The translations under genes were made by a program, and so were the position numbers. This document shows positions 1 through 32,512 of a DNA stretch of 32,512 nt, one piece after another. A model generated the notes under the pieces. It saw only the letters and a program-made list of their open reading frames with translations. It was not told where the DNA came from and ran no database searches. Each line of letters opens with the position of its first letter. Position 1 is the stretch's first letter. This stretch comes from Parvularculaceae bacterium (GTDB lineage: Bacteria; Pseudomonadota; Alphaproteobacteria; Caulobacterales; Parvularculaceae). The stretch lies in contig JACADX010000113.1 of NCBI GenBank assembly GCA_013389125.1, forward strand, positions 1 through 32,512. The letters run 5' to 3'.

Positions 1-1
1 G

Positions 2-934
2 ACAAAGCGCGTCGAGGCGAGATTTTCGGAAGTATTCGAGCGCGATGTCGCGGTCTTCTTCGTCGCGACGGGCGGCGCGGCGAATTCGCTCGCGCTCGCG
101 CAGCTGACGCCGCCCTGGGGCTTGATCCTCTGCCATCAGGAAAGCCACATCCAGATGGATGAGTGCGGCGCGCCGGAGTTCTTCACCGGCGGCGCGAAAC
201 TTCTCCCGCTGCCGGGGTTCGCCGCCAAGCTGACGCCGGAAGCCGTCGAGGCGGCGCTTTCCGGATTTCCGGAGCGCCCGCCGCACGGCATGCCGGCGGC
301 GACGCTCTCGATCACGCAGGCGACCGAATGCTGCGCGGTTTATTCCGTGGACGAAGTGAAGGCGATCGGCGGCCTTGCGCAACGGCGGGGTCTCAAGGCG
401 CATATGGACGGCGCGCGGTTTGCGAACGCGATCGCCGCGCTCGGCTGCGCGCCCGCCGACATGACCTCGAAGGCGGGCGTCGACGCGCTTTCGTTCGGCG
501 CGACGAAGAACGGCTGCCTCGCGGCGGAAGCCGTCGTCTTTTTCAATCCGGACGACGCGAAGGATTTCATGTTCCGGAGGAAGCGCGCGGCGCAGCTTTT
601 CTCGAAGATGCGGTTCATCGCCGCCCAGTTCGAGGCCTATCTCGCGGACGGTCTTTGGCTTCGCATGGCGGCGCACGCGAACGCCATGGCGGCGCGGCTG
701 TCGGCGGGTCTTGCGGCCGCGGGCGCGCGGATCTGGTATCCGACAGAGGCCAACGAGGTGTTCGTTTCCTTCGCGCCGGACGTTGAACGACGGCTCGTTG
801 CGGCGGGCGCGGCGTTCTACCCCTGGGTGACGCCGGGCGATCCGGCGAAGGGAACGATGCGGCGGCTTATCTGCTCCTTCGCGACGCGCGAGGATGAAAT
901 TGATCGGTTTATCGACATCGCCGGCGGACGCTGA
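2..934 (+). CDS. ltaE: Low-specificity L-threonine aldolase (5' truncated by window edge)
   Basis: Frame is open from base 2 (TKRVEARFSEVFERDVAVFFVATGGAANSLALAQL...); motifs HMDGARFANA and SFGATKNG (PLP lysine). Confidence 0.9.
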   Translation, partial: TKRVEARFSEVFERDVAVFFVATGGAANSLALAQLTPPWGLILCHQESHIQMDECGAPEFFTGGAKLLPLPGFAAKLTPEAVEAALSGFPERPPHGMPAATLSITQATECCAVYSVDEVKAIGGLAQRRGLKAHMDGARFANAIAALGCAPADMTSKAGVDALSFGATKNGCLAAEAVVFFNPDDAKDFMFRRKRAAQLFSKMRFIAAQFEAYLADGLWLRMAAHANAMAARLSAGLAAAGARIWYPTEANEVFVSFAPDVERRLVAAGAAFYPWVTPGDPAKGTMRRLICSFATREDEIDRFIDIAGGR

Positions 935-955
935 CATCGCGCGAAGGGAGGGCGG

Positions 956-1741
956 ATGATTTCGTTTGACGAACTTGTCGCCCTTAAGCCGACAGGCCGC
1001 AATTCATGGTCGGCGCGCGCTCATCCGGGGTGCGAGGCGAACACCGGCATGTTCGGGGGCTGGACGGCCGCGGCGATGCTTAAGGCTGCGCTCTCCTGCG
1101 AAGACGCGGAAGGAACGCCGGCCGCGTTCACCGCGAACTTCGTCAGCCGGGTGGAGCCGGGCGCTGACATCGTCATCCGCGCGCAAAAGCTCGGCGGCGG
1201 CAGGTCGCTGAAGTCCTGGCGCGCCGAGATCATGAACGACGCCGGGGAGTTCAGCGCGACGGCATCAATCGTCACCGCGAACCGGCGCGACAGCGATCGG
1301 TTTCTCGAAGGCGTCATGCCTGCAGCGCCGGCGCCCGCCGCAATTCCGCTGGCGCATCCGCCCGGAAATTTCGGGACGACGATCGACATGCGGCCGGTCT
1401 CCGGATTTCCGCCTTTCAAATGCGCCGATACGCGCTCGCTCGCCTGGGTTCGCGTCGTTTCAAGCGGGGCGCTCGACTGGACGCGGCTCGTCTATCTCGC
1501 GGACGCGACGCCGCCGCGCGTGTTCTACATCAGTGACGGGCCCCGCCCGTCGTCGACGATCACGATGTCGGTCTATTTTTACGCGACAGAAGCCGAACTC
1601 GCCGCGGTCGGCGAAGACCATATTCTAAGCGAAGTCGCCGGCGTCCGCGCCGAAGGTTCGATCTCCGGTCTGACAATGCGCCTTTGGAGCCGGCATGGCG
1701 CGCTGCTCGCGACGAGCGAGCAGCTCTGCTGGTTCCGATAG
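956..1741 (+). CDS. Acyl-CoA thioesterase, TesB-like double hotdog family
   Basis: FGGWTAA motif, YLADATPPR, STITMSVYF, C-terminal RLWSRHGALLATSEQL; SD GGGAGG upstream. Confidence 0.8.
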   Translation: MISFDELVALKPTGRNSWSARAHPGCEANTGMFGGWTAAAMLKAALSCEDAEGTPAAFTANFVSRVEPGADIVIRAQKLGGGRSLKSWRAEIMNDAGEFSATASIVTANRRDSDRFLEGVMPAAPAPAAIPLAHPPGNFGTTIDMRPVSGFPPFKCADTRSLAWVRVVSSGALDWTRLVYLADATPPRVFYISDGPRPSSTITMSVYFYATEAELAAVGEDHILSEVAGVRAEGSISGLTMRLWSRHGALLATSEQLCWFR

Positions 1742-1815
1742 GCCGGCGCGCGACGCGGAGCGATGCGGTCGCCCCGGCGGCGGCTTCCGATCGAGCGCGT
1801 CGGAACTTTCGTCTT

Positions 1816-2592
1816 TCAATGTCCGGGCGACAGGTCGGTCTTGCGGCGCACGCGGATGTTCAAGAGCTCAACGAAGAGCGAAAAGGCGATCGCGAAGTAA
1901 AGATAGCCGCGCGGAATATGGAATCCCGCCCCGTCGGCGACGAGCGCCACGCCGACAAGCAGAATGAAAGCGAGCGCCAGCATCTTGGTCGTCGGATGAT
2001 CGTCAATGAAAGCGGCGAGCGGCGTCGCCGCATACGCCATGACGATGGTCGAAAGAATGACGGCCGCGAACATGACGGAGAGCATGTCAGTCATGCCGAC
2101 GGCGGTGATGACGCTGTCGAGCGAGAAGACGACGTTGATGACGATGAGCTGCAGAACGACCCCGCCGAAAGACGACTTCGCATTCGCTTTCTCATGGCCG
2201 ACGCCTTCGACGGCGGCGTGAATTTCCTGCGTTCCCTTCCACAGAAGGAAAAGGCCGCCGGCGAGCAGGATCAGATCTTTCACCGTGACGTCGGCGAAAG
2301 CGTGCTGCGCGTGCTCGTCGCCATGCGCGACAAACTGCGCCAGCGCGTCCGGGAGACGGAACAAGGGCTCCTTGTCGAGACCGATGATCCAGAAAATGCC
2401 GCCGAGCATGGCGATGCGGAGGAACATCGCGCCCCAGACGCCGATGCGGCGCGCGTTCGCGTGGGCCTTGCCTTTGAGATTGCCGACGGCGATCGAAACA
2501 AAGAGAAGGTTGTCGACGCCGAGAACGATTTCGAGAAAGGTCAAGGTGACGAGGCTGCCCCAGAACTCGGGCGAGGCGAAAAGGTCGGCCAT
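1816..2592 (-). CDS. TerC family integral membrane protein
   Basis: LEIVLGVDN, DLILLAGGLFLLWK, FSLDSVITAVG, HPTTKMLALAFILLVG, IPRGYLYFAIAFS; SD GAGGA. Confidence 0.92.
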   Translation of the reverse strand: MADLFASPEFWGSLVTLTFLEIVLGVDNLLFVSIAVGNLKGKAHANARRIGVWGAMFLRIAMLGGIFWIIGLDKEPLFRLPDALAQFVAHGDEHAQHAFADVTVKDLILLAGGLFLLWKGTQEIHAAVEGVGHEKANAKSSFGGVVLQLIVINVVFSLDSVITAVGMTDMLSVMFAAVILSTIVMAYAATPLAAFIDDHPTTKMLALAFILLVGVALVADGAGFHIPRGYLYFAIAFSLFVELLNIRVRRKTDLSPGH

Positions 2593-2605
2593 GGGCGGCT
2601 AATCC

Positions 2606-3634
2606 TCAGATCCAGCCCGCAGCCTCGCGGGCGACGAGGGCTTCTAGCAGATCAATCATTGAAGGCGAATCGTTGAGGCAAGGAATCGCCTTGAACTTCT
2701 CCCCTCCCGACTGGGCGAACGTCTCGGCGCCGCCGATCGCGATTTCCTCAAGCGTCTCAAGGCAGTCCGCGACAAAGCCTGGCGTCATGACCGCGATGCG
2801 CCTTACGCCACCTTCCGCGAGCCCGCGGATCGTCGCATCGGTCGCCGGACCGAGCCATTCTTCCCGGCCGAATCGCGACTGGAACGCGACGGGCGCGAAC
2901 TCGTCCGTCCATCCCATCGCGTCGCGCAAAAGCCGCGCGGTCTTGAGGCAATGACAATGATAGGGATCGCCTTCCCTCAAATGCCGCTTCGGCGTTCCGT
3001 GGAAGGAAAGAATGACGCGCTCCGGCGCCCAGTCGAGCGCGGAGAGGCTCGCCCCAGCCGTCGCCTTCAGCGCGGCGATGTATATAGGGTCGTCATGAAA
3101 CGGCGCCGCGACGCGCAGCGCCGGCTGCCAGGTCATGGATTTCAGCGCGTCAAACGCGGCGTCAGCAACGCTCGCCGACGTCGACCGCGAATATTGCGGA
3201 TACAAGGGAACGACAAGAATGCGGTCCGCCCCCGCCTCCTTCATCGCGAATAGGCGCTGCCGGATCGAGGGCGCGCCGTAGCGCATCGCGAAATCGACGC
3301 GGACCTTGTCCGCCATGCGTTCGCCGAGCGCATCCGCGACATTTCCCGTATAAAGCCGGAGCGGCGAACCCTCGCGCGTCCAGATCTTCGCATAGGCTTT
3401 CGCCGAACGCGCGGGACGAACGTTGAGGATCACGCCGTAGAGGAGCGGCGTCCATATCCAGCGCGGATAATCGACCACGCGCCGGTCCGACAGGAATTCC
3501 GCAAGATAGCGACGGACCGCAGTCGCGGTCGGCGCGTCTGGCGTTCCGAGATTGACGATAAGAACGCCGACCGTCGTCGGAGCGATCGCCGGATGACCGG
3601 GGGGAAGGCGCATGGCGGACGCCGTTGGGTTCAA
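2606..3634 (-). CDS. hemH: Ferrochelatase (start TTG 3634 or ATG 3613)
   Basis: NLGTPDAP, PLYPQYS, SFHG, FQSRFG-EEWL, PGFVADCLETLEEI. Confidence 0.96.
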   Translation of the reverse strand: MNPTASAMRLPPGHPAIAPTTVGVLIVNLGTPDAPTATAVRRYLAEFLSDRRVVDYPRWIWTPLLYGVILNVRPARSAKAYAKIWTREGSPLRLYTGNVADALGERMADKVRVDFAMRYGAPSIRQRLFAMKEAGADRILVVPLYPQYSRSTSASVADAAFDALKSMTWQPALRVAAPFHDDPIYIAALKATAGASLSALDWAPERVILSFHGTPKRHLREGDPYHCHCLKTARLLRDAMGWTDEFAPVAFQSRFGREEWLGPATDATIRGLAEGGVRRIAVMTPGFVADCLETLEEIAIGGAETFAQSGGEKFKAIPCLNDSPSMIDLLEALVAREAAGWI

Positions 3635-3704
3635 GACGACCTCTCAAGCTTGGCGCGCGACGCGAGCCCGGCCAGCCCCGTTCGCCGGGGTTCGCGACCC
3701 TCGA

Positions 3705-3826
3705 CTTGAGCTTCGCGCCATGATTCGGGATCGGGGCGCTTGCTCCAGTCATTGTTTGTCGCGGCGTTCGCCGCTTCGCGCCTCACTCGCGCTGAACCGC
3801 GCACACTTCACCGCACGCCGCTCTAG
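3705..3826. repeat. Degenerate RIME/CIR-like double-hairpin intergenic element (copy 1)
   Basis: Hairpin 1 GAGC..GCGCC/GGCGC..GCTC, T-rich linker CATTGTTTG, hairpin 2 GCGGCGT(3761)/ACGCCGC(3815) enclosing AACCGCGCACACTT, ending CTCTAG. Confidence 0.6.
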
Positions 3827-3912
3827 CCTTGCTCGACGTCCGGCATCAAGCGGGCCTTGAGAGCCGAGCGGGCGCCTATTGATTTCGGAATGGCGGTCGG
3901 CGGCGCGGCGGT

Positions 3913-5589
3913 TTAGCCGGCGAGCGTCCGGACAAGCTGCATGCCGACATAATAAAGGCCGCCTGAAAGCGTGATGACGACCGGCAGGGTGATCAGCCAG
4001 GCGCCGGCGAGCGTGCCGATTGTCTTCCATTGCAGGCCGGAGCCGTTCGCCGCCATCGTGCCGGCGACGGCGCTGTTCAAGACATGCGTCGTCGACACCG
4101 GCAGGCCGAACTGCTGCGCGCTGAGGATCGTCACCGCGGCGACCGTCTCCGCGGCGGCGCCCTGTCCGTAGGTCATATGCGCTTTTCCGATCCGCTCGCC
4201 GACAGTGACGACGATCCGGCGCCAGCCCACCATCGTGCCAAGACCCAGCGCAAAGGCGACGCCGAACTTCACCCAGTCCGGGATGTAACGCGTCGCCGAC
4301 TGCGCAGCGTCCCGCGCCTTCTCGTATGTCGCCCGTTCGCCAGCCGACATGTCTCCCGCTTTCGCCAGAAGCTTTGACGCTTCGCCGACGACATAAAGAT
4401 CGGACCGGAGCGCAGCGGTCTCATCGGCCGGTATGGCGGCGATCGTCCCGGCCGCGGCGATGCGTTGCGCCGCGTCCGCTGCGATTGCCGCAAGATTTGC
4501 TTCGAGCCCCCCGGCGGCGGCGTCCTTGGCGCGCAAAGCAGCGCCGACCGCCTCTCGCGCCGCGATCGGATCTTGCGCCGCATCGCCGGCGGCGCGTGTT
4601 GCAGCAAGATCCGCCGTCGCCTCAAGCGTTCTTACGATGGCGGCCGTCTCAGCCTCGGGCATCGCGCGATTGAGCGCGAACGCGGCCGGCGCCGCGCCGA
4701 TGAGGATGAGCATGATAAGGCCCATGCCCTTCTGGCCGTCATTGCCGCCATGCGCGAACGAAACGGCGGTGCAGGTCGTGACCAGCGTCGCGCGAATCCA
4801 CCAGGGCGGCGGCGCATCGCCTTCGGGCTCGCGATATAGCTTCGGGTTGCTGGCGACGGCTTTAAGCACGAGAAGCAGGATCGCCGCGGCGGTAAACCCG
4901 ATGAGCGGGCTGAAGAAGAGCGAATTCGCGACTTTCTCCGCCTGGCCCCAGTCGACTCCCGACGTCGCGTAGCCGACCGGCGCCATCAGCTGATTGGCGA
5001 CGCCGACGCCAAGGACGGAGCCGATCAGGCAGTGCGATGACGAGTTCGGAACGCCGAAGAACCAAGTGAACATATTCCAGAAAATCGCCGACACAAGCAG
5101 CGCGAAAATCATCGCGTAGCCCGCCGCCGTGCCGACCTGCAAAATCAGCTCAACCGGAAGGAGGCCGATGATCGAATAGGCGACAAGCCCCGCCGAGGCC
5201 GCGACGCCGAGAAAATTCCAGAGGCCCGACCAGACGACGGCGACAGTCGGCGGCAGGCTCTTCGTGTAAATCACCGTCGCGACCGCGTTCGCAGTGTCGT
5301 GAAACCCGTTTACGAATTCAAAGCCGAGCGCGAGGACCAGCGCCGTCGCCAGCGCGACATAGGCGGACGTCGAAAGGATCTGTCCGGAATCGGCGACATC
5401 GCCCGCGAGCGAACGCCAGATATAATAGGCGGCGCCGGCGACTGCCGCGATGAAGAGCCCGAGCCCAAAACGTCCCGGCCCCGCGTATTTCGGCGGAACA
5501 TAACGCCCGTCGACCTGATCGCGCTTCCCGCTGCCGCCGCGCGCGCCGACCGCGCCGCCGGACGCGATCCTTGGGTGCGACATCGCCAT
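3913..5589 (-). CDS. pit: Inorganic phosphate transporter, PiT family
   Basis: NGFHDTANAVAT, HGGNDGQK and PVSTTH signatures; many TM helices; start 5589 or 5583. Confidence 0.93.
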   Translation of the reverse strand: MAMSHPRIASGGAVGARGGSGKRDQVDGRYVPPKYAGPGRFGLGLFIAAVAGAAYYIWRSLAGDVADSGQILSTSAYVALATALVLALGFEFVNGFHDTANAVATVIYTKSLPPTVAVVWSGLWNFLGVAASAGLVAYSIIGLLPVELILQVGTAAGYAMIFALLVSAIFWNMFTWFFGVPNSSSHCLIGSVLGVGVANQLMAPVGYATSGVDWGQAEKVANSLFFSPLIGFTAAAILLLVLKAVASNPKLYREPEGDAPPPWWIRATLVTTCTAVSFAHGGNDGQKGMGLIMLILIGAAPAAFALNRAMPEAETAAIVRTLEATADLAATRAAGDAAQDPIAAREAVGAALRAKDAAAGGLEANLAAIAADAAQRIAAAGTIAAIPADETAALRSDLYVVGEASKLLAKAGDMSAGERATYEKARDAAQSATRYIPDWVKFGVAFALGLGTMVGWRRIVVTVGERIGKAHMTYGQGAAAETVAAVTILSAQQFGLPVSTTHVLNSAVAGTMAANGSGLQWKTIGTLAGAWLITLPVVITLSGGLYYVGMQLVRTLAG

Positions 5590-5654
5590 GGCGCGCTCGA
5601 CTTTCAGGACGCAGCGTCCGGGATGGCCTGCCGTCACCGGGGCGTTTAAAATCG

Positions 5655-5676
5655 TTAAATGACGCTTTTGTGAAAC
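5655..5676 (-). promoter_or_regulatory. Putative PHO box upstream of pit
   Basis: Minus strand GTTTCAC-AAAA-GCGTCAT-TTAA: two TCA(C/T) heptamers with an 11-bp period and A/T spacers. Confidence 0.5.
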
Positions 5677-5701
5677 CAGGCGGCGGGCCGGCCGGCTGCG
5701 C

Positions 5702-7372
5702 CTATTCCGCAGCGCGTCTCAAGGCAGGCTGAGGCGTTTCGCCGACTTGCCTTGCGGCAAGCCGCGCCTCGATCTCGCCGAGCCTCATATCGCGCGCCCT
5801 TCTTTCGGCCTCGGTCAGGCCGACGCCGTCCGCGGCGATGCGCGCCACCGCGACATAATCGAGCTTGCCGGTGCCGAGAACCGGAACCTCTGCCACGGAA
5901 ACTATTTTCTTCGGCACCGCAATTTCCGGAACGCCGTGGTTTTGCGCCCAAGCGAGGAGGAGCGTCCGATCGGGCGACTGCCGATCGGTGACCAGCACGA
6001 TCTGCTCGCCGCGCTTTTCGTCCGGCAAGATCGCGGCGGCGTGCATGTTGTCCGGCCAGACCGCCGTCGCGCAGTTCTCGACGACGGCGAGCGAGACCAT
6101 TTCCCCGCCGATCTTGGCGAAGCGCTTCATCCGTCCGCGTATCGACATGTAGCCGTTGTCGTCAAAGGCGACGATGTCGCCGGTGTCGTGCCAGCCGCCC
6201 TCGGGCGGCGTGACGATCCCGGGCGCGTCCAGCGAAATGTAGCCCTGCATGATGTTAGGGCCCTTGACGAAAAGCCGCTGGCCGCCGTGTAGCCCTTCGA
6301 CGGGTTCGAGCCGCGCGACGACGCCCGGCAGCAGCCTGCCGACGGTGCCCGGCCGAATGTCGCCCGGCTGGTTCGCCGCCAGGACGGGGCTTGCTTCCGT
6401 AACCCCGTAGCCTTCGAGCACTTCAAACCCGAACCGGCGCTCCGCCATCTGGCGTGTTTCGTCCTTGACGCGCTCGGCGCCGCAGACGGCGATCCGCAAG
6501 GAGGACATCTGCCCTTCGCCGGCCGCGCGCATATATTGCTGCAAGAAGGTGTCGGTCGCGAACAGGACGGTGGCGCCGGTCTCGAATATCCGTTGCGGAA
6601 TGATCTTCGTCTGCAGCGGCGAGGGATGGAGCACGACTTTGAAGCCGTTGAGAATAGGCCAGAGCGTTCCCGCCGTGAGACCGTAGCAATGGAAGGTCGG
6701 CAAGGGATTGAAGAAGACATCCGTCGGCAGAATTTCGACGTGCTCGGCAATCTGATAGATGTTCGACAGGATGTTCGCGTGACTGAGCGCGACGCCCTTC
6801 GGATCGCCCTCCGTCCCTGACGTGAACAGGATGATGCCGAGACTGTCCGGATCGGGGTTCGCCGAAAAGAGGCGCGGAAGCAGCGGACCGAGTACGGCGC
6901 GGGCCTTGTCGAACGGGGTCAGCGCCGCCTTCATGTCTTCAAGATAGAGAAACTCGAGAGCGCCCTTAAGCTCCGCGACGAGCCCGTCAAGTTTGGCGAT
7001 CTCAATGAATTTCCGCGCCGTGACGACCTTCTTGACCTCCGCCGCGCGCGCCGCCGCGCGAAGGTTTTTCGCTCCCGACGTGAAGTTGAACATCGCCGGC
7101 GTTCGCCCTTGCGCGAACGCCGCCATCAGCGCGATGACGGCGCCGGCGCCGGTCGGCATCATGATACCGATCTTTTCCCCCGCCGCGGTCGCGCGGGCGA
7201 GTGGGCCGGCGATTGCGAAGCTTGCCCGGATAATCTCCTTATAGGAGAGCGCGCGCCCGTCGCCGTCAATCAGCGCAACAGCGCTTGCGCCTTTCTTGTG
7301 CGCGGCTGCGAGCAGGGCGCGAAAAATCGATTTGCGCGCGCGCCGCTCGATGCGGCTGAGGGTCATGGTCAT
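5702..7372 (-). CDS. AMP-binding enzyme, acyl-ACP synthetase domain of Aas type (stand-alone)
   Basis: LFTSGTEGDPKGV, HPSPL, FATDTFL, EGYGVTE, TGD, RMKRFAKIGGEMVSL, GTGKLDY. Confidence 0.88.
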   Translation of the reverse strand: MTMTLSRIERRARKSIFRALLAAAHKKGASAVALIDGDGRALSYKEIIRASFAIAGPLARATAAGEKIGIMMPTGAGAVIALMAAFAQGRTPAMFNFTSGAKNLRAAARAAEVKKVVTARKFIEIAKLDGLVAELKGALEFLYLEDMKAALTPFDKARAVLGPLLPRLFSANPDPDSLGIILFTSGTEGDPKGVALSHANILSNIYQIAEHVEILPTDVFFNPLPTFHCYGLTAGTLWPILNGFKVVLHPSPLQTKIIPQRIFETGATVLFATDTFLQQYMRAAGEGQMSSLRIAVCGAERVKDETRQMAERRFGFEVLEGYGVTEASPVLAANQPGDIRPGTVGRLLPGVVARLEPVEGLHGGQRLFVKGPNIMQGYISLDAPGIVTPPEGGWHDTGDIVAFDDNGYMSIRGRMKRFAKIGGEMVSLAVVENCATAVWPDNMHAAAILPDEKRGEQIVLVTDRQSPDRTLLLAWAQNHGVPEIAVPKKIVSVAEVPVLGTGKLDYVAVARIAADGVGLTEAERRARDMRLGEIEARLAARQVGETPQPALRRAAE

Positions 7373-7449
7373 GATCGTCGCCCCTTAGGAAACGAGGCTC
7401 CCCTCAGCCCCCGGCCCAGCGCTCCCGAAGGCGCACGGCCTATTGCGCT

Positions 7450-7478
7450 ATGTTACAGGATGGAGAGTCGCCGGCCAA
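7450..7478 (-). promoter_or_regulatory. Putative sigma70 promoter (proximal) for the acyl-ACP synthetase
   Basis: Minus strand TTGGCC-N17-TAACAT. Confidence 0.45.
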
Positions 7479-7514
7479 GCGCAAGACGAGGCGCTGCTCC
7501 GCTCGCCTCACGTT

Positions 7515-7570
7515 AGTGAGCGCTCACTCATATAGAAGAAGCCAGACCGACTTGCAAGTGAGCGTTCACT
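7515..7570 (-). promoter_or_regulatory. Sigma70 promoter flanked by two palindromic operators
   Basis: AGTGAGCGCTCACT (7515-7528, perfect palindrome) and AGTGAGCGTTCACT (7557-7570); between them, minus strand CTTGCA-N17-CTATAT (7558-7530). Confidence 0.7.
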
Positions 7571-7711
7571 CCGCATGGGCGGTGTCACCCGGACCAGCGA
7601 GCCCCCGTGCCGACTTTCCACCGCATGACGATCGACCGAGCGGCCGATTCAGCCGGTTTTCAGAAACGCACGCGAGTGTTAGAGCCACACGCGCCATCGG
7701 AAAGTGCGGCC

Positions 7712-8326
7712 ATGACGAACTATCTCCACAGGGGCGATCTGCCGGCCGGCCTCACGCTCGGTTCGATCGTCGCCGTGGACAGCGAGACCATGGGTCTTAA
7801 CACCCATCGCGACCGGCTGTGCGTCGTCCAGGTCTCTTCCGGGGATGGCGACGCGCACGTCGTCCAGCTCGACCGCCGGACCTATGACGCCCCGAACCTG
7901 AAGCGCCTTCTGGCCGACCCGGCGGTCTTGAAGCTTTTCCATTTCGCGCGGTTCGACATCGCCGCGTTCCAGCATTGGCTGAACGTCGAAACGCGCCCAG
8001 TCTATTGCACCAAGATCGCGTCCCGCCTCACCCGCACGTTCACCGACCGCCACGGCCTTAAGGACCTCGCCAAGGACCTCCTCAACATCGACCTTTCAAA
8101 GCAGCAGCAGACCTCGGACTGGGGGGCGGAGACGCTGACCGAGGCGCAGGTCGATTATGCGGCGTCAGACGTACTTTATCTCCACGCCCTGAAGGAGAAA
8201 CTCGACCTCATGCTCGCCCGCGAGGGGCGGACGGCTCTCGCCGCGGCCTGTTTCAGCTTCCTGCCGGCGCGCGCCGCGCTCGACCTTGCCGGCTGGGCGG
8301 AGGTTGACATCCTCGCCCATTCGTGA
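7712..8326 (+). CDS. rnd: Ribonuclease D-like 3'-5' exonuclease (short alphaproteobacterial form)
   Basis: DEDDy motifs: VDSETMGL, FHFARFD, CTKIAS, SDW, YAASDV; start MTNYLHRGDLP. Confidence 0.92.
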   Translation: MTNYLHRGDLPAGLTLGSIVAVDSETMGLNTHRDRLCVVQVSSGDGDAHVVQLDRRTYDAPNLKRLLADPAVLKLFHFARFDIAAFQHWLNVETRPVYCTKIASRLTRTFTDRHGLKDLAKDLLNIDLSKQQQTSDWGAETLTEAQVDYAASDVLYLHALKEKLDLMLAREGRTALAAACFSFLPARAALDLAGWAEVDILAHS

Positions 8327-8439
8327 GGCGCACTCGATCGCGACGCTGCGAGTTCACCGCAGGCCTTGCATGAACTGCGCTTGGGGATGACTATATCGTT
8401 AGGATCGGAAGGATCGGGGGCCTTCGCCGCCTCGACGGA

Positions 8440-9201
8440 ATGGGAATGAACGCCAGCGCCGTTTCTCAAGACGCTTCCGTCGCTTCGGCGCGCACCAGTC
8501 GGGGAACGCTTGAGCATCTGACGATCCGGCGTCGCACGACCGGCGAAGCGGCCGCCGCGCGCGCGCAAGTGATGCGCCGGATGCGCATTGCGCTGCCCGT
8601 GCTGGCCGTCATTTTGATCGCCGCCTTTCTGCTCAGCACCAGAACCGGCGGCGGCGATGACGCTTTCCTCGACGATTTCGCCGATGTTCGGGCGACGACC
8701 CAAAACCTCTCCTCCGTCAGGCCGCAATTTTCCGGCGTCGACGCCAGCGGCAATCCTTACGAAATCACCGCCGACGCCATGAGCCAGAGAGCGGAAGCGA
8801 AAGACACCGTCGAACTCGACCGGCCGCGCGCGGTGACGACCGGTCCCGACCAGCAATCCGTCGTTTCGGCGAAGACGGGGACGTTCAATACCGAAGACAA
8901 ACGGCTGCTCTTGAAGAACGGCGTCACGTTCGAGCGCGCGCTCGGCCGCGATAATTACGTTCTGAAAACGCCCGCCGCGACGGTTTCAATCGATGATCAA
9001 ACCGTCGTCAGCGAAGAAGGCGTCGACGGCGCCGGACCTGGCGGCTCGACGCTCAAGGCCGACCGAATGAACGCCGACAACAAGAGCGGCGCGGTCGTCT
9101 TTGAAGGCAATGTCAGCATGCGCGTTTACCCGAAGGAAATCGAGAAGACCGACGGCGCGGACGAACGGGCGCCGGCGACCGAAAACGGAGACGTCGAATG
9201 A
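8440..9201 (+). CDS. lptC: LPS export ABC transporter periplasmic protein LptC
   Basis: Single N-terminal TM after a basic stretch, P-FSGVD--G-PYEITA, C-terminal FEGNVSM; position before lptA/lptB. Confidence 0.85.
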   Translation: MGMNASAVSQDASVASARTSRGTLEHLTIRRRTTGEAAAARAQVMRRMRIALPVLAVILIAAFLLSTRTGGGDDAFLDDFADVRATTQNLSSVRPQFSGVDASGNPYEITADAMSQRAEAKDTVELDRPRAVTTGPDQQSVVSAKTGTFNTEDKRLLLKNGVTFERALGRDNYVLKTPAATVSIDDQTVVSEEGVDGAGPGGSTLKADRMNADNKSGAVVFEGNVSMRVYPKEIEKTDGADERAPATENGDVE

Positions 9202-9677
9202 ACCGCGCGGGGGCCTTTATCTTTGCGGCTGCGCTGATGACGGGCGCCGCCGGCGCGCAGCTTGCGCCGGACGTCAGCGACGCGCCGATTGACATCACCG
9301 GGGACCGGCTCGAAGTCGTCGACGATGTCGCGACCTGGGTCGGCAATGTCCGCGCCGTTCAGGGCGAGTCGATTTTGACGGCGGAAAAGCTTGTCGCCGA
9401 CCTTGATGAGGATGGCGCGTTCAGGAAGATCCGCGCCGTCGGAACCGTGCGCTATTCAAACGGCAAGGACGCGATCTCGGGCAAAGTCGGCGTTTATGAC
9501 GCGGAGAAAAGGACGATCACGATTTCCGAGGAGGTCGTCGTCACGCAGGGTGAACAAGTGATGACCGGCGGCAAGCTCATCTATTGGGTCGACACGGGGC
9601 GACTCCTGTTCACCGCGCCGAGCGGCCGGCGCATCCGAGGCATTTTTTATGCCAAACGGAGCGATGAGCAGTCATGA
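9198..9677 (+). CDS. lptA: LptA/OstA periplasmic LPS transport protein
   Basis: Signal peptide, PIDITGDRLEV, GNVRAVQG, beta-jellyroll-type repeats; ATGA overlap with lptC. Confidence 0.88.
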   Translation: MNRAGAFIFAAALMTGAAGAQLAPDVSDAPIDITGDRLEVVDDVATWVGNVRAVQGESILTAEKLVADLDEDGAFRKIRAVGTVRYSNGKDAISGKVGVYDAEKRTITISEEVVVTQGEQVMTGGKLIYWVDTGRLLFTAPSGRRIRGIFYAKRSDEQS

Positions 9678-9709
9678 CTTCACCAAACCTTAAAGAGAGG
9701 CGCCGCTAA

Positions 9710-10519
9710 ATGGCCGACAGCATGAATGTTGAAACCACCACCGCCGGCGCCGAAAAAGCGAGGCGCGCGCCGCTCCGCCCGACGGTCGTCGAGGGCGGCG
9801 GCGGTCTTTTTGCGGAGAATCTGACGAAGACGTTCAAGCGGCGTCCGGTCGTCCGCGGCGTTTCGATGAGCGTCAAGCGCGGCGAGGTCGTCGGCCTCCT
9901 CGGCCCGAACGGCGCGGGCAAAACGACCTGCTTTTACATGATCACGGGCCTTATTCCCGTCGATTCCGGAGCGATCTCGATCGACGGCCACGACGTGACG
10001 CGCCTGCCGATGTATCAGCGCGCGCGCCTCGGGCTCGGCTATCTGCCGCAGGAAGCGTCAATCTTCCGTGGCCTGACGGTCGAACAGAACCTCCGCGCCG
10101 TCGTCGAACTCGTCGAGAAGGCGGCGGACAAGCGCCAAGCCCTGATCGACGACCTCCTCAACGAGTTCAACATTACGCATATAAGGCGCGCCCCGGCGCT
10201 TGCGCTTTCGGGCGGCGAACGCCGGCGGGTCGAGATTGCAAGAGCCCTTGCGACGGGCCCCGCCTTCATGCTGCTCGACGAGCCGTTCGCCGGCATCGAT
10301 CCGCTGGCGATCGCCGACATTCGCGAGCTTGTTCTCCACCTTAAAGACCGCGGCATCGGCGTTCTCATCACCGATCACAATGTCCGCGAGACGCTCGACA
10401 TCATCGATCGCGCCTACATCATTCACGAAGGCGAAGTCCTCATCGAGGGCGCGCCGTCCGACATCGTCGGCGACAAGGACGTTCGGCGCGTCTATCTCGG
10501 CGACAGATTCCAGATGTGA
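9710..10519 (+). CDS. lptB: LPS export ABC transporter ATPase
   Basis: GPNGAGKTT, GYLPQEASIF, LSGGERRR, LLDEPFAGIDP, TDHNVRETL, YLG-F C-terminus. Confidence 0.97.
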   Translation: MADSMNVETTTAGAEKARRAPLRPTVVEGGGGLFAENLTKTFKRRPVVRGVSMSVKRGEVVGLLGPNGAGKTTCFYMITGLIPVDSGAISIDGHDVTRLPMYQRARLGLGYLPQEASIFRGLTVEQNLRAVVELVEKAADKRQALIDDLLNEFNITHIRRAPALALSGGERRRVEIARALATGPAFMLLDEPFAGIDPLAIADIRELVLHLKDRGIGVLITDHNVRETLDIIDRAYIIHEGEVLIEGAPSDIVGDKDVRRVYLGDRFQM

Positions 10520-10541
10520 CTTTGAGGGGGATGGGGCGTTT

Positions 10542-12050
10542 GTGGCGTTAGCTCCGAAACTAGAATTCCGGCAGTCCCAGCAGCTCGTCATGACGCCGCA
10601 GCTGCAGCAGGCGATCAAGCTGCTGCAGCTGTCCAATCTCGAGCTTGCCGAATTCGTCGAGCAGCAGCTTGAGGAGAATCCGTTCCTCGAGCGCGCCGCC
10701 GAGCAGGAAGCCGACGTCGAGCGGGCGTCCGCCGATCGCGACGGCGCAGACGAAGAGCCCGCCGGGTCGGCGATCGATCTCGACAGCGACGCGGCCGCGG
10801 CGCGCGCGGAGGAAGCGCTCGATGCGCCCCGCGACGACGCTGATTCAGCGACGCCGGCTTCCGAGGCGCCAGAATACAAATCGAACGAATGGGCGAGCGT
10901 CGGGGCAGGCGGCGGATCGTCCTTTGAAGACGGAAGGGAGTTCGGCGAGACGCTGACGCGCGAAATTTCGCTGTGGGAGCATCTGACCGAGCAGCTTCAC
11001 GTCGCGACGCGCGACCCGCAGGCGCTCTTCATCGGGGCTTATCTCATCGACCTCATCGATGAAGCCGGATACTTGCGCGATGATGTCGCGAGCGTCGCCG
11101 GCCGGCTCGGCGCCGAAGCGGCCGATGTCGAACGGACGCTCGCGCTCATCCAGAGCTTTGAGCCTTCCGGCGTCGGCGCGCGCGACCTCAAGGAATGCTT
11201 GAGGCTGCAGCTCGCCGACCGCAACCGCCTCGATCCGACGATGCAGGCGTTCATCGATCATATCGAGCTGATGGCGAAGGGCGACCTCAAGGCGCTGATG
11301 AAGGCGACAGGCGCTGACGAAGAAGACATCCGCGACATGGTCGCCGAAGTGCGCGCCCTGACGCCGAAGCCCGGCTACGCTTTTGGCGGCGATCCGGTGC
11401 AGGTCGTGACGCCGGACGTCATCGTCAGGAAAGCGCCGGACGGCGGCTGGAAAGTCGAGCTCAACGCCGAAACCCTTCCGAAAGTTCTCGTTAATCGCGT
11501 CTATTTTTCAGAAGTCTCGAAGCTGAAGTGCCGCGATGCGGATCAGCTTTTTGTGAGCGAGCAGTTCGCCAACGCCAACTGGCTCGTCAAGAGCCTCGAT
11601 CAGCGCGCGCGGACCATCCTCAAGGTGGCGAGCGAAATCGTACGCCAGCAGGATTCGTTCCTCGTCTACGGCGTGAAGCATCTCAGACCCCTCAATCTCC
11701 GCGCCGTCGCCGACGCGATTTCGATGCATGAATCGACTGTTTCACGTGTCACCGCGAACAAATACATGGCGACGCCGCGCGGCATATTCGAGCTGAAGTA
11801 TTTCTTTACCGCATCAATTGCGTCGAGCGCGGGCGGCGAGGCGCATTCAGCCGAGGCGGTTCGCTTCCGCATTCGGGAGCTGATCGACGGCGAGTCGATC
11901 GAGGACGTTCTTTCCGACGATCGGATCGTCGAGATCCTGCGCGGCGAAGGCGTCGACATTGCCCGCCGCACGGTCGCCAAATATCGCGAGACCATGAACA
12001 TCGCCTCGTCCGTCCAGCGGCGGCGCGCCGCGCTTCGCGAAGCCATCTAG
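10542..12050 (+). CDS. rpoN: RNA polymerase sigma-54 factor
   Basis: GTG start gives MALAPKLEFRQSQQLVMTPQLQQAIKLLQL; HESTVSR; RpoN box ARRTVAKYRE. Confidence 0.97.
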   Translation: MALAPKLEFRQSQQLVMTPQLQQAIKLLQLSNLELAEFVEQQLEENPFLERAAEQEADVERASADRDGADEEPAGSAIDLDSDAAAARAEEALDAPRDDADSATPASEAPEYKSNEWASVGAGGGSSFEDGREFGETLTREISLWEHLTEQLHVATRDPQALFIGAYLIDLIDEAGYLRDDVASVAGRLGAEAADVERTLALIQSFEPSGVGARDLKECLRLQLADRNRLDPTMQAFIDHIELMAKGDLKALMKATGADEEDIRDMVAEVRALTPKPGYAFGGDPVQVVTPDVIVRKAPDGGWKVELNAETLPKVLVNRVYFSEVSKLKCRDADQLFVSEQFANANWLVKSLDQRARTILKVASEIVRQQDSFLVYGVKHLRPLNLRAVADAISMHESTVSRVTANKYMATPRGIFELKYFFTASIASSAGGEAHSAEAVRFRIRELIDGESIEDVLSDDRIVEILRGEGVDIARRTVAKYRETMNIASSVQRRRAALREAI

Positions 12051-12053
12051 GGC

Positions 12054-12081
12054 TTTGAATTCGGAGGGAGAGGCCCAATAT
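12054..12081 (+). promoter_or_regulatory. Putative sigma32 (RpoH) promoter for hpf
   Basis: TTTGAA-N14-CCCAATAT versus consensus CTTGAA-N13/14-CCCCATNT. Confidence 0.6.
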
Positions 12082-12128
12082 TGCAGACGCGCGCCGCCGG
12101 ACGGCGCCGCGCCACGACGGAGGCCCTC

Positions 12129-12701
12129 ATGGACGTTCAAGTCAGCGGCAAGAACATTGATCTCGGCGATGCGCTGCAAGCGCATGTCGTCGACCGCTTG
12201 TCGGGAGGCGTCACCAAATATTTCGGGCGGGGCGCCGACGCCGTCGTAACCTTCGCCCGGGAGCGCCACCTCGTCGAATGCGAAATGACCGCCCATCTTG
12301 ATTCCGGCGTCTTTCTCGCCGCCCACGGCGACGGCGGCGACGCCTATGCCGCCTTCGAAACGGCCCTTGAAAAGCTGGAAAAGCGGGTCCGGCGATATAA
12401 GCGCCGTCTCAAGAAGCATCACACGAACGGCAAAGCCCCGCTGCCGTCGGAGGCCGCCTCCTATTACACGCTCGCCCCCTTGCCGGACGAAACCGACGCG
12501 GACGCCGAAGACGATCCGACCCCGGTTGTGGTGGCCGAGAAGCAGACCGTCCTGCGGGAAATGACAGTCGGGGCGGCTGTCATGCAATTAGACCTTGCCG
12601 AGAGCCCCGCGATCGTCTTTAAGAACGCCGCCCACGGCCGGCTCAACGTCGTTTACCGCCGCCGCGACGGGCATATCGGCTGGATCGACCCGGCCCCCTA
12701 G
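12129..12701 (+). CDS. hpf: Ribosome hibernation promoting factor (long form)
   Basis: MDVQVSGKNIDLGDAL, LEKRVRRYKRRLK, C-terminal NVVYRRRDGHIGWIDP; SD GGAGG. Confidence 0.95.
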   Translation: MDVQVSGKNIDLGDALQAHVVDRLSGGVTKYFGRGADAVVTFARERHLVECEMTAHLDSGVFLAAHGDGGDAYAAFETALEKLEKRVRRYKRRLKKHHTNGKAPLPSEAASYYTLAPLPDETDADAEDDPTPVVVAEKQTVLREMTVGAAVMQLDLAESPAIVFKNAAHGRLNVVYRRRDGHIGWIDPAP

Positions 12702-12787
12702 ATCGCCGGCCAATGCCCGGCGTTAACGGAGTGATTCGACTGTCCTTGTATGTGCGTCAAGTGACGCTACGAGCGGTCGCCGATCTT

Positions 12788-13255
12788 ATGGGCCTATCCG
12801 AGTTTCTTTCGCCCGATGCGGTCCTTTTCAACGCCAGCGCCAGCTGCAAGCGGGAGGCCCTTGCGCTCCTCGCCGAAAAGGCGGCCAAGCTCACGGGACT
12901 TCCTGCGCCGGCCATTCGTCAGGCCCTGATGGAGCGCGAACAGCTCGGATCGACCGGCGTCGGCAGGGGCGTTGCGATCCCGCACGGCAAGATCGACGGC
13001 CTCGGCGAGATCGTCGGCGTTCTCGCCAAACTTGCAGAGCCGATCGATTTTGAGGCGGTCGACGACCAGCCGGTCGATCTTGTTTTTGTGCTGCTCGCGC
13101 CGATAGAAGCGACCGCGGCGCATTTGAAGGCCCTCGCGAAGGTCTCGCGGCTTCTTCGCGACGAACGGATCCGCGAGGCCCTTCGCGGCGCCGAGACGCA
13201 GGAAGCGCTGTTCGCGATAGCCGCCGACACGGCGCAGTCGAACGCCGCCGCCTGA
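12788..13255 (+). CDS. ptsN: PTS IIA-Ntr nitrogen regulatory protein
   Basis: REQLGSTGVG-GVAIPHGK (phospho-His), DFEAVDDQPVDL, HLKALA. Confidence 0.95.
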   Translation: MGLSEFLSPDAVLFNASASCKREALALLAEKAAKLTGLPAPAIRQALMEREQLGSTGVGRGVAIPHGKIDGLGEIVGVLAKLAEPIDFEAVDDQPVDLVFVLLAPIEATAAHLKALAKVSRLLRDERIREALRGAETQEALFAIAADTAQSNAAA

Positions 13256-13292
13256 CCCACCGTCGACCGCTCCGACGCTGTGCGGAAAATCG

Positions 13293-13592
13293 TCAGTGAA
13301 CGCTGACGGGATTCATTTCGTGTTGCCGCGCCGCTGCGAAAGCCAGCGCGCGATCGCCGACAAGCGCAATACGTTGGCCGTCGCCGGAATGCACCGAGTA
13401 AAGGGTCGTGTCGCCTGGAATGTCGATTACGGCGCCCGTTTCGTCGTCAATGAGATCATCGACGACTTCATGGGCGAAGACCGTCCGGACATAGACCAGC
13501 TTCTTGCCGCCGAGTTCGGCGAGCTCGCGCTCGCTGACAGGAAGCCGCAACCGCTTTTCCGGCGCCCGGTTCGCCTCTTTCCAATTGGCCAT
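13293..13592 (-). CDS. DUF1150 family protein
   Basis: LAELGG-KLVYVR, LYSVHSGDGQRIAL, AFAAARQHEMNPVSVH C-terminus; SD GGAGGA. Confidence 0.88.
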   Translation of the reverse strand: MANWKEANRAPEKRLRLPVSERELAELGGKKLVYVRTVFAHEVVDDLIDDETGAVIDIPGDTTLYSVHSGDGQRIALVGDRALAFAAARQHEMNPVSVH

Positions 13593-13706
13593 CGGCCAAT
13601 TCCTCCGTTCCACCCTTGAGAAGAACTCAATGCCCTTCCCGATCAGGCCACAGATTGGCTATCAAACGGTGAAGACCCCGTAAGACGCCTTTTAGCCCGG
13701 ATTGGG

Positions 13707-13734
13707 ACGTAGGGCTACAATATAACATTTCAAT
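13707..13734 (-). promoter_or_regulatory. Putative sigma32 promoter for DUF1150
   Basis: Minus strand ATTGAA-N14-CCCTACGT in an AT-rich patch. Confidence 0.5.
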
Positions 13735-13764
13735 GATCGAAACGGGGCGAATTCCGGATCGTGT

Positions 13765-14754
13765 TCAGCCGAACCGCCCCAAAATCGTCGCATAAAGAGA
13801 CGGATCGATGTTCCCGCCAGAGAGCGTCAAGCCGATCGTTCGCCCGTCGGCATTGATTTTCCTGTGATAAACAGCAGCGAGCGCCGCGGCGCCGCCGGGC
13901 TCGACGACCATTTTCAGATACTTCGCCGCGAACGAAATCGCTTCTGCGACCTCGTCGTCGCTGACGGTGAACCCGCCCTTCACATGCCGTGCGAGAATCG
14001 GAAAGGCGATTTCCCCAGGCGACGGCGTGGCGAGCGCGTCACACAGGGTCTTGCGCGAGATGTCGGCCTTGAGACGCTTCCCGGCGCGGAGAGAAGCCCA
14101 GGTTTCGTCATAGCCTTCAGGCTCGGCGATCATCACCTCGGTCGCCGGCGACAGGTCGGCGAGAACCGTCGCGCAGCCCGCCGCCATGCCGCCGCCGCCG
14201 CAGCAAACAATGAAGGCGTCAAAGCGCGCGCCGACCGCCGCCGCCTGTGCGACGGCTTCGAGCGCGAGCGTTCCCTGGCCCTCGATCGTGTCGAGCTGAT
14301 TGAAGGGATGCGCGATCGCAAGGCCGCGTTCGGCCGCCAGCATCCGTCCGATCTCCTCGCGATCTTCCGTATAACGATCATAGAAAACGATCTCGCCGCC
14401 ATAGGCGCGAACCTGGCCGATCTTGAAGGCGGGCGCATCCTTCGGCATGATGATCGTCGCCGGAACGCCGAAAAGCCGCGCCGCGCGCGCAACGCCCTGC
14501 GCGTGATTTCCGGACGAGACCGCGAGAACGCCGCGCCGGCGCTCCTCGTCGGTCAGCTTCGCAAGCCGGTTCATCGCGCCGCGAAACTTGAACGAGCCGC
14601 CGTGCTGCAAGGTCTCGGCCTTCAAAAGCACCCGCCCGCCGGCGCGCTCATTGAGCCATTCGTTCTCAAGAAGCGGCGTCACGACCGCCGCCCCCCGGAT
14701 CCGCTCCGCAGCGGCCCTGACGCCTTCCGGGGTCGGTGTCGTCTCATCCGACAT
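13765..14754 (-). CDS. Threonine/serine dehydratase (PLP, fold type II, no regulatory domain)
   Basis: SFKFRG, SSGNHAQG, GQGT, GGGG, VEPGGA, SGGN. Confidence 0.92.
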   Translation of the reverse strand: MSDETTPTPEGVRAAAERIRGAAVVTPLLENEWLNERAGGRVLLKAETLQHGGSFKFRGAMNRLAKLTDEERRRGVLAVSSGNHAQGVARAARLFGVPATIIMPKDAPAFKIGQVRAYGGEIVFYDRYTEDREEIGRMLAAERGLAIAHPFNQLDTIEGQGTLALEAVAQAAAVGARFDAFIVCCGGGGMAAGCATVLADLSPATEVMIAEPEGYDETWASLRAGKRLKADISRKTLCDALATPSPGEIAFPILARHVKGGFTVSDDEVAEAISFAAKYLKMVVEPGGAAALAAVYHRKINADGRTIGLTLSGGNIDPSLYATILGRFG

Positions 14755-14755
14755 C

Positions 14756-15709
14756 TTACGCCGCCAATCTCATGCCGACATCAGCCTCGATCGGCGCCGG
14801 CTTATCGGTCAGGCGCCGCCATGCGACGCCGGCGGCGACATTGGCGATCGCCGTCGTCGCGAGCGTCGCCAGATAAAGCGCCGCCGCAAACGCCGGAAAT
14901 GAAGGACCTTCGGGACTGAAAAGCGCCGAGAATTCCTCAATGACCGGCGCCATCGCCGCCGCGACGGCGGCCTGGTCCTCGCCGGCGGCGGAAAGCGCTT
15001 CCAAATGCGGAAGAAAGCCGCCGATAAATGGCCCTATCGCGAGCCCGAAAATGACGGCGATGGGAACGCCGACGAGAATCCAGAAGCCGAGAAGGCGCAA
15101 GACCTGATTGCGCGTCGCCGTCCAGGCGACGCCGAACCCGATCGTTCGGGTCGCCATCGACGCGGGAAACAGAACGCAAAGCCGCAGGCGGAACCACATC
15201 ACGACGAGATTGATGGCGAAATCCGCCAATGAGCCGGCCGTCGGGGCCGCCGGGCGCGCGATAATCGCTGCGATGAAGGCGACGACGGCGGCGGCGAGCC
15301 CGCCGACGAGCATAATGAGGAGGATCATCAGGCTGAGAAGGATTTGGGCCGCGAGGATGCGAAGCTCGTCGCCGCCATACTGAAGATAGAAAGGCAGCGA
15401 AAGCCGGTCGCCCCTGACGACATGGCGAAGGCTCGCCGCCGCCGCCATCGGGACGGCGATCGCCGATCCCGCCATCAGGACCAAAGTCCACTTGCCGATG
15501 TCCGCGAGAACGCCCGCCGCCGCCGCAGGCTCCGGGTTGGGTCCTAGCTTTAGAAGGGCTGCAAATGCGTCGAAAAGCGGCGACATCGCGTAAAATTGCA
15601 GCGCGACGAGCAGCAGCGTCGGAAGCCACAGCGCTTTTGCGAGATCGATCGCGTGCTGCGCGAGATAGGCGATCGTGGCGCTGACCGCCTTCAGGACCGG
15701 GAACTTCAT
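14756..15709 (-). CDS. Hypothetical polytopic membrane protein
   Basis: About 7 hydrophobic segments; SD AAGGA; ends 1 nt before the dehydratase ATG. Confidence 0.75.
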   Translation of the reverse strand: MKFPVLKAVSATIAYLAQHAIDLAKALWLPTLLLVALQFYAMSPLFDAFAALLKLGPNPEPAAAAGVLADIGKWTLVLMAGSAIAVPMAAAASLRHVVRGDRLSLPFYLQYGGDELRILAAQILLSLMILLIMLVGGLAAAVVAFIAAIIARPAAPTAGSLADFAINLVVMWFRLRLCVLFPASMATRTIGFGVAWTATRNQVLRLLGFWILVGVPIAVIFGLAIGPFIGGFLPHLEALSAAGEDQAAVAAAMAPVIEEFSALFSPEGPSFPAFAAALYLATLATTAIANVAAGVAWRRLTDKPAPIEADVGMRLAA

Positions 15710-15831
15710 CGTCGCATTCCTTTGCGGAGACGGCGCGCGCGGAGGGAAACCATACGCCGTTTCGCCCGGCCCGCCAGCCGCGCGATCTCCGATGATTCCC
15801 GTCGCGCCGAAGGAACGCTATTCCTTGCGCC

Positions 15832-16767
15832 ATGAACGCTGCTCCCGCCGACGCCGCCAAGGACAATTGGGTCGACCTTTACGCGCCCGAGGGCGCAAAG
15901 CCCTATCTCCGGCTGATGCGCGCCGACAGGCCGATCGGGACATGGCTCTTGCTCATTCCTTGCTGGCAGGGCCTTGCGCTCGCCGCCGCCGAGCGCGGCG
16001 CCGAACCGCGCGCGCTCCTCCTTGACGCGGCGCTTTTCGCGGTCGGGGCCATGGTCATGCGCGGCGCCGGCTGCGCCTACAACGACATCGTCGACCGCGA
16101 TTTCGACGCCAAGGTCGCGCGCACGGCGAAGCGCCCGATTCCCGCCGGGCAGATCGGCGTCAAGTCCGCATGGGCCTTCCTTTTCGGTCTTTGCCTTGTC
16201 GGCCTCGCCGTCCTCTTGCAGTTCAATCCGTACACGGTCGCCCTTGGCGCCGGCTCGATCGGCTTGATCGCCGCCTATCCTTTCATGAAGCGGATCACCT
16301 GGTGGCCGCAGGCCTGGCTCGGCCTCACATTCAACTGGGGAGCCTTGATGGGCTACGCCGCGATCGCCGGCGAACTGACGCCGGCGCCGATGCTGCTCTA
16401 CGCGTCCGGCCTCGCCTGGACGCTCGGCTACGACACGATCTACGCGCACCAGGACAAGGAGGATGACGCGCTTGTCGGCGTCAAATCGTCAGCAAGGCTT
16501 CTCGGATCGCAGACGACTCCGGCCCTGATCGGCTTTTACGCCTTCACGATCGCGGGAGCCGCCGGGGCGATGCTGCTCGCCGGAATTTCGCCCCTCTATC
16601 TGCTGCTCCTCATTCCGGCCGCAGCGCATTTTTATTGGCAGATCACGAAGCTCGACATCGACAATCCGGCGAATTGTCTTCGCGTCTTCCGATCGAATCG
16701 CGACGCCGGCCTGCTCGTTCTCGCGCCCTTGTTATTGGCCGCGCTCGCCTCGCTTTCCTATGTCTAG
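15832..16767 (+). CDS. ubiA: 4-hydroxybenzoate polyprenyltransferase
   Basis: RADRPIG, NDIVDRDFD-VART-RP, YPFMKR, YDTIYAHQD. Confidence 0.96.
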   Translation: MNAAPADAAKDNWVDLYAPEGAKPYLRLMRADRPIGTWLLLIPCWQGLALAAAERGAEPRALLLDAALFAVGAMVMRGAGCAYNDIVDRDFDAKVARTAKRPIPAGQIGVKSAWAFLFGLCLVGLAVLLQFNPYTVALGAGSIGLIAAYPFMKRITWWPQAWLGLTFNWGALMGYAAIAGELTPAPMLLYASGLAWTLGYDTIYAHQDKEDDALVGVKSSARLLGSQTTPALIGFYAFTIAGAAGAMLLAGISPLYLLLLIPAAAHFYWQITKLDIDNPANCLRVFRSNRDAGLLVLAPLLLAALASLSYV

Positions 16768-16804
16768 CGCGTCCCTCAAGACGACTGGAACGGAGAAGAA
16801 GGTC

Positions 16805-17302
16805 ATGATCGACCGACGCTTGCTATTATCCGGCGTGGCCGCCGCGCTCGGCGCCGCGACCCTTTCCGCAAAGGCTGAAACGATGAAACCCGACAAGACG
16901 TCAATCCCGGATTTCGACAAATGGCAGCTCTCCGAAAAGGAGTGGAAAGCGCGCCTTGGGGACGAAGCCTACGCGGTCCTTCGGAAAGAGGCGACCGAAC
17001 GGCCGTGGACGAGCCCCCTCAACAACGAAAAGCGGCAGGGCGTCTACGCCTGCGCCGGATGCGGCTATGATCTCTTCAAGTCCGAGATGAAGTTCGATTC
17101 GGGAACCGGCTGGCCTTCTTTCTTCGACGCGCTGCCGAATGCGCTCGGCAAGAAAACGGACTTCAAACTGATTGTTCCCCGCACGGAATATCACTGCGCG
17201 CGCTGCGGCGGGCACCAGGGACACGTTTTCAACGACGGGCCGTCGCCGACGGGCCTGCGCTACTGCAACAATGGCGTCGCGCTCGTCTTCAAGGCCGCCT
17301 GA
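16805..17302 (+). CDS. msrB: Peptide-methionine (R)-S-oxide reductase with twin-arginine signal peptide
   Basis: MIDRRLLL...AKA signal; CAGC and CARC Zn ligands, KFDSGTGWPSF, GHVFNDGP, RYCNNG. Confidence 0.95.
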   Translation: MIDRRLLLSGVAAALGAATLSAKAETMKPDKTSIPDFDKWQLSEKEWKARLGDEAYAVLRKEATERPWTSPLNNEKRQGVYACAGCGYDLFKSEMKFDSGTGWPSFFDALPNALGKKTDFKLIVPRTEYHCARCGGHQGHVFNDGPSPTGLRYCNNGVALVFKAA

Positions 17303-17441
17303 GGGCTCTCTCCCGTCCGTCCGACCGCTTCCTGTTCGAGGCTTCCGGCGCGCCTTTCGCGATGATGGGCGTGGCCGGCGGTTTCGCGGAATTGCGGCGC
17401 CTGCCTGCGCCGGGTTATGCTTCAGCCCGACGGAGGCGCGA

Positions 17442-17738
17442 ATGACCGAAGGACGGATAGGACGGCTCGCAGGAGGCGGTTCGCTGCGAACGCTCATTCA
17501 GCTCGTGATCGCGAGCGTCGTCGTCGGCGCGTTCCTGGCGTTCTGGGGCGTTTCGCCCGGCGAGTTCTGGAGCGGCGTTTTCAACTTCATCCGGGGAATC
17601 GTCGGTTGGCTCGGCGATTCCGTCGGCGAAATCGTCGTCAATCTCCTCACCTATCTTCTCTTCGGGGCCGCGATCGTCGTTCCGATCTGGCTCATCATGC
17701 GCGTCATCGGCGGCCGCGGCGCGGCCCGCAGAGACTGA
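17442..17738 (+). CDS. Small membrane protein, DUF6460-like
   Basis: LRTLIQLVIASVVVG...GVSP, YLLFGAAIVVPIWLIMR; SD GGAGG. Confidence 0.75.
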   Translation: MTEGRIGRLAGGGSLRTLIQLVIASVVVGAFLAFWGVSPGEFWSGVFNFIRGIVGWLGDSVGEIVVNLLTYLLFGAAIVVPIWLIMRVIGGRGAARRD

Positions 17739-17746
17739 AGGCGCGG

Positions 17747-18055
17747 TCAGCTTGAAGCGGCGAGGAGCGCCCCGATCCGGCCGATATAGGCGATCCAGGC
17801 TTCGCGGCCGGCGTCTGTAAGGCGGCATACGGTTCGCGGCTTGCGGCCCGCGAATGTCTTTTCGATACGAAGATAGCCGGCCTCTTCGAGTTTTCTCAAA
17901 TGCACGGAGAGATTGCCGTCCGTGCCGCCGACCTTGGCTTTGAGTTCATTGAAGTCCGCCGAGCCCGCGCCCGAAAGATACGCCATCGCCGCGAGACGGA
18001 CGCGCCCGTGGATGACGTCGTCGATGTCGCGATAATCAAAGCCTTCCGCCGTCAT
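17747..18055 (-). CDS. Winged-helix transcriptional regulator (HTH_34, MarR/ArsR-like)
   Basis: IDDVIHGRVRL, TDGNLSVHLRKLEEAGY, K-F-GRKPRT, LT-AGR. Confidence 0.9.
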   Translation of the reverse strand: MTAEGFDYRDIDDVIHGRVRLAAMAYLSGAGSADFNELKAKVGGTDGNLSVHLRKLEEAGYLRIEKTFAGRKPRTVCRLTDAGREAWIAYIGRIGALLAASS

Positions 18056-18058
18056 GGA

Positions 18059-18700
18059 TCATACGACGTCGCTGGGCTCACGGCGCATCAGGATGAAGCC
18101 GGGAAAGACGGCGCAAACGAGACTGCCGACGGCGCCAAGAAGCAGCTGTCTCGCATCGCCGATGAAATAGAGCGCGGCGATCGAGAATATCCAGGCGGCG
18201 ATCGCGAAGCCGCGCATCCAATCGAGCCGGGCGGCGACCGCCGTCGCGTAAAACGCGACGCCGTACAGGACGAAAGCGATCGGAAACATCAGCCCGAAGA
18301 CAAATTGCGGTTCGACGCCGGCGGCCTTGAACTGGCCCTCGAACGCCATCGCCGCAATCCAGAACAACGACATGAAGACGCCGATCGCGAACCAGGCGGC
18401 GCTCGCCGTCTTGTTGCCGATGGTGAGCGCGCCCGGCTTTCGAAGCGCGCGCGGCCCGAAAAGGAAGCTCGCGCCCCAGCCGATCGCCATTGCGCCGATC
18501 CAGAACGGCAATCCGCCGACAAAGGGCATTGGCAGGAGGCCCGCGACCGAGAAGTAGGTGAGCGCTGCGGCAAGGCCGACGACCCCGCCCCAGATCACGT
18601 AAAGGACGCCGCCGACCAAAGGCGCGTTGCGGCCTTCCTCGGCGAGCGTCTTTACATAGGCGATCTCGCCGGCGAGATCGCCGTTCGGGACCTTGGTCAT
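18059..18700 (-). CDS. Hypothetical membrane protein, partner of the wHTH regulator
   Basis: DLAGEIAYVKTLAEEGR followed by about 6 TM helices; 3 nt before the regulator start; SD AAGGA. Confidence 0.8.
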   Translation of the reverse strand: MTKVPNGDLAGEIAYVKTLAEEGRNAPLVGGVLYVIWGGVVGLAAALTYFSVAGLLPMPFVGGLPFWIGAMAIGWGASFLFGPRALRKPGALTIGNKTASAAWFAIGVFMSLFWIAAMAFEGQFKAAGVEPQFVFGLMFPIAFVLYGVAFYATAVAARLDWMRGFAIAAWIFSIAALYFIGDARQLLLGAVGSLVCAVFPGFILMRREPSDVV

Positions 18701-18719
18701 GGCTGCGTTCCTTCGATTC

Positions 18720-18756
18720 CACTTTGCAAAATAAAGTGAGTATGGGGCGAGCGCAA
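18720..18756 (-). promoter_or_regulatory. Sigma70 promoter with overlapping inverted-repeat operator
   Basis: CACTTT-N7-AAAGTG (18720-18738) overlaps the -10 of minus-strand TTGCGC-N17-TATTTT. Confidence 0.65.
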
Positions 18757-18846
18757 TCCGGACGCGGCCGAACGTGCGCGGCGCGCGTCGAGTCGGGTGG
18801 TTGCGCCGTTCGCGCCGGCTTAGGGTCAAAGGCCGAGGAGGCGACC

Positions 18847-19755
18847 ATGACGAGGCTCGACCGGCGGCGGTTCGTGGCGGCGGCAAGCGCCGTTGCAGCC
18901 TCGGTCGCCAGTTCGAAGGCGTCGCCGTCGCTTTTGATGAAAGCGATCCCGTCGACCGGCGAAACCGTTCCGGCGATCGGCATGGGGAGCTGGCTCACCT
19001 TTGATGTCGGCGACGATCCTTCCTTGCGCCGTCAGCGCGCCGAGGTGCTCGGGGCCTTTTTCGAAGGCGGCGGGCGCATCATCGACTCGTCGCCAATGTA
19101 CGGCTCGTCGCAGGCCGTCATTGGCGCCGCGCTGAAATCGCTCGGCAAGGCGGACGCGTGTTTTGCGGCGGACAAGGTATGGACGCCCGGCGGCGAAGAA
19201 GGTCCATCGCAGATCGACCGCACGCGGAGGCGTTGGGGCGTTGAGCGCTTCGACCTCCTACAGGTTCACAATCTCGTCGACTGGCGGCGCCATCTCGAAA
19301 CGCTGTTTGCAATGAAGGCGGAGGGCCGGCTTCGGTATGTCGGGGTGACGACTTACGCCGGGCTTCGGCACGCCGAGGTTGAAGCGATCATGACCTCGGA
19401 ACCGATCGACTTTGTGCAGCTCACTTACAATATCGCCGACCGCGAGGCCGAAGAGCGGATTCTTCCGCTTGCGGTCGAGCGCCGGATCGCCGTCATCGCC
19501 AATCGGCCCTTCCGCGAAGGCGCGCTCTTTGCGCGCGTTGAGGGCGCAAGACCGCCTGATTTCGCAGCGGATATCGGCGCGTCGACCTGGGCGCAGTTCA
19601 TGCTGAAATTCGCGATCTCGCACCCTGCCGTCACCTGCGCCATTCCAGCGACGCGTCGCGTTGATCACATGCGTGAAAACGTCGGCGCGTTGACAGGACC
19701 GTCTCCCGATGCGGCGATGCGTCGGAAGATGGCGGCGGCGTTCGACGCGCTTTAA
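18847..19755 (+). CDS. Aldo/keto reductase with RR-type N-terminal signal
   Basis: LDRRRFV leader; IDSSPMYG, ADKV, LLQVHN, RYVGVT, NRPF, IPAT; SD GAGGAGG. Confidence 0.9.
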   Translation: MTRLDRRRFVAAASAVAASVASSKASPSLLMKAIPSTGETVPAIGMGSWLTFDVGDDPSLRRQRAEVLGAFFEGGGRIIDSSPMYGSSQAVIGAALKSLGKADACFAADKVWTPGGEEGPSQIDRTRRRWGVERFDLLQVHNLVDWRRHLETLFAMKAEGRLRYVGVTTYAGLRHAEVEAIMTSEPIDFVQLTYNIADREAEERILPLAVERRIAVIANRPFREGALFARVEGARPPDFAADIGASTWAQFMLKFAISHPAVTCAIPATRRVDHMRENVGALTGPSPDAAMRRKMAAAFDAL

Positions 19756-20477
19756 TTCGACCCGCGCGGCTTGATCGACGGCGCGCGCGGCGTCGCGGCC
19801 GGCTGCGAAGGAGCGGTGACCTCCGGCGGCGTTTCGACTGCGGAAGCGGTCGGCGATGGGGCGACGATTTTCGGCGCCGCCTGCGGCGCGCCGGTCAGCA
19901 TCGCAAGCGAATCGACCGCCTCGACGGATGCGGTTTCGATCGGCGCCTCAGCGACGACGCGACCCTTCGCGTAATCATAAATAAGAATTTCCTGTCCGAA
20001 TGGGCTTTCGACGTGCAGCGCGACCCGGTCGCCGTCGAGCGAAATGTCGGCGATGCGCATGTCTTCATCGAGCGCAATCGCCGGTCGGCTTGCCGCGGTC
20101 GATCGCGCCGCGGCGAAAGACGGCGATGTCGCCTGCACGGTTGACGGCTGTTCAAGCGTCTCGACATCGGCGACAGCCGCCGCGCCCTTCGTTTCGCCGA
20201 CCGGTTTGCCGAAAAGCGCCAATGCCCCCATCACCACGACGAGAAAGACGGCCGGCATCGTGACGACTCCGATCATGACGGCGCGCGCCGGCGCGGGCTC
20301 TCCCGCTCGTTCCGCCCTTTCCGGCGCCGCGCCCGCCGCGCCCTGGAATCGCCGCTCCCATTCGCGCGCATCGTCGCCCTGCTGCAACAGCTTTAGCGCC
20401 TGCCGGCGCAGCTGGTCGGCGCTTCTCGGCGCCTCGCCATCCGCCGTCATCACGAAGTTTGGCTCCGACCCGGACAT
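19752..20477 (-). CDS. Hypothetical single-TM protein divergent from rluD (DUF6476-like core)
   Basis: One TM (VMIGVVTMPAVFLVVVMGALALF), RIADISLDGDRVALHVE-G-EILIYD-G beta domain, P/A/T-rich tail. Confidence 0.65.
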   Translation of the reverse strand: MSGSEPNFVMTADGEAPRSADQLRRQALKLLQQGDDAREWERRFQGAAGAAPERAERAGEPAPARAVMIGVVTMPAVFLVVVMGALALFGKPVGETKGAAAVADVETLEQPSTVQATSPSFAAARSTAASRPAIALDEDMRIADISLDGDRVALHVESPFGQEILIYDYAKGRVVAEAPIETASVEAVDSLAMLTGAPQAAPKIVAPSPTASAVETPPEVTAPSQPAATPRAPSIKPRGSN

Positions 20478-20514
20478 TTGACAGACCCTCCGCGGCCGTG
20501 ACATCGGCGGCGCC

Positions 20515-21552
20515 ATGACAGACGAGGCAAATCCCGCCGAAACGCAGCGCTTCACGGTTCGTTCCGACTATGCGGGAACAAGGCTTGATAAATGGTTGTC
20601 GGAGGCCGCGAGCGGCTTCACGCGGACCCGGATCAAGGCGCTGATCGAAGGCGGCGCTGTGTCCCGAAATGGGGCGATATTTGACGACGCTTCCTGGAAA
20701 ATTCGTGAAGGAGAAGTCTACGCGCTGACGCCGCCGCCGATTGAGCCATGGGCTGTGGCGGGCGAGACGATCCCGCTCGACATTCTCTTTGAGGACAAGG
20801 ACCTTGTCGTCATCAACAAACCAGCTGGCATGGTCGTCCATCCGGCGCCCGGCAACTGGACGTCGACGCTCGTCAAAGCCCTCGTCGCGCATTGCGGCGA
20901 TGGGCTTTCCGGCGTCGGCAGCGTCGCGCGGCCCGGCGTCGTGCACCGGATCGACAAGGACACGTCCGGCCTCGTCGTCTCCGCCAAGACCGATTCGGCG
21001 CATCTAAAGCTCCGGCGCGCTTTCTCCGTACACGACATCGAGCGGGTCTATGACGCTATCGCCGTCGGCGCGCCAAGGCCGGCGGCGGGAACGATTGACG
21101 CGCCGCTGGCGCGCGCCGCGACCGACCGGAAGAAGATGGCGGTGATCGACGAAGGTGACGATCGGCCCGGCAAGCGGCGCGCCGTCACGCACTACCGGGT
21201 GACCGAAGTCTACGGCAGGGGCCGCGCCAAACTCGCCGGAGACGCAATCGCTTCCCTGGTCGAATGCCGGCTCGAAACTGGGCGGACCCACCAGATCCGG
21301 GTTCACCTCGCGTCGATTGGTCACCCGCTCATCGGCGATCCGGTCTACGGCCGCGGACCCGGCCTATCGGGCCTGAGGCCCGGGGATCCTGCGGCCGACC
21401 GCGCCCGCGGCGTTCTTTCCGCGTTCCGACGGCAGGCTCTCCACGCCCGCGTTTTGGGTTTTGAACACCCGGGAACCGGCGAGGCGCTCCGTTTCGAGGC
21501 CGAACCGCCGGCCGATTTCATCGCCCTCCGTGACGCCCTTCGGGCGCTTTAA
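20515..21552 (+). CDS. rluD: 23S rRNA pseudouridine synthase, RluA family
   Basis: S4 domain RLDKWL, NKPAGMVVHP, HRIDKDTSG, GRTHQIRVH, RQALHA; immediately upstream of rpoH. Confidence 0.93.
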   Translation: MTDEANPAETQRFTVRSDYAGTRLDKWLSEAASGFTRTRIKALIEGGAVSRNGAIFDDASWKIREGEVYALTPPPIEPWAVAGETIPLDILFEDKDLVVINKPAGMVVHPAPGNWTSTLVKALVAHCGDGLSGVGSVARPGVVHRIDKDTSGLVVSAKTDSAHLKLRRAFSVHDIERVYDAIAVGAPRPAAGTIDAPLARAATDRKKMAVIDEGDDRPGKRRAVTHYRVTEVYGRGRAKLAGDAIASLVECRLETGRTHQIRVHLASIGHPLIGDPVYGRGPGLSGLRPGDPAADRARGVLSAFRRQALHARVLGFEHPGTGEALRFEAEPPADFIALRDALRAL

Positions 21553-21673
21553 TGCTTTGACCTAACGGGGATTTGCAGAACTTCACCGAATCGCGACTGG
21601 GCGGAGACGGGGCGCTTGCGGTATTGATCGCTCTTCGCCCGCGCCGCATGTGCGACAATCCATGGCGGCGGCT

Positions 21674-21702
21674 GTTGGATCGGGGAACGGCGATCCCCAT
21701 AT
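21674..21702 (+). promoter_or_regulatory. Putative sigma32 promoter of rpoH
   Basis: GTTG-N17-CCCCATAT. Confidence 0.6.
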
Positions 21703-21760
21703 AGCCGCGGTTCGCCGCCCAAGACTTCACCGGGCGGCGTCGGGGCTGACAGAGAGTTTG

Positions 21761-22678
21761 ATGGCAAGAGACCTAGTCGCCGCGCCAGCGCTGACGCCGG
21801 AGGGGAGCCTTTCGCGATACCTCGCGGAAATCCGCAAATTCCCCATGCTGGCGAAAGATGAGGAGTACATGCTGGCGAAGCGGTTCGCCGAGCATGCGGA
21901 TTCCGACGCCGCGCACAAGCTCGTCACCAGTCACCTGCGCCTCGTGGCGAAGATCGCGATGGGGTATCGAGGCTACGGCCTGCCGATCGGCGAGGTGATT
22001 TCCGAAGGCAATGTTGGGCTCATGCAGGCGGTCAAACGCTTCGATCCCGACAAGGGCTTTCGCCTTGCGACCTACGCCATGTGGTGGATCAAGGCCGCCA
22101 TCCAGGAATACATCCTGCGTTCGTGGAGCCTTGTGAAAATCGGAACGACCGCCGCCCAGAAAAAGCTCTTCTTCAACCTCCGGAAGATCAAGGGCCAGAT
22201 CGATGCGATCGAAGACGGCGACCTCAATCCCGAGCAGGTGAAGCTCATCGCCGACAAGCTCGGCGTGGCGCAGGACGAAGTCGTCCAGATGAACCGTCGA
22301 ATGACCGGCGGCGAGGCGTCGTTGAACGCGCCGCTCGGCAAGACCGACGACAGCGGCGGCGAATGGCAGGACTGGCTCGTCGACGAGAATGCCGTCAACG
22401 CCGAGCAGAAGCTCGCGCAGGACGACGAATACGAACTGCGGATGTCGCTCCTCGAAAAGGCCCTCGCGACCTTAAACGAGCGCGAGCAGCACATCATCAC
22501 GGAACGCCGCCTCAAGGACGAGCCGGCGACGCTTGAAGAATTGTCGCAACAATACGGCGTTTCGCGCGAGCGCGTTCGGCAGATCGAAGTGCGCGCGTTC
22601 GACAAGCTCCAAAAGGCGATGAAGCGCCTTGAGCGCGAATCGCGAGGCGCGACGCTAGACGCGGAAAGTCGGGCCTGA
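21761..22678 (+). CDS. rpoH: RNA polymerase sigma-32 factor
   Basis: SHLRLVAKIA, FRLATYAMWWI, RpoH box QKKLFFNLR, VSRERVRQIE. Confidence 0.97.
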   Translation: MARDLVAAPALTPEGSLSRYLAEIRKFPMLAKDEEYMLAKRFAEHADSDAAHKLVTSHLRLVAKIAMGYRGYGLPIGEVISEGNVGLMQAVKRFDPDKGFRLATYAMWWIKAAIQEYILRSWSLVKIGTTAAQKKLFFNLRKIKGQIDAIEDGDLNPEQVKLIADKLGVAQDEVVQMNRRMTGGEASLNAPLGKTDDSGGEWQDWLVDENAVNAEQKLAQDDEYELRMSLLEKALATLNEREQHIITERRLKDEPATLEELSQQYGVSRERVRQIEVRAFDKLQKAMKRLERESRGATLDAESRA

Positions 22679-22769
22679 ACGGCGACGCTTCTATTGCGCA
22701 GTTCAGCAGGATTGGCGCCTGGCGCCCCGGCGATTTGCTCGTCTTGCCGCATTAAAGAAGGAGCCGCCG

Positions 22770-23597
22770 ATGGCCGCCGCGTCCGCCGAGAAAGTCAGCA
22801 GGTTTCGCGCGCTTCACCGCCGCGGCGCCGCCTTCGTGTTTCCCAACTTCTGGGATGCAGGCTCAGCAAGGATCCTTGAAGGGCTGGGATTCCCGGCGCT
22901 CGCTTCGACGAGTTCAGGATTTGCGCTCACCAAAGGGCGCGCCGATTACGGCGTCACGCGCGACGAGGTCATGGAGCACGCACGCGCAATTTGCGCGGCC
23001 GTCGAAATCCCGGTCGCCGCCGATCTCGAAAACGGTTTTGGACCGGCGCCGGAAGATTGCGCCGCGACGATCCGGCTGGCGTCGGCGGCCGGCCTTTGCG
23101 GGGGGTCGATCGAAGATTCGACGGGAGACAAGCAAAGCCCGATTCACGAGAAATCCGCCGCCGTCGCGCGCGTCCGCGCCGCCGTCGAAGCCGCGCGCGC
23201 CGCGCCGCAAGGGTTCCTTCTGACCGCCCGCGCCGAGGCGTTTCTTTACGGCGACGCGGACCTTAAAGACGTGATTTCGCGCCTTGAGGCGTTTGAAGAC
23301 GCTGGCGCGGACGTGCTCTTTGCGCCGGGCCTTCCTTCGCTCGACGCCGTAAGGGCTGTCTGCGCGGCGGTCTCGAAACCCGTCAATGTTCTCGTCTACG
23401 GGGCGCTCGCGCGGCATTCGGTCGCCGAATTTGCAGACGCTGGCGTCGCGCGGCTTTCCTTGGGCGGGGGCCTCGCAAACGCCGCTTACGGAGCGCTTGC
23501 CGAAATCGCGGCGGCGATCCGCGAGGGCGGAACGTTCGACGCGCTCGCCTCCCACCGCGCGGGCGTCAGGACGTTCAAAAACCTTATCGGCGATTGA
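22770..23597 (+). CDS. Isocitrate lyase/PEP mutase family protein
   Basis: PNFWDAGSA, ASTSSG, ADLENGFG, GGSIED, TARAE, GADVLFAPG; no KKCGH loop; SD AAGGAG. Confidence 0.9.
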   Translation: MAAASAEKVSRFRALHRRGAAFVFPNFWDAGSARILEGLGFPALASTSSGFALTKGRADYGVTRDEVMEHARAICAAVEIPVAADLENGFGPAPEDCAATIRLASAAGLCGGSIEDSTGDKQSPIHEKSAAVARVRAAVEAARAAPQGFLLTARAEAFLYGDADLKDVISRLEAFEDAGADVLFAPGLPSLDAVRAVCAAVSKPVNVLVYGALARHSVAEFADAGVARLSLGGGLANAAYGALAEIAAAIREGGTFDALASHRAGVRTFKNLIGD

Positions 23598-23802
23598 CGT
23601 CGGCGTTTGGCGCCGGTTTCGCCGCCGACGCGCGCGACCCGCCGATCCCGATCGTCGATGCCGCCTTGGGCCCTTGCTGCGCTGATTTCGTCGCGCCGGC
23701 GAGGCTCGTGTGCGCTCTTGCGGCGGACGGGCGCGCATAGAGCATGGCCGCGGCTACGGCGGGAATCGCAATTGAACCGGGCCGCACTGAAGTCTGATCC
23801 AT
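23584..23802 (-). CDS. Putative small protein (72 aa), unverified
   Basis: SD GGGAGA 7 nt before the ATG; no recognisable family; 3' end overlaps the neighbouring stop. Confidence 0.3.
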   Translation of the reverse strand: MDQTSVRPGSIAIPAVAAAMLYARPSAARAHTSLAGATKSAQQGPKAASTIGIGGSRASAAKPAPNADVNRR

Positions 23803-24052
23803 GTCGCAGTCTCCCAATTCATCGGTTCGGCTGTCGCGAACCTTCAACATGGGAACGAAAACTATGACTGCAAGTCCGCCCCGCCAATGCGTAAGGCGGC
23901 ATCGCATTCATAAGCTGATCGCATGCTGCAACAGCGAACGCCCAGCGATGGTTGCGCGCAATTTGAATCAAGAAATCTGGCGAAGCCGCTCGTTCGGCGC
24001 GGCCTGCCGAGCCGCGGAATGACGCTGATCGCGATTCGCCTGGGCCGGAGCT

Positions 24053-24158
24053 TTGAGCGCCGGGCGAAAAAGTGGAGAGCGGTTCTTCGCAAAGCCGGCG
24101 CGCAGATCTGGAAACTGCGCCAATGGCCGAAGCTCCCATCGTCGGCGACTTGGCGCGC
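24053..24158. repeat. Degenerate RIME/CIR-like double-hairpin element (copy 2, opposite orientation)
   Basis: GCGCCGG(24057)/CCGGCGC(24095) enclosing AAAAGTGGAGAGCGGTTCTTCG; second hairpin GCGCCAA(24117)/TTGGCGC(24150). Confidence 0.6.
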
Positions 24159-24164
24159 CCGACT

Positions 24165-24512
24165 TCAGAGTCGGACGACATATTCCTTTCGCGTCGTCTC
24201 GACGACCTCCCAAACGCCGCGAAATCCAGGGCGGATGATGAAGCTGTCGCCGGCGGCGACGCGGTTCGGTTCGCCGCCGTCTTCTGTGATGACCGAGACG
24301 CCCGAGAGAATCCGGCAATATTCCCATTCGTCATATTCGACCCGCCAGGCGCCGGGCGTTGATTCCCAGACGCCGGCGTAAAGACCGCCAGGCCGCTCCT
24401 CGAGGCTCCAGGTCGTGAACCGGGGCGAACCGGAAAGGACGCGCGCCGCCGGCGGAGCGCCGGGTTCAGCGGCGAGGCCGGAGACGTCGAGGCGCGCAAA
24501 GAGCGGCGGCAT
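24165..24512 (-). CDS. Cupin domain protein (DUF861/EutQ-like)
   Basis: GVWESTPG-W-YDEWEYC-ILSG, AGDSFIIRPGFRG-WEV-ETTRK. Confidence 0.88.
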   Translation of the reverse strand: MPPLFARLDVSGLAAEPGAPPAARVLSGSPRFTTWSLEERPGGLYAGVWESTPGAWRVEYDEWEYCRILSGVSVITEDGGEPNRVAAGDSFIIRPGFRGVWEVVETTRKEYVVRL

Positions 24513-24519
24513 CGGCGCG

Positions 24520-24921
24520 CTACAGCAACAAGAGATCGCGAACTGCGATCGCCATCAGGAACAGGGTTGCGACGACGAAGGCTGCAAATCGCAGCATGAC
24601 CCGCCGCACCACGATCTGCATCATCGAATGGATGATGCGCGCGCCGACATAGGCCCAGGCGAGAGCGATGTTGATCGCGTCGCCGGCGCCGACGAGATGC
24701 GTGTAGAACGCGAGCGCGTAGAAAATCGTCGGCTGTTCATGAAGATGGTTATAATTGTCGGCGACGACGCGGACGCCGGTCGGCAGCGCGGCGAGCGATC
24801 CTGGATGGACCGCCGATTGCGGATCGATCTTCGCTTTCCGCATCGCGGGTATCCGGGTCGCATACATCCAGATCCAGACGATGAGGGTCCATGAGACGAG
24901 GGCGAGGATCGGAGTCAGCAT
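24520..24921 (-). CDS. MAPEG family membrane protein
   Basis: WMYATRIPA, ADNYNHLHEQPTIFY, AWAYV-ARIIHS; SD AGGAG. Confidence 0.88.
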   Translation of the reverse strand: MLTPILALVSWTLIVWIWMYATRIPAMRKAKIDPQSAVHPGSLAALPTGVRVVADNYNHLHEQPTIFYALAFYTHLVGAGDAINIALAWAYVGARIIHSMMQIVVRRVMLRFAAFVVATLFLMAIAVRDLLLL

Positions 24922-24937
24922 CCGTTTCTCCTAAAAT

Positions 24938-25408
24938 TCACCGGATATCCGCCGTTTGCCAGCTGTACCGCCAGTTCGGCTGCGTGACGATGGTGAACTT
25001 CGTGATGACGCTTGGATCGCCGCCGACGGCGGCGTCCGAGGGACGGTAGCGCCGGTCTTCGATCGCAAGCTTCCCGGACCGGACAAAGCGGTAATGGAGG
25101 TTTTCCGGCCCCTTGTACAAAAGAACGACGTCTTGCGGCTTGCCGTCGGGACCGACGGTGAACTTGTAATAGAGGCAGACATGCGGGCGTCCCGGCGCCC
25201 CGCGCGGCCAGTCATAGCCGCGGCCCTCCGCGACGAGCACCGGGCTTGCGCTGGTCCGCGGCGGCAACGTCGCCTCGAAAGCGTCGCATGCCGCCCGCGT
25301 CTCCGCAGCGAAAGCCTCCCACTCGTCGCTGAATTCAGCGTTCAGATCGGCGCCGAATAACGCCAGCACGGTTCCGAAAATTGCGCCGGCGAGCTTTCTT
25401 ATTCTCAT
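24938..25408 (-). CDS. Secreted protein with a TonB C-terminal-like domain
   Basis: Signal peptide MRIRKLAGAIFGTVLALFGADLNA; FTVGPDGKPQDVVLL...F-R---AI---RY-P pattern; SD GAGGTGGAG. Confidence 0.6.
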   Translation of the reverse strand: MRIRKLAGAIFGTVLALFGADLNAEFSDEWEAFAAETRAACDAFEATLPPRTSASPVLVAEGRGYDWPRGAPGRPHVCLYYKFTVGPDGKPQDVVLLYKGPENLHYRFVRSGKLAIEDRRYRPSDAAVGGDPSVITKFTIVTQPNWRYSWQTADIR

Positions 25409-25490
25409 TCTCCACCTCGGTGGCGGCGAATTTGAGCGCAAGTTTCGCAGTTTGGCGCGGCTGGCGTCAATGAACGCGAATTCAACCGGG

Positions 25491-26711
25491 CTAGGCCGCG
25501 TTCGAATGCTTCTTGAACTCGACCTTGGAGATCGCCCGGCAGTGCACCTCGTCCGGCCCGTCGGCGAGCCGGAGGGTGCGCAACGACGCATAAGCGCGCG
25601 CCAGGCCGAAGTCGGTCGTCACGCCGGCGCCGCCATGCGCCTGAATGGCGTCGTCAAGAACGCGCAAGGCGACGCGCGGCGCGGCGACCTTGATCATGGC
25701 GATCTCCGCCTGCGCCGCCTTGTTGCCGACCGTGTCCATCATCCACGCCGCCTTGAGGGTCAGAAGGCGCGCCATTTCGATGTCGATTCGCGCCTCGGCG
25801 ACGCGCTGCTCCCAGATCGAGTGCTTGTAGATCGGCTTGCCGAACGCTTCGCGCGTCAAGAGGCGCTTCACCATCTTCTCAAGCGCGACCTCCGCCGCGC
25901 CGATCGTCCGCATGCAGTGGTGAATGCGTCCCGGTCCGAGCCGGCCTTGCGCGATCTCGAAGCCCCGTCCTTCGCCGAGCAGCATGTTCTCCTTCGGCAC
26001 ACGGACGTTTTCGAGGACGATCTCCATATGGCCGTGCGGCGCGTCGTCGTAGCCAAAGACCGGAAGATGGCGGACGATCTTGACCCCCTTGGCGTTCGCC
26101 GGAACGAGGATCATCGACTGCTGGGCGTGCGTCGGCGCGGTTTTGTCGGTCTTGCCCATCACGATGTAAATCTTGCAGCGCGGATCGCCTGCTCCGGACG
26201 ACCACCATTTGCGGCCGTTGATGACGTAGTCGCCGCCGTCGCGGCGGATGTCGGTTTCAATGTTCGTCGCGTCGGAAGAGGCGACCTGCGGCTCGGTCAT
26301 CAGGAAAGCGGAGCGGATTTTCCCGTCGAGAAGCGGCTGCAGCCATTCCTCCTGCTGCGCCGGCGTCCCGTACTTCATCAAGACTTCCATATTGCCGGTA
26401 TCGGGCGCCGCGCAGTTGAAAACCTCGGGCGCGATATGGCAGCGGCCGGTCAGTTCGGCGACAGGCGCATAATCGGCGTTCGAAAGCCCCGGCCCGAATT
26501 TCGGATTGGGGTGAAACATGTTCCAGAGGCCCTCGGCCTTGGCCTTGGCTTTCAGTTCCTCGATAATCGGCGGAACTTTCCATCGGCCTTCGGGACCGAA
26601 GGCCTGATGCTGGCGCTCATAGATTTCGTCGCCCTCATAGACATGCTTGTCCATGAACGCGCCAACGCGCGCGAGATAGTCGTTGCAGCGGGCGGAATAG
26701 GCGAAATCCAT
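25491..26711 (-). CDS. Acyl-CoA dehydrogenase (ACAD10/11-like)
   Basis: [58 protein letters not shown]; SD AAGGAG. Confidence 0.95.
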
Positions 26712-26824
26712 GGCGCGGGCTCCTTTTCTGCCGGCATGATAGCTTCGCGCCCGGCGCATGAAAGCTTCAAGCGCAGCATCAGGGCGTTTTCTTCCGCTTT
26801 CATTTGAGCGATTGTGGGCGACTT

Positions 26825-27682
26825 ATGCCTGATCGCGCCGCTAATGAAATCGCATCGGCGGTCCTAGCCGAGTTCGCCGACGCGCTTGAGGGCGCGGCGG
26901 CAAGACCGGTCATTATCGGCCTTGCCGGCGCTCAAGGCTCCGGCAAGTCGACGGTCGCGCGCCGTCTTGTCCAGCAATTGCGGGAGAAAGGCCGCCGGTC
27001 GGCGGCGTTGTCGATCGACGACTTTTATCACAGCCGGTCGGAGCGTCGGCGCATCGCAGCGACGCTGCATCCGCTGTTTGTGACGCGCGGCGCGCCGGGG
27101 ACGCACGACGCTGCGCTCGCGCTCTCCGTGCTAGACGCTGTTCGCAAGGGAGACGCGACGCCCGCGCCCGCCTTCGACAAGGCGAGGGACGAGCCGCTTC
27201 CCAGCAATCAATGGCCGATCATTCCGGCGTCGCTCGACGTGCTCGTCTTCGAGGGCTGGTGCCTCGGAGCGCGCCCCGAGGCGCCGGAGGCGCTTCGCAC
27301 GCCAATCAACATGCTGGAGCGGGCCTTCGACGCCGACGGCAAATGGCGGCGCGCGGTCAACGACGCCCTCGCCGGCGCCTATCAGGACCTCTTCGCCGCC
27401 ATCGACGCGCTCGTCTTTCTCCGCGCGCCGTCGTTCGAGATCGTTCGCCGCTGGCGAACGGAACAGGAGCGCGCGCTTGCCTCCTCGCCGCATGCAAGAC
27501 CTTCGCCCGGGCTCATGACAGCCGAGGAGATCTCATTCTTCATCCAGCATTTCGAGCGCATCACAGTGTGGATGATGAAGGACCTTCCGCAACGCGCGGA
27601 TCAGACGCTTTATCTCAATGAAAGGCGCCGGATCGTTCAGACGGCGGCGCGCTCGCGCCAGCCGGTTGAAGTACATTGCTGA
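26825..27682 (+). CDS. P-loop kinase, D-glycerate 3-kinase (GLYK)-like
   Basis: GAQGSGKST, SIDDFY, RGAPGTHD, FDKARD, FEGWC, WRTEQE, FIQHFERIT. Confidence 0.82.
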   Translation: MPDRAANEIASAVLAEFADALEGAAARPVIIGLAGAQGSGKSTVARRLVQQLREKGRRSAALSIDDFYHSRSERRRIAATLHPLFVTRGAPGTHDAALALSVLDAVRKGDATPAPAFDKARDEPLPSNQWPIIPASLDVLVFEGWCLGARPEAPEALRTPINMLERAFDADGKWRRAVNDALAGAYQDLFAAIDALVFLRAPSFEIVRRWRTEQERALASSPHARPSPGLMTAEEISFFIQHFERITVWMMKDLPQRADQTLYLNERRRIVQTAARSRQPVEVHC

Positions 27683-28781
27683 TCCATTCAAGCGCCAGCG
27701 CGTCAGCCTGCGCAATATCGCCCGCCTCGAGCGCGCCGAGCGCTTGCGGCTCGACGCGGCTGATGCTTTCGCGGATCATGTCCCGAAAGGACGGGTCACG
27801 CTTGGCTTTGATCTGCGCGTCAAGTCCGCTTTCGTACAGTCCCTTGGCGGAAATAGCGGCCGAGGGCGCTAAAAAGTCGACAGGCTTGAACAACGAAATG
27901 CAGGGCTGGATCGAGCCGGTGAACGCCGCCCGAGGCGGCGCGCCCAATTGAAGCTTCACAATCATCGAGCCTGTCGAGGCATGCGGTCGGAGGAGCCCGC
28001 ACGCATGCATGCAGATATCGCGGTTCGAACCGCCCGTAAATCCGTCGCCCGCCGAATGGCGGCGGAGCATGCCGGCGAGCGCTGCAAGCGTCATTGCGCC
28101 TGGCGCCGCGGCCGCAGCCGCCATTGACGTCGCGCGCCGGTCGGCGGCGCAGGCAAGTCTTGGCATCGCGAAAGCTTCATGGCGCGCCTTGAAGTCGCCG
28201 GCCGCGCCTTTCGAAGCGCGGTCATGGTCCGCGCGAATGGTGTACGTATTCGAGATCGACCACGCGTCATCGACGCGTTTCATCGCCCAGTCGCGCCCGG
28301 CGGTCTCAAGGACAATGATCGTATCCGGATCAGCGATAAGGAAACTGTTGTCGTAACGAAAGCGCTTGTCGCGATAGCCGGCGGGACCGCCTTGTCCGTA
28401 TTTCTCCAGCAAATCCGCAATGGTGCGCGCCGCTTCCGGCGCCGTCGCCGCGCGTTCGAGCGCGAGGCGAACGAGATCCATGCCGAGCAGCGCCTCGCCG
28501 CCTCTCAGCACGCTTCTCGAAAACACCGCCTCGTTCCCGACGGCGACGCCGGCGTCGTTGACCCCCATTTCGGCGCCCCACATCCATTGCGGCCTCGAGA
28601 TGACGGCGGCGCGCCTGTCGGGGACCTGATCGACATCGATATAGGTGCACTTGACGCGCGCGCGGCGATCGCCGCGAACCGCAGGAATAAGTTCGACGCG
28701 CTGAACCTCAGCCGGCTCGCGATCGGAATTCTTTGCAAACCATACGGCGCCCGCGCGCTTCAAAGCGAACGTATCGCACAT
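27615..28781 (-). CDS. Peptidase C69 / secernin-like Ntn-hydrolase
   Basis: N-terminal MCDT nucleophile, FAKNSDR-P-E-Q, ISRP-WMWGAEMGVND-GVAVGNEAV, LLGMDLVRLALER, YDNSFLIAD, ICMH. Confidence 0.9.
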   Translation of the reverse strand: MCDTFALKRAGAVWFAKNSDREPAEVQRVELIPAVRGDRRARVKCTYIDVDQVPDRRAAVISRPQWMWGAEMGVNDAGVAVGNEAVFSRSVLRGGEALLGMDLVRLALERAATAPEAARTIADLLEKYGQGGPAGYRDKRFRYDNSFLIADPDTIIVLETAGRDWAMKRVDDAWSISNTYTIRADHDRASKGAAGDFKARHEAFAMPRLACAADRRATSMAAAAAAPGAMTLAALAGMLRRHSAGDGFTGGSNRDICMHACGLLRPHASTGSMIVKLQLGAPPRAAFTGSIQPCISLFKPVDFLAPSAAISAKGLYESGLDAQIKAKRDPSFRDMIRESISRVEPQALGALEAGDIAQADALALEWISNVLQPAGASAPPSERSGAFH

Positions 28782-28784
28782 GCG

Positions 28785-30482
28785 TTATCCGGCCTCCGCG
28801 ATGCGCAGCCGCGCCAGCATCCGGAAGAGGCGCTCATTGCGCGCCGCCGCCTGCGCGAAATCCCGCTCAATGCGGCGCCCCTTCGCGCGCATCATGCCGA
28901 CAACCGCTTCCTTTTCGGCGCCGCTCCACGCGCCGATGTCCGGCGCGAGCGACACGATCGGCGCAAGCGCCGTGAACGCCCGCCGTTCCTCAGGCGTGAG
29001 ACTGTCAATGACGACCCCGAGCTTTTCCGCGACGCCTCGGGCAAGAGCCTTTGCCGCGGACTTGCGGTCGGCGCCGGCCGACGCCAGCGCCCGCGACGTG
29101 CAAGCGCTGACCGTCGCGAGCTGCGCTTCCGGGAAGGCGTCGCGCGCGTCAAACCCCGGCAGATCGAGAACAAGATCGCCCTGCGCAAGCGCCTTCAATG
29201 TCGCTTTGTCGCTCCGCTCCGCGTTCGGCTTTGCGAGCCGCGCCGCTTCGCGCGCCGCGCGTTTCCGGCGCGCCGCGGCGTCTGGGCGAAATCCCAGACG
29301 ATAATAGAACCAATAGGCGCCGCTCGCGATCGCTTCCGTGTTGCCCTCGCCGAATTGGTAGCCGTTGACGATGAATCGCTTGACGCCGTAGATCGTCGCA
29401 AAAGCCCGCAGCATTTCGACCCACAGATACGACGCTTCGCCGCCGCGAAACGGGTCAAAGATATTGATGCCGGTGTTCGCCTGCCGGTAAAGCGGCGTCA
29501 CGCCCCCATAGCCGATGGGAACGCCGTTCGAGATCAGGATATAGCCGGTGTTAGTTTCAAGGCTGAGCCTCGAGCTCGGCGCGACGCCGATCACCGCGAG
29601 CGCGACCCCCTCGCCAAGATCGCACCAGTAAACCTCGTCGGGGTTCGGATTTGAGATCGCGACAACCTCGCGGCAGCGCGCCGACAGGGCGGCTCGCGCG
29701 ACGTCGATGACCTCCTTCGCTCGCCGGCGGCCGAGCCTCACAATGCCGGAAAGCGGCTCTGCGATGCGCCGCGCCGGATCGGGCGGAGGCCGACGCAGCG
29801 ATTTCCGCAAGACGACCGGCGCCTTCGGAAGGATGTTCCGGGTCGTCGACCATTTAGAAGCCTGAAGACGCCATGCGATCGGCGGCTCCGCCATCGACCA
29901 GAGTTCGTCCGCTTGCGCCCCGGTCAGCGCCGCGGCGGATTCGTCCATGATCCATTGAAGGTCCGACCGCTTGTCCTTAGGGCGCGCCAGCGCCGTCCAG
30001 CCGCGCGCATCGTAATCGCCGCTTTCGAAAGCGTCGATCTCGGCGCGCCGCGCAATTGCGCGCAACACGGCGTCGAACGCAGGCGATTCCTCAAAACGCC
30101 GCCAGTCGATCTCGGCCTCGCCGCGCGCTCGCGCCGCGATCCACTTCGCGATAGCATAGGGGAAGACATGTCTCGACGCGGAGCCGGCGACGCCCGAATC
30201 GTCGAGCCTCGCCCGCGCCGCCTTCGGCAGGAGCCGGACCCAGACTTGAGTTTTGGCGAGTGCGGCGCGCGCGGCGCGCAAGGATTTGAGGTCGCCCGGA
30301 AAAGCGGCGATGAACAGCAGATCTTCGTGAAGGCGCATCAACGCCGCGGCGGTCCGCGGCGGCGCTTTTTCCGCGGCGGCGATAAGAGCCAGTTTTTTTT
30401 CCTCCGCGTCCTGATCGTACGCGTTTCGGACGCGCCGAAGCGACGGGCGTCTTGTCGAACTGGCGTTTGCGATTTTCGTCAT
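28785..30482 (-). CDS. Hypothetical protein (565 aa) with an internal GNAT-like segment
   Basis: Long ORF ending 3 nt before the C69 gene; residues ~313-400 read YILISNGVPIGYGG..INIFDPFRGGEA..VKRFIV..N-EA..WFYYRLGF; alternative ATG at 30512 overlaps the upstream stop. Confidence 0.8.
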   Translation of the reverse strand: MTKIANASSTRRPSLRRVRNAYDQDAEEKKLALIAAAEKAPPRTAAALMRLHEDLLFIAAFPGDLKSLRAARAALAKTQVWVRLLPKAARARLDDSGVAGSASRHVFPYAIAKWIAARARGEAEIDWRRFEESPAFDAVLRAIARRAEIDAFESGDYDARGWTALARPKDKRSDLQWIMDESAAALTGAQADELWSMAEPPIAWRLQASKWSTTRNILPKAPVVLRKSLRRPPPDPARRIAEPLSGIVRLGRRRAKEVIDVARAALSARCREVVAISNPNPDEVYWCDLGEGVALAVIGVAPSSRLSLETNTGYILISNGVPIGYGGVTPLYRQANTGINIFDPFRGGEASYLWVEMLRAFATIYGVKRFIVNGYQFGEGNTEAIASGAYWFYYRLGFRPDAAARRKRAAREAARLAKPNAERSDKATLKALAQGDLVLDLPGFDARDAFPEAQLATVSACTSRALASAGADRKSAAKALARGVAEKLGVVIDSLTPEERRAFTALAPIVSLAPDIGAWSGAEKEAVVGMMRAKGRRIERDFAQAAARNERLFRMLARLRIAEAG

Positions 30483-30501
30483 CCGGCGGCGCTCGCGCGA
30501 C

Positions 30502-30723
30502 CTATTCCTCATTTCGACTCGCTGCGTCGCGATCGCGAGGGCGGCGTCGCGCCAGCGGAAAGGGCGGCAGCCATGACTCGCGCCGAACCGTCCACAGTTC
30601 ATAGGACAGCGCCCCGTGAGGCTTGCGGCAATCGAGGCGGTGACATGATCCGACGCGGTAAAGTCGTCCCGTCGCCGACAGGCGCGCCGCGCCGCAAAGG
30701 CATCCGCCGGTTCGTTGGTCCAT
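30502..30723 (-). pseudogene. GFA/CENP-V family gene with an in-frame internal deletion
   Basis: MDQRTGGCLCG..RVGSCHRLDCRK-HGAL is fused directly to YELWTVRRESWLPPFP; the third CxxC is absent and CxC reads CHR; SD GGAGA. Confidence 0.75.
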
Positions 30724-30852
30724 GCCGCCATTCTCCAAAACGTCGCCTTGCCTAAACGTACCACCGAAATGCGCTGTTTGCGGCGGCCGCCGTCCGGGGG
30801 CGAGGCTTGGACGCAATAGGCGAAGGAATGGCGCGCAAGGCGCGCGAAGCCT

Positions 30853-30881
30853 GCGCACATAGCGGGATTCAAACCCCCGCG
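30853..30881 (-). repeat. Degenerate direct repeat of the tRNA-Ser 3' end (att-like scar)
   Basis: 23/29 ungapped identity to 30965-30993, counted by eye. Confidence 0.55.
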
Positions 30882-30897
30882 CGTCGGCGCGCGCCTT

Positions 30898-30924
30898 CAA
30901 AGGCGAGGGTTCGACCCGCCTTTG
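30898..30924 (-). terminator. Hairpin downstream of the tRNA, possible weak terminator
   Basis: CAAAGGCG/CGCCTTTG 8-bp stem, extendable with CGGCGCGC arms; only a short T run. Confidence 0.4.
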
Positions 30925-30962
30925 CGGCGCGCCGGGCCGTCATTCATATTGAGCGCAAGGAG

Positions 30963-31052
30963 TGGCGGACAGAGAGGGATTCGAACCCTCGAGACGGTTT
31001 CCCGTCTACACGCGTTCCAGGCGTGCGCCTTCGACCACTCGGCCACCTGTCC
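30963..31052 (-). tRNA. tRNA-Ser (anticodon GGA)
   Basis: 90-nt cloverleaf GGACAGG...CACGC-CT-GGA-AC-GCGTG, long variable arm, GGTTCGAATCC, encoded CCA. Confidence 0.98.
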
Positions 31053-31094
31053 GTTAACGATGGCGGGCCGAAACTCGCCCGCCGGGCGCGCCTC

Positions 31095-31122
31095 TCTATA
31101 CAGCCGGAAAGGGTCTTCGCAA
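31095..31122 (-). promoter_or_regulatory. Sigma70 promoter of tRNA-Ser
   Basis: Minus strand TTGCGA-N16-TATAGA followed by a GC-rich discriminator. Confidence 0.6.
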
Positions 31123-31209
31123 GCGACAGGAACCCAAGCAGAGGATTTGCGCGCCGGCGCGGCGTTCGATATTCTCGGCTGCGTATCGGGGCATCAAGGG
31201 TTCGACCGT

Positions 31210-31482
31210 ATGGCGGCGTTTCGCTTCATTTCGTGGATTCTTGTGGCGATCGCGATCGCCCTGCTCGGCGCGGACGCCGTATCGTCGATGGAAGCGGGCG
31301 AGCCGGTGATCCGGACATCGGCGGAAGTGCTCGCGCTTATCGGCGTCAATGGGCCGGCCGTCGCGGAGAATTCGCCGGGCGGCCTCGCAAAGGCGATCGG
31401 CACCGTTCTCAACCTGCCGCTCTGGGCGGTCGTCGGCCTCATCGGCGTCGTCATGACACTGATCTTCCGCCCGATGGAATAG
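31210..31482 (+). CDS. Small hypothetical membrane protein (90 aa)
   Basis: N-terminal TM ending GAD and C-terminal TM (VLNLPLWAVVGLIGVVMTLIFR); GC3-rich codons. Confidence 0.75.
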   Translation: MAAFRFISWILVAIAIALLGADAVSSMEAGEPVIRTSAEVLALIGVNGPAVAENSPGGLAKAIGTVLNLPLWAVVGLIGVVMTLIFRPME

Positions 31483-31499
31483 ACGAAAGACGCAGCCTC

Positions 31500-32512
31500 A
31501 TGAGACGTCGGATCGCAGTCGCCGCGGCGCCAGATCGTCGGGCGTAATCCTTGGATAGCGCCCGACGATCAGATCATTATTTCAGCGCGCCTTTTCGTGC
31601 AAAGCCGGTTTCCACACTCGCGCTCGGCGCGCTCGTCGTCGCGGGCGGCGCTTATGCGCTTGCGAAGTTGAACGCGATGGCGGGCGTCGGCGTCGGCTAC
31701 ATGACCAAGGTTGCGTGTTCGGAAATCTTCCTCGCGGGCCGCGATCCGCAAGTGGTTATTGACGCGGAATTCAACGACATTTCGCCGGTGCTCGACCGCG
31801 CGCGTCTGGAGATTGACGCCGAAAGGAAGTCCGTTTCAGGATCGGTTTTGGGGTTTGGACGGTCGAGGGCGGTCTATCGCAACGGTTATGGCTGCACCTT
31901 GGCGCGCGGCGGCGAGCCGGAACCCTTGCCGGCGCTTGAGCCGGGCGCCGATAAGCCGCTGGCGGACGCGCGCGCCGGAACGCCTGCGATGGGCGACGAT
32001 GTCGATTACGCCGCGATCGAGGCGGCGATCGACGCGGCGTTCGCCGACGCGCGCGCGGCGACGCGCGCGCTTCTCGTCGTCAAGGACGGCGCTGTCGTGG
32101 CGGAGCGCTACGCCGGCAGATTTTCCGCCGAGACGCCGCTCCTTTCCTGGTCGATGGCGAAAAGCGTCACCGCGACGATGGTCGGCGCGGCGGTCCATGA
32201 GGGACTTCTCGATATCGCCGCGCCGGCGCCGGTCGGCGAATGGGCCAACGACAAGGCGCGCGCCGCAATCACCTGGAACAACCTTTTGCAGATGCAGTCC
32301 GGTCTTCAGTTCAGCGAAGTCTATGAAGACCCCGGTTCCGACGTTTCAAAGATGCTGTTCCGCGCGCGCGACGCCGGCGTCGTCGCGGCGAAGAAAAAGC
32401 TCATCCGCGAGCCGGGGACCTATTGGGACTATTCGAGCGGCACAACCAACCTCATCCAGCGCACGCTGCGCGGGACGCTTGAGGCGAAAGGCGCCGCCTA
32501 TCACGCCTTCGC
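31500..32512 (+). CDS. Serine hydrolase, beta-lactamase class C/NylB-like; 5' end interrupted by a repeat element, 3' truncated by the window
   Basis: GY-TKVACS-IF-AGR, SWSMAKS (SxxK), LLQMQSGL, YSSGTTN; ATG 31500 is in frame but followed by TAA 31545, with in-frame TTG 31551. Confidence 0.85.
31530..31635. mobile_element. RIME/CIR-like non-autonomous palindromic element (copy 3) inserted in coding sequence
   Basis: 12-bp perfect stem GATCGTCGGGCG/CGCCCGACGATC, AT-rich linker, AGCGCGCC/GGCGCGCT stem enclosing GCAAAGCCGGTTTCCACAC; ends CCAG and CTCG (CTAG-like). Confidence 0.72.

What the first reader, a model, noticed from the sequence alone, without database searches (positions are those of the whole stretch)
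27615..30723. Candidate undescribed system: large cryptic GNAT-like protein coupled to a secernin-like Ntn-hydrolase
Seen: three same-strand, tightly coupled genes directly downstream of tRNA-Ser: a GFA remnant, a 565-aa unknown, then after a 3-nt gap the C69 hydrolase. At 29283-29546 the unknown shows the ordered GNAT elements: beta hairpin (YILISNGVPIGYGG), motif-A-like INIFDPFRGGEA, a helix, strand VKRFIV, then N-EA and FYYRLGF. The pyrophosphate loop is atypical and there is a YQFGEG insert. About 310 N-terminal and 165 C-terminal residues are unassigned. Known: GNAT folds form amide bonds and Cys Ntn-hydrolases cleave them. Inference: a writer/eraser pair for an N-acyl or peptidyl modification (metabolite, envelope or protein), possibly using a non-CoA donor such as acyl-ACP or aminoacyl-tRNA.
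Basis: partly seen in the sequence, partly recalled or inferred. Interest (0 to 1): 0.75.

Follow-up and report, generated by a model that had tools for sequence, protein, structure and literature searches.

The report
Large orphan GNAT-fold acyltransferase family
This gene belongs to a large, unnamed protein family of uncultured bacteria that is predicted to carry an acyltransferase (GNAT) core and likely works alone on an unknown target; the peptidase next to it here is its neighbour in one small lineage only.

Summary
The 565-aa ORF is real (dN/dS about 0.1 in its core), and AlphaFold (pLDDT 96) with Foldseek/VIA places a GNAT fold at residues ~245-442, between two helical regions with no specific fold match. 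It has no Pfam, NCBIfam, PHROG or PADLOC match. It heads a family of 1,358 clusters at 50% identity, seen in eight phyla; all 80 genome loci listed are MAGs. It is present in 20-44% of three uncultured groups and 0 of 400 sampled Pseudomonadota genomes.

The writer/eraser pairing fails its own test. The C69 hydrolase is adjacent in 4 of 220 homolog loci, all one gene-tree branch inside a larger shared synteny block, and C69 was found in 3 of 50 carrier genomes. One point for it remains: within the host genus the two genes co-occur (7 of 9).

The motif-B Asn, Tyr and Arg/Lys used for pantetheine binding and catalysis are kept, while the P-loop is one residue short and carries a near-invariant Glu. 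Best reading: a stand-alone thioester-dependent (probably acyl-CoA) N-acyltransferase with a likely anionic acceptor. No earlier scan finding matched.

The parts
28785..30482 (-). 565-aa member (P0001) of a large unnamed family; no membrane segment
   Evidence: 611 homologs; 1,358 clusters at 50%; dN/dS 0.19-0.33; best Kyte-Doolittle 19-residue window 1.31
29157..29750 (-). Predicted GNAT domain, residues ~245-442: helix 252-267, R269-x-R271-E272, inserted hairpin 279-300, R305/E309, strands 312-341, short P-loop R346-G-G-E349-A-S, helix 350-365, strand 369-372, YQFG insert, N381, SGAxWFYY(R/K)LGF
   Evidence: AF2 pLDDT 94-96; Foldseek E 2.7e-4 to SpeG 6d72; VIA Z 8.9, rmsd 3.2, 123 aligned to PseH 4xpl; HHalign 78% to a RimJ/SpeG-type profile
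29808..30452 (-). N-terminal region, residues ~11-225: helical bundle plus a small three-stranded alpha/beta part; only generic helical-repeat matches
   Evidence: DSSP of model; VIA Z up to 8.0 to unrelated helical repeats
28809..29147 (-). C-terminal helical region, residues ~446-558, basic (median net charge +8), conserved W519, K/R524, K534, E539; fold not tested alone
27615..28781 (-). Secernin-like C69 Cys Ntn-hydrolase (388 aa, Cys2); neighbour in this lineage, not a family-wide partner
   Evidence: PF03577 23.4 bits against cut-off 23; homologs named C69/secernin; Cys2 in 98% of 120; adjacency 4 of 220
30502..30723 (-). GFA (PF04828) remnant with an in-frame internal deletion of ~55 aa; not found (tblastn E<=0.01) at other homolog loci except one weak hit
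30963..31052 (-). tRNA-Ser(GGA); no att-like duplicate of its end in the window; not a family-wide neighbour
26825..27682 (+). Convergent PRK/uridine-kinase-like P-loop kinase overlapping the C69 3' end by 68 nt; the hydrolase's steadier neighbour (7 of 8 same-genus C69 loci)

Best explanation
The 565-aa gene is a conserved member of a large unnamed bacterial family whose middle is predicted to fold as a GNAT domain, and it likely acts alone as an acyl-CoA-dependent N-acyltransferase rather than as a pair with the neighbouring C69 hydrolase. Shown: the gene, the family, purifying selection, mostly single-copy patchy presence, and no conserved neighbour. Predicted with high confidence: the GNAT fold, set between two helical regions. 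Inferred mechanism: (1) a pantetheine thioester, most likely acetyl- or another short acyl-CoA, binds in the beta4/beta5 cleft, with N381 on the pantetheine amides, R/K395 near the 3'-phosphate and the shortened R346-G-G/S-E349 loop at the diphosphate; (2) an amine acceptor carrying phosphate or carboxylate groups is held by R269, R271 and R305 with E272 and E309, the basic helical regions extending the site, which suits a macromolecular acceptor such as RNA or an acidic protein (about 40%) more than a small metabolite; (3) direct acyl transfer, with Y393 protonating the leaving thiolate. The C69 gene came to lie downstream once, in an ancestor within one Parvularculaceae-like lineage, and has been inherited with the surrounding block.
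For: Fold. Motif B kept: N381 138/141, Y393 140/141, R/K395 139/141, G397 141/141. HHalign aligns N381 with the Asn found in 29 of 30 canonical GNATs. The roles of this Asn and of a Tyr general acid are described for PseH (PMC4363471, passages read); mapping Y393 on that Tyr is my inference. An atypical P-loop can still bind CoA (AAC(2')-Ic; PMC4964394 passage). Nearest structures are mostly CoA-dependent GNATs (SpeG, PseH, RimL). Stand-alone: C69 4 of 220 loci, ACP 0 of 220; the commonest neighbour cluster covers 20 of 217 loci and is a generic two-component domain; immediate neighbours are on the same strand in 77 of 135 upstream and 78 of 133 downstream cases; no longer fused form among 7,993 candidates (weak). 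Basic charge: above the neighbour median in 123 of 130 loci, pI 9.4-10 across GC classes. One origin of adjacency: 1 change on the tree, support 91/64. G018 keeps the gene between tRNA-Ser and the acyl-CoA dehydrogenase without C69, and G026 keeps C69 with only a C-terminal remnant of the gene.
Against: No activity, donor or acceptor was measured. The P-loop does not meet the Q/R-x-x-G-x-G/A consensus: it is one residue short by profile alignment (R346-to-F370 is 25 residues in 141 of 141) and has Glu at 349 in 135 of 141. Altered P-loops are described as typical of carrier-protein-dependent GNATs (PMC11685415 passage). The Asn and Tyr fit acyl-ACP as well as CoA. The top VIA-wide row is the non-enzymatic antizyme (Z 9.1, tied with the enzymes within 1). 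Within the host genus the two genes co-occur: 7 both, 2 GNAT-like only, 1 C69 only, 26 neither (Fisher p 3e-5; 6/1/1/8, p 0.009 among the 16 kinase-bearing genomes; kin are not independent), three of the seven carry both intact at separate loci, and close rpoB sisters lack both. The acceptor guess rests on sequence charge and conservation; I had no model coordinates to inspect the pocket.
Confidence: 0.55

Rival explanations
1. Stand-alone acyltransferase that takes its acyl group from the host's fatty-acid acyl carrier protein (as FeeM, SbzI, and from recall OlsB and LuxI do); the remodelled P-loop and basic helices would dock acidic ACP.
For: Short P-loop with near-invariant Glu; substituted P-loops mark carrier-protein GNATs (PMC11685415 passage); pantetheine-type Asn and Tyr kept; protein basic; conserved R399, R415, R423, K/R430 follow motif B.
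Against: No carrier-protein gene at 0 of 220 loci (not required if the housekeeping ACP is used); the loop keeps Arg (141/141) and Gly, unlike SbzI's GGSLVGL; R/K395 kept; the 50 best VIA rows are dominated by CoA-type GNATs.
Confidence: 0.17
2. The first reader's model, family-wide or limited to this genus: the GNAT-like protein writes an N-acyl amide that the secernin-like C69 hydrolase removes.
For: 3-nt gap, same strand; gaps of similar size kept in 4 relatives; within-genus co-occurrence 7 of 9 and 7 of 8, three cases unlinked; sisters lacking both.
Against: 4 of 220 loci, one tree branch, inside a larger synteny block; C69 in 3 of 50 carrier genomes plus one weak hit; 8 hydrolase-positive genomes of 400 lack the gene; each gene is seen without the other in the genus; a control gene, the kinase, also tracks both in the genus (p 0.049 and 0.012), showing a lineage signal.
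Confidence: 0.1
3. Aminoacyl-tRNA-dependent transferase of the FemABX / L,F-transferase kind.
For: Basic protein; non-canonical P-loop; FemA appears among the VIA rows (Z 7.6, rmsd 4.5, 140 aligned).
Against: One GNAT domain only, where FemA and FemX have two; FemX works without a general acid or base (PMC4964394 section 2.15), whereas the thioester-type Asn and Tyr are near-invariant here; FemA ranks 30th, over 1 Z below the best CoA-type rows.
Confidence: 0.08
4. Non-catalytic GNAT-fold regulator or CoA sensor that binds a partner protein, like antizyme or PanZ.
For: Antizyme (Z 9.1, rmsd 3.7, 120 aligned) and chain 4cry_B (Z 8.3, 21% identity; PanZ from recall) are among the top VIA rows; large helical surfaces.
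Against: 31 near-invariant residues cluster on both donor and acceptor sides of one cleft region, including the Tyr at the general-acid position; no partner gene is conserved.
Confidence: 0.07

Closest known systems
RimJ/RimL/SpeG/PseH-type acetyl-CoA GNATs (PF13302; PDB 6d72, 1s7f, 4xpl)
   Same: Predicted fold of residues ~245-442; beta3-beta4-helix-beta5 register; motif-B Asn, aromatic/Tyr, K/R-x-G-F.
   Different: Three times larger, with unassigned helical regions on both sides; inserted hairpin 279-300; P-loop one residue short with Glu; YQFG and five-residue SGA inserts; 7-21% structural identity; no Pfam match.
Carrier-protein-dependent GNATs (SbzI, FeeM)
   Same: GNAT fold with a P-loop off consensus; pantetheine-contacting positions kept.
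   Different: SbzI lies in a biosynthetic cluster with its carrier protein (PMC11685415 passages); this family has no carrier gene at 0 of 220 loci and keeps Arg/Gly in the loop.
FemABX and L/F-tRNA-protein transferase
   Same: GNAT fold with extra domains, basic surface, departure from the CoA loop.
   Different: Single GNAT domain; thioester-type Asn and Tyr kept; not the best structural matches.
Multi-domain macromolecule acetyltransferases (Pat/PatZ, TmcA, Elp3, NatA with its helical subunit; architectures recalled)
   Same: GNAT core with large accessory domains; Rv0998, SlPatA GNAT, Elp3 and NatE appear among generic hits.
   Different: No ATPase, radical-SAM, cNMP or ligase-like domain detected; accessory regions unmatched.
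Secernins / MEROPS C69 (for the neighbour)
   Same: N-terminal Cys nucleophile, PF03577 at the cut-off, homologs named secernin or C69.
   Different: Far below the PepD-type NF033678 cut-off (15.3 against 250 bits); secernin substrates are described as elusive (PMC9140057 passage).

Membership tests
GNAT fold superfamily | Mixed beta-sheet with flanking helices, beta4-helix-beta5 core | tested here: met
   Domain model pLDDT 94; 29 Foldseek hits E<=0.001; VIA rows Z 7.2-9.1, GNAT-fold chains
GNAT fold superfamily | Beta-bulge in beta4 and V-shaped splay between beta4 and beta5 | not testable with these tools
Canonical acyl-CoA GNAT (RimJ/SpeG type, PF13302) | P-loop consensus Q/R-x-x-G-x-G/A | tested here: not met
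   R-G-G/S-E-S/A-A, one residue short, Glu 135/141
Canonical acyl-CoA GNAT (RimJ/SpeG type, PF13302) | Motif-B Asn, general-acid Tyr, K/R-x-G-F | tested here: met
   N381 138/141, Y393 140/141, R/K395 139/141, G397 141/141, F398 136/141
Canonical acyl-CoA GNAT (RimJ/SpeG type, PF13302) | Pfam profile score above cut-off | tested here: not met
   0 hits for P0001; no GNAT family among 64 domain sequences; 1 of 86 members at E 0.028 to PF00583
Canonical acyl-CoA GNAT (RimJ/SpeG type, PF13302) | Acyl-CoA-dependent transfer | not testable with these tools
   Needs an assay
Carrier-protein-dependent GNAT (SbzI/FeeM type) | Substituted P-loop | tested here: inconclusive
   Loop is off consensus but keeps Arg and Gly; compare PMC11685415
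Carrier-protein-dependent GNAT (SbzI/FeeM type) | Dedicated carrier-protein gene in the locus | tested here: not met
   0 of 220 loci with an AcpP-based profile of 5 sequences; divergent peptidyl carriers could be missed
FemABX | Two GNAT domains | tested here: not met
   One GNAT domain; flanks helical
L/F-transferase, ATE1, MprF-type tRNA transferases | Specific structural match beyond the shared fold | tested here: inconclusive
   Not among the 50 rows shown; absence from the list does not exclude
GNAT + C69 writer/eraser system | Conserved co-location or co-occurrence across lineages | tested here: not met
   4 of 220 loci; 3 of 50 genomes; 0 of 8 hydrolase-positive genomes in a 400-genome sample
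MEROPS C69 / secernin-like (neighbour) | N-terminal Cys nucleophile and PF03577 match | tested here: met
   Cys2 98% of 120; 23.4 bits against 23
Known anti-phage systems (PADLOC 2.0) | Profile match | tested here: not met
   0 hits for 7 proteins

The most novel reading that the evidence does not exclude
The family is a new class of macromolecule-modifying enzyme: a stand-alone GNAT whose remodelled, Glu-bearing P-loop takes acyl groups from acyl carrier protein instead of CoA and whose basic helical shell puts them on RNA or protein. That would be an undescribed modification carried by a fifth to nearly half of the genomes of several abundant uncultured lineages and missed because model bacteria lack the gene.
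Probability: 0.15. Interest if true: 0.75.

Novelty: new variant of a known kind. Interest (0 to 1): 0.45.

Why it matters
It gives a fold and a testable catalytic hypothesis to a large 'hypothetical protein' family (1,358 clusters at 50% identity) that no profile library searched here recognises. The family is common in some uncultured Flavobacteriales, Ignavibacteria, Woeseia-like and Burkholderiales lineages but was not found in 400 sampled high-quality Pseudomonadota genomes. Its architecture (single GNAT in a basic helical shell, short Glu-bearing P-loop) has no match among the solved structures searched, so its donor and acceptor may be new.

Tried and rejected
Profile libraries: no match for P0001 in Pfam, NCBIfam, PADLOC or PHROGs; scattered single weak hits among 64 domain sequences and 86 full members. 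PDB by sequence: nothing credible; the 2g9w hit (E 0.006, helical, outside the GNAT core) is treated as chance. ESM Atlas: only unnamed clusters for the whole protein; for residues 240-445 two leads under 0.9, a phage GNAT-like domain and DUF1122. Mobile or viral origin: no relative in IMG/VR, plasmids or phages; GC3 0.78 like its neighbours and no att-like copy of the tRNA end; tRNA genes lie in a minority of family loci (19 calls in 160 loci, various tRNAs). Fusions: none among 7,993 longer candidates (weak evidence); shorter or split forms were not searched. Complex of P0001 (11-560) with the host AcpP: no answer, score 0.00 against a mark of 0.32. L/F-transferase, ATE1, MprF, FeeM and LuxI were not among the VIA rows shown. 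Expression: no RNA holder listed. Promoter and terminator scans: at chance level. rpoB tree: G021's row was misassembled (branch 7.6) and its position is ignored; 30 genomes entered the tree (29 of the 37 own-genus genomes plus G064). Earlier scan findings: nothing by sequence or place, three unrelated notes by words. Literature searches: 'GNAT + novel protein families + uncultivated + AlphaFold + acetyltransferase' 0 papers; 'Parvularculaceae + GNAT' 0; 'secernin + bacterial + C69' 1 review; two searches listed nothing relevant.


Full report
Observation. The three ORFs, their spacing and every quoted motif are in the sequence. On the minus strand: tRNA-Ser(GGA) 31052-30963, GFA remnant 30723-30502, the 565-aa ORF 30482-28785 (P0001), a 3-nt gap, and the 388-aa hydrolase 28781-27615 (P0002), whose end overlaps a convergent kinase by 68 nt. 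The GFA ORF matches both ends of a 130-aa Azospirillum GFA (71% and 67%) but lacks about 55 residues between them, including the second CxxC. P0002 is a secernin-like C69 protein: PF03577 at 23.4 bits against a cut-off of 23, homologs named C69 or secernin, Cys2 in 98% of 120 aligned sequences. The closest named relatives of both genes are Parvularculaceae MAGs, so the host is inferred to be of that kind.

The unknown is a real gene of a large unnamed family. It has 611 homologs among 7,996 scored candidates and 1,358 representatives at 50% identity with E<=0.001. Lengths of full members are mostly 550-600 aa. Rough dN/dS against three relatives is 0.19-0.33 overall and 0.08-0.12 in residues 252-400 (synonymous sites near saturation). 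No Pfam, NCBIfam, PADLOC or PHROG profile matches it; of 86 members scanned, one reaches PF00583 at E 0.028. Every source name seen is 'hypothetical protein', and the Atlas returns only unnamed clusters. All 80 genome loci listed (of 149 found) are titled MAG and fall in eight phyla by title. The gene was found in 9 of 36 same-genus genomes (two as fragments), 24 of 121 in the family of G087 (locus L045, which groups with Woeseiaceae rows), 52 of 117 in the family of G104 (L070, Flavobacteriales) and 47 of 151 in the class of G107 (L074, Ignavibacteria), nearly always once. It was found in 0 of 400 Pseudomonadota genomes drawn at 90% completeness or more. No relative was found in viral contigs, plasmids or phages.

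Fold. AlphaFold2 on 141 sequences gives pLDDT 96.1 and pTM 0.93. On the whole model Foldseek finds nothing at E<=0.001, but its best rows are GNATs (SpeG, RimL; E about 0.02), and VIA gives GNAT rows at Z 6.3-7.1 over residues ~245-445 mixed with generic helical repeats over 11-217. The domain folded alone (residues 228-450, 64 sequences, pLDDT 94) gives 29 Foldseek hits at E<=0.001 (best 2.7e-4, SpeG). Its VIA rows run from Z 9.1 to 7.2: antizyme 9.1 (rmsd 3.7, 120 aligned), PseH 8.9 (3.2, 123), spermidine acetyltransferases 8.6-8.8, RimL 8.4, and FemA 7.6 (similar). These Z values are middling and tied, so they establish the fold by agreement but pick no subfamily. The N-terminal region was tested only within the whole model and the C-terminal region barely at all.

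Active-site anatomy. A profile of 30 canonical PF13302-type GNATs taken from five genomes aligns to the domain with probability 78% (A1 columns) and 63% (A2), E 2e-5 and 7e-5 for the single comparison. The alignment puts a one-residue gap in the P-loop (F-R-G-[gap]-G-E-A-S against H-W-G-K-G-L-M-S) and a five-residue insert in motif B. The loop-to-strand distance is the same in 141 of 141 members. Column counts out of 141: R346 141, G347 101, G348 93 or S 40, E349 135, S/A350 136; Q376 140, G378 141, N381 138, W391 139, Y393 140, R/K395 139, G397 141. In PseH, Asn131 binds the pantetheine amides and Tyr138 is the proposed general acid (PMC4363471, passages). The P-loop consensus is Q/R-x-x-G-x-G/A, yet AAC(2')-Ic binds CoA with an atypical loop (PMC4964394, passages and section 2.15). 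Altered loops are called characteristic of carrier-protein GNATs such as SbzI and FeeM (PMC11685415, passages). So the donor is likely a pantetheine thioester; CoA is favoured by the kept Arg, Gly and R/K395 and by the structural neighbours, but ACP is not excluded. On the acceptor side R269, R271, R305, E272 and E309 are 94-99% conserved. The family is basic: median +2.2 to +2.9 charges per 100 aa against -2.2 to 0 for neighbours, higher than the neighbour median in 123 of 130 loci (136 examined, 6 without a neighbour of 200 aa or more; neighbours called by my own ORF picker). It has no membrane segment (2 of 141 reach a 19-residue hydropathy of 1.9). I infer an anionic, possibly macromolecular, acceptor.

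The pairing with C69. A profile of 120 secernin-like sequences run over six frames finds the hydrolase at 4 of 220 family loci (80 from GTDB, 80 from metagenomes, 60 from handles; not de-duplicated; 128 of the first 160 have at least 600 nt downstream). Those four and the window form one branch of a 76-row tree (1 change, support 91/64; five short loci left out). They also share the kinase and acyl-CoA dehydrogenase, and mostly MAPEG and cupin, so this is inherited gene order. Genome-wide I tested 50 of the 80 GTDB-locus genomes, leaving out the four adjacent ones and 26 others, among them L004 and L005. P0002 found two strong hits and one weak one, and PF03577 found two; together 3 of 50 have a clear C69. 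The Pfam search missed one of the P0002 hits, so it is insensitive to this subtype. In the reverse test 8 of 400 genomes carry the hydrolase and none of the 400 the GNAT-like gene. No other neighbour is family-wide: the largest cluster is 20 of 217 loci (two-component domains), and tight partners differ by lineage (ABC permease and truncated globin; SET protein and esterase; a flavin disulphide oxidoreductase; HesB).

Evidence for the pairing that remains. Among 36 same-genus genomes 7 have both, 2 the GNAT-like gene only, 1 the hydrolase only (its contig starts 39 nt upstream) and 26 neither (Fisher p 3e-5, or 4e-4 without the G026 fragment). Three have both intact at separate loci (G002, G017, G021), and rpoB sisters such as G016 beside G008 and G007 beside G017 lack both. 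Kin are not independent, linked genes are deleted together, and the kinase control tracks both genes too (p 0.049 and 0.012). Uncoupling is also seen: G018 has the gene between tRNA-Ser and the dehydrogenase with no C69 found (74% complete), and G026 keeps the hydrolase with only a C-terminal remnant of the gene. I leave 10% for a genus-level partnership.

Mechanism and comparison. Best reading (0.55): a stand-alone acyl-CoA-dependent N-acyltransferase, with the steps set out under Best explanation. It works like a RimJ/SpeG/PseH-type GNAT but is not a member of that family (P-loop consensus and Pfam score not met). It is not FemABX (one GNAT domain). Rivals: acyl-ACP donor 0.17, C69 partnership 0.10, aminoacyl-tRNA donor 0.08, non-catalytic regulator 0.07. 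The architectures of Pat, TmcA, Elp3, NatA, OlsB, LuxI and the identity of 4cry_B as PanZ are recalled, not from calls.

Novelty. I found no description of the family in the library searches; most subscription journals are not searched, and no supplementary files were read, so catalogues of novel families from uncultured taxa may list it unnamed. Papers seen: PMC4964394 (passages, section 2.15), PMC4363471, PMC11685415 and PMC9140057 (passages); all others as search listings only. Earlier scan notes gave nothing on this family. Verdict: a new variant of a known kind, a large cryptic GNAT family with unmatched accessory regions and an unusual donor loop; not a two-gene system. Interest 0.45.

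Noticed in passing
L001:6001-13659: A contig titled Ilumatobacteraceae carries the whole Parvularculaceae-type block (GNAT-like, C69, kinase, acyl-CoA dehydrogenase 86-89%, MAPEG, cupin, PEP mutase, RpoH 84-95%), several genes split across frames; probably a mislabelled bin.
   Followed up: partly
window 26825-27682: PRK/uridine-kinase-like gene convergent with C69 and overlapping it by 68 nt; strong hits in 16 of 36 same-genus genomes and next to C69 in 7 of 8.
   Followed up: partly
L063:8184-8642 and 10 other loci: A SET-domain protein lies directly beside the family gene on the same strand in 10 of 11 loci of one lineage, often with an esterase and a zinc peptidase.
   Followed up: no
L037:853-1248 and 15 other loci: A truncated bacterial globin follows the family gene directly in 16 betaproteobacterial-type loci, with an FtsX/MacB-type permease upstream and RmuC downstream.
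   Followed up: no
L332:3837-4571, L333, L369: A PIG-L de-N-acetylase lies directly upstream in three closely related loci (93-98% identical); a deacylase neighbour, but one event only.
   Followed up: partly
L090:1500-1700 (G026): Only a C-terminal remnant of the family gene survives, in a genome with an intact C69.
   Followed up: yes
L019, L029, L076, L063: Gemmatimonadota members fall in two places of the gene tree (beside Proteobacteria and inside Flavobacteriales), and one betaproteobacterial row falls among Bacteroidota: possible transfers or mixed bins.
   Followed up: no
window 24938-25591 and 31221-31482: Two ORFs without Pfam match (217 aa, minus strand; 86 aa hydrophobic, plus strand) that have homologs at the same locus in relatives.
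   Followed up: no
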